Below, piece after piece: positions 1 through 64,000 of a DNA stretch of 64,000 nt. The stretch covers positions 434,001 through 498,000 of the forward strand of contig OZ218961.1 of NCBI GenBank assembly GCA_965112735.1, read 5' to 3'. Both the position numbers and the translations under genes were made by a program. Each line of letters begins with the position of its first letter. The first letter of the stretch is position 1. Source of the stretch: Phaeosaccion multiseriatum. Taxonomy: Eukaryota; Protista; Ochrophyta, other classes. Under the pieces are notes generated by a model. That model was not told where the DNA came from. It worked only from the letters and a program-made list of their open reading frames with translations, and did not search any database.

Positions 1-94
1 CGAGGGCTCAAAGGTGACTCAAAAGCGGTTCAAACGGCTCTTCATTCGTGCCTCAAGTCTCACTCAACTGCGAAAGCACAGTAAGAGAGATTGG

Positions 95-157
95 TGGGCT
101 CGGCTTGCATGTGACTGGGCTCGACTTGCATGTGACTGGGCTCGGCTTGCACGTGAC
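95..157. repeat. 21-bp tandem repeat x3 (TGGGCTCGGCTTGCATGTGAC)
   Basis: Three near-identical adjacent units at 95, 116 and 137. Confidence 0.9.
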
Positions 158-705
158 AGTTTCTGCTGCACACTCGCACGAGTGGAATGCTCATACTACA
201 CACAGTTAAAGAAGTAAGGGCATTTTCACATTAAAAAAAAGCGGAGTCAGGGGGGTCGGACTCAAAGGCATTCCGTGTTTGGTGGACAACAACAACAGCA
301 ACAAACCAACTAGAGCCTTCTCTTCTCAAAAGAGAGAGAGAGAGAGACACTCACTACTTTTCGTTGCTGCTACCCAATCAAACACGTCGATTGTTGCTCC
401 TTCCGAGTCGTCATTACCGCCCCACTTTCAACAGCTCTTGTGCCCTTACCCCCTGTCTGCGTATGTGTGTCTCTCTTACTCTCTCTCTCCCTCCTTCTCC
501 TTCCGTCCCTCCCTCCCTCCCTCCCTCCCTCCCCTCCCTCTCTCCCCACCCTATGCCCTCTCTCTCCGAGAAGAATCAACAAAAAGAGTATGGTGCCTCG
601 CCGCCCACCCGCCCACCCTCCCGTCCTTCCCTCCCCCCGAGCTCATATGCCTCTAAATGATAGGCTCTTCTGGAGATCTCCGCCGCTATGTGGAGGCCTC
701 CGCCG

Positions 706-3299
706 CTATTTGGAGGCCTCCAGCGCCTCCTTGGCGGCTCGAGCAATGTCCTCCCTCGGAATAGGCGTCCCGGTGACCTCCTTGTAGGCAGTCACCTCCC
801 CGGCTGTGTTGACAACGAGATACCCGCCCAGGGTTAGTCCGTCCCCCTTCATGTTCCCCTCGATGTTATTGTCCTTCAGGCGTTTGCCGAGGGCGGAGAA
901 TTCTCGGTAAATCTTGATGGGGTTCCTGTGCACAGGTAGGCAGATAGGTAGGCAGATGGGTAGGTACATGGGTACGTACGTACGTAGGTAAGTCGGTAGG
1001 TGGGTAGGTAAGTAGGTAAGAAGGAGAAGGGAGGGAAGTGGGGTAGGTGGGGAGGTAAGGGGACGTAGGTAGGTAGGAGGAGGGAAGAAAGGAAGGAAGG
1101 TAGGCAAGGCAGTTACCAATAATACCCTGTCTTCCCCTTCTCTTATCCTACTCTACCCTGCCTTACCCTACCCTGCCCTATCCCACCCTACCCCACCCTC
1201 CCTACCCTACCCCCCCGGTGCACCTTACTCACCAGGAGGTGGGCATGAGGGAGAGCTTGTTGTCGCCAAGGGCCTCGTAGAACGACTTGTTTGTGTCTGG
1301 GGGGCAGGGCGGTGGAGGAATATGGGTGGTGTCGGAGGCATGTCGTACGGGTGCGCAGTCACATACTTACAGAGGCTTGTATTGGCACACACACACCCTT
1401 CCTCTGTCCCTCTTCCTCTGTCCGCTTGTATTGGCACACACACACTCTTCCTCTGTCCCTCTTCCTCTGTCCGCTTGTATTGGCACACACACACTCTTCC
1501 TCTGTCCCTCTTTCTCACCCTCTCTCTCCCCGTCTCTACCACCCTCTCTCTTGCCCTCCCTCCCCCCCTCTTACTCTCTCTCTCTCTCTCTGTGTGTGTG
1601 TGTATGCTCTGCATGCCTTTATCAGTGGCGGTTCTTACCGAGGAAGAAGCCGTCATTGTCGGCAAAGTATTTGTTCTCGAACTCCCCGACGCCGAGCTCC
1701 TCGTCGGTCTGGTATATAAATAAGATGGAGAGGAGGCATGGTTTTGGAGAGACAGAGGGGGTGGGACAAAATGATATACATAAACTATTCTATTCCCTAT
1801 CTGTATAAACAGATAGAGAGTGGATATATATACAGTGGGTATATAGACAGAGAGTGGATCGTGTGTAAAACAGGATGTGCGAGGCGGGGAGGGGGGTTCT
1901 TGGAGCGGTGATTGCAGAGGGTAAAGTATCATCTGTAGAACAGACCTACATGCACATGTACGCATACACATACACACACGCACATACGCACACACACACG
2001 CACGCACATACGCACACACATACACACACATACGGACACACACACATACGCACCAGGACTTTCCCCACGGGTGCCAGTTCCTTGACAACGCCGTACAGAT
2101 TGAGGCCCTCGAAGAGCCCTGGGGGATAGAGGAGGGGAGAGGAGAGTGGGGGGACAGGGGGGTTTGAGATGGAGCAGGGAGAGTGGGGAGAGAGAGAGGG
2201 AGAGAGACAGAGAGAGGCAGAAAGAGAAAGAGAGACAAAGAGAGAGAGAGAGAGGGAGGGACAAGAGAGAGAGTGGCAGTAGAGTGGGGTATATAGAACG
2301 GAGAACGAAGGTAGAGGGAGAGGGATGGAGAGGAAGAGAGAGGAGGGGGGTGGGGGCAGAGAGTGAGAGGCATACGAGTAGGCAAGTGCGAAGGCTGAGC
2401 GTGACTTGCGTGGAGAGATGTAAATCACGCCGCCTTATCATGCGCCTCATCTCCGGCCCTTCCTCGCTCAACTCTTTCTCTCTCTCTCCTTCTCTCTCTC
2501 TCTCTCCTCCCTCCCTCCTCTCTCTCGTCTTCTCCCTTCCTTGCTCATTCCCTCTCTGTGCTCTCCTCTGCTCTCACCCTCTTTTTTCATTTCCATGAAT
2601 TCCCGGGCTTCGTCCCTGATGAGAGAGAAGAAGAAAAAACGGAGACGGGGGTAGAGAGAAGGTCGTGGAGAGGCAGGCAGGGGGGGGCGTGGGAGAGCAG
2701 ACATTAGATTACACCAACAGTTAGCGTGCATAATTCATATGCAAGATGTTGTAGTGGAGCATCCCGGCTTCCACGGTGACCTTGCACTACTCCCAACACG
2801 ATCCAATGAGGCACGGGCACTACTTACGCCAACACTAAATGATGCTACTGCTCTTACCGGCACAGGGGTCATCCCGACCTCCGCACTGCGAAAACCACTG
2901 CGAGTAGATGGGGGGGGGGGGCGGGGAGGAGAGCATGCACGCGACAAGGGGGGCAGCTGTGAGAATAGGAGGGAGACAAGTGAACAAGGAAGGAGAGGGG
3001 GGGGTGTGAGAAGCCGTGAAGCAGTCCATCCGCTCTACCTTACCCGCAGGCTTCGACTCCCACAGGGAAGCTCCCAGCACAGTTTCGTCGGACTTGATGG
3101 CGCCGTTTGCCACAGGCCTTAGCACTGCCTCGGCCAGGAGAGTCTTTCCGTGTGATGAGATTTCCACCTTTGTCCCGGGCGGCGATGGGCTCGACGCCGC
3201 CATGGACGGGCAGGTTGAGAAGGCCTGCGACACCCCAACGAGGGCTAAGGTTCCCAGCAGCAGCAGCTTCCCTGCCCTTTGGGTGTGAACTTGCAGCAT
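706..3299 (-). CDS. SELENOU: Selenoprotein U / PRXL2-like (AhpC-TSA_2) thioredoxin-fold protein with Sec in a UxxC motif; probable plastid-targeting N-terminus
   Basis: Seven phase-consistent GT-AG exons: 3044-3299, 2858-2897, 2578-2615, 2054-2118, 1639-1708, 1233-1296, 706-925. The spliced protein reads LWESKPAVVFAVRRSG[TGA]PLCRDEA...LYGVVKE...LGVGEFENKYF...FYEALG...GNMKGDGLTLGGYLVV, matching the SelU/PRXL2A pattern RRxG(U/C)xLCRxEA. The N-terminus is LLLLGTLALVGVSQA-FS. Confidence 0.85.
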
Positions 3300-3443
3300 G
3301 ATTTGAGTGATTCAGCAAAAAAGAAAAAAGAAAAAAAGGAATGCCGTGGGCTGCCATCCGATGCCACTGTTTTGAATCCGATCATCGATCCTCTTGTCAA
3401 GCACCCATCTATCTCAAGCTTACTCCTTGGTCTGCTCGCCACG
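3300..3443. promoter_or_regulatory. Probable compact bidirectional promoter/5'UTR region
   Basis: Only 144 bp separate the divergent start codons at 3299 (-) and 3444 (+). Confidence 0.5.
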
Positions 3444-6400
3444 ATGCCGACTGTGTCGCTGGCGTCCGAAGGAAGCTGGGCGGAGGCCTTGGGAAAGGAT
3501 AGTGGCTCCCAACTCGCAGACCTCGCGTCCAAAGGCCACCGCGAAGGAGCGAGAGGGGCGCTACAGCTGTTGAAAGAGGCGACAAGGGTCTTGGAAGAGC
3601 GAGTTGCGAAGGCAGAGAGAGTCGCCGAAGGGGCAGAAGGAGGAGGAGGAAGAGGAGGAGGAGTCACAGCACCGGCGATGAAGAAAGAAGCAATAGAAAC
3701 AGGAAGGAGCTGCATAGTACCGGCTGTCCAGGTAAATCCTCACCAAGGGGGGGGAAGCGCCACTACACCACGCTTCTCCTTCCCTCCCTCTTGTGCCGTT
3801 TGTCTCACGTCTTGGCTCTCCCTCAGTGGGGCAAGACGATGTGTCGGGGCTCAAATTTCCGTGAAGAGATACCACGGCAACGGAAGAGCACGAGGCTATA
3901 CACTGCTTCTTCACTCTCTCTCTCTTCCCCTTTCTATGTCTCTATCTCTATCTACCACCACCTCTTTGGTGGCACCATCTCCTTCCTCACAGCAGCCCCT
4001 GCAACCCCTCGTGCTACCTCCCTGTGGCACTCTCGTAATGTCCTTATACACAGTGCATTCACCCTCGTGGCCGCTTCGACGTGACAATGAAGGAGTCAGG
4101 TATGGGAGAAGAGGGGGAGAGAGAAGGAGAGGTGTTTGGAATTGAAATTGGAGGAGGAAGGATGAGGTAGAGGGGGGGAGGAGGGGAGAGGGGAGAAGAG
4201 GAGAGGAGAGAAGAGGAGGGAGAAGGGGAAGGGAGAACAGAAGAGGAGGAGAAAAGGAGGAGAGAGGAGGAGAGACAAGGAGAGCAGAGGAGAGACGAAG
4301 AGAGAAAAGAGCGGACTCTACTGCTGCCCCCCCCACCCTCTCCCCTCTACCTTGTGACTCACATCAACCCCGTGCCCCCCCCCACTCCCTCTCCCCTTCC
4401 TTCCCCGGCCCCGCACAGGCATTGAGCTCGTCGGAAAGACGAGTGTCGCGACGACTTGGGCCAATGTGACACACGTCATCAGATTCGCCAAGCCCGACAA
4501 CTACGCCACCTCATCGGTGAGGGGATGGCAGTGGATGGTGCAAGGGGAAGGGGATGGACCTTGTTGCTCGTTGATCTCTCTCTCTCTCTCTCTCTCCTCC
4601 TCGCGATACTCGACAAAGAGAGGACCTAATGCACTCACTCTTGGGTGCTGACTTGGATCCGAATCTGTACTACACTCTTACGAGGCCCCCCTCCTTCCCC
4701 TCTCCATCACCCACTGGTCTACACCTCCTCCCCTCCGCCCGCCCTTTTGCTCGTCCGGCGCGGTCTCGGTCTTTATCCAACTGGCGACTATGCAGAAGGC
4801 CCCATCTGCTTACATGGTCGTTCTGGCGCTGCAGACCCCCGTCATGCTGGGCAAGAGCTCCAGCAAGGTGATCTGTCTGCAGCTGTCCGGCAAGTATGAA
4901 AAGGGTAAGGAGAACGCCACCCTCACCATCGCGGGGCCAGCTGGCGGTGGTACCGCAGTTGGTGATACATCAGCGGGAGGAGGAGGAGGAGAAGGGGCTG
5001 AGGTGTTGAAGGGCCTTCCCTTCGAAGTGTTCTCAGCGGCGGTGGGGAAGCTCTCAAGGAAGCGCATACACAGCCCAAGCAGCTCCGTATTTCTCACCAA
5101 GGACAGCAAGGTAAGATAGAAAGAAAGAGAGAGAGAGATCGAGAGAAAGAAGAGAGACTAGGAAAGAGAGAACACACACTCACAGATAGCGGAGACAAAG
5201 AGGGAGAGAGAACGTACATGCACAGGGAGAGAGAGAGAGCATCTTGTTTCCTCCTCCTCCTGTGCTGCTGTGCCTCTGCCTTCAGTTCTGCTTGACTGCC
5301 TGATTCATTGCCCGTACTGCTGTATCACCAACTGCTGTGGCTATCCCTTGGCCTATGCAAAGTGCTTCTCTTGACCCTTCCCTCTCCCCTTCCCTTTCAC
5401 CCCAACCCTCCCTCACTCCCTCTTTCCCTCCCTCCCTCCCTCTTTCCCTCCCTCCCTCCCTCCCTCCCTCCCTCCCTCCCTCCCTCCCTCCCTCCCTCCC
5501 TCCCTCCCTCCCTCCCTCCCTCCCTCCCTCCCTCCCTCCCTCCCTCCCTCCCTCCCTCCCTCCCTCCCTCCCTCCCTCCCTCCCTCCCTCCCTCCCTCCC
5601 TCCCTCTCTCCCTCTCTCCCTCGATCTCTCCCTCCCTCTCTCCCTCCCTCCCTCCCTCTCTCCCTCCCTCCCTCTCTCCCTCCCTCCCTCCCTCCCCCCC
5701 CCCCCCCCCGCCCCTCCATATCCCTCACACTCAGGACTTTGTTGGGTGTCATCACGGTGTGAACGAAGGCGCTCTTCTGCCCCTCAAGGTCGGCTTGCTC
5801 TTCTTCAAGCCCACTTTGTTCATCCCCAGAGCGGAACTCTCCTCTATACAGGTATGTGCCTGTCTCTCTCTTCTTCGCCCTGTCGTCCTATCCCTCTTTC
5901 TCTCTCTTTCTCCCTCTCTCTCTGTCTCTCTTTCTCCCTCCCTTTCTCCCTCTCTCTCTCCCTCTATCTCTCTCTCCCTTTCTCCCTCTCTCTCTCCCTC
6001 TATCTCTCTCTCCCTCTGTCTCTCTCTCTTTCTCTCTCTGTCTCCCTCTCTCTCACCTCTCTCTATCTGATGTGGTTCCCTCATCGTCCTCATTGCCCGG
6101 ATCCCCTTACATCCCATACACCCATACATCCCATCACACATACCCTATATATACCCTATACATATACCCTAATATAAACCCATACATACCCTATATATAC
6201 CCTCTGTAGGTCGGCAGGGGCGGCTGCGCACAAACCCGCTACGTGGACCTCCATGTCACCACATCAGAGGAGGGAGGGGGGGGGGAGGAAGATACCCTCA
6301 CCGAGTTCACCAACATCGACAGAGACCATGTGCCCGCCCTTCAGGTGAGTGCGGAGGACGAAGGAGGCAGGCAGGCAGTACGGAGAAGCACCACCCCCCC

Positions 6401-7328
6401 CCTCTCCTCCTCCCTCTGTTGTACATCCTCCTCCCCCCTCCACGATTGTGTGTAGTATGTAACACTACGTATTACAATGTTTTATATTCGCTTTGCTTTT
6501 GGTGGCTTCGTTTCGGCTTTTGGCCTGTGTTCGGTCCGCCTTTATTAGTTTGCGGTTCGGTTCGAGTGTTCGTCGGTTTCGGAATGTGGCAGGGACATGA
6601 ATACGGCTTCTTACGTAATGGTATATATATATATGGTATGTCTCACGATCCTTGCTTGGCCATCCCTCCTATGATGGCTTGTCGAACAGGCATACGTGGG
6701 GCTGTTGATCGCGGCACGGAGCAAGGAGGAGGCCAAGGAGAAGAAGGCAGAGGCAGCAGCAGCAGCAGCAGCAGTTGGTGATGAGGCAGCTGCAGCAGGG
6801 GGCAAGGCGGGAGGAGGAGCGGGGGCGACAGCTCCCTCCTCAGAGGCCGGCATGCCAGGGGTGGCAGCAGCAGGAGCAGCAGCAGCAGCAGTTGGTGATA
6901 CGGCAGCCAAGGCATCGTCGTCGATGGAGGAAGATGATCCGGCGGCGGATGGGGAGGGGCGAAGGACGACATCGGGGCGAGCGGCAGCAGCGGTGGCGGC
7001 AACACGTACCCAAGAGGAGCTTGGTGAGAGAGAGGGGGGGGGGGAGGAGGGGGAGGAGGATAGCGATAGCGACGATGAAGAGGATGAGGACTACCAGCCG
7101 GCGGCGGTGAGCAGCGGCGAGGAGGGGGGAGGGGGGTGGGAGGAGGAGGAGGAGGAGGGGGAGGAGGAGGAGGAGGAGGAGGGGGAGGAGGAGGAGGGGG
7201 AGGAGGGGGAGGAGGAGGAGGAGGCGGCGGAGGAAGGGGAGGGGGAGAAGGGGGAGGAGGGGAGTGGGGATGAGACGGAAGAGGAAGGAGAGGGCCCAGC
7301 CAAGAAGAGGGCCAAGATGGCTGCTTGA
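3444..7328 (+). CDS. Rtt106/SSRP1-type double-PH histone chaperone with acidic C-terminal tail
   Basis: Exons 3444-3731, 4054-4099, 4419-4516, 4796-5110, 5735-5851, 6210-6344 and 6690-7328 are all in phase. Motifs: CIHPRGRFDV, VGCHHGVNEGALLPLKVGLLFFKPTLFIP, TRYVDLHV, EFTNIDRD. A long E/D tail ends in an NLS-like PAKKRAK. Confidence 0.8.
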
Positions 7329-7616
7329 CACTTGCGCGAAGTTGTAGTTTCTAGTTTCAGTGTGTAGCCCTTATCCAAAATACAAATACAGCCATACAGC
7401 CATACAGGATGAGACATGTGTGTAAAGGCGTGGGATACACGACAAGGAGCGATGGAGCGTAAGGTTAAGGTTCCTCCCACCACAGAGAGGAAAGGAGAGG
7501 AGAGGAGATGAACCAACGACAGGAGGCGAGGGCCCAAATACTTACGGAGACTTGACTCCTCTGGCCTTACGCCAGTCAGGAAGGAAGGGGCTTACGTCGG
7601 ATGGGATAGGGGGGAA

Positions 7617-7845
7617 ACCCCCTCTGTGTCTGTTGGCTCTGTCTGTTGGCACCCCCTCTGTGTCTGTTGGCACCCGTTGGCACCCCTCTGTGTCTGTTGG
7701 CTCTGTCTGTTGGCACCCCTCTGTGTCTGTTGGCACCCGTTGGCACCCCTCTGTGTCTGTGGGCACCCCCTCTGTGTCTGTTGGCACCCCCTCTGTGTCT
7801 GTTGGCACCCGTTGGCACCCCTCTGTGTCTGTGGGCACCCCCTCA
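7617..7845. repeat. Minisatellite of CCCCTCTGTGTCTGTTGGCA(CCCGTTGGCA) units between convergent genes
   Basis: About 8 imperfect 20-33 bp units are directly visible. Confidence 0.9.
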
Positions 7846-8174
7846 ATCTCTCTCTGTCCTCCTTCCGCAGAGTCGAGAGGTTCGAAAACGAAACTCGCCT
7901 CCCCTCTTCCCCTCTTCCCCTCCAGACGATTCGAGAATTCTGGATTTGCATCGATTTTATATAATATATATACTATATGTAACACATATATAATAGCTAT
8001 TATATATATCGATGCGGTGTGTGGGTGTGTGTGTGGACGGGTTCGCCTCCAATTGTCTCATCTGTTCAAAACGCCTTGTGACGCAACGCAAATGTCAAAC
8101 ACCAAGCGCCACCACCGCCGCTCTCTGCTGCGGCTCTTTTCATTGTAGGACCCCTGTTGCTGCTGCTGCTACCC

Positions 8175-9613
8175 CTACTGCTTCGCATGTGCGACCTTCA
8201 CCATCTCCTCGACATCTGTGAGCTTCTCCCGCACCTTCCCTCGGCGCTCGCCCCTCTCTATCTCCTCATGGTCGATGCGCTGATGCCCACTCCAGTCCAC
8301 CACCTCACTCTCCCGACCCCTCTCTCTCAGCAGCCCGATGACAGCCTCACCCCCCTTCTTGCTGCAGAGAGCTCTGTCGTCAAGGGGGTCGCTGCTTGAG
8401 TTTGAGTTTGAGTTTGAGTTGGAGTTTGAGTTGGAGTTTGTTTTGTTTTGTAGGTGTGTTAGGGGGGTTGGGGTGGGGTGGTTGGAACATTTGGGGGGGG
8501 GGGGGTATGAGAGACGTGGGGGGGGGGGGAGGGAGGAAGAAGCACAGGATCAGAGGGGTGGGGAGAGGAATAGTGGGGGAGAGAGTGAGCATGAGAGAGG
8601 GAGACAACACGAAAGACAGGCGATGAAGGAGAGAGGGAGGAGGAGGACACGCTGTAGTAGCAGCGGTGAGGAAGAGAAGACTACCACAAGGTTGCTCGAA
8701 GCCGGAGGAGCACGACGCCACAACCTTCCCATCAACTGCCATCCCTACCCCACCCAATCCACTACACCACACCACCACCACCACCACCATCACCACCACC
8801 ACCACCACCACCACCACCACCAGTACCATCAGCAGCAGCAGGAACACAAACACAAGAGACAGAGACAGACAGAGATACAGACACAAGGAGGAACAAAGAG
8901 ACAAATGGCTCCTCACCTCCTGAGGTCCTCAAGGATGCTTGACACCGTCTCCCGGGCATCGCCAACGTTGGTGCCGATAATTCCCCGGGGACCTCTCTTG
9001 ACCCACCCTGAGCAGTACACTCCACCCAGTTCCCCCTCCCCACCCCCCCCTCCTCCTCCTTCTCCTCGTCCTCTCTCTCTCTTCAGCACCCGGCCCTTGT
9101 CGTTGATGAGTACGGCTCTCTTCTCGTCAAAGGGCAAGGATGATGACCCCTTCGCAAGGGGTGAACGTGACTCTGGGCTTGAAGGTGCCCCCTGTTTTTC
9201 TGTTTGTAGAGTACTCAAGGGTAAGCTACGGTATCCAATACTGCTGAGCACCAGCCCTGCCTCCACCACCTTTCACGTCACGAGGAATGGATGGGGTAAG
9301 GAAGGGGGTGATGCGGAGGAAGAGGGGAGGAGGAGGAGGAGGAGGAGGAGGAGGAGGAGGAGGAGGAGGAGGAGGAGGAGGAGGAGGAGGAGGAGGAGGA
9401 GGAGGAGGAGGAGGAGGAGGAGGAGGAGGAGGAGGAGGAGAGAGGGTAGAAAGGGAGGGGGAGGGGAGAAGAGGAGGGGAGGAGGGGAGGGCATGAGTCA
9501 GACAGTCAGGCACACAACCATTGAAGAGGGCCACGCTTTCATTCGGACTTGTTGCACACCCACGTGAAAACACACACGTACACACGCACGAAACACACTC
9601 ACACTGTCTCTCT

Positions 9614-9691
<78 letters not shown>

Positions 9692-10622
9692 CCCTGTACT
9701 GACCATGCCCAGCCCTGCGCTCTCACCATTGTCTGCCCCGTGCCCACAGCGCCTTGCTTCTCATCAAGGCGATTGCGCTCCAGTACCAGGGACCCCACCC
9801 TCCCCGGGGGGCCATCGTCTCTGGCCCGCAGCTCCGTCGGAGAGAGCAGAAATCTCAGCTGAATCTGCTTCTCCTGGTGCCCCTCCTTCCCGCCTCTTCC
9901 TCCTCCTCCTCCTCCTCCTCCTCCTCCTCCTCCTCCTCCTCCTCCTCCCCCTGCTGCTGTATCACCAACTGCTGATGACGAGGACGCTGCCACCTCCTCC
10001 AGCAGCTTGTTGATGCGCTGCTTGGGCCGTGTGGCCTCCAGCACCGCTACACTCTCCGGAGTGAGGCCCGCCTCCATCTCGCTCTTGTCCACGTATAGAC
10101 GGGCGTAACCGTTCAGCTTGGTGAGCTCGCGTAGCTCCTGGTGGGGGAGGAGAGGGAGAGAGGGGGAGAGGGAAGGACGGGGGAAAGAGAGAGGGGGAGA
10201 GGGAGGGAGGGAGGAAGGGAGGGAGAGAGGGAGAGAGAGACGAAGAGAGGGAGGGAGAGTTTTGGGAGAGCGACAAAAGTGATACAGACGGAGAAATAGA
10301 GAGAGATAAGGAACCCGACCAACAGCAGCGAAGGAGGGGGGGGCATTTGTTTGACCATGACAAACACTTGATGATCAAGCCTTACCATACCCTCCTCTCT
10401 GTCCTCCATTTCACCCATCCCCTCATCACCCCACCAGTGCATGAGGTGCATGGCACCTGCCTTGCCCGCACACACACACACACGCACGCACGCATGCACA
10501 CAAACACGCACACACACACGCACACACACATGCACACACACATGCACACAAACACGCACGAAAGTACACACGCACTAGAGTACACACGTACCCCCACGCA
10601 CGCACGCACACCCACACCCAAC

Positions 10623-10674
<52 letters not shown>

Positions 10675-12199
10675 AACACACGTCCATTGCCATGCGCCAC
10701 CCACCCATCCACTGCCATCCACCCACCCATCCACTGCCATCCACCCACCTTGATGGAGAAGGCCGCCTGCACATGACCCCTTCTGCCCACCAGCCACACC
10801 TCCTCCAAGCTTCCCCCGTGCTCTTCCATAACGCGTGTGGCGTGAGAAGCCACGTCGGTGTGGGCCAGCCCCGCGGCTCCTGCTTGACGTGTTGGGGATG
10901 TTCGTAGGTTGGTTGTTCGTGCATCACATTTGGCACCAGGTGTGTGCGTGTGTGTGTGTTCAGTCGCAGGCGGTAGGGTAGGGTCGATTGGGCGGTCGGT
11001 CAATGGAAATATGTAAGGCAAGAGAGAGAGAGAGGGGGGGGGGGGAGACGGAGAGAGACGAGAGACGAGAGTGAGAGGGAGAGAGAGAAGAAAGAGGGGG
11101 GGCACACTAAGGTCTAAGATATATGCAGCAATACAATTAGAGTGATTGAATTTCAATCAAAAATCGAAACCTCCACAAACTCAAACTCAAACTCGCACTC
11201 CCACGCACGCGCTCACCCTTGGCGAGGAAGCGAGCGCAGTCCAGCGCAACGTTGCCCACTCCGATGACGACGGCCCGTTTGGTGCCATCCAACGCCTTGC
11301 CCACGGCAGAGGAGAGGTGAGTGTAGTCGGGATGAGCATTGTACCAATGCACAAACTCACGCGCTGAGAAAACTCCCTCCAATTCCTCTCCTGATGGTGT
11401 AGGGGGTGGAGAAGGGGTCGATGGTGGTGGTGGTGGGGGGGGGGGCGTGTGTGTTGTGTATATATGTGTGGGAGTGTGTGTGTGTGTGGGGGGGGGGGGG
11501 AGTGTGTGTGTGTGTGGGAGTGTGTGTGGGAGTGTGTGTGGGAGTGTGTGTGGGAGTGTGTGTGTGTGTGTGTGTGTGTGAGTGTGTGTGTATGTGTGTT
11601 ATGTGTTGTGTGTTGTGTGTGTGTGTGTGAGTGTGTGTGTGTGTGAGTGTGTGTATGTGTGTGTATGTGTGTGTGTATGTGTGTGTATGTGTGTGTGTGT
11701 GCGTGTGTGTGTTGTGTATGTGTGTGCGTGAGAGAGAGAGAGTTGGAGGTGGTGGGGGGCGTGGTGGTGTTGGTTGGTGGTGGTGAGGGGAGGGGATAGG
11801 GGTGGGAGGTATGGAGTGTGTGTGTGCGTGCGTGCGTGTGTGTTGTGTTGTGTGTGTGTGAATGTGTTGTATGTGTTAGAGTACGGATGTTCGTTACAGG
11901 ACTCGGAGGACTGCTTCTTTTCAAGTCGTACAAACGGCACAGAAAAGAGGTACACACCCCACTTCTCTCCCTCCCTCCATCCATCCATCCATCCATCCCT
12001 TTCCCCTCATCCCTCACTCACTCACTCACTCACTCACCCTTAACCTCCATGTCCTTGCAGCCGCTCGCTCCATAGGCCAGGACCACAGCGTGGTAGTTCT
12101 CCCTCAGCTCCTCCACGCTCACGTCTCGTCCCACCGTTACATTTCCCAGGTAGCGCAGGCGGGGGTCTATAGCGACCTTTGATACATATAATATATATA

Positions 12200-12231
<32 letters not shown>

Positions 12232-12522
12232 CAACATATACATATATATATATAGGATGCACATGGATACATGCATGTAGGAGGCATATGGGCAAGGGGG
12301 AGGGCAGAGCGCCACGGTCAGCAGCAGCAGCAGCAGGCCGTGACAAACTATACGCGTTGCACGTGCAGTCTCTCTCTCTCTGCATATGTTCGTGTGTGTA
12401 TGCCTCCCTCTCTCTCGCCCTCCCTCCTCCTCCTCCTCCTCCTCCTCCTCCTCCTCCTCCTCCTCTCTCCGAGTATCACCCCCCCCCCCTCCGCCCCGCC
12501 CAACTCCTTCCCGGCCCCTCTT

Positions 12523-12564
<42 letters not shown>

Positions 12565-13249
12565 CCTCTCCCTGTCTGTCTGTCTGCCTCTTCCTCCCAT
12601 TCACTCCCCCACCCCCCTTCATCCCTCCATCCACACCCCATACCTCAGAAAAGTCATTTTGGACGGCCTTCACCTCGGGATGATCGGGAGCGACTCCCGA
12701 CCGCACCAGGCCGAAAGGGGTGGGCAAGCGATCAATCACATCGACGAGTACAGAGGAGGGCAGTGGAGCCTGTACATCCACCTCCCCTGCAGCTGCCGCC
12801 TCCTCTGCTGCTGCTGCTGCTGCTGCTCCTGGTAGTACTGCTTCTCCCCCCTCCGCACCCCCCCCCTTACGATTCTTATGTACTCTGCCGCCGTGCTTTA
12901 GCTCCTTCAGCAGATACTTTGCCGTATAAAAGCCCGCCGGCCCTGACCCAACCACACACACTTGGAGAGGCGAGGTGCCGTCTACTGCTGCTTCCGCTGC
13001 TGATCCTGATGACGACGAGAACGATAGAGACGACTTTGGCGGTGTTGTCGCTGTCCACCCGGCCGAAGTGGAGCAACACAGGCTGCCTTCCCCCCTCCTC
13101 CTCCTCTTCACACCACCGAGCTGTCTATTTCTACAGCTATCTGCACTCCAAGAAAAGCCTCCTACGAGTGAGGAACCGCTGCTTCTCCTACTACTGCTGC
13201 ATATGACACCATATCGTATCCCCCGCATGGCCCGCAGAGGGAAAGCCAT
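8175..13249 (-). CDS. FDXR: NADPH:adrenodoxin oxidoreductase (mitochondrial ferredoxin reductase, Arh1/FDXR)
   Basis: Exons 12644-13249, 12038-12176, 11217-11390, 10749-10879, 9727-10137, 8917-9269 and 8175-8391 are in phase. Motifs: VCVVGSGPAGFY, PTPFGLVRSGVAPDHPEVK, VVIGVGNVALD, VGRRG, ELREL, SIGYRS, SGWVKRGPRGIIGTN, REKL. The N-terminus is an Arg/Ser-rich presequence. Confidence 0.95.
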
Positions 13250-13539
13250 GGAGAAGGGAGGAAGGAAATTGAGGTCATCAAAGCCATCTGTGACCCTTTC
13301 TGGAGGAGGAAGACGTGCACCAGGCCACACACACACACACACACACACACAAACAAACACACACACGCACACACACGCTTTCTTTCGTAGTAATTCGGAG
13401 CGTATGTGTTGTGCAAGGACGATTCGATCACGCATTTGATGAGTACGTTCCCAGGCAACACCAGGCAACACAAGTGTCACAACAATTGGGCTACTGAATA
13501 AATCGCGCTGCTATCGTACATCCTTCGCCGGCAGCTTCC

Positions 13540-14050
13540 TCTCAGTCCTGATAGTTGCAGGGGTGGTCATTGGCGTGCATCCACATCCGCTGCTTAAAAC
13601 TCCGCAAAGGTGTTGGCATCAACAGCGTATCCCTCTCTCCATGTAAGGTACCTTTAATACACTCTCTCGCTTATGATGATATATGGGCACGACTCTTCGT
13701 CCCACTCGCACTGCACTTCCTCCGATCGGAGCCACTTCAGCACAGCCAGGCTCTTGCCGTGTGCGACTGAAGTGGAACACACCTCCTCCTCCCAATAACA
13801 GAGGTGGCGAGCCCAGACCGCAGTTGACGGCCCTCGACTTACTCAATCTCAGTCAGGCACTTGTCGCTGCCCAGGCCTTCAAAAGGCACGTGCCTTGACT
13901 AAAGCCCCTGACCAGCCGCAGAGCGCAAGGTGTCTCGTGCACATGCCACAGAGACGATGGTGAGGGCACGTCCCTCTCCTGCAATGCTGTTGGACCGGGT
14001 GTCATGACCCCTCTAAAGCTCCTCGAAGCGAGCCAGCCAGCGTCTCCTGA
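13540..14050 (-). pseudogene. Decayed ankyrin-repeat-type gene, copy B
   Basis: Fragments GKSLAVLKWLRSEEVQCEWDE and WMHANDHPCNYQD, with frameshifts and stops. Clearly similar at nucleotide level to 14220-14450. Confidence 0.6.
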
Positions 14051-14196
14051 CCAGCGCTCACTGGCAGTGGTTCCACAACATACAGTGAGGCCAAAAGCAC
14101 GGTCGCACTCGGCACCATCTATCCCCCCCCCCTCTCTCTCGCACACACATACACACACATGCACAGAGGGGGAGAGAGAGAGCGAGAGCGAGAGCT

Positions 14197-15100
14197 GAGT
14201 ATCTCCAAGTCCTGGCAGTCGCAGGGGTGTCCATTGGCGTGCACCCACTGCTTCATCTCCTCAAAGGTTTTGGCGTCGACGTCCCATTCCTCGTCTTGTA
14301 GTTCCTCATCCATGATGACTTGTGGGCACGACCTTCCATTCCAACCACACTGGCACTTCTTCCGATCTGAGCCACTTGAACACAGCAAGGCTCTTACCCC
14401 GCTCCACTGCATACATACAAGCCGGAGAGTCCCAATCACAAAGGTGGCGAGCATTGGCGTGAAGGAACTTCAGTACCTCGAGACAGTCACCACCAGCCTG
14501 TGCCACATGCCAGCTTCCTGCTCTCCCAGGACAGCTCTCGTGGGACGATGCTCGAGAAGCCATTTCACGACGGGGACATACCGGCCCTCACATGCACTGG
14601 TCCAACAGTCGACTTCAAATTGGATGAGAAGAATCTCTCAAGAAATATGGCACTCATGCTCTCGTACCATGGGCATTTCTCCTTGTCGGGAAGGTCCTCC
14701 GAGCGCAGCCACTGGAGCACTCTCACGCTATGCCTGTCGTTGAGCACTGCTGTAGAGCACGCCTATTAATTCCAAGGACAGCCCTTGCCATGGAGGGCCT
14801 TGCACAACTCGACATCTCCGTGCCAGCCCGCGGCGGCCGTGAAGAGTACCCAACTGAGTTGGAGCCCCTGCCGACTTGTCGCCCAGTTCACGCACTCCAC
14901 AGAGCTGACCACATGCGGCAAGGCAGTCTTGACTGCCCGGGTACAGAGGGTATAGCTGGCCTTGCCTTGCACCGCCTACTCACACCAGCCACGAGCAGTA
15001 CGGCCCCTTCTCGGAAGAGGATGTGGAGGAGCTCGAGGTTGGTCAAGGTCTCACAGGCTTCAATCCTGCGCGTGAAGCCGAATTGCCTGCTGCTGTTGCC
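14197..15100 (-). pseudogene. Decayed intronless ankyrin-repeat ('GCPW'-type) gene, copy A
   Basis: Fragments LLVAGVSRR, AAAGWHGDVELCKALHGKGCPWN, VLQWLRSE..CPW, LEVLKFLHANA..CDWD and MKQWVHANGHPCDC lie in different frames. In-frame TAA TAG near 14763-14768. Confidence 0.7.
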
Positions 15101-15833
15101 GCTGATACTGGAGAGTTCACCCGCTTTGTACGGTAAGCCTAGCCTGGTTACATCTCTCGATCTCTGAGAGGAGGAAGATATTGATATTCACTTCTCTCTC
15201 GTATTTTGGATAAGGTTACGTAAGCAAGCCTTACCCACGAGAGAGTGAAGGCTTGTTTGAATTAAGAGAGCAGACAATAGAGGAGAGACTTGTTTGTAGA
15301 GGGAGAGTCCACAAGAGTAAAGGGCACTCGTTTTTGGCTACAGGCGCAGGCTTGCGGCCGGGTTGTTTGCTTGCCCTCCTCCATGAAAGGGTTTTTTTTT
15401 TCCCTTTGGAGACAAACCGTGTGTCTATGTATTGCAATCACACTCGCTGCTGAGGTGATCCCTCTGTGATCCCGGCCTCTTTCTTCCCTTCTGTGGGCCT
15501 GTAGTGGCAGCGTGGCGCCCTGTTCGTTGTTTGGGGGAAGTTCTTGAGAGCAACGGGCCGTGCCTCACCGCCTTTTCCTCCGACACGGGGGCACGGGGGC
15601 ACGCCTCGGAACGAGGGAGGGTGGGGAGTACCGCGCCGTCTCGGCGAAGGAAACACACCCGCAGGAGGCTGGGTGCTATATCCATGTCCGCCGTAGCAGC
15701 AGCGGCTTCCCTCGCTGTGGAGAGAGGCTTTTTGGAGTTTGGCGCTTTGGTCGTTGCTGAGGCTTGGTAAAAGGGAGGCGAAGACGGGGGCGGCCGCCTG
15801 CTAGCAGCTGCAGCAGCTGCTGCTGCTATCACT

Positions 15834-17169
15834 ATGATACGGCAAGTGCCAGGGAACAAGCGGAAGGGGGGGCACCGCCGGTCCAGGTCCGACCCTGCGC
15901 CTTGTGTGCCGCTCATGTCCCCGTCATGGACAGCCGGAGGCAGCGGCTTGGGCACTGCTGCTGCTGCTGCCGCTGCTGCCGGGGAATCCCCGGTGGGGGG
16001 GCGAGGGGACGGCCCTTTGCATGAGCAGGAGCAGCAGGGAAGCTCCGAGGGAAGTATTTCGAGGGGGCTGAGGTGAGTGGAATTGGTTCGAACATGTCTC
16101 GTCTGTATACAGGCCTTCTTCCCTTTGAGATTCCCCGTAAAGCTGCTTGCTCCATCTGTCTCTCTCTCGCTCTCCCCGTCCCTCTCAATCCTCTCACCCC
16201 CTCACATTCCCTCCATCACTCTCTCTGTCTGTCCATCTACATCTACTCATCTCTCTCTCTCTCCCCCCTCTCCCTCGCTGCGCACATTCCATCTCCGTGT
16301 CCAACTCTACCACAGGCGCTGGAATGACCAACACACAAGCCCAAACGGCAGCAGTGCCGAAGATGGCAGCAGAGGAGCGTCCAACACTCCAGATCGCATC
16401 TATGGTGGCGTGGGAGGGAAGGAGCAGCACGAAAACTCGCTCTCAATGTCAAATTTGCCCTATGACGGAAGCAGTGACAGCGGCGGCAGCAGCAGCAGTG
16501 GTAAGGTACGCAAGGAGCGGAATAGGAGCGTACCCCTCGCCGCTCAGACGCGCCGTTCAGCAGTGGCGGGGACTCAATCACCCGGCAGAGGACAAGGATC
16601 AGTAGCAGCAGCATCAGGAGGAGCACGAGCACGAGCAGGAGGAGGAGGAGGAGGGGGGGGGGGGGCGGCATTCCTCGCGCCACTCCACACCGCCGACTTC
16701 TCTCCCTCGGCTCTGCGGAGACGATGCTTCAGCGTTCCTCCTTCATCTTCAGCCCGGAGGGTGACCACACGGAGGAAGAACCGATAGCGGCAGTGATGGC
16801 GGCGGCAGTGGAGGCAAGGCATGGGTCAGGTGCTGCTGGGGGAGGAGGAGGAGGAGGAGGAGGAGGAGGAGGAGGAGGAGGAGGAGGAGGAGGAGGAGGA
16901 GGAGGAGGAGTGGGGGGGGGGGAGGAACGTGCCCGACCAGGCGAGCGGGATGGTGACGCTCCTGAATGGGCGGTGCCTCTTGCTCCTTCTCACCATCACT
17001 CTGGTGAAGCTACTTCGGACACTGTAGCCGAGACTGGTGCCAGCTCCGAGTCGATGAGACGGCGTGGGCAGCACCACCAGCAGCAGCAGCAGCAGGAGGA
17101 GGAGGAGGAGGAGCACCAGCAGGCGGGCTTCCGAATCGAGGAGAAGCGGGCGGAAGGCTCGCTGGAGAG

Positions 17170-17202
<33 letters not shown>

Positions 17203-20200
17203 GCACCGGGTGGAAATGGAGGATGCGGACGCTGAGCTCGTCACAGATGTCGACAGTATGAATCTCGGGTACTCCGCCCAAAGAAGCATCACGGGGCGTG
17301 AGGGAGAGGGGGGAGTAAGAGAGACATCATCCTCTGTGGTGCAGAGTAAGGTATCGGCGGTGGCGGAAGAGGGAGAGGGGGACGAGGACGGGGAGATGGA
17401 GGAGGAGGGAGAAGACACGTCTTCTATACACGGCAACAAGGCCTCCTCTGAGGCGACGGAACGGATGGGAGGGATGGCAGTGGATGGAGGTGGCAGCAGT
17501 AGTAGCAGAGGCGACGCGCACGGACAAGAGCCGAGCGAGACGGGGGTGGAGGACGTAGAGACGAGATTGGGATCTTTCTGCCTGCCCGACCACAGTGAGT
17601 ACGAGGCCTTTGACGAGGAGGAGGAGGAGGAGGAGCAAGAAGAGAAGAAGATGGAGCTGGAGATGCATCAGCCATCTGTGTCTCCTGCGACTGTATCGCC
17701 AACTGCTGGTGGTGGTGGTGGAGTGGGGGTTGAGGAGAGTTATCGTCGTGGAAGTCCGCGCCTCACCAGGTATAGAGAGGACTCAGTGTTCGAGGAAGGT
17801 TGGGCAGATCTGGACATGCAGCTGCAAAGGAAGGCAGTGGATGACAGCTCTCTCCTCTTCCGGGACGGTATGGGGGGGGCACGGTACTGTCTAGAACAGG
17901 GCCAAGGAGAAGGACAGGGGCAGGGGAAGGGACAGGACGCCCGCACACTTCTGCTGCACCGGTACCAGAGCCAAGACCGAAACCTCGGCAGTCTCGCTCC
18001 TCCCAATGAAGGGCACAGCAGAGGAGGAGGAGCAGAAGGAGAGGGAGACGGAGGAGGGGGAGAAGGTGGTGGTGGTGGTGGAGGAGGAGGAGGAGGAGGA
18101 AGGAGGAGGCGAAGAACGAGGAGGACAACGGGTACCAACAGCAGGGAGGAGGAGGAGGGGTCCGGAGTAGGGCAGAAGCAGGGGCCCTCGGAGGCCGAGG
18201 AGGAGGAGGAGGAGGAGAAGCTCTTTTCGGCGGTTTCGGTCGCTTCTTCACCGAACGATTCCGGTTCGGATTCCAACTACTCCGGCTCTGGGAAGGGGGG
18301 CAGAGGAGGGAGAAAGGTAGGGGGGTGCCACCCCCCAATTCTGTTGTCCCTGGCAGATGTCACCGCCGTGGGGTTGGAAAAGGTGTGTGACGTGAGTGGT
18401 GAGGGTGCGTGGTGCGTGGGTGTGTGTGAGTGTGTGCGTGCGTGCGTGCGTTTCTCGAGAGGGCTTAGCTTTGCGGCTTCTCCACCACCCCTCTCGTACT
18501 CCACGGCCCCGCGATCAATACTCACTTTTTCCATTTTCCTTGTCACACATGTAACATCACGAAGAGAAGCGGCAAACCTATGCTTGACCTGCCTTTCTCT
18601 TTCCCCCCTCTCCCCCCACCGCCAATTGCCCTTTCTCTGTTCTCCTTCTGCTGCTGTATCACCAACTTCTGCTGCTGCCGGACATGCGCAGCTGTTGCAA
18701 GCGGGGGGAGACACCAAAATGTCCTTTGATCCCGAGCAGCAACGCTGGACAGGGGGAGCTGCTGACCGCGTGGACATGTCGGGATTTGAGCAGGTGAGAT
18801 GAGCAAGTCTCGATGTCGACATTGTGAATGGAGCATCTCGATGTCGACATTGTGAATGGAGCATCTCGATGGCGACATTGTGAATGGAGCATCTCGATGG
18901 CGACATTGTGAATGGAGCATCTCGATGTCGACATTGTGAATGGAGCATCTCGATGTCGAACATTGTGGGGAGTGGGGAGTGGGAATGGGGGTGCCTGGGG
19001 CGGGTGGAAGGGCACTTTATTTATTTATTTGAATTCCCCTCCCTCAAATTGAATGTGAGTGGCATTGATTTTTTTGTCTGTCCCATTCCCCAATGTATGG
19101 ATGCGTGGCACTGATTTTTTTGTCTTTCCCCTCCCTCATGTATATAATGTGTGGCACTGATTTATTTGTCTTTCCCCTCCCTCCATATATATATACGTGT
19201 GTGTGTTTGCCTCCCTCGATCCGAGCAGGGTAACTCTTCGCGTTCAGAGAGCTCTGCGTGCTCTGTGATACGGTGCGACTCTGTCGGTAGCCCAGAGGAG
19301 GGAGGAGGGGCAGAGACAGGGCCTGTGATGGAATTACATGGGTCAGGGGAAGCGGCGACAGTGGGCGGAGGAGGACAAGAAGAAGGAGAAGGAGAAGGAG
19401 GAGACGGGGCAAGAGGAGGGGGGCGAAAAGAGCAGCCACGAGGGCGAGGAATGAGCAAACGGTTCTCAGCTCCGTCCTTGTCAGAGGCGGCCAAGCGCTC
19501 TGTTGACCTCCACATGTCATCTAACGGAGCAGCAGAAGCAGCAGCAGCAGCAGCAGGAGGAGGAGGAGGAGAGGATGCGCCTTCCCTAAGTGAATGGCCG
19601 CAGCAAGACCAACCGCCTCTTCTAAAAAGGCACAGCTCGGAAGCCAACATCAGCAAGTACGGGCCTTTGTCGGGATGCGGGGGCGGACAGAGTGAGACCG
19701 ATTGGAGCGACTCATTGGAGGGCGTGCTCGATATCCACAAGGTGCGATAAGTCATGTTCCCTCCTCCTCCTCCTCCTCCTCCTCCTCCTCCTCCTCCTCC
19801 TCCTCCTCCTGTGCCTCTTATCTGGTCCCATATGCCTCCACTCTCGCTCCGTTTGTCTCTCATCTCGAGAATGCCGCTGCTGCCCTCTCTGTGGGGCGTA
19901 AATGCGCTTTTTATCCTTCTCTTATGCCCCGTATGCCTCTACCCTCCCTCCCTCGCCCACCTACCCTCTTACCTCGTATCCTCCCTCCCTCCCTCCCTCT
20001 CCCTCCCTCCCTCCCTCCCTCCTTCCCTCCCCCTCTCCCTCCCTCCTTCCCTCCCCCTCTCCCTCCCTCCTCCCCTCCCCCTGTCTTCCCCTCTCCCTGC
20101 CTTCCCCTCTCCCTCCCTCCTTCCCTCCCCGTCTCCCTCCCTCCTTCCCCCTCCCCCTGCCTTCCCCCCTCTCCCTGCCTTCCCCCCTCCCTCCCTCCCC

Positions 20201-23200
20201 CTCTCCCTCCCTCCTTCCCCCTCTCCCTGCCTTCCTCCCTCCCTCCCTCCTTCCCTCCCTCCCTCCCTCCCTCCCTCCCTCCTTCCCTCCCTCCCTCCCG
20301 TCCTCCCTCCCTTCCTCCCTCCCTTCCTCCCTCCCTCCCTCCAACAAAGGTGCTGAGTGGTCAATTCGTGGTGGAGGAAGTACTTCTCGAAACAGGCTGT
20401 ACAGAGGCGCTCAAAGCGCACACCCGCAAGAGGAGTGGGGGCAGGGGCTCCGACGGCGGTCAACAGAGGGGCCCCCTGCACATCCGTCTGGAGGACATGC
20501 AAAGCAGCCACAGTCAGCTGCACAAGCTCTCAAGCCTCGCCCCGCGGTCGTTCTCCCCTTCGGTGTGTGTGTGTGTGTGTGCGTGCGTGTGCGTGTGTCA
20601 TAAAGAGGGAAAGAGGTTGCGCATGTATGTGAATGTGTTTACCTCTCTGTGTGTATTGCCTTCGTCCTTCTCCTTCCTTCCTCCTTCCTTGCTTGCGACC
20701 TGCGCTCCTTTCTCACGTCCTTTCCTTTCATTCGCCACCTCCACCCTCCCCCTTCATGCCCGTCCTTCTCTCGTTTCTCGTTTCCCTTCACAGGCTAATA
20801 GAGTGCTACGGCGGATGAGTAGCAGCAGCAGCGGCACCATTACCGCACCCCAAACTGATCAGGGAGGGGCAGCAGGGGCTGCAGCGAAGGGCAGGGAGGC
20901 GCCCCTGACATCAGAAGCATTGGCATCCCACAGCGATCACGCAGCAGCAGGGGCAGCAGTAGCGGGAGGAGAGGGGTTAGGCTTTCCGAGTCGAGAAGGA
21001 GGAGATGCTGCGGCTGCTGCTTCAGTTACGAGGCACAGCCCAGGGGGCGCAGCAGCAGGAGAAGCGCTGTCTGCCCAGGGAGCAGCCCATCTTGGTCCTC
21101 CTCAAGGGACATGTGCAGACAGAAACTTGATATCACCGCAGCTCAGTGGGGACAGTCTATCCGCCGGTAGAGGAGGAGGAGGAGCAGAGCTTGGGTCAGG
21201 GCTTGTCAACTTTGGACCGGGGGTGGGGGCTGCAATAGGGGCCAAGCTCAACACTTCTCTGGGGAGTGGAAGCCTGAGGGGCTTGCGCCGGGCCTCGTCC
21301 ACGCCAAGCAGTCCCAAGGGGGACAGCGCAGCCGCAGAGGGGGTGGTATATGGGGAGGGAGACTCCTCAGGCGGTGGCGTGGCGGGGGGCAGCAAGTCGG
21401 CGTGGTGGTTCAACAAGGAGAGCATGAGGTGGGAGGGCTTCGCAGACCCGGATATGTCGGCTTTTGACGAGACGGACAGTTCCTCCTTGGCCAGCAGCAG
21501 TCATCTGGGCAGCAGCAGGAGGAGGAGTGACGTGGGTGAGGGGGGTGAGGGCGACCAAGGAGGAAGCAGGACGGGGATTGGGAGCTTGAGTGAGGTTGCA
21601 GAGAGCTGCTCAAAAGACTTTGGTGCGGCGGAGAATGGAGGAGGAAGAGGAGGAGGAGAGAAGGAGGGGAGGGCACTGTACAAAGATGAAGGCGGGGTGG
21701 ATGCTTCGGCGGAGAGATTCGTCGGCCAAGACCCATTGGACGATACTAACTTGTGGCATAGAGATTCAGAGGTACCGGAGGACGGCTTCGGACCAGCAGG
21801 AGGAGGAGGAGGAGGAGGTGGTGGTGGTGGTGGTGGTGACGAAGGAGGGAATGAGCTGAATGCATCAGAGAAGGCGTTCTTTGGCGCCCAGAAGAGCCCA
21901 GCAAGGGCGTCTGCATTGTCTGCGGGACTAGGGCAGATGGAGGGGGGGGCGTGGGCACTGTCGACGCTGACGGCCACCAAGAAGGCGTTGGAGCTGACCA
22001 AGCTGAAGAGTCTTGTGGCTCCGCAACCCACTCGAGCAGCAGAAGAATTGAAATCTGCGGGGGAGGTGGAGGAGGGTGCAGGAGGGGCGGTGAAAGGTGA
22101 TCAGCAGCAGTTGGTGGTACAGCAGCATGGCATGAGTCAAGGTCAGCTCGATGAGGAGGGGGGCGAGGGGGACGACGACTGGGGCAGTGATTTTGACGGG
22201 GATTTAGAATGGACGGGCATGCGCGAGGAGAGGACGGAGGGGGGCGAGGGCACAGGGGCGGGTACTGGTACTGGTGCTCCAGAGAGTGGGTCTCTAGACC
22301 TCCTGCACCCCAACCACAGTCAGGAGCAGCTGCAGGAGCACCTGCTGAGTGCACTACCCGGAGGAGGTGGTGAGGAGAATGCAGATGGCGATATCGACGA
22401 CGCTGGATTCGAGTCTACTGCTGGGAATGGAGGCGAAGGAGCGAGCTTGGCAGCTGGCGCTACCTCGGGTATGAGGAGCGGCGGAGGGGGCGTAGGATGG
22501 TTTCCGAGTCGAGGAGGAGGAGGAGGAGGTGGAGGAGGAGGAGGAGGTGGGGGTGTGGGTGGAATCGAAGCTGCACGCTCTCCTTCCAGCACGCACTCGC
22601 CCTTGCTGTCCCCTGCCAAGCAACGGCAGGCAAGATCTCAGGCGAGGGGGCTCAGTCCAGGGGCGGGAAGTGGCCACGGCAACAGCAATAGTAGCGGCAG
22701 CGGCTTGCTGCAGCAGTTGGGTGTACAGCAGGCAGGCCCTGGTACCTCCTGGCGCCAATCCCCCCCTCCTCCGCTCTCATCCACTCGCTCCGCCTCCGCG
22801 CCGGGGGGTGGGCGGCGTTCCTCTCACGGAGGGCATGACTTTCACCTCTCTCCCTCGACGATTCGCTTCTTTCTCAAGTGTGAAGGAGATCACAACGAGG
22901 CGATTCGAACCTTCCTGGGGCCCAGGGACTACCAGCGAATGAGGCGCGAGGGGGCGGCGAGCTTACGAGCCAAGGTGAGAGCGGAATTGGGGCCTCCGCG
23001 GGGCTGGAGTGGGCATGAATGGGTTTGAGCGTGCAGTGGGTCCCATGGGAGAGAGGCCTCTGATCATCCCTGGAGGAATGTTGGCGCCTTTCCCCCGTGA
23101 TTTCACACGCACACACATCAGTCCTCCTTCCACGGCCTACAACACCGCAGAAAAAAAGAGTACTCCTCTCTGAACTCTGCCCTTCCTCGACTTCGTAGTT

Positions 23201-23257
23201 TGACACCAAACCCTACCTACCCCCCCCCCCCCCCCATCCAACTCTCCTCACTCTTTA

Positions 23258-23288
<31 letters not shown>

Positions 23289-24946
23289 TCAAGACTCCTC
23301 TCGCAGGGTCGCACGACTCACCCACGAGACGTCGCGGCAGCGGTGTGGGCCTCACTAGCAGCAGCGACAAGAGGAGTGCTCGGACGAGGGGCGACAGGAG
23401 CAGCAGCATCAACAGCAGCATCAACAGCAGCAAGAGCAGCAGCATGCGCACAGGGCAGCAGCAGCAGCAGCAGCAGCAGCAGCGGCAGCCGCGGCCCTAC
23501 CTTGCCAAGGGGGGAGGCGCCACCGCATTGCATGGGTCAAGGCGACACGGACGAGCCGTTACGCTGGGCTCCGTTGGCGCTACGCATGTGGGGGCTTCTG
23601 CCACTGCTGGGAGGAGCCGAGGGGGTGCCACCGACAGCGGCGCTGCCTCTCGGTCACCAGTCAAGTCTGGACCTGCTACTGCAGCTGTATCACCAACTGG
23701 TGGGGGAGCTGCGAGCCTGGATGGTGGAGACGGGAATGCGCCGCGTAGAGGCACTCTAAAGAGACCCACTTTGGGGGCGACATCGACATTAGTGAAAAGT
23801 AAAGGTCCTTCCTCGGAGAGAGGTGGAGCAGCACCAGCAGACATGGGGCGAAAGAGAGAAGGGTCGAGAAGAGGTAGCAACGGTAGTAGCAGCAGCACCA
23901 AGAGGGGCTTGGGGGAAGGCTTCTCGGCCCTAAGAAAGGGTTCAGGAGCAGCAGCAGCACCACCACCACCACCACCACCACCACCACCACCACCACCACG
24001 AGTATCACCATCACCACCACCAGCAGCAGCAGCAGGAGGAGGAGGAGGAGCATCAGCAGCATCGCCAGCGTCGTCCAAATCAGGAGCAAGGGCGGAATTG
24101 TTATCGTCGTCGAAGAAGGCCATCAAAGATGGCAGCAGACGGAGACCGGGAATGGAGGCCTTTCGCCAAGGAGCGGGGGACACCGGGGGCAGGGTCGGTG
24201 TGGCTGCAGCAGTTGGTGCTTCAGCGGGAGGAGGAGGCGACGCGAGAAGGGGCGGAACAAGGAAGGCCGTTCCGGTGAAAGCCGGCCCCATGACTGGGGC
24301 GATGTCGCGCACCTCATCTCGCTCTGCGGCTGTAACTGCTACTGCCGCTGCTGCTGCTGTATCCCCCCCTCTCGACGAGGATGCGATGAATCGTGACGAG
24401 GGGCGAGGGACGGACCAACCCCAACCGATGGAACATGCCGTCAAGGAAGCAGAGCAAGCGCAGCAGTTGGTGCTACAGCAGGAGCGGGAGCGAGAGGAGG
24501 CCCGACACGCCCGGTTGCTGAGCCGCTTCGCCGAGACGCAGGAGATGGCACTGCAGCAGGCGGCTTTACTTCTCGACATGTGGTCCCAACAGCAAGAGGC
24601 GATACAGCAGGAGGAGGCAGAGGAGGAGGAGGAGGAGGACAAGGAGGGGGAGGGGGGGCGGGAGAAGGACAGACTTGCGGCAGCGGGAGGAGAGAGGGAG
24701 GTGTCGCCAAGTACAAGTAGTGCGAGGGATCGGAAGCGGAGCCTATCGACAACCTCGTCCTCCTCCTCTGCTGCGGCTGCTGCTACTGCTGCTGCGACTG
24801 TTGGTGTGCGGTCGTCGACTTCTGTGCGCACTCACCGACGTGGAGTGAAATCCTCAACAGCAGGAGCAGCAGGAGCAGCAGGAGCAGGAGGAGGCTCGTC
24901 GAGTCGAGGGCTTAGGGGGGGCAGTGGACAGATGAAGTGGAGGTGA
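15834..24946 (+). CDS. Very large low-complexity protein with Byr4/Bfa1-like (SIN/MEN GAP scaffold) motifs
   Basis: Likely exons 15834-16072, 16316-18382 (frame change in poly-G at about 16652-16666), 18692-18793, 19229-19741, 20350-20562, 20794-22974 and 23294-24946. Motifs: MSFDPEQQRWTG..DMSGF, FNKESMRWEG..DMSAFD, DDDWGSDFD, FHLSPSTIRFFLKCEGDH. Both ends are uncertain. Confidence 0.5.
18808..18967. repeat. 28-bp intronic tandem repeat, about 5.6 copies (TCTCGATGTCGACATTGTGAATGGAGCA)
   Basis: Head-to-tail units with no spacers; internal palindrome ATGTCGACAT. Confidence 0.92.
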
Positions 24947-25500
24947 CATGATCAGCCCTCCTTGAGAGGGGGTGTTGTGTCTGTCCTCTGTTTCCTGTTT
25001 CTCACACGCACGCACACGCACACGCACACACACGTCAGTATGTGTTCAATTCGCTTCCGTCACTGCGGCTGCTTGCTTGACTCCCCAAGAGTGTGGGTAG
25101 ACGTTCGGTTGCGCACTTTGGTGCAGCGATGATAAAACAAAACAAAACACACTTGGAGAGATAGCTTGGGTGTTGACGGTAGGTCTCTCTTTCTCGTTCT
25201 CTCTCTCTCTCTCTCTCTCTCTCAAGCCACGCACCGACGAGGTCGATGGGGTCCCACTTGGTCCCCTACCATAGCATCCATAGCACCACATCGGCTTGAC
25301 CTTAGCTTGACCCGTGAGCGCCGGACCAGCGACTGTCAAGAGACCAGGCAAAACCGGAAGTGGGAGAGGAGCCTGCATCTTCACGGCCCCCCGCCCGCCC
25401 GCGATACTCACAGTTGGCGAAGGAACTGGCGAAAGGCTCGTTGATCTCGGTGCTTTCCGTATGAAGAGAAAACCGAAGAAAGAGAACAAGAACAAGTGAC

Positions 25501-27505
25501 ATGCAGCATCCGTATTTTCCGATAGCGACAGCCCCTGCAGCGGTATATGGGGCAGCAGCAGCTTCCCGACCAGGGGCTCGGTCTGCCTCTAAGAAAAGGA
25601 AGCTAACCACCGGTGGCGAGGCCATGTCTGTCCCTCTTCATTCGAGGAAGAAGGGAGACCGCTTGTGGAAATCACTTGCCCGCTCGCTCTCTGGAGAGAC
25701 TGGAACAGCAGCAGGTAGGGGACGTGTACGGGAGAAGGGCGAGGATGGAAAGATAACGCTGTGTGTATGCTTTTCTCGCGCGCTCTGCTCTTGTAAGTAT
25801 AGACTAACCCGTGACCCGTTTCCTTTTTTTCTTCCAGGGCAGCTTCAGCTCATGGACTGCGAAAACATGGAATACTATGGACAGATCGCCTTGGGCACAC
25901 CCCCGGTACGTTTGCGACAAGATGCATGCGTGCATTTCTCTTCCTTCCTCTCTTTTCTCTCTGTCTTCCGCAAACCTTCGTCTCCCTCTCTCACTCTTCG
26001 CTCTGTTGCCATCCTCACTCCCCACACAGGTTTCCTTCAACGTGCTGTTCGACACGGGGAGTGCAGACCTGTGGGTCCCCTCCGTTTCCTGCACCGACGG
26101 TTGTGACGCAGGTCAGAAACTCTACGATTCCTCCGCCACGTCCACCTACGAGCCCGTCGGTACCCCTTTTGCAGCTGAGTACCAAGATGGCACCACCGCC
26201 AGAGGCTTTCTGTCCATCGACGTGTTGGAGTGGGGCGGGGTCGCGGCGCCCGTCACGTTCGGGGAGCTGGCCTCTCTGACCCTGGTGGGCGGTTGTGGGG
26301 GTGTGGATGGTGTGATGGGACTGGGCTTCACGGAGCTGTCTACCACCCAAACCATGCCGCCCTTCGGCGAGCTGGTGGAGCAAGGGGTGGTGCCTTCCGG
26401 GGTCTTTGGGGTGTACCTTGGGGACATTGACGTCGACGAGGCAGCAGGAGCAGCAGCAGCTTTAGACGGGGCGGTCATGAAAGGAGAGCTGACGCTGGGA
26501 GCGGTGGACCAGAGCAGGTACGAGGGGTGTCTCCATTGGTGTGACGTGCCGCTCTTCACCAGCTTCGGTCTAGGGTATTGGTCGGTGGTGATTGACTCGC
26601 TGCGCGTGGGGGGAGGCAATGCGCCCGTGACGACGGGACCGAGTGAGGCAATGGTGGACACAGGTACCAGCATGCTCATAGGACCGTATGCTGCCATCGG
26701 AAAGGTGGCCGACCAGCTGGGACAAGTCTTGTGCTTTATGGTGGAGGAAGGGGTGTACGGCCGCTCAAGCTCAGCCGTAGAGAAAACTGTGGACTGTGGG
26801 GAGGCTGGAGCGATCCTCGCTGTGGAATGCTCTCAACCCCTGGGCACCATCGAAATGGAAGTCGGAGGAATGATGCTTTCGCTGTCGGGGAGCGATTTGT
26901 TCATACCATTGGACGACTTTTTAACCACTGACAGCGAGTCGGAAGGAACCGATGCCTTGTGTATTGTTGCCATGCAGGGGCAGGAAGGCGACGCCTGGAT
27001 ACTCGGGGACACGTTCTTGAGACAGTACTACACGGCCTTTGACTACTCCAATAGGAAGATTGGCTTCGCTGAGTCGGTAGAGAGTGGAGAGAGGCAGTCC
27101 GATCTGTGTGAGGCTGACTTGAGTATTTCGATCCACCACGAGACGCCCAAGGGAGGGAGGGACGGAGGCGGAAGGGCAGGCGACAATGGCGCTGCAGCAG
27201 GGACCACGGCACCATCGCCAGAGCGGGGAGGAGGCGGAGGGGGCCGGGGTAGCGCTGGTTCACCACCTCCTCCCACTGAGACGCCTCAGACTACGACATC
27301 GACCAGCCCTGTGGTGCCGACAAGTAGTAATGTCATGTCTAACGGTACAGCGGCTTGTCTAGGGGCGGCGGGGGCCAGCCTCGCCATCCTGCTTGTGGTG
27401 CTGCTCGTGAGGGAGTTTAAGCGCTTTGGTGGGCCTGGGGCCTCCTCCCGCCTCGGACACAGCCGCTTGCAGCAAGATCAAGAGCACGAGCATGAGCACG
27501 AGTAG
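25501..27505 (+). CDS. Pepsin/cathepsin D-like aspartic protease (A1) with C-terminal transmembrane anchor
   Basis: Exons 25501-25714, 25838-25905 and 26030-27505. Motifs: EYYGQIALGTPP, FDTGSADLWV, DGVMGLGF, VDTGTS, WILGDTFLRQYYTAFD. TM segment ACLGAAGASLAILLVVLLV. The start is uncertain. Confidence 0.9.
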
Positions 27506-27881
27506 CACGGGGGTGTGGTAGATTGTCCTGCCTGAGGGTTTCCGGTCACACATTCTGGGGTATAATAAGAATGTCGGTTTCCTAGGCACGCCCCGAGGGG
27601 GTTCAACGGCTCTAGCGTTTCACCCTCCTCTTTGTGGGCACAAGCTTTGCATCAGCAAGTAGTAGAGATATATTATCAATACGGACACTGACGCCCCACC
27701 ATAGGCGCAGCATATACTTAGTCCAAACCCCGCAACGTTTCTACTATCTTAGCTTAGCACAGGGGCCATTAGAGAGAGGCGTTGCTTTCGCACATGCCTC
27801 TGCTTTTGGTCACTCTGACACACCCTTCTGTGCTGCACGTGTTAAAGACAAAGTCAAAATAGTAAAAATTAATTCTTCTTC

Positions 27882-30800
27882 TCAGGCATTCGCCCTGTGG
27901 TGATAGCACAGGCCATCTTTTCGGGCCAAGCTGCCACAGCCTTCTATGCTGCACTTCTTCCTTGCCCCGTGCTTGCCGCACAGGCCTCCTGTTCGGGCGT
28001 CTCTGCCACAGCCTTCTATGCTGCACTCATCCGTTCCCCCGTGCTGGCGGCACAGGCCTCTTTTTCGGGCGTCTCTGCCACAGCCTTCTATGCTGCACTT
28101 CTTCCTTGCCCCGTGCTTGCCGCACAGGCCTCCTGTTCGGGCGTCTCTGCCACAGCCTTCTATGCTGCACTCCTTCCTTTCCCCGTGGTGATAGCACAGG
28201 CCTCCTTGTGCGGCCACTCTGCCACAGCCTTCTCTGCTGCACTTCTTCTTTCCCCCGTGCTTGCCGCACAGGCCTCCAACTCTGGCAACGTTGGCACAGC
28301 CTTCTATACTGCACTTCTTCTTTCCCCCGTGCTTGCCGCACAGGCCTCCAACTATGGCAACGTTGGCACAGCCTTCTATGCTGCACTCCTTCCTTTCCCC
28401 GTGGTGATAGCACAGGCCTCCTTGTGCGGCCACTCTGCCACAGCCTTCTCTGCTGCACTTCTTCCTTGCCCCGTGCTTGCCGCACAGGCCTCCAACTCTG
28501 GCAACGTTGGCACAGCCTTCTATACTGCACTTCTTCCTTTCCCCGTGGTGACAGCACAGGCCTCCTTGTCGGGCCAATCTGCCACAGCCTTCTCTGCTGC
28601 ACTTCTTCCTTGTATGTACCTTCGGCTTCGCCGCGGGTGATGCCTCGCTGCTGGCGCCCTCCTCTCGGCTGCTGCTGCCGCCGCCGGCGGGTGGTGGTGG
28701 CTTCAAGTTGCTGCCGAGTCTAGGCTTCTTTTTGGCGGGGCTGCGTGGTGGTGGCGGGGACGTGGACGGTGATCGCGCCCTCTTTCTCCCTTCTGGTCCA
28801 GCTGGTGCTGGTGCTGGTGCTGGTGCTGGTGCTGCTGCCTGCTCCTGCGGCCTTCCCTTGGCACGCAATCGGCCCGCCAAGCCACCGTGGTGACTCGCTC
28901 CTCCTCCTCCTCCTCCTCCTCCTCCTCCTCCTCCTCCTCCCCCGTCTGTGTCGCCCTCCTGCTGCTGCTCCTGCTGCTGCTCGACGACTTGGATGTGCGT
29001 GCGTGCGTGCGTACATACCATGCATGCATTCATGCGAGGAGAGGGAAGAGAGCAGAGTGTGGTAGCGGCAGCGGTGAGGTGAGGTGTATCGGCTGCAGCA
29101 GGCCAAGTGTTGCCGACAAACAACAGAACCATCGAGTATTCACTTGATTTGGCAAATCACAATGTGTGTGTGTGTGCGCGCGTATCTTCACTCACGACCA
29201 CTTACTCGCCTACTCACTCACCCGCTCGTACCCCCCCGCGCCCCGCTGGCCCTGCCGTCCCCGCTGGCAATCCTCCTCCCCCAGCTCCACCGCCCAGTAT
29301 GGATGAAGACAGTTCCCTCCGGTCCGTGTCGCCCCCCTGCTGCTGCTCGACGACTTGGATGTGCGTGCGTGCGTGCGTACATACCATGCATGCATTCATG
29401 CGAGGAGAGGGAAGAGAGCAGAGTGTGGTAGCGGCAGCGGTGAGGTGAGGTGTATCGGCTGCAGCAGGCCAAGTGTTGCCGACAAACAACAGAACCATCG
29501 AGTATTCACTTGATTTGGCAAATCACAATGTGTGTGTGTGTGCGCGCGTATCTTCACTCACGACCACTTACTCGCCTACTCACTCACCCGCTCGTACCCC
29601 CCCGCGCCCCGCTGGCCCTGCCGTCCCCGCTGGCAATCCTCCTCCCCCAGCTCCACCGCCCAGTATGGATGAAGACAGTTCCCTCCGGTCCGTGTCGCCC
29701 CCCTGCTGCTGCTCGACGACTTGGATGTGCGTGCGTGCGTGCGTACATACCATGCATGCATTCATGCGAGGAGAGGGAAGAGAGCAGAGTGTGGTAGCGG
29801 CAGCGGTGAGGTGAGGTGTATCGGCTGCAGCAGGCCAAGTGTTGCCGACAAACAACAGAACCATCGAGTATTCACTTGATTTGGCAAATCACAATGTGTG
29901 TGTGTGTGCGCGCGTATCTTCACTCACGACCACTTACTCGCCTACTCACTCACCCGCTCGTACCCCCCCGCGCCCCGCTGGCCCTGCCGTCCCCGCTGGC
30001 AATCCTCCTCCCCCAGCTCCACCGCCCAGTATGGATGAAGACAGTTCCCTCCGGTCCGTGTCGCCCCCCTGCTGCTGCTCGACGACTTGGATGTGCGTGC
30101 GTGCGTGCGTACATACCATGCATGCATTCATGCGAGGAGAGGGAAGAGAGCAGAGTGTGGTAGCGGCAGCGGTGAGGTGAGGTGTAACGGCTGCAGCAGG
30201 CCAAGTGTTGCCGACAAACAACAGAACCATCGAGTATTCACTTGATTTGGCAAATCACAATGTGTGTGTGTGTGCGCGCGTATCTTCACTCACGACCACT
30301 TACTCGCCTACTCACCCACTCACTCGCCTACTCACTCGCGCACCCACTCACCGACATGTACCCCGCGTTGCACAGATTCCCTCTTGCGCGTCTTCTTGAC
30401 TAGATCGTATGCGACGTGGAGGCGGGAGGATTCTCTATTCACAGCATCGCAAGAGGGGGGGGCAGACGAGGGTGCGAGCCCCCCAACAGCTGCCCCTGCG
30501 CTGCCCGTCCGCTTCTTCCTGCTGCTACTACTACCGGCAGCGGCGGGGGTGGACTGCTGCTGCCGCTGTTCCTGCTGGAGCTGCTCCAGCTGCCGCTGGT
30601 GCCGCTGCTGCAGCTCCCGCTTGTGCCGCTGCAGCTCCCGCTGGTGCCGCTGCAGCTGCCCCCGCTCTTCCTGCTGCTGTAGCATCAACTGGTGCTGCTC
30701 CTCCCGGTGCCGCTGCTGGTGCTGCTCCTGCCGCGCTGTCTCAGCCTTGAGCAAATCCGCGTCTTCGCGGCGGCATTTCGCCAGCAGCGATTCCAGCTCT

Positions 30801-33222
30801 TCTTCCTGTGTCATGCCCATCACCTCATCAATGTACTGCCGCCTCTTGGCGGCGTCGTTCGTCCTCTTGATGCTAAAGGGTGCGGTGTCGAATATCGCTG
30901 TTGGAGACACACACGGGAAGCAAGAGGCAGCCAGAAGAAGCAAAAGCAAACGAATGAGAAAGGAGGCAAACAGTCATGAAGATGGTGCAAAAGCAGGTGT
31001 GTTCCCCTACAGCCTCATTCATCGCTTTACCCTCCCCCGGCACGTTGAGGTGGTAGCATCACACACACCCCATGTCCCCGATACCTTGAGGTGGCACACA
31101 TGGGGTCTGCCCCTGCTCTTTGTATCTTTGCATCTTTGCATATAGGTTACAGAGGCACATACCGTTCTCCATCATTCTGTCTTGCCGCGGTGTAACCCTC
31201 TCCCGAGCCTCAGCGTGTGAGATGTGCCAGTCCTCCATTTCCCTTTGAACTAAGGCTTCGTCCTGCATACACCATGGCATACCTTGCAAAAGTAGGAAAG
31301 GAATACAGAAAGGCAGGACAGGACGAGGTAAAGTCAGTAAGACAGTAAGCCAGTAAGCCTCACTACCCCACTACCTCACTGCCCCCCTGCCTCACTACCT
31401 CACTACCTCTACAATCAGACAGTCAGGCAGTCAGACGCACCCACCTGGCTGCCCCTTGGAGCTGGGTCTCATGCCACCCCCCATCCTCAGACCCAGCCCG
31501 TGCTTGCACTCCCCCGTCACCATGCCCCCGTCGAAGCGTGAGTATTGACCTTTGAAGTATTCTCCCGTCACCATATTTACCAAGAGGATGACAGCGCAAT
31601 ACACGAAACTATCCGCCCTCAGAAAACACCAGTGGCCGCTCTTTGTTTTGTAGGTCAGCTGAACAAGGGGTACTGCTCGTTCCCAGTTGTTCCAGATCCC
31701 GGGAAGCATAAGGCCCACAACATGCTTGTGATGTGTGCACCTGTCATCCCCCTCAGCAACTGCGCCTACCAGTGCGTCGTTCAGCCTGAGGATCATGGTA
31801 GCACGGACTTCGGTAAAGCCATGTTTGGCCTGCTCCGCTCTCTCCGTCCCATCGACTATCCCGCATACAGAGCCGTCCAGCAAGCCGTCCGTGAGCCCCG
31901 CATAGGCGACGGTACCATTCGGTACCCCCAAGTCGTGCACTGGCCCCATACGTTGATTGTTCTGCACAAAATTGATAGCGAGGGCCTTCACCCTCTTCCC
32001 TGGTGGTGCTCCTTGCTCGAAAATGGGCATATGCTCCCCCACCCCGGCCTCATGCTTGTCCCATAGCTCCCGCTGGAACTCCTCCTTCGAATAGACGTCG
32101 AAAGCACCACGAAGCCTCCCTGCGTCATTCCGGTGGAAGTACTTCCCATTCCGAATCACCTCTGCTACAAAATCAGGGGGGCAGTTCGCAAACCTCATGC
32201 CCCCCACTCTGCTGGGGACGGGCCCCTCTTTCTCCTTGTCAGGCAGTTGTCGCTTCTCAGGGTCAGGAATCGGCCAGTCTTCATACTGCCTGGCTGCATC
32301 AGCGACTGCACGGCGGATACGCATCTCTCGCATAAGACCGGTTCCGTCTGAACCAGTCTCCCTCACAACGTTGGGCCCTTGCAGTCCCTGTCGTACCTGC
32401 GCAACAAAGAGAGGGATGGGTGAGAGAAAGACTCTCTACCGCGGTCGTAAACAAGCGACCAAAGCCCACCCGCCCCCCCCTGTGCTGGGGCCATCATGGC
32501 CCTTCTTTTCTCCCTTAGTAAAATAGATAGAGAAAGGAAAAGTGAAAAAAAAAAGAGGAAATTGAAATTGAACAAATGCTTGCTTTGTGGATATCCTTTG
32601 TGAACACCTACCTCCGGCGAGCGGGACGACGAGGGGGCTTCGTGGATGGGGGGGGCGTGACCTAGCTCACGCTCGTGTGCTCCGACTGCGCGCGAGGAGG
32701 CGAGGCGGGCCCCCTCGTCGGGCGGATGACAAGGGGGGGGGGGTGTCCGGCTGGGGCACGCGAGAGGGTAAGGAGACGGGGTTGGAGGCAAGAGGGGTGC
32801 ACGAGGGGCAGGAAGGGAGATAAGAGACTGCAGCAGGCTATCAACCTTCTTCCTTCGCGAGCAGTTGATCAGGCTGCCCCCCCCCCCCGCCATGATTTTT
32901 GTTCGTCCTCCCTGCCGGCCCGCTTGACTCTCAAACCTCTCGCTCACCTCTCTTCGTCGGAGCGATGCTGCTCATCTGCGTTGTGATGACCTTCTAGCTC
33001 CGCCCAGGCCCGCCTGGTTGCCGGGGCTTCTGCGACTTGGTCTAACACTTGGCCCATCAGTCCATTGAGGTCAAACACGTTCGCGTCGAGCTCCTCTTCA
33101 CACAAGGCGTTGAGCTCGGCAGGTGAGAGGGCCAGGGAGCCGTCCCCACCGGGGCAAGATTCACACTCCTCATCATGATGGCTCCCCGCAGGAGGATGAG
33201 AGGAGGAGTCGCAGTGTGACAT
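27882..33222 (-). CDS. Multi-exon protein: orphan globular domain + Q-rich coiled coil + repeated Gly-rich exon + C-terminal array of ten WRKY19-like C-x4-C-x9-C-x2-H zinc fingers
   Basis: Last exon 27882-28987. Three 132-nt exons at 29222-29353, 29588-29719 and 29954-30085. Exon 30352 to about 30898. Further exons at about 31162-31283 and about 31445-32396. The probable first exon (about 32948-33222) is not securely connected. Confidence 0.65.
27891..28612 (-). repeat. Coding 72-bp (24-aa) repeat x10 encoding C3H zinc fingers (KKCSxEGC.........C..HG)
   Basis: Ten units counted in the translation of ORF 27882..29132. Confidence 0.93.
28975..30320. repeat. 366-bp near-perfect tandem repeat (about 3.7 copies); each unit is one intron + one exon
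   Basis: Identical ORFs recur at 366-bp offsets (29084/29450/29816). I noticed only one small difference, near 30187. Confidence 0.95.
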
Positions 33223-33859
33223 GGTGCACCACAAGGGCCTGACTGCGGGCCGAGCGAAAGGGGACAGGATGCATGGAGTCGAGAGCGAAGCAAGGGGATT
33301 GAGGGTGGGGAAGCAAAGGGCGGAGTGGAGAAAACTTTTGGATAGAGGGGGCGAAGAGAAGGCCAGCTAACACGATGAGGGGAGAGAGGGGAGGGTGCTC
33401 GTGTCTGTCTCGTTCTTCCGCGGAAGATCCGCAGTCTCGTTCTAGTCTCGAAGATTTGACTCTCAGAACACTCTCTCACCTCTCTTGCGTCGTTACAGGT
33501 GAGGGCGGGTAGCGATGTGCTCCTCAGTCCACCCAAACAGCAGCTGCGATACAGCGCTGGCTGAGCGACCTAACGCCACGAGTAGACTAGCCACGAGCCA
33601 CGAACGCTGACCTCAAGCGCGACCCGCCCTGCAAGCCCCTCGCAGCCGGGGCTAAGACGAATGCGCGGCCCGGGGGCACTCGCTGCTGCCGCTGCTGATG
33701 CTCTTCTACCCGCCGTGCTGCTGGCTCCCAGGCTTCCTATTATTATTTTCTAAACCTCCCCAAAAAAAATGGCTCGCGGCCGGGATTGGAGGCAGGGCTC
33801 AACATTACTATTACGTAAGGCATTACTTCATGTATAACAAAAACGAAGGAGACGGAGAG

Positions 33860-34817
33860 CCATCAGCACAAGGCCTCCACCTCCAAGCCTCCCGCCCCCA
33901 TACACAACCTCTACACCGCAGTCGTGGGTTACAATGTCTACACCATCAATCACGGACGGCCCTCTTCGCCTCATCGTGTTGCTTCACGCGGATAGCCTGG
34001 AGGTAAGGATCCGTGGGGTGGGGATGAGTGGAGCGCAGCTCATCCTCACCAACCTCTCTCCCTCTGCTCTTGCACCCACCTCACCTTCTCCCCCCCCTCC
34101 TCCTCTCTATTGCTGCGCTCTCCTCAGGCGTGGTGGGGTCTATGAAGGGCCTGCGCTTCACCCTCATAGCCTCCTTGCTGCTGCAGATGGTGACTCTGGG
34201 GGGCCTCATGCTCACTGACACGGTGTTCGGTGAACTCGAAGATGCGCGAGGGCAGAAGAGGCTCCAGGCCACGGTGTACATCACTGCGTGGCAGGCGCTG
34301 GCGGTTAGAGGTGGGCAAGGAGCCAGGCTACTCCAAAGTGTCCAAAGCGCGAGCAAGCTCCAAAATTACGCTCATGACGTTGCACGACTTGAAGCTACGC
34401 TTGGAAGGAGGAGGAGAAGGCGCGACAGCAGGAAGCATTGAGGAGTACAAGCCAGACGTGAAGATCACCTCCTTCTCCAGTGGCTACGGCGGCAACTCCA
34501 AGAGGCTGCGTGAGTTGGCATCGGCAGAAGATAGGGCACGCGCGGCGGGGTATGGGCCGGCAAGCCTCACCCAAGAGCCCGACCATACCCCCCCGGCGGC
34601 ACCGACCACGAAGGCGAACAAGAAGAACCCTGCGGCAAGACGACCGGCGGCGGCGACAGCCACACACACCAAGGGCAAGGCCGCGCCCAAGAAGAAGGCC
34701 TCGCCTCGTGTCAAGAAGCGAAGAGCAGCAGGGGAGGACGGAGGAGGCGAGACGAACAAGCCCCTCGGGAAGAAGCGCAGAGCCAGAATCATCGTCATCG
34801 ACGATGATTCCGAGTAG
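33860..34817 (+). pseudogene. Frameshifted coding remnant, possibly staphylococcal-nuclease (SNase)-like, with a basic C-terminal tail
   Basis: Fragments in three frames: YTAVVGYNVYTI / LRLIVLLHADSLE / GLRFTLIASLLLQMVTL..EDARGQKRLQATVYI / LRELASAEDRARAAGYG. One GT-AG intron at about 34003-34127. Confidence 0.3.
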
Positions 34818-36524
34818 TCCATGTCGAGATGGTCGATAATATGTCGAGATGGTCGATAATGTCGACATGTCGATGTGTCGATATATGCCTGCTCGGCGCC
34901 GAGCTGGGGAATGTTCTTAATCTTCGGGGGTTGAGGGGAGATAAAGTGCAGAGCTTTGCGAGACGGGGAGGTGATCGATCCAGGGGGGGCGGAGGGAGGA
35001 GGGAAGGGCATGTCTTGTACAAAGGGGGGGCGACACAGCCACAAGGGGAAGGTAGCGCTTGGAGTCTCAGCAGCAGCAACAGCAGCAGCAACAGCAGCAG
35101 CAACAGCATCCAGAGAGCCAGATTCTGCCCATCAAGGGAAGGCAGGAAGAGAAGAGAAGAGAAGGGAAGGGAAGGGAGGGCTGGAGACGGGAGGGGAGGG
35201 AGGCCCAGACATGTCCGGGCCTGTGCCACTTACTGTGGACGGGTTGTGGTTTCATCAGTGCCAGTCAGAGCACGGGGAGAGGGAGAGAGAGAGAGGGGAG
35301 GTGGGGGGGGGGATGCTACTATGGACTATTGGGAGGAGGAGGCAAACACAAGCCCCCCTCTTCGTTGTGATCACCATCAGGGTGTGCAGAATGGTGGCTG
35401 GGGGGAGGAGGACTATGGAGTACCAACTGCTACCCCTCTCCCATACATTGTCTAATGTATTCTTCATTTTCGTAATTACATCCCCAGCAAACCAAAGGCC
35501 TTTGCATCCTCAAAGGAATCTCTGTCCCGGTCAGTCCGCCCATCGCACCCCCACCCTGTGACTCTTGACCGCGACAATCACCATCCGCACCAGGCCCATG
35601 GAAAACGTGCGTAACGCCTAGCGAGCGAGAGAAAGTTGGGAAGAGCCCCAAGAGATTGAATGCCCCACCCCCGCCCAGTCACTCCACCCCCCTCCCGCAA
35701 CTCGTACGCAAGTAGCAGCAGAGCGGCAGAGGCTACACATACCGTATCCCTCTGGCGGTCCCCATCCCCTCTTTGTCCTGTGTTCTCACGCGGAAAAGGC
35801 AAGTCTCCCTCGGAGCAATCAGCAAGCCGAGACCGACACTCCACGCTGCTGTCTGACCACCCACGCCCGCGCGAAGGGCACGTACAAAAGCGGTAGCCGC
35901 CTCTCCCGCAGAGCCCAACGCCGTGTCCCATCAACCCAGCCTGTAGGCATGGTCAATGGGGTGATTCTGTTCCATGTCATGCCACCCGCTCCTGCTAGTG
36001 TTCCTGCTGCTCCTGCTTACTGCCGACTGCTCTCCAGTACACGCACCAAACTACATCTTCACTTGGCTTGGGGCTTCTCCCTCTCTAGGTAGCTTCCATT
36101 CTTGAAGGCTTCCCGCAAACTCAGACCGCCCTCTAACCGTGGGAGGCCCAATCGGTCGTTGATCTCGTTGCACTCTATGGTCAGCCGTTGCTGCCATTCG
36201 TCGGCCTTGTATCCTGCCCAAGCGAAGAAGCCTCCCGACATGACGTACTCCCATGGCCCTGCAGCGCGTTCAGATGGAGGGGGGGGGTATAGATGTACAG
36301 ACGAGAGAGGGAAGAAAGTATGTCAGTCAAGTTTTTGTATGTGGCATCGTTTCGGCTGTGTCGGAGAGAGAAGCGGTGAGAGAGGAACACGACAACAAAC
36401 AAAGCCTCAGATGCAGCGGCAACAGGAGAGTACAAGCGGGAAAGCTTTGTAACGACGTGGGCAGCACCAGAGCAACTAAAGGAGGGTTGGGGCCGAGACG
36501 CCAGTCGAATTGAGGGGGGGCGAA

Positions 36525-36790
36525 GAAAGTGGAGAAAGGGAAGCCAGCAACAAAGGAAAGCAAGCCCCAGAGGTGCTACACGCCAAGGAAGGCAGAAGGT
36601 GTGCTGCAATCGCCTCACTATATTCTCCTCTTCTTCTTTCCCACTCCTCTTCCTCCGGGAGGGAGGGCGGAGAAAGAGGAGAAAGGGAAGCCTGCAACAA
36701 AGGGAAGCAAGCCCCAATTGTACTACATGCCAAGGAAGGCAGAAGGTGCTGCAAATGTCGCCTCGCTATTCTCTTTCCCTCTTCTTTCCC
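36525..36790. repeat. Diverged direct duplication with about 148-bp period
   Basis: GGAGAAAGGGAAGCC.GCAACAAAGG.AAGCAAGCCCC...GCCAAGGAAGGCAGAAGGT occurs at about 36531 and about 36678. Confidence 0.75.
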
Positions 36791-37618
36791 AATACTCCTC
36801 TTCCTCCCCCTCCTCCCTCCCTCTGCACTCACTTCTCCTCAGCAAGATGCCCTCCAGATTGTTCACGTACGCCTTGATCCCCATCCCCATGCAACCCCCC
36901 ATGAAGGCGCTGAACATGGGAGCCATTGCGCTGACCTCTTTCTTATCTAATATGCCCTTTCTCTTGATTCTATGCCCCCCCTCTCTCCCCTGTGAGTTTC
37001 AGGTCTTGGGAATTTTGACCCCTCGGGGATCGACGCGCCTCGAAACACAAAAGCCACTCAGCGTTCAAGCGAGAGTTGTTTTGTACCTGCCGAGGTAAGC
37101 GACGGGACCGGGCATAGAGGAGTTAACGAGAGGGTGAGATCTGGTCTCTCTCCCTCTCCTGTCGCTGTCTTGTCGGGAGAGAGAAAGGCGGCGAGCGGAA
37201 GGCGGGGAATGGGCTTCGATTTTGCGCGCCAACCTCAAGCTGACTTGGAACGAGGGGAAGGAAAGGGACTGTAAAGGGGGAGAGGTCGAGCGAGAGACAG
37301 GAGGGAATGATGGTGACCGCGGGGGTGTCTCTTGCTTCTCTGTGCGCAGATGCTACGACGGGGTCGACAGTAGGGGTGCTTGGGAAAATCAATGAACAAA
37401 TAAAAGGGGCGAAAGACAGGGAGCGGAGGAGAAGGGGACAGGGATTTCCGTCTTCTTGCGTGTATCGTGATGTGCGAGTCGGATTCTCTTCCTCCGCTCC
37501 CCCTTCCCCAAAAAGTTACCACCCCCCTTTGTAACCGCGTATTCTTTGCTTCTCGGCTCTGCTCCGCTCCCGTTTCTCCGTGCCAGCTTAGTGCCCTTAC
37601 AACGAACCTTAGGAAGAC

Positions 37619-40059
37619 ATGGCGACCGAAGCACCAAAGGGCACGCTGAAAGTCACAGGTGAGAAGGCTTTATCACCAACTCTGTCTTTCCTCTCTTCGT
37701 CGCTCCGACTCTTGGGGTCACATGTGTTGAACTGCCGTCTCCCCCACCCCTCTGTCTTGCCTCTTTCTTCTCCCCCCGCCGCACCCAGTGAACTCTGCCC
37801 TGAATCTTCGAGCAAAGAAGAAGAAGAGCAAAGGTACGATAGCAAGAGCTGCTGCTGCTGCCTCCGCACTCTTCCTCTGGCTGGGTTGTTGGATGGCTTT
37901 TGTCGCTTGGGCGGGGTACGTCCACGCCAGCGTCAGAGCCTTTGGCCTTGTGTCCCCCTGTACCTGCTCGTGTGGCGTGGTTTCCATCTCACTTCCCATC
38001 CACACCTTTCCCCTCTCCCTTCTCTCCCCTCTCGTCTTTTGCACGTACGTACGCACGCACACACAACCCGCGCCCTCACCTCCCATCTGACACCCTGTAC
38101 CTTAGCCACTGATCAACAGCAGCCTACCGAGGTCGAGTTCAAGACCTACCCTGTCGTGACACTGAAGAGGACGGGAGAGAAGCAGGAGGGAACCCCCATC
38201 GCAGGGACGGACCCGAAGTGGAATCAGTCCTTCGAGTTCAAGGGTGAGTGGGTGGGTGGGTGATTCATTGAGTGAGTGAGTGAGTGAGTGAGTGAGTGAG
38301 TGAGATGGTGAGTGAGTGGGTAATTGAGGGAGTGACGGAGTGAGTGAGTGGGGATGGGTAGGAAAGTGAGGGAGTCGGGTGGGGAAAAGCCGCGAGGGTC
38401 GAGGCGACGGAATGTTCCAGATGCATCTTGTCTCAGTTTGCATGCGTCAACGGCGAGAGGAAAGACGCACTCCGGTTCCGTTCCATCTCATAAATTACTT
38501 ACTGTACGTTTGCGGTTGTTTGTATGTGTGTGTTTGCAGCAACGCTCGACAAGGACGACGTCATCGGCGTGGATATTTTTGAGAAGACCCCTGGGGGGAG
38601 TTCGGACAACATGTTGGGAAGCTTTGTGGCGAAGGTGAGCAGAAGGTCGAAGTGTGCGTGTGCGTTGCGTGATATTGAAAGAGGTAGACAAGGTCGAGTG
38701 GCTTGAGTGGCAGCGCTGTCCTTTTCGACACTCGCCACCTATGATAGAGGATGGGGTGTGTTTTGTGTTTTGTAGGGGCCTCATCAAGGAAGAGTGTTTC
38801 TCTGCGAGAGGGGAGGTGAGAGCTTCTCCTGTTATTCTTGTCCTGGCCTTTGTTCCTGCCCTGCTGTGGGGAAGATGCAGAAGATATGACAGGAAGAAAT
38901 GAAAGTCAACTCATTTGATGAAGTGAGCATGGCGAAATGCTTTCACCCCATCTCTGTGCCAATGCGCCCTCCCTTATGATGCCCGTGCCGAATGATTTTC
39001 TCACGTTCGCCCCACCTATACCCCATCCCCACCCCACCCCATCCACTGCCACCCCTCACTTAGGGCGTGAACTATGAGTCAGATGAAGGCTGGTACGACC
39101 TCAAGCCTACCTCCGGTTCCTTAGCAAAGGCAGACAACAAGTCAAAGGTTCACATCTCGATCGAGTACAAGTCAGTTTCCGCAGAGGCATCCCTGACGGA
39201 TACCAAGGACGCCATCGTGGACGGGGCCAAGAGGGCCATGGAGGAGGCCAAGGCCAAGAGCAAGAGCGTCGTTGAGGAGGGCAAGGGTGTTGCCACCAAA
39301 GCCAAGGGCGATGTCAAGGATGCCGTGGAGAAAGCGACGGGCGAGGTGAGCGGCGCGGTGGATGAGGTGAAGGGCGCTGTGGAGAAAGCGAAGGAGGTGA
39401 GCAGCTCGAGGCGTGTACATGTATAAGGCGAGGGGCAGGGGCGGGGGGCGGGGAGAGAAGAAGGGAGGGAGGGAGGAGAATGGGGGATGAGGGTGAGTGA
39501 GGGGTTCATTTCTCTCCTCCTCTCTCTCTCCTCGCACACTACTCCTTTTATCTCTTTTTCACGCTTCTTTTGCTCTCTTCCCCCTTCCTCTCTCTCCCTC
39601 TCTCTCTCTCTCTCTCCTCCCCTTTCCCTCTGTGCAACAAAAAAACAAATGCAGCAGAAGGACTTTTTCGACCGCAACTTGGGCAAGCTGAGCGGACCGC
39701 GGCATCAATGCCTGCGCTCTGAGTGGTACTACGAGAACTGCAAGGGTGCGTACCGCTTCATGTCTGAGGTGCCCGTCATTGGTCTCTTTGCGCCCGTGGT
39801 GGAGACCGTGGCCGAGACTGCTCTGAGCATCACCCCGTTCGCCAAGTCGGAGCCCGAGGAAGGGGGGGAGGTGCTCAAGTCGGTGGAGAAGCTAGACAAG
39901 CGATTCACGGTGAGTGAGTGAATGAGTGAGTGAGCGAGTGGGCTCTTGCGTGTGTAAGTAAAGAATGAGTCTGTTGGGCGCTCGATGCCCCATGTCCAAG
40001 CGATCGCCACCCTCTACGATCGGACATGCATGCACATGCACCGCGCACTCATTCCGTAC

Positions 40060-40110
<51 letters not shown>

Positions 40111-40657
40111 CACGCACGCACGCACACAAACACAGGGGGCACTGAACGGACTGGACAATGCGCTGGACAATGGCAAAGACTCGTGCATCGACGGCGTGCT
40201 GTCCGTCAAGGACAACATCAAAGGCTTCAACCCGGACGACAAGCCCGTGCACGAGGCGGTGTTGGATGTTGCCTGGGAGGTGCCAGGCAAGGCGGCAGGA
40301 GCAGTAACCGGTGCCGCCGGCGCCGTGGGGCACGCTGCCTGGGAGACGCCGGGCGTGGCGGTCGGGGCGGCAGGCACGGCGGTCGGAGCGGTCACAAGTG
40401 CAGCGGGAAGCGCGTTGGAAACCGCCTTGGGGATTCCCGGCAAGGCGGTGGGAGCCGTTGGTGGCGTCATTGGCGGTGTCTGGAGCTCGCTCACGGGTGG
40501 TGGGGGTAAAGAGGCGGACAAGAGTGCCGAGGAGAAGGACAAGACCACGGCGGAGAAGGAGAAGGAGAAGACGCCCGAGGAGACTGCCGCCGCACCCAGT
40601 GAGGGAGAGAAGAAGAGTGCCACAGCCATCAGCCCGCCCGTTGAGGCCCAGGTTTGA
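37619..40657 (+). CDS. C2-domain protein followed by LEA-like and Gly/Ala-rich amphipathic regions
   Basis: Exons 37619-37658, 37789-37833, 38106-38243, 38540-38634, 39064-39396, about 39655-39909, and 40136-40657. C2 signature: GTLKVTVNSALNL...TDPKWNQSFEF...VDIFEK...DNMLGS...GWYDL...VHISIEY. Confidence 0.8.
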
Positions 40658-41644
40658 GTCGACATGGCATGGATTTGGCCGTCTGTATCACTCACCCTGG
40701 CTGAACTTGAATGCTGACCGACTCATTCGCGGGAGTGGAGTGAAGAGAGGACGAAGAGGAGGAGGAGAGGAAGCGGGGGAGTCAGCACAGCAGCAGCCCA
40801 GAGTGGCGAGATGGCATGAGTAATTTTGAAACATGATGGCGGAGGGGGAGGGGGGGAACACAGAGGAGGAGGCGGAGACAGGCAGGCAGTGAACCTCTTT
40901 AGCCTACACATTGTAGCGAATTTTTCAGTTGGGATTTCTTTTGATGAGGGGACGGGTTCAGCGACTGTGTATACCTCTTCGCGCCAGCGCACTTTTTCTT
41001 TGGTTCTTTATTCACATGGTGGAGGAGGGACGGGCGGGGAGAGAGAGGAAGGGAAGGAAGGCACACAGCGTATGATCTGTCTTTTGCTCTTCTACGCATT
41101 TTTTCGGTGTATTTTTTTCGTGTTGATAGTTTGATTTTGGTTCTGGGAGGGTTTTCCTTGTGCATGGTGGGGGGGAAGGGGGGTGTGGTACGGCATAAAG
41201 GTGGGTATATAGGTCAAGGGTCGGGGTGGATGGACCGGTGGTCGTGCGGTAGCCTTCCCGTGACCCATATGCCTACACTTGAGCGGGGGGGGGGGGGGGA
41301 GGGGTAGCGAGGGAGGACCACGCGTCGCTTCCTTCCTTGTCACTCTACTCATTGATCTTATGTTGATACACATGGTACATTCTAATACAAGTTTTGAAGA
41401 GAGCGGAGGGGGGGGGGAAACCTTTATGGAGCTTTGCATGCCCGCACGTTCGCAAGGATTCGAATGTCCAACACACGTGTCACAGATGTTTCCCTCCGAA
41501 AACCCAAATACCCCCCTACTTGACATCCATAGCAGCGGACGCAGCAGAACTTCGAGGAGAAGTAAGAGATTCGAAGGGAGAGGAAGCCCAATCCTGAGCA
41601 CAAGCACAAGCACAAGCACACGAGGGCAGAGGGGAGAAGGAACC

Positions 41645-42530
41645 ATGTCGCTGTTTGACGAGCACAGAGACGCCGCCACGACGGCCATCACACAGGTAGA
41701 TCGATGGCCCCAAGGGATGAATGCCATCTCCGACTGGAGCTCATAGCAACCACCCCCTCTTCTTTCTCTCACTCAGTGCTCAATGCTCGCTATCCGATGC
41801 TGTTTTTCACACTCGTTTCCCGTCCCTTAACGCTGCTCCTCTCGCATTCTGTGCACTCTCTTGCTAAGGTGGTTGCTGGTCATTTGAGTGGAGTGAGGTA
41901 CTCCGTCGAGAGTGTGGAAGGGTGGTGCGAAGCCATCAGTCAGGCGGCAGTGCAGGCCTTGCAAAAAGAGCTCCTTCCAGCCAACTACAAGTGCACAGGT
42001 ACCGATTTTTTTTGTTTTTTTTAATTCTGTTTCATCACAATAATGTCGTAGTGAAGAGAAGCTACCCATGCTCTACCTCAGCTCCTCAAAGCGTCCACCC
42101 CATCACCACTACCAGCTTTTCTTGTTCCCCACTCGTCTTCCGAAGGAGGACACGCCGACCAGATGTGCTCTCGGGGCCTTCCAAGACCCCAGCCACCCCC
42201 GTGCACTCTTCCTTCCTGCTCTACCGTGTGCCTGCCCCATCCGCACCCTCACCCCTTGCCCTGCCATTCACTTTTCTTTAACCTCTCCTTCTCCCTCCCC
42301 CCCTCCCTCTCTCTCCCTCTCCTCTGTGTCCATCTGCTCTCTCCTCCCCCTCCCTCCCCTCCCTAGCGACATGTACGATCGTCCAGCGAGTGCAAGGCAA
42401 CCCATGTCACCTCACAACAAGCTCAGCAGCAATGTGGTGCTCGGAATCAGATGGAGTCATAAAGGTCCGCTGGGACGGAAAGAAGGAGCTGCTCACTGCC
42501 ATCGTGGTGGTCTTCGGCCTCGCTACCTGA
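41645..42530 (+). CDS. Dynein light chain, Tctex-1 family
   Basis: Exons 41645-41695, 41869-41998 and 42367-42530 give 114 aa: LSGVRYSVESVEGWCEAI...NYKCTATCTIVQR...AMWCSESDG..VRW...AIVVVFGL. Confidence 0.88.
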
Positions 42531-43960
42531 CACCAGTGACTCACTACCCGGCCCACTGCACCCACCGTCCGGAGCCGACGAGGGCTGTGCAATGCCTTCC
42601 ACATACTTCCTCTTTCTCCACACGTCTCCATCCCGGTGCTCTGCCATGGCCAGGCGAAAGGGCGTCACAGTTGGATTGTGATGGTCCTTCGCTCTGCGGT
42701 AAGCTTCTTCTCTTTCCTTTCTCCATGTGTATATGTGTGTGTGAGAGAGAGAGTGAGAGTGCGTGCGTGCGCGCGCGCGCGACTCTGGCTCCCTCCCCCC
42801 CCCCCCCCGGAGGAGGGAGGGGTGGGCGTTGGAGGCCTGCTGTGGCGAAGTGGAACTGACCTTCGCGGGGCTCATATCGAACCCCCCTGTCCCCTATCCA
42901 GTGTACAATGGGCAGGGCATGCCTCAGACGCGACGATAAGACTGGACGACGGTTTTGCATGCGGTGCTGATGTCTGTTGGGGGTACTTGTATCTGCCTGT
43001 CTGTCTACGGTTTTGCGCGTCAAAGCGTGTGAGTTGCTTTGGCCTGCGGAGGCCTGCCGAGGGAGTGGGTGGGGGGGATGGGTGGGTTGTGTGTGTGTGT
43101 GGCGCTTGTCGCCCTTCTCCGATCATTCTCCGACCGTTCTCCCCCCGCCCCGGAGCTCTGTGTGTGTTTTTTTCCATTTTTTTTTTTGAAGTAGTAATGC
43201 GTGTGGAAGGAGAGAAAAGAAGTGGAGGGGCCGCTGTTCATGTGCTGTCTTTGTTCGGGGATGTAAGAGACCCAATCAGGAGAGGGGAGGGGAGGGGGAG
43301 GCATCATACTGGAGGAAGGAGGGAGGGAAAGAAGGAAGCAACAAGATGGGTTTTGATGAGGGGATGGGTAGTTAGAGGGAAGGATTGGGGATCATCCAAC
43401 AGAGAAGAAGAGAGAAGAGGACAAGGGGAGGGAAAAACAAGAAACACAACGACAAATGGCAGCACAATACGCACGAATGCAATACAATCATTTCATTATC
43501 CTATTTCTTCGGCTCTCGTCACTGCCCTGTTCTCCCTCCTCCCTACACCCCCTATCCTGCTCCTCCTCATCCTCATCCTGCTCCTGTCGTACACATGTCA
43601 TCTCTCCGACACACACACATCAATTCACGCCATCCTCCAAGTCCTCTCTCCTCCCCACCCAACATCAACACAAACAGCGCCGCTTCCATCCGATCTGATT
43701 GCTCCGATCATACGAAGATGCTCTGCCCAGTCTTGGTCCTCGCACATTCCCCTCTCACAGCAGCAGCAGGTAGCAGCAGCACCGATGGCAACCGACGGGA
43801 CGTCGTCTCCTCGCCCTACGCCGTCTGACGTGTCTCCTTCTCCCCCACTTAGCTGCATCAAGCACTATGTACTACGTCACCACGAGCGTGGCATAAAATA
43901 AGGTTCACACAAGAAAGAAGGCCAAAAGCTTTTAAAAAAGCTTCCTTCAGGCTCGAAGCT

Positions 43961-44207
43961 TTATTTCTCGAGTGATGCGATCCACTTCTCCTCGGACCCC
44001 GGCTTCTCCAACCACTCAAAGAACGCATCACCGGAGGGGATCTCCTCACTGGAGGAGGCGGGATCAGAGGGAGTGGCGATGGTCTCCACCTTTGGCTCTG
44101 TCGGGCGAGTGAGAAGAGCAGCAGCACAGCATCATCATTGTCAGGCAAGGTCGGGGGGGCGGGAGGATGTGGGGTTGTGGAACACTGTGGATTGGGGGGG
44201 GGGTAGG

Positions 44208-44261
<54 letters not shown>

Positions 44262-44939
44262 ACCGCATCCCCCCCTTTCGGCCCCTCTGTCTCCTCTGGG
44301 CCTCCCCCCCTCCCTCCTCCTTCCTCCACGGCACTCACTCACCCTCCTTCTTGCCACGCGTCAGCTTGAAGAGCGCGTAGATGCCGAAGTAGCCGCCCAT
44401 GATAGCACACACCATCTGCGCGCACAAAACCATTGGAATCGATCGCAAAGAGAAGGAAAGAAGAGGGGATGGGGGAGGAGGGGAGCCAAATACGAGTTAA
44501 GAGAGGGCACGATGTTGCGGGGGGGGGGCTGGGAAATAGACATGAACCACTGTACACGAGAAAGAAAGGGCCCATTCAGCCCTCAGCCCCGGGAGCCATT
44601 GCAGCTCGTGATGAAACGAGAGGAGACCGAACAAAGGAGGGAGGGGAGACGGGGCAAAAAACTGCAGAACAGGGCCAAACGAAACCCACTCCTCACGCCC
44701 AGCAGAACGCCAACCTTGCATTTCTTTTCCTCACACAGCTGCCCCCCTCCCCCCCCCGCCCCCCCCTCCTCTCACTAACCCACCTTTGCGTCCGTGTTAA
44801 GCACGCCTCGCACTTTCTCCTCGAAGCTGCCTGGTGGCGGTGCCGTCTTGGCCCCGCCCCCCATACTCCTCCTCTGCATCTGCGCAAGTCGCGGCCGGGC
44901 CACGGCCCCTGCCCTCGTAGCTGCTCGAACGGCAAACAT
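43961..44939 (-). CDS. 121-aa mitochondrial single-TM protein (possibly an ATP synthase subunit k/DAPIT-like accessory subunit)
   Basis: Exons 44784-44939, 44343-44415 and 43961-44097 are in phase. Presequence MFAVRAATRAGAVARPRLAQMQRRSMGG; TM MVCAIMGGYFGIYALFKL; C-terminus EIPSGDAFFEWLEKPGSEEKWIASLEK. Missed by the ORF track. The family call is tentative. Confidence 0.7.
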
Positions 44940-45511
44940 GGTCTTGTTCTTCTCAACTTTTTTTGTGACTTTTGCCCGTAGTCTCTTCTCCCAAGCCCTG
45001 CCCTCAGCAATGGCCTATCGCTTAGGCCTGGGCTGTCGTGCCCCCCCCTCGAGATACTTCTCGATCACGGAAGGCTTGCGAGAGGAGTGCTTGTTAGAAG
45101 CCTGGGTGAGGAGGGAAGAGGGCACTGGCGTCACCCAAAGAGCAGGACCAAACAGCAGCAACGAGAAGCGCAGCACAGCAGGGCTTGTACCCGCGCCTTC
45201 GTGGAAGACTTCCGTGAAAACTTGGCTCTTTTGGCCCCATTCAAGTTCGCCACGGAGACATATCCTGCAAAAGAAGCCGCCAGCTCACTGTTATGAGGAC
45301 CACCGACTACTGAAGGGAGTAGGCGTCACTGCGACAAAGCAGGCGGTGGAGGGCAGACGTCGGCCCGGCACAGGGCCTCGGCCTCATACCGTGCAGGTCT
45401 GTACGCCGCAGAACAGGAGTTCATGGACACGTCTTTGCTGGGTAGTGCTTGCCAAGGAGCGTAGGGGCAGTGAGAAATATACTTCACTTGGAAGGAGAGT
45501 CCTCAACTGTT

Positions 45512-45706
45512 ATGGAGGAGGAACATTCCTCCGATTCCTCCCCCGCCCCCTCGGCCGGGTGGGGAGACCTTTTTCGGTCCACGGGGGCAAGTCTCTACAG
45601 CATGATAGAGAGCGGCGCCACCATGTTTGGTGACATGTTGGACACAGAGAAGAGATCTGACGAGGTGCAGCCCGGAGGGAGAGAGCTCACCGGAGCGGGA
45701 ACAACA

Positions 45707-45737
<31 letters not shown>

Positions 45738-46847
45738 GGGAGCGTGTTGACTACGGCACCAACAACAGTTGCAGTAGTAGTACGCGAGCAGACTACGGCA
45801 CAAACAACAGTTGCAGTAGTGGCAGGAATATTGACTTTGGTACAAACAACAGTAGCTGTAGTAGTACGCGAGCAGACTTCGGCACAAACAACAGCAGTAG
45901 TAGCAGCAGGAATATTGACTTTGGTACAAACAACAGCAGTAGTAGTAGTAGGCATGTTGACTTTGGTACCAACAATAGCAGTAGTAGTACCAGAACCAGT
46001 GTGAGCCTCGGCAGCAACAGCAGTAGTAGAAGCAGCACCAAGGCCGCGCCCTCATACTTGGCGCCCTTGCCTCCTTCGACTTGGAGTCCAACTACCACTT
46101 CTACTGCCACCATCGCTGCCTCTCGGGTGTATGGGCGTGTGTATGGAGCACCAATGTCTTCTGATGCTGCTGCTCCTGCAGACAGTCCTCTTCAGACTAG
46201 GGAGATGGAAGCATCGCTCCTCTCTGGTGGCGCGGCGGAGAGAGAGAGAGAGATAGGAGAGAGTCCGCAGCCTCTTGTGGGTCGTCCTTTGCCGCTGGTT
46301 GTGGGGATAATGCGCCATTCCGTTCGCTTGGATGGGCGGCTTGAGCAGCTCGAGGAGGGGGAGAGAGGGCAGGAGCAGGGGCAGGAGGGGGCAGGGGATG
46401 AAGAGAGGGCACAGGCGCGGAGAGCGAAGAAGAAGGAGAAGAAGACAATGAAGAAGGAGAAGAGGGAGAAGCGTGGGGAAGGGGGGGGAAGGGAGCACAG
46501 TGGCGGAGAGGAGAAGCAGGGTTGCAGTAGGCGCGATGGGGAACGGCAGCAGCAGCATCAGCAGCAGGAGAAGGAGGAGGAGGGGGAGGAGGAGGAGGAG
46601 GAGGAGGAGGAGGAGGAGGAGGAGGAGGAGGAGGACGAGGATAGGGGAGGGGGGGAGGAGGAGGAGGAGGAGCAGCTGGAGTGCCTTCCTTCAGAGCTTC
46701 TTCTGCGCGAATTTCCCTGGCAAGACAGACACACGCGTCCCTACGACACACCCATCTGTGACTACACACTCCCGGCCGCGCAGGTGTGTGTGTGTGTGTG
46801 TGTGTGCCTTTGTTCTTGTTCTTGCGCTCAGCCCCTCTACTCTTTTT

Positions 46848-46878
<31 letters not shown>

Positions 46879-48950
46879 CCTTGCTCCCTTGCTCCCTTCC
46901 TTCCTTCCTTCCTTCCTTCCTTCCTCCCTTCCTCCCTTCCTTCCTTCCTTCCTTCCTTCCTTCCCTTCTCCTCCCTGTCGTAGCTCCCCCTCGCGTCTGT
47001 CTTCATAGGGCGGCCTTTCCCCTGTCTGCTCAATCATGTTCACCACTCGCTTACTCACCTACCCTCACCCCCCTCTTGCTCTTGACTCCCTATGTGTGTG
47101 TTTATCACCCTCAGGCCGCGGCCATCTCATCCAAGGACCACACCTTTGATGTGATCCTCTGTTCCCCCTTTCGCCGGTGCCTGCAAACAGCCGGAGTAGT
47201 GGCGGCACGGCTTGGCATATGGGAAGTTGTCGTACATCTTGGGCTCGGAGAGAGGATGGACAAGGTGAAACAGGACATGAGGGAGAGTCAGAGGCACATT
47301 CAGAGTCAGCGTCAGAGTCAGCAGGCGCGGTCAGCAACCCCACCAGCACCAGCACTAGTACCACCAGTACCACCAGCTCCAGCACCAGTTGGTGATACAG
47401 CAGCACTCCGTGGAGGTGAGCAGATGAGCTCCTCTGGTGGTGGTGGTGGTTGCATTGCTCGCATTAAGGAGGAGGAAGGGGGAGGGGGTGTGGGTGGCGG
47501 TCTCTCCAAGGCCAGGGAGGAGGCGAGACGTTGTAGCCGCGATTATAGCAGCAGTAGCAGAGGGGGTGGTGGTGGTGGTGGTGGAGGAGGAGGCCCAAGA
47601 AAGGCGGATGGCGAAGAAGGGGAGGAGAGCAGCAGCAGTGACGACGCGCCGTCGACCTCGCCCTTGGGTGAGGCCCCTCTTCCTCCCCTGCCTTGTTTTG
47701 CGTACGTGGGGGGGGGAGATATTGCAGAGATGGAGCGAGAGTTGAATAGTTACGCTCTCCATCTGGAACAAGACGAAGGCAAAGAACAAGAACAAGGAGG
47801 AGGAGGAGGAGGAGGAGGAGGAGGAGGAGAGGAAGGAGGCTCACAAGAAGGAGAAGGACAGTTAGCACCTACGGCGGCTGCGGATCGTCGTGGGGGGTCT
47901 GGGAGCGAAGTTGAGGAGGGGCGCAGCACCTCACAGGGGCGGAGGGAGCGGCGGCAGGAGAGGCCATTGCGAAACGACGACTCCTCCTCCTCCGGCGGAC
48001 CCCCCGGGGAAACAGCAGTGGCGTTTAGCAACCACAACATCAGCAGGTGGAGGCATACGGGCAGCAGGAAGCGCGTGCGCGTGCGAGAAGTGCGGGGGCA
48101 GCAGCCCGATGAAGGAGAGAGTGGCCCCGACGGAAAGCAACGCTACGTTGACCTCATCCGGGCTCTGGACAGCGGAGAGGAGTTCTTCGATTTGTTTGAG
48201 TCGGAGGAAGACGACGACGAAGAAGAGGAGGAGAGGGAGGAGGAGGAGGAGGAGGAGAAGATGTACCAGGAAGGGGATGGCACTTCACGCCGTGGTAGGT
48301 CCCCACGCGGGGGGCACAGCGCACCCCCTGGGAGCAGGCGGGAGCACAGAAGAGCCACTTTCAGTCAAATGCATGATGAGGAGGGTGGTGATGATGATGA
48401 TGATGATGATGATGATGGTGATGATGGGCTAAGGAGGAGCATGCGCAGGAGCCGAAGAGGGCAGAGTGAGCACTGTGCAGGGGACGTACTTTGGAGAGAG
48501 GAGCACTGTGGGACGCAGGATTTGCACCACAGCAACGGGACGACGGGGTACGCAGAGCACCAAGGCGAAGGTGTTGGTGGGGCACACAGAGAAGAGGAGG
48601 GGCATCACGGTCGAAGGAAGCGAGGAAGAGGAGGACAGCCACAGCGGCGGCAGGAAGAGGAGGAGGAGGAGGGTTTTCATCCGAAACAAGACGAGCAAGG
48701 CGGAGAAAGGAGAAAGGACGACCGTCATGGTCAGCGGCAGGGGCAAGAGCAGGAGCAGGGGCAGAGAAGAGCGAGGAGGACGCGCAGGAAGGTGTTGGTG
48801 ATCGGCCATGGGGACATGCTCGACGCTGCTGCCGACGGTTTCGCAGGGCAAGTAGTGTATGAGGCGGATTTCTGCGCTTGGGTGGTGTTAGACCTTACTA
48901 AGGGGGAGCTGGTGGACACCTACGGGGTACAAACCATGCCGCTGTTCTAG
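45512..48950 (+). CDS. Histidine phosphatase (phosphoglycerate mutase-like) superfamily protein with long low-complexity insertions
   Basis: Exons 45512-46783 and 47115-48950. Motifs: IMRHSVRLD, RPYDTP, CSPFRRCLQTA, GLGE, VLVIGHGD. Confidence 0.85.
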
Positions 48951-49173
48951 ACCAGTTGGTTCAACGGGAGACGGCAAGGCGTCTCTCTGTTTGGACACGG
49001 TTTGGGGTTGGGTACCCGTGCCGTCTTCCCTCCTACTGAAGAGCCGCAGTTGGTGGTACGGGAGTTGGTTGTACGGGAGACCTTTCTTGCTGGGCACGTT
49101 TGGGGTGAGCCGTGCCGCTCTTCCGGCTACACCATGAGGACGAGGGGAAGGAGGAGGACGAGGAGGACGAGGA

Positions 49174-49204
<31 letters not shown>

Positions 49205-49351
49205 AGGAGGTTGTCATACTCTTTCAGCAGTTTCTCCAACGGCAAGACATGACCGACCAATGCCTACACGCACATCACTAGCTTGCGTATCAACACCGAG
49301 TCGGCTGGTTGTACGACACACACACACACACACGCACACACACACACACAC

Positions 49352-49388
<37 letters not shown>

Positions 49389-49530
49389 GACAGAGAGAGA
49401 GAGCATCTCCGCCTGGGCTGCTTTCCTCGCGAGTCCAGGAAGGAAGGCCACGTACCACATTACTGCTTGCCCCCCTGCCTGCCTGGGTGGAACTGGACGT
49501 CCCTGTTCTTTTTTTATTCTATTAAAATTA

Positions 49531-49753
49531 ACACTCGATTTGCGTAAGAATCGCCCAAATCGCCCGTTTTTTGTGCTCTTGCAGAAATGCTGACAAGCAG
49601 GGAAGGGAAAAAGCGATGAAAGCCGAAAGACTATGTGTCGGTAGGCATCTCAAAGAGTTACACGAAGAGCTATAGCGCTCCTCCCAGCGTCATTTTGCGG
49701 AGTTCGTGCAAAAAATGGGGGCGATTTGGACGATTCTTAAACAAATCGAGTGT
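49531..49753. mobile_element. Non-autonomous TIR element (MITE), possibly piggyBac-like
   Basis: The left end ACACTCGATTTGCGTAAGAATCGCCCAAATCGCCC matches the reverse complement of the right end, ACACTCGATTTGTTTAAGAATCGTCCAAATCGCCC. Flanks are AT-rich, with TTAA at the left junction. Confidence 0.75.
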
Positions 49754-50047
49754 GTTTTTTTAATTTTTAATTTTAAAAAATTAAATTAAAAAAAACTAAC
49801 TATTAACAATGATAAATGATGCACGTTAACGCCAGCAGCGGGGGTACAGTTGACAGTTGGTGTTGTGAGCACACGTCGGTTTAAGTTCCCCCGTCCTAGA
49901 GCTGAGTGTGGATAGTAGATAGAGGTCCGTTCAGTTTCAGTTCATTTGACCCAAAATCGATACCGAATCGCAGTACGATATCAATCCAAGGACCAATCAC
50001 ATGCTTGTGCTGTGTGCGTGTGAACTATCCAAACTGCCACCGTAAAC

Positions 50048-50271
50048 ATATCCATCCATCCATCCATCCATGCATGCATCCATCCATCCATCCATCTATC
50101 CATCTATCCATCCATCCATCCATGCATCCATCCATCCACCCATCCATCCATGCATCCATCCATCCATCCATCCATCCATGCATCCATCCATCCATCCATC
50201 CATCCATCCATCCATCCATCCATCCATGCATGCATACATGCATCCATCCATGCATCCATGCATCCATCCAT
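50048..50271. repeat. (CATC/CATG)n tetranucleotide microsatellite
   Basis: Directly visible. Confidence 0.9.
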
Positions 50272-50584
50272 TGGTCGGTCTATCTCTATCAGTGTTCCTC
50301 CTGTGCTTTGTGCTTGTGCCTCTCTCTACACACATGCATATGCATCACCACAGTCCTGATCGCCTCGTCTTCCTCCCTCATCTCTCTCTATATATAGGGG
50401 GTGATAACTCACTCACTCACGCACTCACGCACCCACTCTAACGCACTCACTCAAAATCGCACTCCAATCGTCTCACACATAATCTTACGTATGTATGGGG
50501 GGGGGGCACTACACCATAACACCATACCATCAATTCATCCGTCTAACTCTAATTCAACTTCACTTACTCATGTTCTAGTTCCAT

Positions 50585-52128
50585 TCAATTTGGCACTCGA
50601 TCCTCAATCTGTACCGAAGCCAACGTCCATGACACCTTCCCCCAACTCACTCCTCCAGCCACTTGAAACTGATGTAACCCCTTTAGCGTCCGACCGACCT
50701 CCTGCCCAATGTGTAGGTCCGGCATGGGCTCTCGAATGGGTGAGAGTTGATAACAAAACATGAGACTCAATCCGGAGGCGGAGTGGTGGAAGCCCTTGGG
50801 AAGTGTAACCGTCGCCTTCCCGTCCTCATCCAGCACACAGTTCCCATGCCACGCACGCGCTACACCCGTTCCTGAAGACGAATATCATCCCAAGGGGGAA
50901 GGAAGGAAGGAGGGGGGGAGGGACGGGGGGAGGGAGGAAGGGGGGGGAGGGAGAGAGGGAGAGAGGGAGGGAGAGAGGGAGGGAGCGAGGAGGGAGGGAG
51001 GAGAAGGAGGGATGGAGGAGGGTTCAGTGCCAGGTGCCGGGGGCCACGGTCAGGGGCCAGGGTCAGGGACGGAGAAAGCTGATAGTCGATAGAGAAAAGT
51101 CGACTGACGATACTAGTTCGTAGTCGAAATATGAAAGTCAGTGGACATACAGATAACAGTGGATAATAGCCGCTAGTTAAGCCTCCTTCCTCTCTACCTG
51201 CGGGGTCTTGGGACTTTATAACTCCACACATGTCCGCAGCATCGATTTTCAGTATGTAACGTTGGGTAAAGAATACACTAAACAGCACGAGCATGGAACA
51301 CATGTAGATCAAAAGAAGGACCTGTATAGAGGCATATGGGGACAGGGGGAGGGAGAGAGAGGGTAAGAGAGGCGGAGGGAGGGAGGGAGGGAGGGAGGGA
51401 AGGAGGGAGGGAAGGAGCGAGAGAGAGAAAGGGAGTGATGGGTGGGGGAAAGGTGGGGGGAAAGGGCAGCGGAGGGGAGCTTCACTTGTCAGTTTCAGTC
51501 TCCGCTTTCAGGGCACAAGCCCACTTCCTTACTTTTCGCCTCCTCCTCTTCCTCCCTTCTCCATCCTCTGCCATCTTCCCAACCCCACCCACCCACTCAT
51601 TGACATACTAAGCCCACACATCCACTGCCATCCGCCCACCTTTACAAAGTCCGGGCTGCCACATGACGGACCGCGAAGGTAAGCCATCAGCGATTGGGTA
51701 AAGATGAGCCCAAACTGGACCAGCTGACAAGAGGTGAGGTAAGGAGACCACCACGCGTGTATTCCCATGGAGGTGAGGATGTAGTGCGAATACATGAGGG
51801 CGTGGGCGATGCAGTTGGTGAGGATGGGGAGGAAGATGTCTCCATTAAAGTCAAAGGGCAGGAAGCTGCCCACCACGACGGTGATGGAGGAGTGGTGAAA
51901 CAGGTGCAGGAAGGTAACCTTTTGTGTTGTGTTCCGGGGGTTTGGGTGCATGGCAGTGGATGGGAGGTTGGTGGATGGATGGCAGTGGATGGGGAGGGAG
52001 AGGAGAGGCGGAGGGGTGGAGAGGCACACACACGGGCGGGGAGGGGGAGGAGAGACAGGGACTTAGTTAGTTACTTGTTGTTACACACAGAAAGAGAGAC
52101 AACGACGGAGTGAGAGAGAGCAAGAAGA

Positions 52129-52159
<31 letters not shown>

Positions 52160-52509
52160 CAAGAGAGGTAGAGAGGCGGAGAGGGAGAGAGAACATGAGA
52201 GAGGGAGAGAGATGGAGGGGGAGAGGACGTAAAAGAAGGGAGCTGACAAATGAAAAGCTCTTGAGAGGAGGGGTAAGTGCTGTCGGAGCCCCACTGCTTA
52301 GAGCAGAGGGGGGAGTATTGCGGGGCAGGTGAAGGAGGGGAGGGAGGAAGAAGGGAGAGAGAAGAGGGGAAAGGGAGGGTGCGAAGGGAGGGTGAAGAGA
52401 GGGCGTGAAGGGGCAGTGAAGGGAGAGAAGGTGAAGGGAGGGTGAACGGAGGGTGAAGCGATAGTGAAGTGAAGTGAAGTGAAGTGAAGTGAAGTGAACC
52501 CCCCCCCCC

Positions 52510-52550
<41 letters not shown>

Positions 52551-53535
52551 CCAAGCTCTTGCTGCATCGCCCACTCCTCGCTCGTACCTGACGAAAGGAG
52601 AAGCGCAGAAGGAAGAAGAAGGTGTCGCCGAACTCCAGCCACTTTTGGATGTAAAACAGCGCAATCAGCCTGGCCACGGCCTGCCCCAGGGGGTCCGTCC
52701 GAAGAGTGTTGCACATAAAGTTGGTGCTGTCCGCGTTCAGAACCTCCTCTGCGTGTTGTAAAAACTGCACCCGCTCCTCCGACATCAAGAAACACGCATC
52801 ATCCTGCTCCCCTCCCGAAACTGCTCCTCCTCCTCCCGCTCCTACGCAGAAACCACTACCACTATCACCACTGTACCCTCCCATCCCTCCTCCTCCTCCT
52901 CCTCCTCCTCCTCCTCCTCTTCTCAGAAATCCTGCCTCTTGGAGTGAGTGCCTCTCCTTTATCTCTTGCAGCTTGTAACGTACGAGTCCCACCGCTATGT
53001 AAAGGCTCATTGCCACGTGGAGGAGGTTGTATAGCAGCATGGGTACCTTTAGCGGGAAGGGGGGGCGGGAACCAAGCCACCGAGGGAAAGAGAGGGCACA
53101 CAGAAATGAGGACGAGTAGGCGAGATAGTGACTAGTGAGAAGAGGGAGAAAGAGAAAGATGGGGGGGGGGTCAGGGAGAAGAGAAGAGAACGGGACAGAG
53201 AGAGAGAGAGAGAGAGAGAGAGACGCACACACACGCACAACACACAGAGAGAGAGAGAGAGATAGCAGACAGCCTCCAAGGGATGCAACTGCAGGGTACA
53301 CACTGACCTTGACGTTGTAAGCGCTCCCTCTCCTCCGCATCTTGACGTACAGGGCCCCGGCACAGAGCACGTACAAGACATTGCCCACCACCAGCAGGGT
53401 CTCCTCGACGTCCATATCGAACAGGTCGAGAAGCCATGTCGAGGGCTGGAGGCCGTCCTGGACGCGCACATGGTAGGAGGCGATGGAGGCCTCGTACGAG
53501 CTGATGGCGCGGCGGTAGAAGGGCACCAGGACCAT
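50585..53535 (-). CDS. ELO/GNS1-SUR4 fatty-acid elongase with an extra C-terminal beta-rich domain
   Basis: Exons 53308-53535, 52588-53046, 51640-51918, 51198-51321 and 50585-50871 are in phase. ELO motifs: LYN, KWLEFGDTFF, VTFLHLFHH, NCIAHALMYSHY, LTSCQLVQF, LF.FF..RY. Confidence 0.9.
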
Positions 53536-54455
53536 GACTCAGTGCCTCTCTCGGCGATGAAAGATGAGTCCGTCCTTGGCTCCCTCCCCTCGTGTTGGCT
53601 CAAGTCCTTCCTTACTTCCTTCCTTCCTTGGCTTCTTCCACGTGTATCCCCTCTCTATTCCCTCCCTCCCTAACGGTTCTTCCGTTGCTTCCCTTCGCTT
53701 CTATTTCTTCTGCTCCGCTCCCTCTGCTCCCTGTGCGAGCGAGAGCAAGTCGAGCGAGACCCCCTCAAGATCCCAGCCTTGCGCCCTGCTGCATGCGTCC
53801 GGATGGCTCAGTCCACCGTCGACCATGGCCACTTCTGTCGCTAACTCTTGCCCCTTGGCTCTCACTTTGGCGCGATGAGGAAGGACTGACGGAAGCAGGG
53901 AAGCTGGAGGAGCAGTCGGGGCACCTGCGGCCACAGGGGCAGCTGCGGCCACAGATGAAAGCAGATAGTAGGCAGAAAAGGAAGGAGGAAGCAGAGGTAT
54001 CACAGATGAAGAGCAGCAGCAGCACAGAGGCCAAGCAAAAAGGGTTGGCGATTTACAATGTATCCGCGGCTCAGAAGCTGGCCTCGATTTTGTGAGTAGG
54101 TGTCATCGAATTCGAGTTGAGGTTGGCCCGACCCTTGTTGTTTTCGCGTTTCATCGCAGCCAAATGGTTGTGTTCAATTGAATCATGGGGCGTAGGCAGC
54201 GAGGCAGACCAGGGTGCGATGATAGCCTGAGGGTCGAGTAGTACTTGGTGGACGCAGTGCAGAGGGGAAGGAAGAGCTGTGGAGACTCTGTGTAATATTT
54301 TTTCGGAAAGGTGGACCGCGCTGGAAGCAGAAGGCGTGTGCGTTTGGGGGTGGAGGAGATCTTCGCTGCGTCCTGCGCCAGGAGGAGGCTCCGGAATGTG
54401 TTGAGTCGTGCGGCTTCTTTGGTTTCGTCTTTTTGTCTTGTAGCGTGCTGGAAAG

Positions 54456-57400
54456 ATGGCGCACAGAGCGTTTATGGTCCTGTTGCTCCTGCTGCTTCTT
54501 GCTGCACACACTCTGGAAGCAGAGGGGGCGTCGGTGCAGGGTCACGACCACGAGGACGAGGAAGGGGAGAGGCACCACGGTGAAGTGTTGGCTATCGGAG
54601 TCATTATTCTCGCGCTGAGCTGCGGAATCGTTTGCAAGGGATGGGTCGTCAACTACGTCAAGGTGAGGGCGAAAGTCTGATCTATCTGCTCCGTTCTTTT
54701 AAGTGTGTGCACTCATGAAGGATTATCATTCTAACCCACTTGCACCCCATATGTCTTTTCGTGTCTTCTCGCGTGCGTGAGTCTTCTCATCATGGTTCTC
54801 ATTCCCGAACGCCTTGCACCCTTCTTCTTGCTGCTTATGCATAACATCCACCGCCATACCATCAACTAAGTCTCTCCCCCCCCCCCTCATCCCTACACTA
54901 TTCCTCCCCCCGTCCCCCTACTTCCTCCCCTACGCCCTCGCTCCCTCCCTCCCGTCGCTTCCTCCTTCTCTCCGCCCCTGCTCTACATTAACTGCGTGGC
55001 ACACTCGCTCGTACACACGCACGCACGCACGTACCCACGCACGCACCCACGCACACATACCCACAGTTGCCGTACACGGTGATCATCCTCTTCCTTGGAT
55101 GTGCCCTGGCCAAGGTTAACATCGACCACGAAGAGTGGCTCAACGAGGCCCTACACAACTCCACTGAGCTGTGGCAGGCAGTTGACCCTTACGTCCTTCA
55201 GGTCAGCTTAACGGAGCGTTAATGGACCCTTAAGGAGGAGTAATGGGGGCGTTCAGAGGCGTGGACTGATACCAGGCCTGGGTACTGCGTGTTACACGTA
55301 GAAATGGCCCCCTTTTTCTACCTCTTCTGCTCTGCTACTGCTGTTGCTGGTGCTGCCTGTGCTTTCCTCCTGCACCTGCCCTTGCTCTGCCCTTGTGCTG
55401 CTCTGAACAACCAACCCGTCCACCACTGAATACCCAACACCCGCAGGCGCTATTCCTGCCCATCCTCATCTTCGGCTCTGCGGGCTTCAGCGAAGTGCAC
55501 ATCCTCACTAAGGAGCTCTGGCAGGTGCGTATCACCAACTGTGTGTGTGTGTCACCAACGTGTGTGTGTGTGGTGTGTATGCATGTGTGTGTTTGCATTT
55601 GTGTGTGCCACTCACTCCCTCACTAACTCGCATCACTCACCCTCACCCTCTCCCTCATCTACCTTCCTTTTGATCCCCTCCTTCCTTCATTCATCCATGC
55701 CTTTGACCCTCTCTTTCTCTCGTCCATCCATGCCTTTGACCCTCTCTTTCTCTCGTCCATCCATGCCTTTGACCCTCTCTTTCTCTCGTCCATCCATGCA
55801 CTTGGCCTCAAACCTTCCACTGCCTCATCCACCCGTACGTTGTGCCCTCCACTGCCATCCATCAGGTGCTGTACTTGGCCTTCCCCGGAGTCATCATCAG
55901 CACCGCCCTCACGGCCTCCTTTGTCAAATATGTGTTGCCCTATGACTGGTACGTAACTATACGTACCTTCGTACGTAGGAGTGCCCGTAGGAGGCTCAAA
56001 ACCTCCTCCCCAACCATCGCCCCACCCTCACCAATCGTCACATCACCAACTCACCACCTCCCCCCTTGCGAACGGATGGGAACAAAAACAAACCCCGAAC
56101 GATACCGAAACGACACCCAAACGTCACCCAAACGTCACCCACACGCACACACACAGGGGCTGGGACTTGGCCCTCGTGTTCGGGTCCATGATTTCCGCCA
56201 CCGATCCCGTGGCAGTAGTGGCGCTGTTGAAGGAGTTGGGTGTCAGCGACAAATTGGGTATGCTCATCGAGGGAGAATCTCTCTTTAACGACGGTAGCGC
56301 GATTGTCGTGTTTGATGTATTTCTCGAGTCTGCCATTGGCAATGAGCGCAAGTGGTTCGAGATCATCGAGTTTGGGGCTCAGCTTGCTGTGGGAGGGCCC
56401 GTTATGGTGAGTTTTGGGGTTGAGGGCGGAGGGAGGGAGGGAGGGGGCAAGGGAGGGAGGGAGGGAGGGAGGAGGAGGGAGGGAGAGGGTGAGGGTGAGG
56501 GAGGGGGGGGAGGAGAGGGGAGAAGGGAGAGGGAGAGAGAGAGGGAATCACATTAACCTAGTCAACCCAATCAGCCCAACCAACCCAACCAACCTAGCCA
56601 CATTAACCCAATCAACCCACCCAACCTAACCAACGCAACCACATTAACCCGGCCAACCAACACCAACACAAATTCACCTTTGAATGTATGACCATTGAGC
56701 AGGGCACGGTGATTGGCGGTCTGACTGCCTTTGCCTTGGGCTTCATCTTCGACGACGCCCTCGTGGAGATCTCCATCACTATCGTAGCAGCATACGGGAC
56801 CTTCGCGCTGGCGGAGTTCACCAAGTGCAGGGTGTCAGGTGAGGGGGGGGAGGGAGGGAGGGAGGGACGGAGGGACGGAGGGGGGGAGGGAGGTGTGATT
56901 GGTGAAGAGGGAGAGAGGGAGTGAGTATGGGTAGTCGAGGGAGGGTGTTGGAACTACATACCAAGAGGATACGAACGAAGGAAAAGCTAGTAGATGGTGT
57001 CAGAACCAAAGACCAAGAGGCCACAAACGAGGGAAATGGAGGAGGGGAAGGAGCACAGCGGCGGTAGGAGGGAAAGGTGCCAGGGCAGGCAACGTCACAG
57101 GACGAAGAAGGGACACATGCCCAAAGCACCCAAGCATTGCTGTAGTACCACTCACTCTCCCCCTCCCCCTCCCCCATCGCTTTACCTTGTCCGTGACCTT
57201 GAATTGAATTTGAATTTGAATTTGAGCAGGAGTGCTCGCGCTTGTGTTTCTGGGGTTGACACTCAGCACGTACGGATGGCCAAGGATCACGCCCCATGTC
57301 AAGCCCTCGCTCAGACACGTGTGGTGAGTGAGGGGAGGAGGGAGGGAGGGGAGGGATGGATGGATGAATGGATGGAGGGAGGGGAGAGAGGGAAGGAGGT

Positions 57401-60400
57401 AGGTAGGGAGGGAGGGAGGGAGGGAGGTAGGGGTGGAGGGAGGTAAGGAGGGAGGGAGGGAGGGAGGAGGAAGGGAGGGAGGAAGGGAGGAGAGGGGAGG
57501 GAGGGAGGAGGGAGGGAGGGAGGGAGGGAGGGAGGGAGGGAGGGAGGGAGGGAGGGAGGGAGGGAGGGAGGGAGGGAGGGAGGGAGGGTGGAAGGAAGGA
57601 AGGAAGGAAGGGAGGGAGGGAGGGGGGGGAGAGAGGGAGGGAGGGAGGAGGAAGGGAGGGAGGAAGGGAGGGAGGGGAGGAGAGGGGAGGGCAGGGCAGG
57701 GGAGGGGAGGGGAAGTGATGAAGGCGAGGAAGAGAGGGGAGGAGCACACCATAAACACGCGCCACTCCTGCTGGTCCTGTTACGGCCGAACCACTTACTG
57801 CCGTACCACAACTGTGAACTTACGTACCACCAACTGCTGTACCACCACCGTATTACTTAACGCAGGCACCTTTTGGACTACATCGCCAACACGGCAATCT
57901 TCTTCATCTCGGGCCTCATTGTGACGGGGGTGGCCATCACTAACGACAGGGCCATCGACGCCAGCGACTGGTACGTGCGTAAGGGTTACGTAACAGGCCT
58001 TTCAGTCTCAGTTTCAGTGTGCTGGACCTTCTCTGAACCAGCCCCTCTCTGTCTCTGTCTTTCCATTGTGAAAAAAAAAGGAGAAAAAAAAAGAGGTAGC
58101 AATCTGACCACCAAACTAACCACCCCACCCACACCCACTCACACTTACCCTCTGACATACTACACCCCACCCATCCACTGCCATCCACCAGGGGTTGGCT
58201 GCTCGTACTATACCTTGCTCTGTACGTGATTCGCGGCATTGTCGTGCTCTCTGCCGCCCCGCTGCTACGCAGGGGGGGCTATGGCACCTCATGGTCACAG
58301 GTGCGAGACGGCAGTGGAGGGGGGAGGGGTGGAAGGGGGGAGGGCGGGCGGGAGGGAGGGCGGGAGGGAGGGAGGGAGGGAGGGAGGGAGGGAGGGAAGG
58401 AAGGAGGGCGGGAGGGCGGGGGGAGGGAGGGAGGGAGGGAGGGAGGGAGGGAGGAAGGGAGGGAGGGAGGGAGGAGGGAGGAGGGAGGAGGAAGGAGAGA
58501 GAAAGGGACGGAGGGAGGTACAAGTCTTTGGTGAGGAGGATGGAACATGGAACGGCACTTCCCCCCCCCACCCACACCACTTACCCCCATCCACCCCTGC
58601 CCATCCACTGCCATCTCTGCCCATCCCCCGCCATCCCCGTATCACCAACTGCTGCAGATGATTGTCATGGTGCACGCCGGCCTCCGAGGGGCTGTTGCAC
58701 TCATCCTCGCCCTCATCGTGGACGGAGAGGAGGAGATTCAGCAGGTGCGTTCGTGCGTATGTGTGTGCGTGCGTGCGTGCGTGGGTGTGTACATATATGT
58801 GTGTGTGTGTGCGTGCATGTGAGTGCGTGTGTGTGCAGGAGGGAGGGGACTTTGGTCCTCACTCTTACCCCTTGCCCTCACGCCCCCCCTACCTCCTCCC
58901 GCACCCCCAACACCCCCACGCAAACAGGAGCGACGCGACAAGATCGTGTTCCTCACAGCTGGCATTAGTGTACTAACCCTTGTAGTCAACGGCTCCACCA
59001 CCGGCCTCTTGGTGCATGCCCTCGGGCTCGATCGAACCTCGGAGATCGAGGAGGAGGCCTTCAACAGAGCGGCCTACGCACTGGAACTCCAACTGGAGGA
59101 TGATGTTGTGGCCCTCTGCGGGGACTCCTTCCTGCAGGCATGAGTGGTGGAGGTGGAGGGGAGGGAGGATTGGTCTGCCTGCCTTCTGCCCATATGCCTA
59201 CCCATGCGCACGCATGCATGCCTCTCCTTTGTCTCGCTTTCTCTCCTTCTCCATGTCTCTCCTCCTGCTATCCCTTTCTCTCCGTCTTTCTCATCTCCCT
59301 CTCTCCCTCCCTCCCTCCCCATCTCTCCCTCCTCCCCTCTCTCCCTTCCTCTCTCCCCCTCCTTCTCTCCCTCTCCCTTCCCTCCCTCTCTCTCCCCCTC
59401 CCCCTTTCTCTTCCTCCCTCCCTTCTCCCCTCTCTCTCCCTCCCTCCCTCCCTACCTTCTTCCCTCCCTCCCTCCCTTCCCTCCCTTCCCTCCCTCCCTT
59501 CCCTCCGTCCCTTCCCTCCCTCCCTTCTCCCCTCCCTCTGTCCACCCCTTCCCTCCCTCCCTCCCTTCCCTCCCTTCCCTCCCTCCATCCCTTCCCTCCC
59601 TCCCTCCCTTCCCTCCCTCCCTCTCTCCGCCCTCTGTCTCTATCGCAGGATGCGGATTGGAATCTGGCGTGGCGGTACATTCCCGTGTTCAACAAGGAGT
59701 GCTACTGGCGTAGGTGCGTGTGGGTGGGTGCGGGCATGGGATGGCAGTGGATGGGTGGGGTGGCAATGGATGGGTGGGTGCGTGCGTGGGATGGGGTGGG
59801 ATAGGATGGGATGGCAGTGGATGGGTGGGTACAGCGGGTACGGTAGGTGCCGTGGGTGGGGTTGTGGGTGCGTGGGTGGATGAGTGGGTGGGTGGGTGGG
59901 GTTCGTGGAGCAATATTCCGGATATTCCCCTTTCCTCGTTGTCCTTCTTTTCCCTGACCTTCGTCCCTCCCCCTCCCCCTCTCCCCTAAGAATATCTGAG
60001 GGCAACACTGTGTTGGCAGACAACGAGAGGGCGCTTGTCCGCACTCTGGCTAACGAGGCAAAGAGCTGCAGCGCACCCTTTGACAAGGACCGAGGCGGTC
60101 AAGGCGGTCAAGGCGGTCAAGACAGGGGCAAGGGCAAGCAAACTCCTGCTGCAGCTGTAGGCATGGCACGTGCCAGCCCCATCTTCAGGTGAGTGAGTGG
60201 TTGGGTGGGTGGGTGAGTGAGGGAGTGAGTGAGTGAGTGAGTGAGGGAGTGAAGGAGTGAGTGAGTGAGTGAGTAAGTGAGTGAGTGAGTGAGTGAGGGA
60301 GTGAGGGAGTGAGGGAGTGAGGGAGTGAGTGAGTCAATGAGTGAGTGAGGGAGTGAGTGAGTAAGTGAGGGAGTGAGGGAGTGAGGGAGTGAGTGAGGGA

Positions 60401-63400
60401 GTGAGTGAGTGAGGGAGTGAGGGAGTGAGTGAGGGAGTGAGGGAGTGAGTGAGTCAATGAGTGAGTGAGGGAGTGAGTGAGTGAGTGAGTGAGTGAGTGA
60501 GTGAGTGAGTGAGTGAGTGAGTGAGTGAGTGAGTGGGTGAGTGAGGGAGTGAGTGAGTGAGGGAGTGAGTGAGGGAGTGAAGGAGTGAGTGAGTGAGTAA
60601 GTGAGTGAGTGAGTGAGTGAGTGAGTGAGTGAGGGAGTGAGGGAGTGAGGGAGTGAGTGAGTGAGGGAGTGAGGGAGTGAGTGAGGGGGTGAGTGAGTGA
60701 GGGAGTGAGTGAGGGAGTGAGTGAGTGAGGGAGTGAGTGAGTCAATGAGTGAGTGAGTCAATGAGTGAGTGAGGGAGTGAGTGAGTGAGTGAGTGAGTGA
60801 GGGAGGGAGGGAGTGAGTGAGTGAGTGAGTGAAGTGAGTGAGTGAGCGAGTGAGTGAGTGAGTCAGTGAGGGCGTGAGAGAGTGAGGAAGTGAGGGTGTG
60901 ATGGTGTGAAGTGAGTGAGTGAGAGAGTGACTGCATGAGAGTGAGTGCGTGAGTGTATGAGTGAGTGAGCGCGTGAGTGAGGGCATGCGTGAGGGCGTGA
61001 GTTGCGTGCGTGCGTGCGTGACTGCGTGACTGCGTGACTGCGTGACTGACTGACTGACTGACTGACTGACTGACTGACTGACTGACTGACTGACACTGCC
61101 ACCCCCCACCAACCCCTTCCTCCCCACAGATGGCTGTGCTCCGCCTCTCACCAACCCGCCTCCCAAATCTCACTCAAGCACCTGCCTGCCCGCCTGAGGG
61201 GCGATTGGAAAGACCATCACCTCAAGTTTCCCTTCACAGAGGAGGACTTACCCAACCTCAGCTTGGACGATGTGCTGGAGGTGGGTGTCTGGACCGGTGT
61301 TAGGTGTCAGGATTCGTCGTGTGGGTGTTCGGTATTTGCGTTTCCGTGTTGCAGTTGCAGTTTTAGTTTCCTCTCACAGAGGAGGACTGACTTACGTAAA
61401 TCTCAGTGGGGATGATGTGTTGGAGGTGGGTGTCAGGACAGTCTGTTGGGTGTCAGGACCAGTGTAAGGTGTCACTGCCACCCCACCCTACCCCACCACC
61501 CCACCTCACCCACTGTCATCCCACCCCAAACTCCCATCCCTCACATCCACTGCCATCCCACCCACTGCCATCCCACCCACTGTCATCCCACCCACTGCTA
61601 TCCCACCCACTGCCATCCCACCCCACACTCCCATTCCTCACATCCACTGCCATCCCACCCACTGTCATCCCACCCACTGTCATCCCACCCACTGCTATCC
61701 CACCCACTGCCATCCCACCCCACACCCCCTACCTCCCACATCCACTGCCATCCCTCCTCCCCAGCGGCACCAACTGTCGAAGAACGGCGCGTCTGAGATT
61801 TGGTTCGGGCACCTTGCCATGTCAGCCCTTCACGGCTTCACAGAGGAGGAGGATGATGACAGTCAGGGGGACAACGACAGCGAGGGGGACAGCGACGACG
61901 GGTAAGGAAGGGAGGGAAGGGGTGCGGGAGGGAGGGAGGGAGAGACGGAGAGAGGAAGGAAGGAAGGAAGGAAGGAAGGAAGGAAGGAAGGAAGGAAGGA
62001 AGGAAGGAAGGAAGGAAGGAAGGAAAGAACGAAGGGAGGGAGGGAGGGAGGGAAGGAGGGAGGGTGGGTGCGTAGGAGGGAGGGAGAGAAGAGGGAGGTA
62101 GAGGCAGAGACAGAGATAGAGGGACAACCTCCCCATATGCACTCTAATCTGTCCCTCCCTCCTCCCCGTTTCTCCATCCCCCGCCCTTCCCATATACCTC
62201 TCATCTCTCTCCCTCAAATGACGACAGCAACACACCTCTCCTAGGTCGCTCCTCCTCCAGGCTTAAGTCCCTCTCCGCTCTCAAGGAGGAAGAGGAGGAG
62301 GAGGACGGGGAGGAGGGGGAGGAGGGGGAGGAGGGGGGAGGGCAGGGGCGGAACGAGGAGGAGGAGGTGAAGGAGGAGTTGATAGAGAGCGAGGACGAAG
62401 CGACTCTTGTCAGCGGGGCCGCCCGGAGGTCCCCGGAGGGCACCCTCGCTCTCAGGCCGCAGTCAGCGCAACCTCACGGCCAAAGCACTTCCCACCAAAG
62501 TAGTAGCGGAAACTTGTCCGCCAACAACAACTCCCCTCGGCACGGAAGCAGCAGCAGCGCGATGGGGAGCATCGGCGGCGGCGGCGGCGGCGGCGGCGGA
62601 GGCGGCAGCGGCAGCAAGAGCAGAGTGTCTACCCATATGCTCTTCCCTAAAGAACCAAGCACCTCGTCCCGCAACAACCCCAAGCGGCTGTTTCAGAAAG
62701 ATAGTACCGTCTCCTCCTCCAGCAGCAAGAGCTTTACCAGGGGGAGCACCTCCAGCTATAGCACTTGGTCGTCCAACTCTTCCCTCGTCAGCCCTGCATC
62801 ATCACCGCATCATGTGTCTTTTAAAGGAGCAAGTCCGAAGGCGTCGCTGAATGAGCAAGTCCAGAGAGGCAGTGACGGGGGCGCGGCGTTGCGAAGGCAG
62901 TCGCTGGGTAAGTGTGTGTATGAGTGCGTGTGTGTGTGCGTGTGTGTGTGCGTGTGTGTATGTGTGTGCGTGTGTGTGCGTGTGTGTGTGTGTGCGGGGG
63001 GGGGGGGGTTGGCTCTGCTCTGTATCACCAACTGCTCTGCTATGCTGTGTCTCTCTTCTACTGACGCTTTCTGGCCTTCCCTCCCCCTCTCTATGACTCT
63101 CCCTGCTCTCCGGCTCTCTTTGATACTCCCCCTCTGTCCCCATATGCCTCTATCCATGACCCCTGTAGGCCAATCCCCGCCCCTCGGGGCTGCTGCCAAG
63201 GACTTTGACATATTAGACGAGGCTCGAATGAGGTGAGGGGAACGGAAAATGGCTTGAGGCCATAGCTTAGCTTAGGGCAGTTCAGTTCACACTCGAATCC
63301 GTTACAGAGTAGACCGACACCGCGCCTAAAGAGCTGCCCACTCTCCCGCATATATCCATGTGTTGCAGAGGGTAAGGCAAGGATCACAGAAAGTCGTATC

Positions 63401-64000
63401 AAATTGTTCAAAGGGATTAAATTCTGCCCTGTCGAGGGTATATGAAGGATAGAAGGAGGAGAGAAGGGTACGGTACGCAAGGCTTGCTTCCCTAATGTGC
63501 CTATCCCCCAGCCGTGCTCTCCTCAGTAGGCTGGGACGTCCTCCACCCCTGTCTTGTTCCCCTTCACCTCACTTACCCTCTAGCTGCTGTCAATTTTCTC
63601 TTTTTTTCTGTTCTAACTCTCCCGATCTGTGTAACTGTATGTAACTGACAGGGCGGTGTCCACCCCATGGACTGACGGCCTTGACGTCCCTGAAGATGAC
63701 GCGGGCAGCATAGAGGACAGGTGCGTGCGTCACCCCATCCCGTCTATGCCTGTGTGTGCGAGTGTGTGTGTGAAAAGTTTATGTGCGTGTGTGTGAGTGT
63801 GAGTATGTATGTGTGTATGTGTGTGTGCGTGTGCGTGCGTGTGTGTGCGTGTGTGTGCGTGTGTGTGCGTGTGTGTGCGTCTGTGTACGTGTGTGCGTGT
63901 GTGCATGTGTGTGTGCGTGTATAAGGGTATGTGTACTGACAAAGGGGGGGGAGGTGTGTGAAATTGGCAAAATCTTTCTTCACCCTATTCATTCCACAGT
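54456..64000 (+). CDS. SOS1/NHX7-like CPA1 Na+/H+ antiporter, truncated at the window end
   Basis: More than 15 exons. Motifs: [81 protein letters not shown]. Long cytosolic tail and an N-terminal signal peptide. Confidence 0.92.
55691..55800. repeat. 36-bp intronic tandem repeat x3
   Basis: CATCCATGCCTTTGACCCTCTCTTTCTCTCGTC-type units. Confidence 0.8.
60189..61092. repeat. About 900-bp intronic (GAGT/GAGG)n then (GACT)n microsatellite complex
   Basis: Directly visible inside an antiporter intron. Confidence 0.92.

Follow-up and report, generated by a model that had tools for sequence, protein, structure and literature searches.

The gene described here lies near the start of the window, that is, the whole stretch of 64,000 nucleotides that was analysed (C12:434001-498000), which belongs to a chromosome-scale genome assembly of 67 Mb in 22 contigs. 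It occupies positions 3299-706 of the minus strand and consists of seven exons, every intron having GT-AG borders, with the phases 1, 2, 1, 0, 1 and 2 (Table 1). Exon 2 is a micro-exon with the minus-strand sequence TGGTTTTCGCAGTGCGGAGGTCGGGATGACCCCTGTGCCG (2897-2858), preceded by cag and followed by gtaag. Translation of exon 1 with its one leftover base and of exon 2 gives ..KPA-V-VFAVRRSG-*-PLC-R.., whereby the two leftover bases of exon 2 are completed to Arg by exon 3. Across the translations of all seven exons, TGA at 2871-2869 is the sole internal stop before the terminal TAG at 708-706, and a further in-frame TGA (3314-3312) precedes the ATG at 3299-3297.

A sequence-only reading of this DNA had claimed that the 40-nt exon joins both its neighbours in phase, that it places the TGA at the first redox residue of a UxxC motif, and that the five downstream exons are intact. 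The first of these was confirmed by the translations together with the GT-AG borders, and the second by tblastn, in which the '*' falls opposite the first Cys of RRPGCxLCR in the relatives. The downstream exons are indeed all in phase, bordered by GT-AG and free of stops until the TAG at 708-706. Skipping of exon 2 in transcripts had been named as one observation that would speak against the model. As read from the sequence, exon 1 joined straight to exon 3 shifts the frame and reaches a TGA within ten codons, so exon 2 is not optional in a productive mRNA. The hydrophobic leader of exon 1, ending in ..VSQA before FS.., may correspond to the signal-peptide part of a complex-plastid presequence, which it resembles when judged by eye. 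A whole-genome search did not find a second copy of the last exon and thus no paralogue; the nuclear gene is present as a single copy.

Table 1. Features of the SelU-type gene and of its 3' region (window coordinates).
Feature	Position	Strand	Description
Exon 1	3044..3299	-	256 nt; ATG 3299-3297; 85 codons + 1 base; hydrophobic leader, then start of the conserved domain (..LWESKPA)
Exon 2 (micro-exon)	2858..2897	-	40 nt; encodes (V)VFAVRRSG-U-PLC(R), U as proposed
In-frame TGA, proposed selenocysteine codon	2869..2871	-	First redox residue of the UxxC motif
Exon 3	2578..2615	-	38 nt; encodes (R)DEAREFMEMKKE(G)
Exon 4	2054..2118	-	65 nt; encodes (G)LFEGLNLYGVVKELAPVGKVL; 43% identity to P0045, E = 5.5e-4
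Exon 5	1639..1708	-	70 nt; encodes TDEELGVGEFENKYFADNDGFFL; 62% identity to P0045, E = 1e-4
Exon 6	1233..1296	-	64 nt; encodes (D)TNKSFYEALGDNKLSLMPTS(W)
Exon 7	706..925	-	C-terminal 72 residues + TAG stop 708-706; conserved GNxKGDGLTLGG block
SECIS-like hairpin	237..429	-	3' UTR, 277 nt past the TAG stop; 193 nt

Relatives of the encoded protein were sought either exon by exon or by running database proteins as tblastn queries on the genomic DNA. Exon 7 alone matched the Pfam family PF13911 (AhpC-TSA_2) with 22.9 bits (E = 1.2e-4), a score short of the 27-bit cut-off, and a word-based protein search with this last exon gave no match. HMMER against 1.84 billion representatives returned 136 representative relatives of the last exon, with at most 59% identity over that exon; those tested are PF13911 members (40-69 bits). 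Full-length Cys-type relatives (P0045, P0051, P0024, P0079, P0116 and P0047) were then used as tblastn queries against window positions 1-3400, where they matched the exons consecutively and in the correct order, P0045 matching all seven. The last 31 residues of exon 1 are 42% identical to P0045 and P0024. Exon 2 was matched by the Cys relatives at E = 0.007-0.2 with the '*' facing Cys (53% identity to P0045), and exon 7 at 42% identity and E = 1e-13 to 4e-15 (P0045, E = 2e-14). The ordered match of seven exons, with the '*' opposite the first Cys, places the gene model beyond chance. Moreover, where exons 1 and 2 meet, ..KPA followed by VVFAVRRSG agrees with the relatives residue for residue.

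The (C/U)xxC redox motif following RRxG is present as VRRSG-TGA-PLC-R. Its counterparts in the alignments are RRPGCxLCR in 17 Cys-type relatives and, via P0051, RRFGCVVCR in PRXL2B. This prostamide/prostaglandin F synthase (PDB 9us9, 9usa) is the only solved relative and has CxxC at the same motif. Judged from these alignments, the gene is a member of the selenoprotein U / PRXL2 family (Pfam AhpC-TSA_2), predicted to encode a thioredoxin-fold redox protein of ~250 residues.

The occupancy of the Sec/Cys column was surveyed in an alignment of all relatives of up to 400 residues, out of the 136 representatives. The column is Cys in 17 clusters and W in eight (P0012, P0014, P0042, P0059, P0090, P0098, P0130 and P0139), while 20 predicted proteins begin directly after it, with MCRE.., LCRE.., VLCRE.. 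or MLCRE... The W is best explained as a TGA called as Trp. One 90%-identity cluster holds three forms of the same region: P0138 ends in ..VVRRPG, P0007 starts two residues past that end with (L read as M)CRAEG, and P0139 reads ..RRPG-W-SLCRAEG. Such a pattern, as far as protein sequences can tell, is that of an in-frame TGA which different pipelines have read either as a stop or as Trp. Among the relatives that span the column, those with the highest scores are, in their protein sequences, of the TGA type, and Sec-type forms seem to be at least as common as Cys forms among the relatives of the gene. A metagenome scan yielded a single relative, an intronless gene of the Cys type. The relatives thus bear out the expectation that SelU/PRXL2 proteins have Cys or Sec at this column, with Cys in the 17 clusters and signs of an in-frame TGA in others. 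They also agree with the forecast that automated annotation truncates or mistranslates such genes, given the public relatives that begin with (M/L)CRE, the one that stops after RRPG and those that have W at the column. Without Sec-aware gene calling, the present gene would be split, cut at the UGA or started at the Met of exon 3, and the catalytic residue would be lost.

The genome also contains tRNA-Sec and SepSecS, two of the components of the Sec machinery that the sequence-only reading had called for, as well as SelD. Ten tRNA-Sec genes scored above the Rfam cut-off (up to 71 bits), nine of them in a tandem array on C12, and the anticodon TCA was confirmed by ARAGORN in nine of the ten (two loci scanned). 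SepSecS was found on C15 (203 bits) and a SelD/SPS gene on C7. In two GPx genes the active-site codon is TGA (C3, ..VASK*G; C1, ..NVASE*G); the C3 gene is accompanied by a clean SECIS, which was used as a SECIS control. At ~1.8 kb downstream of the second Sec-GPx gene, an ACGA-core hairpin was observed. No public sequence is more than 51-54% identical to SepSecS, the closest being from brown algae and oomycetes. This low identity to public proteins indicates that the proteome of the organism is not in the databases, and the absence of the SelU-type protein from them therefore says nothing on its annotation.

A SECIS-like hairpin is predicted in the 3' UTR. Its helix I pairs 429-417 with 250-237 (13 bp, one bulge) and its helix II pairs 409-399 with 268-259 (10 bp, one bulged G). 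The core between them consists of UAAUGAC on the 5' side (416-410, with AUGA at 414-411) and CGACCCCC on the 3' side (258-251, with GA at 257-256), both strands being unpaired. Above helix II follows a 5' bulge, AGCAA at 398-394, with its AA (395-394) 15 nt after the AUGA, and then an apical extension (393-269) formed by one unbranched stem of ~125 nt, which is partly (CU)n/(GA)n low complexity. This architecture is both the unconstrained MFE and the centroid of 435-234, at -69.7 kcal/mol and z = -2.57, as obtained with a ViennaRNA script and in a separate fold. The core-flanking helices score -27.2 kcal/mol, compared with -25.2, -21.9 and -20.1 for three control SECIS. The context of the AUGA at 414-411 (AAUGACGA..) and its 15-nt spacing to the AA are as in the GPx SECIS; the 3' partner ..UUUGAGUC-C-GA-CCCC (268-251), 156 nt from the AUGA, has its counterpart in ..GCAUC-U-GA-CCA of the GPx element. 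The distances from the quartet to the AA (15 nt) and from the AA to the 3' GA (~136 nt) lie outside the classical SECISearch pattern, which allows 10-13 nt and 15-39 nt, respectively (PMC2375036).

The frequency of such pairs was estimated in a background of 128 kb containing 332 AUGA sites, with partners allowed up to 220 nt away. Seven other pairs scored as well as the hairpin, three of these with both helices at -12 or better, and from this background ~0.03-0.08 such pairs are expected by chance per 1.5-kb UTR. Nine other pairs reached -26 or better, of which a single one has an MFE with both core strands unpaired. This pair (34143/34255, plus strand) is situated in what appears to be coding sequence, and its fold does not form the SECIS architecture. 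The hairpin at 429-237 is accordingly taken as the predicted SECIS of the gene.

Other searches for a SECIS gave no match or only rejected candidates. The Rfam model SECIS_1 (RF00031) had no match in the 3' region of the gene at E <= 10 (window 1-3400; L001 600-2230), and neither the whole genome nor the GPx loci, the clean control SECIS included, yielded a match. Since the model misses the control GPx SECIS, its failure at 429-237 carries little weight. A covariance model for which the GPx SECIS (R1) was the sole input failed to detect the other control SECIS and was dropped; the three control SECIS were not alignable by MAFFT. Our own scanner, which scores the core plus the helices, recovered clean and compact SECIS downstream of the C3 GPx, Rdx-family and deiodinase-like genes. 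In its early runs the AUGA-to-GA span was limited to ~110 nt, and only weak candidates appeared in the 1.5 kb between the stop and a convergent ankyrin-like gene; the hairpin at 429-237 was missed because of this limit. The AUGA at 645 belongs to a G-rich/CU-rich hairpin with a poor helix I, and the AUGA at 413, when its partner is a GA of the (CT)n tract, to a Y-shaped fold that is not the MFE. Scores as good as those of these two are reached by about 3% of random AUGA sites. The true partner of the AUGA at 413 is the GA at 257, seen only with longer spans. Also rejected were a mini-hairpin without AA (AUGA at 193), weak candidates at the AUGA at 44 and in a UUGA-core hairpin of a MITE-like inverted repeat, and a weak UAGA-core hairpin ~350 nt before the start of the window. 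Two plus-strand pairs, at 6672 and 34143, have no SECIS fold; they are located at an exon border or within coding sequence. A scan of the minus strand over the following 10 kb downstream gave no SECIS either.

Overall, the column in the relatives, the Sec machinery and the predicted 3' UTR hairpin support, at the level of sequence, the earlier proposal that UGA is decoded as selenocysteine: very probably, the UGA in exon 2 is read as selenocysteine and this is a genuine SelU-type selenoprotein gene. The transcript would be spliced as modelled into a seven-exon mRNA, in which the UGA would lie ~745 nt upstream of the SECIS. The hairpin at 429-237 would bind the Sec insertion factors and direct the recoding, and Sec-tRNA, aided by this SECIS, would decode the UGA. 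In the resulting active site, RRSG-U-PL-C-R, Sec would replace the first Cys of the CxxC motif of the family, and the product would be a UxxC thiol/selenol oxidoreductase of the PRXL2/SelU type.

Three other explanations were weighed. The best surviving of them, although unlikely, is that of a recent pseudogene or nonsense allele, in which the TGA is a true stop that leaves a fragment of ~98 residues or nothing, and the hairpin arises by chance from intergenic DNA rich in repeats. A Cys codon (TGC/TGT) turns into TGA by one substitution, and a recent nonsense allele would look identical in the coding region. The hairpin also exceeds the classical SECIS size limits and has no Rfam match, and the 3' UTR is full of low-complexity sequence, with a 21-nt tandem repeat and a MITE-like insertion. 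However, the stop sits exactly at the Sec/Cys column, where many relatives show signs of an in-frame TGA, and the other 249 codons and 12 splice sites of this single-copy gene are intact. Moreover, the hairpin combines the AUGA/GA core, both helices and the AA bulge in its unconstrained MFE, whereas no comparably scoring background pair folds in this way.

Alternatively, the TGA could stem from a TGC/TGT codon through an error in base calling or assembly or as a rare variant, and the gene would then encode an ordinary CxxC PRXL2 enzyme. The single base that separates TGA from TGC/TGT agrees with such an error, but the 22 contigs are assembled at chromosome scale, relatives of the TGA type are no rarer than those of the Cys type, and the SECIS-like element downstream would be needless for a Cys form; we regard this explanation as very improbable. 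The least probable of the three is a wrong model of exon 2, with the micro-exon skipped or replaced and a mature mRNA that lacks the in-frame TGA: a CPPCR-like stretch does occur in intron 1 (2955-2929), but it is not preceded by a VxxRRxG block, tblastn over window 1-3400 gave no further sequence resembling exon 2 and no second genome copy of the last exon exists, while the exon 1/2 junction residues match the relatives one by one and direct joining of exons 1 and 3 runs into the early TGA.

Reading the UGA as selenocysteine would add one SelU-type protein, which seems to carry a targeting leader, to the large set of selenoproteins in this stramenopile-type alga. Its main value lies in improved annotation, and the long-stemmed SECIS is the more interesting by-product. 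Our tentative proposal, for which the case is close to balanced and falls somewhat short of even, is that the 193-nt hairpin works as a SECIS with an apical stem several times the length in the search pattern. This alga, and perhaps its relatives, would then tolerate greatly extended SECIS and possibly also non-AUGA cores, the latter being suggested because of the ACGA-core hairpin located near the second Sec-GPx gene, and SECIS-first pipelines would undercount the selenoproteome. If the element works, SECIS tools that limit the loop distance would miss real elements in such lineages.

Among known systems, the nearest are the Sec-containing SelU proteins of diatoms, green algae, fish and birds. 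Published examples come from Thalassiosira pseudonana (two genes), Ostreococcus tauri and O. lucimarinus (PMC2375036) and, as SelU1, from vertebrates (PMC3316567), the Sec forms occurring in fish and birds and the Cys forms in mammals (PMC2375036, PMC3316567). The present gene has in common with them the thioredoxin-fold family, Sec (here as proposed) as the first residue of UxxC, the alternation of Sec and Cys forms between lineages and, as with the algal examples, an aquatic unicellular eukaryote with a large selenoproteome. It differs from them in the Sec codon being placed in a 40-nt micro-exon of a seven-exon gene, in the predicted SECIS with its ~125-nt apical extension and in the N-terminal hydrophobic leader. 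Its identity to any public relative is also at most ~59%, counted over the last exon only.

The mammalian PRXL2A/B/C proteins, which we take to be the Cys-containing SelU1-3, belong to the same family PF13911, and both their RRxG-C-xx-C-R motif and the C-terminal GNxxGD..GG block align with the gene. In contrast to it, they use Cys and need no SECIS, and their similarity to the gene is weak (E = 0.05, last exon alone).

For the hairpin, the closest parallels are type II SECIS with long mini-stems, which are known from Ostreococcus, Chlamydomonas and a deiodinase-like gene of Dictyostelium (PMC2375036). The predicted element resembles them in the AUGA/GA core, in the AA within a 5' bulge above helix II and in a further paired stem over the bulge. 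Unlike in these elements, the predicted stem is far longer, with an AA-GA distance of ~136 nt compared with the 15-39 nt allowed, and it includes a dinucleotide repeat; the passages of PMC2375036 on mini-stems do not report any of ~125 nt. Sec-containing SelU as a kind of protein is thus already known, and what is unusual here is the position of the Sec codon in a micro-exon together with the very long predicted SECIS.

The SECIS analysis had its positive control in a Sec-type glutathione peroxidase (GPx) gene on contig C3, whose active site reads ..VASK*G. Its SECIS is a compact and clean type II element with the core AAUGAC / UGACCA, and the AA lies 15 nt past the AUGA. The Rfam SECIS_1 model gave no detection of this control SECIS at the C3 GPx gene. 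Contig C1 carries another GPx gene whose active-site codon is likewise TGA; the exon reads ..IIVNVASE*G and is followed by a GTAAGT donor. A very stable SECIS-like hairpin is located approximately 1.8 kb downstream from the conserved GPx exon of this gene. The sequence of this hairpin is paralogous to that of the C3 SECIS, albeit with the core ACGA rather than AUGA; it is either a functional element with a non-canonical core or a decaying one. The coordinates of these and the other features are listed in the table.

Features at the SelU-type locus and elsewhere in the genome assembly (G000); L numbers are local stretches, L001 running from before the window start into the window
Feature	Position	Strand	Remark
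Convergent gene	L001:1-650 (~850-1500 nt before window start)	+	
MITE-like element	window 1-92 plus ~190 nt before window start (L001:1310-1592)		
Tandem repeat	window 100-165	-	21-nt unit GCAAGCCGAGCCCAGTCACAT, ~2.6 copies
Satellite in intron 6	window 934-1112		TACC/TACCTACC-type
SECIS, C3 GPx gene	L015:655-739 (G000:C3:4049888-4049972)	-	type II
Active-site exon, C1 GPx gene	near L029:2240-2265		
Conserved GPx exon, C1 GPx gene	L029:2403-2516		
SECIS-like hairpin, C1 GPx gene	L029:4318-4401 (G000:C1:333317-333400)	+	
AhpC-TSA_2 match	G000:C11:1585861-1586028 (L011)		

The 3' UTR of the SelU-type gene is limited to about 1.5 kb by the position of a convergent gene, a member of a tandem family, which encodes repeats of the type ..LKWLRSEEVQCEWDERSC.. 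with an ankyrin-like look. Downstream of the SECIS, the UTR includes the 21-nt tandem repeat, and the 3' intergenic region harbors a roughly 280-bp MITE-like element with terminal inverted repeats (CTGTGCTTTCGC.. / ..GCGAAAGCACAG), TA flanks at both ends and an interior of degenerate TTTGAGCC repeats. A copy of its window 3-84 portion, with 89% identity, is present on C11 near 1962257. Intron 6 consists mostly of the satellite; its matches in the genome, at 72-80% identity, number more than 80 and are spread over most contigs. At the other end of the gene, the N-terminus MLQVHTQRAGKLLLLGTLALVGVSQA|FS.. (window 3200-3299, minus strand) looks by eye like a signal peptide with Phe directly after the likely cleavage site, and on this visual judgment it fits targeting to a complex plastid.

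Besides the SelU-type gene, the genome has a single AhpC-TSA_2 match, on C11, belonging to a separate subfamily without the CxxC motif (..VVVAFFTHFGDFN..). Among the public relatives, eight SelU/PRXL2-family database clusters (P0012, P0014, P0042, P0059, P0090, P0098, P0130 and P0139) read RRPG-W-xLCRE, with Trp in place of the first Cys of CxxC, a residue that is otherwise invariant. This Trp is most likely a TGA translated as such by gene callers, and Sec proteins would therefore be mis-entered in public collections.

Follow-up and report, generated by a model that had tools for sequence, protein, structure and literature searches.

In a window of 64,000 nucleotides (the whole stretch of DNA that was analysed) from Phaeosaccion multiseriatum, we identified a gene on the minus strand that is predicted to encode a fatty-acid elongase ending in a beta domain of the kind found at the tips of bacterial fibres and phage tails. 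Taken as a whole, the evidence makes it probable that this is a five-exon ELO gene of an old subfamily, and that its fibre-tip domain is a cytosolic module of early prokaryotic or phage derivation that serves protein-protein contacts. Judged from the sequence, the interval 50585-50871 is the true last exon of this ELO (GNS1/SUR4, ELOVL-type) gene. The exon model totals 1377 nt (458 codons), all on the minus strand. Exon 1 (53308..53535; 76 codons) opens with an ATG at 53535-53533 and closes with the donor AAG|gtcagt; residues 1-76 of the Chrysoparadoxa orthologue (P0158) align by tblastn to 53532-53311. Exon 2 (52588..53046; 153 codons) was placed with positions 64-113 of the Pfam ELO profile and with tblastn, and its acceptor, picked through colinearity with the orthologues, is the least certain boundary of the model. 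Within it lies an insert rich in Gly (some 75 residues, about 52965-52740), absent from Chrysoparadoxa and Phaeothamnion, which is probably why a word-index protein search with the exon 1-2 ORF (region 157-316) returned no matches. Exon 3 (51640..51918; 93 codons) is followed by exon 4 (51198..51321), which encodes the last transmembrane helix and then a linker that contains MCGVIKS (51231-51211), a motif invariant in the family; its final base opens a Gly codon split by intron 4. Exon 5 (50585..50871) encodes the beta domain and the stop codon TGA at 50587-50585; its product is 95 residues long, counting the Gly of the split codon (94 + 1).

Exons 1 to 4 carry the elongase. The Pfam ELO family (PF01151) matched exon 3 with 75 bits and the exon 1-2 ORF with 46 bits, against a gathering cut-off of 27, and exon 4 matched the end of the profile (positions 214-237) with a score below that cut-off. 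The four boxes described for ELO proteins, KxxExxDT, HxxHH, NxxxHxxMYxYY and TxxQxxQ (PMC8073319), are all present: KWLEFGDT in exon 2, and HLFHH, NCIAHALMYSHY (here of the form NxxxHxxMYxHY) and TSCQLVQ (TxxQxxQ) in exon 3, where a Gln precedes the His box at position -5, a PUFA-type signature (PMC8073319). We infer that the catalytic machinery is complete in exons 2-3 and that the beta domain takes no part in catalysis. The seven-helix fold and the topology were taken from the Phaeothamnion orthologue (P0001), in which the ELO region spans 47-268 and the beta domain 293-382, and which exon 5 retrieves with a phmmer E value of 2.8e-22; the beta fold was also modelled from exon 5 alone. In the orthologue model (pLDDT 90), seven transmembrane helices lead through a low-confidence linker into the beta domain; the PDB structure that matches it best is human ELOVL7 (6Y7F; TM-score 0.78 by target, 31% identity). 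Common ground with known ELOVL/ELO proteins (PF01151; ELOVL7 6Y7F; ELOVL4) consists of the catalytic boxes in the window gene and the seven-helix fold in the orthologue model. By contrast, proteins of the subfamily carry an additional beta-sandwich (about 80 residues), placed after the last helix and before the C-terminal tail, as well as an invariant GV(I/V)K motif in its linker, and the window protein ends in DRVPN, without a di-lysine. The linker itself is flexible, measures about 20 residues and joins the last transmembrane helix to the domain; G278, V279 and K281 of its motif show little or no variation in alignment A2, and the motif falls in a low-confidence stretch of the AF2 model.

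The core of the beta-sandwich domain (50609..50854, minus strand; exon-5 residues 6-87) was delimited by phmmer match ranges, alignment A1, hhalign, the AF2 model and fold matches. A phmmer search with exon 5 against 1.84 billion proteins gave 706 matches at E<=1e-3, with bacterial ones down to E 6e-9, and most of these 706 relatives are C-terminal domains of bacterial "hypothetical" fibre-like proteins. The carriers belong to Gemmatimonadota, Acidobacteriota, Deltaproteobacteria, Planctomycetota and Bacteroidota. The sequence-only reading had pointed to a near-identical pattern at the ends of bacterial surface and tail-fibre-like proteins, and that pattern is real: a protein of Aureispira anguillae (WP_264793648.1), for example, is 35% identical to the exon 5 domain over 81 residues. 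Profile-profile comparison of the algal and bacterial domains with hhalign gave a probability of 99.9% (E 2.4e-34, 82 columns); phmmer and hhalign together provide hundreds of prokaryotic homologues, to which homologues among phage tail proteins can be added. In alignment A1, which includes a consensus from 40 bacterial domains, every position of the conserved core is present in exon 5 (G9, L13, D14, G17, P24, F27, Y40, L42, P50, L52, E57, F68, G72, G73, S80 and W81). The core held in common with the bacterial domain reads G..LD..G.A.V.LP..F, YQLTP.G, P.LH, E, F.(I/V)AGG and VSW, and the bacterial fibre-like proteins (Aureispira WP_264793648.1, Gemmatimonadota MBA2669528.1, Planctomycetota MHC4405356.1) show 35-52% pairwise identity.

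Around this core the two versions differ. The bacterial one alone is flanked by ...VESPD before the core and by VTGIRxDxYA...ERGxY after it, both absent from the eukaryotic proteins, whereas in the eukaryotic one the core is preceded by the GV(I/V)K linker and followed by a short tail. Bacterial carriers are apparently secreted, with a signal peptide recognized by eye in two of them, and have long Gly-rich or repeat shafts with matches to PHROG tail-fibre families; in the window gene the domain is predicted to follow a seven-helix-type membrane enzyme instead of lying C-terminal to a secreted fibre-like shaft. In three bacterial carriers, a weak N-terminal similarity to the anchor of the Bdellovibrio mosaic adhesive trimer (MAT) proteins (NF053851; PMC10769870) hints that these bacterial proteins may be built from an anchor, a trimeric shaft and an exchangeable tip. 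With 21-28 bits against a curated cut-off of 60, they were rejected as MAT members. This similarity has no bearing on the algal protein.

Other searches returned little. Exon 5 alone gave nothing usable against Pfam, NCBIfam, PHROGs and the PDB at the sequence level, and no Pfam family, including Peptidase_S74/intramolecular chaperone, matched it at E<=10. A PDB profile search with the domain found no match, and nine bacterial carriers that were scanned matched no Pfam family at E<=0.01 (the Aureispira protein none at E<=1). An ESM Atlas feature search with exon 5 gave weak leads only (0.76), and a word-index search with the domain part of the Phaeothamnion orthologue retrieved only that protein itself and one other. 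A protein with SpaA repeats and an LPXTG anchor (P0002) and another with adhesin-like repeats (P0005) were discarded as homologues, their scores being sums of many weak repeat matches.

The link to phages is mostly transitive and structural, because the direct match between exon and phage proteins is weak: BLASTP reached E 0.003 over 20 residues, hhalign a probability of 86%, and tblastn of exon 5 alone against phages gave no match. When bacterial members served as queries, phage sequences matched with E values of 4e-9 to 8e-8. By tblastn, the matches were the minor tail protein gp19 of Arthrobacter phage Mufasa8 (QGJ93469.1) and cyanophage proteins, those of S-CAM9, S-T4 and S-PRM1 being hypothetical proteins near baseplate genes; the Aureispira domain also matched PHROGs 17490 and 28536. 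The matched tail proteins presumably bind the host at the tail tip. The AF2 model of the exon 5 domain (pLDDT 89) is all-beta, with six strands, and the top match of the algal domain model among the predicted viral structures of BFVD was again Mufasa8 gp19 (E 8e-4, TM 0.61). Among solved structures, the best match was the C-terminal domain of the Pam1 tailspike (Z 8.2), and 8 of the 12 best chains were C-terminal domains of phage tailspikes, fibres or pyocins. Solved tips of this fold class include Pam1 (7EEA), LKA1 gp49 (4RU4), phi297 gp61 (4RU5), K1 lyase (7W1C), K64-1 S2-4 (9K4A), R2 pyocin (6CL6) and AP22 gp53 (4MTM). These domains likewise lie at the very end of the fibre and superpose with Z about 5.5-8.2 and rmsd 2.1-4.0 over 71-83 residues, with no detectable sequence similarity to the algal domain. 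Such matches are middling (Foldseek against the PDB, E 0.05-0.4), beta-sandwiches are common, and Z values in this range can mean a shared beta-sandwich arrangement alone. Sequence and model together indicate that the exon 5 domain is a six-stranded beta-sandwich of about 80 residues, homologous to the tip domains of bacterial fibres and of phage (minor) tail proteins.

On which side of the membrane the domain lies is suggested by what follows it. The usual ELO di-lysine tail had been described as absent, and this holds for the window protein, where EDRVPN and the stop (50585..50605, minus strand) sit in the place of such a tail and neither KKxx nor KxKxx is found. It does not hold for most of the subfamily, since 57 of the 73 complete members keep KKxx or KxKxx behind the domain. 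The end -D(R/D)(R/K)(V/I)(A/P)(H/N) is common to the window protein, Phaeothamnion, Chrysoparadoxa and an MMETSP group. A role for the di-lysine has been described in ELOVL4 (PMC3966703), and this ER-retrieval motif is common in the ELO family, not universal. Because most members bear KKxx or KxKxx after the domain, and because the C-terminus of ELOVL proteins is cytosolic, the beta domain probably faces the cytosol. Its relatives in bacteria are extracellular, whereas in the ELO fusion it would work inside the cell on a membrane enzyme. In the window lineage, the conserved -DRVP(N/H) end would have replaced the di-lysine signal, and ER residence must therefore rely on something else.

Since fibre tips are trimeric binding modules, the domain may by analogy act as a protein-protein module, through which the elongase would associate with itself or dock a partner in the elongation complex. 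We consider it unlikely that the domain instead binds a ligand, as a lectin-like module or one for lipid or CoA head groups, and thereby helps to choose or pass on substrates at the enzyme's cytosolic entrance. Several structural neighbours do bind ligands (the foot of the R-type pyocin fibre, the C-terminal domain of Discoidin I, Helix pomatia agglutinin, CBM modules and GOLD domains), and the flexible linker would allow the domain to reach the active-site entrance. However, no binding-site residues were identified, the residues that eukaryotes and bacteria have in common look like structural core, the cytosol holds few glycans, and a function cannot rest on fold matches as weak as these.

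As for its origin, a free "quick" tree placed the diplonemid-like domains apart from those of other eukaryotes, a split that could be read as two origins. We set this tree aside, as the AU test favours the tree constrained to a single eukaryotic clade, which has the better likelihood and is not rejected (p-AU 0.94). Because the domain tree, built on 88 columns, is unrooted and poorly resolved, it fixes neither the direction nor the date of the transfer. The domain was probably transferred long ago from bacteria or phages, and would have been captured once, early, from a bacterium or a phage. That it arose the other way round, within a eukaryotic ELO subfamily from which bacteria and phages later captured it, is compatible with an unrooted tree and with the age and breadth of the eukaryotic family. 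Yet the bacterial domain occurs in hundreds of 50%-identity clusters from at least five phyla as well as in phages, and its carriers show many N-terminal architectures and extra conserved flanks, whereas every carrier identified as eukaryotic has a single architecture, the ELO fusion. These observations make the reverse direction improbable, and capture by a eukaryotic elongase remains the preferred reading.

This fusion extends well beyond one alga. An HMM derived from alignment A1 retrieved 90 eukaryotic sequences with the domain, nearly all of them ELO proteins or ELO fragments, and about 85 ELO proteins with the domain were found beyond the Phaeothamnion orthologue. The fusion occurs in brown algae, Nannochloropsis (eustigmatophytes), chrysophytes, dinoflagellates and Diplonema. 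Because it recurs in so many algae and protists, we regard the subfamily as old and not as a quirk of one genome, and the window gene appears to be a member of this widespread, unnamed ELO subfamily of stramenopiles, dinoflagellates and diplonemids. The sequence-only reading had proposed that a horizontally acquired domain was grafted onto an elongase. The fusion and the bacterial and phage homology support this, with two amendments: the fusion is peculiar neither to this alga nor to ochrophytes, and the direction of transfer is a probable one. A 2026 review on how stramenopiles metabolise fatty acids covers ELOs and never mentions a C-terminal domain, nor does the lipid literature, as far as it could be searched, mention an extra one. 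The fusion appears to be undescribed, and the domain is named in no domain database.

The junction between elongase and domain was assessed at the splice itself. Intron 4 (50872..51197, minus strand; 326 nt) has its donor GT at 51197-51196 and its acceptor AG at 50873-50872, with a long CT-rich (pyrimidine) tract. Exon 4, which ends in CCC GCA G at 51198, and exon 5, which starts at 50871, join in phase through the split Gly codon (GCA G|GA ACG). The Chrysoparadoxa orthologue aligns by tblastn across the 51198/50871 splice without gap or overlap. One exon holds both the elongase tail or linker and the start of the domain in Phaeothamnion and in a metagenomic relative: at one locus (L002) a single exon spans TM7, the linker and the domain start, and at the other (L003) the linker and the domain start lie in one exon and an intron separates TM7 from the linker. 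The complete fused ORF runs uninterrupted on four MMETSP transcript contigs of about 1.5 kb. The GT-AG intron, the phase, the single exons of the orthologues, the MMETSP ORFs and the seamless Chrysoparadoxa alignment all agree with the earlier proposal that the last exon splices in frame. Intron 4 appears to be lineage-specific, being missing from Phaeothamnion and the metagenomic relative.

In the hhalign comparison, homology to the bacterial domain already sets in before the splice, at the E/D-P that follows GVIKS; together with the relatives that have no intron at this point, this rules out intron 4 as a scar of the fusion. We accordingly give almost no credence to a recent, lineage-specific graft in this alga or its nearest relatives, with the insertion point marked by intron 4. 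The intron does lie in the linker just before the domain core, and GC3 does drop between exon 1 (0.89) and exon 5 (0.59), but brown algae, eustigmatophytes, chrysophytes, dinoflagellates and a diplonemid all share the fusion, and the introns of relatives lie elsewhere. Equally hard to credit is that exon 5 is absent from the ELO mRNA, as a pseudo-exon, a piece of unrelated sequence or contaminating bacterial DNA: intron 4 is open in the frame of exon 4 for 113 codons, so that an unspliced alternative product is conceivable, but exon 5 has no ATG and meets a stop in its own frame four codons 5' of the acceptor (which also rules it out as a separate small gene), its acceptor is strong and in the correct phase, it is colinear with the orthologues to the residue, its stop codon keeps a conserved position, and the contig carries introns and eukaryotic repeats on either side of it.

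Our favoured reading is thus an old ELO subfamily with a captured fibre-tip domain, and a more specific version of it may tentatively be proposed. The domain would have been captured once, in early eukaryotes or later via algal endosymbioses, and would now oligomerise the elongase or dock a partner such as a desaturase, another subunit of the elongase complex or a membrane contact site, which would create a separate, channelled route of elongation in stramenopiles, dinoflagellates and diplonemids; in the window lineage, the domain and the -DRVP(N/H) end would have taken over ER retention. How long a fatty-acid chain becomes is determined by ELO/ELOVL enzymes, and this includes the long-chain omega-3 acids that motivate research on stramenopile algae and their engineering. 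The analysis also defines a large domain family of bacteria and phages that has no name, numbers more than 700 clusters at 50% identity and merits its own profile. Its presence on the elongase provides a clean, testable case in which a prokaryotic or phage adhesin-tip fold would be re-used inside the eukaryotic cell on a membrane enzyme. A whole elongase subfamily, whose range takes in brown algae, Nannochloropsis, dinoflagellates and diplonemids, carries this extra folded and presumably cytosolic domain, and the fusion offers a handle on how these elongases may be organised, in their oligomeric state, their choice of partner and their retention in the ER.

The ELO gene was read from the window sequence as five minus-strand exons, with colinearity with orthologues as a check. 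Exon 1 (53535-53308) begins with ATG and is followed by exons 2 (53046-52588), 3 (51918-51640), 4 (51321-51198) and 5 (50871-50585), the last closing with TGA at 50587-50585, for a coding sequence of 1377 nt (458 codons). Pfam PF01151 matched exon 3 with 75 bits (cut-off 27) and the exon 1-2 ORF with 46 bits, and exon 4 aligned with the end of the profile. All four ELO-defining boxes, as quoted in PMC8073319, were found: KWLEFGDT, HLFHH, NCIAHALMYSHY and TSCQLVQ, with a Q at -5 of the His box, a signature of the PUFA type cited in the same paper. Judged by profile and motifs, the gene that carries the exon encodes an ELO elongase. Exon 2 also carries an in-frame Gly-rich insert of ~75 residues (about 52740-52965, minus), part of which may be an unrecognised intron, in the loop that precedes the KxxExxDT motif; the insert is absent from Chrysoparadoxa and Phaeothamnion, and brown-algal orthologues such as P0164 of Ectocarpus have Gly-rich inserts at the equivalent position. 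GC3 drops along the gene (exon 1, 0.89; exon 3, 0.76; exon 5, 0.59; small samples), and exon 4 as a whole has a GC content of just 44%. Introns and flanks are filled with simple repeats of CT, CA and GGA type (52120-52540, 53180-53290), and a long (TGGA/TGCA)n-type microsatellite (50030-50270) lies shortly 3' of the stop codon. The adjoining long ORF (46473-48950, plus strand) is convergent with the ELO gene and has a 28.8-bit match at residues 215-283 to PF00300, the histidine phosphatase superfamily, amid very low-complexity Gly/Glu/Arg-rich sequence.

The in-frame splice of the last exon (GCA G|GA), proposed in the sequence-only reading, agrees exactly with the window sequence. Exon 4 ends in ...CCC GCA G before a GT donor at 51197-51196, the AG acceptor of intron 4 (50873-50872) is preceded by a long CT-rich tract, and the split codon G|GA encodes Gly and restores the frame of the 94 residues quoted in that reading. 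In its own frame, exon 5 has no ATG and a stop four codons 5' of the acceptor, and therefore cannot be a stand-alone gene. Across intron 4 (50872-51197, minus), the exon-4 frame stays open for 113 codons, with a stop at 50860-50862, so that retention would yield a Pro/Ser/Leu-rich low-complexity tail instead of an early stop; this read-through frame displays no conservation among relatives.

Support for the junction is comparative, drawn from orthologue exons, tblastn and transcript contigs of other species. None of the four sequencing runs that contain the stretch is recorded as RNA. The best match of the exon product among 1.84 billion representatives (phmmer, E 2.8e-22, 56% identity) was P0001 (CAM9439819.1), a Phaeothamnion confervicola protein of 382 residues with an ELO region at 47-268 and the beta domain at 293-382. 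At its locus, L002, residues 245-345 come from a single exon (3239-3541), which thus holds the last transmembrane helix and the linker together with two thirds of the domain. In L003, the eukaryotic contig of a JGI metagenome that encodes the relative P0003, one uninterrupted exon (about 2997-3249; the ORF is called from 3001) reads IDAADTCGVIKS directly into WHGN..., with one intron 5' of this exon, before the linker, and one within the domain. Chrysoparadoxa P0158, compared with the window by tblastn, matched exon 4 with its residues 243-290 and exon 5 with residues 290-379; apart from G290, the split codon, the two matches neither overlap nor leave a gap. Finally, P0159, whose C-terminus (-DRIAH) resembles that of the window protein, is one unbroken 390-codon ORF on four independent ~1.5 kb contigs from MMETSP transcriptome samples. 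Each of the three species compared (the window, Phaeothamnion and the metagenomic relative) has its own intron positions in the 3' half of the gene, the intron lying in the linker in the window and inside the domain in Phaeothamnion. Intron 4 is lineage-specific, and its interpretation as a fusion scar was rejected, as three species have three intron layouts.

With full-length P0001 as query, about 100 ELO proteins were returned, most of them 360-430 residues long and covering 95-100% of the query. An HMM of A1, the alignment of exon 5 with bacterial members, recognised the domain in 90 sequences from eukaryotes, nearly all of which were ELO proteins or fragments of them. Carriers of the fusion include the close relative Chrysoparadoxa australica, brown algae (Ectocarpus, Undaria, Pylaiella, Discosporangium), the eustigmatophyte Nannochloropsis oceanica, chrysophytes (Ochromonadaceae CCMP2298, Spumella), dinoflagellates (Tripos fusus, Pelagodinium beii, Gymnodinium smaydae) and the diplonemid Diplonema ambulator. 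The fusion is an old family and no local event. ELO matches devoid of the domain were all <=307 residues long and mostly fragment-like. One of them, P0247 (307 aa, JGI/Logan), appears to be a truly domain-less relative, its GVIKS linker motif being followed directly by a short KxKxx tail, and may represent either the pre-fusion state or a secondary loss.

Searched alone, the exon 5 product had no sequence match in Pfam, NCBIfam or the PDB and no usable one in PHROGs, and no Pfam or NCBIfam model spans the domain. An exhaustive phmmer search nevertheless established that prokaryotic homologues exist. It returned 706 proteins at E<=1e-3, a set that includes the ELO fusions as well as two artefacts caused by repeats (P0002 and P0005). 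The remaining proteins are ~100-1100 residues long, with the match at a median of 46 residues from the C-terminus, and those looked up were all annotated as "hypothetical proteins". Bacterial carriers were found in MAGs of Gemmatimonadota, Thermoanaerobaculia, Deltaproteobacteria and Planctomycetota, and on a Bacteroidota plasmid (Aureispira anguillae WP_264793648.1, 35% identity); the bacterial motif given in the sequence-only reading corresponds to the consensus of these domains. When a profile of 70 eukaryotic ELO tails was aligned with one of 60 bacterial domains, the probability was 99.9% (E 2.4e-34, 82 columns), the match beginning at E/D-P after GVIKS and stopping at VSW.V, whereas the conserved flanks of the bacterial proteins are absent from the eukaryotic tails. 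Several features give the bacterial carriers the look of surface fibres: signal peptides were read by eye in two, Gly-rich or repeat shafts match PHROG tail-fibre families, and the anchor of the Bdellovibrio MAT fibre is similar to them at a weak, below-threshold level. The domain is also matched by two PHROGs of unknown function, and tblastn with the Aureispira domain retrieved gp19 of Arthrobacter phages Mufasa8/Sonali, annotated as a minor tail protein, and T4-like cyanophage proteins adjoining baseplate genes. The direct match between algal and phage sequences is weak; through the bacterial sequences, the matches indicate that the domain is present in phages too.

The AlphaFold2 model of exon 5, computed with A1, is a confident six-stranded, all-beta fold (pLDDT 89, pTM 0.79). 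Foldseek against the PDB gave weak E-values (0.05-0.4), with mostly phage tailspike and pyocin-fibre C-terminal domains in the top rows. In an exhaustive VIA search, the tailspike of cyanophage Pam1 ranked first with its C-terminal domain (Z 8.2, rmsd 2.1, 71 residues); of the 12 best chains, 8 were C-terminal domains, taken from tailspikes, tail fibres or R-type pyocin fibres. The predicted viral structure that matched best was the Mufasa8 minor tail protein (E 8e-4, TM 0.61), found independently by structure and sequence searches, and ESM Atlas matches were bacterial and archaeal hypothetical proteins (TM 0.71-0.77). Structure and, via bacterial intermediates, sequence thus both support calling it a "tail-fibre-type C-terminal domain".

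In bacteria and phages, the domain occurs in hundreds of divergent clusters and many architectures across at least five phyla; in eukaryotes it occurs in a single architecture, the ELO fusion. The parsimonious reading is that a eukaryote acquired it from bacteria or phages. The domain tree is short (88 columns), poorly resolved and unrooted; an AU test did not reject a single eukaryotic clade, the constrained tree being the better one (p-AU 0.94), and the nearest relatives of the window domain were those of Chrysoparadoxa and Phaeothamnion. Since fusion proteins are already public, as "unnamed protein product", "conserved unknown protein" or ELO, the fusion is no new sequence. No description of it was found in the literature searched; in a 2026 review of stramenopile fatty-acid metabolism, ELOs come up 51 times and the word "C-terminal" does not occur.

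Di-lysine signals function at the extreme C-terminus, and COPI retrieval acts from the cytosolic side. The sequence-only reading that the di-lysine tail is missing holds exactly for the window protein, which ends in DRVPN, but not for the subfamily: 57 of the 73 eukaryotic members with a complete domain terminate in KKxx or KxKxx, at a median of 39 residues C-terminal of the domain. Because this tail sits behind the domain, the domain would face the cytosol, inserted between the last transmembrane helix and the retrieval tail. Dinoflagellate-type members (e.g. P0197, P0204 and P0207) have a conserved Cys-rich stretch (..P.CC....CC..) between domain and KKxx. In ELOVL4, ER residence and activity require the di-lysine (PMC3966703). 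The motif is absent from the window protein, Phaeothamnion, Chrysoparadoxa and an MMETSP group, which share a conserved -D(R/D)(R/K)(V/I)(A/P)(H/N) end immediately behind the domain, so ER residence in the window's lineage must depend on another feature. The AlphaFold2 model of P0001 (pLDDT 90), whose best PDB match was human ELOVL7, displays seven transmembrane helices and an N-terminal helix, a low-confidence linker (275-292) containing the invariant G278, V279 and K281, and the beta domain at 296-375. As the catalytic boxes all lie within exons 2-3, the domain is unnecessary for chemistry as such. The main rival for its role is a ligand-binding module. By analogy with fibre tips, which are trimeric binding modules, we tentatively favor a protein-protein role, possible if somewhat doubtful, in which the elongase would associate with itself or dock a partner through the domain.
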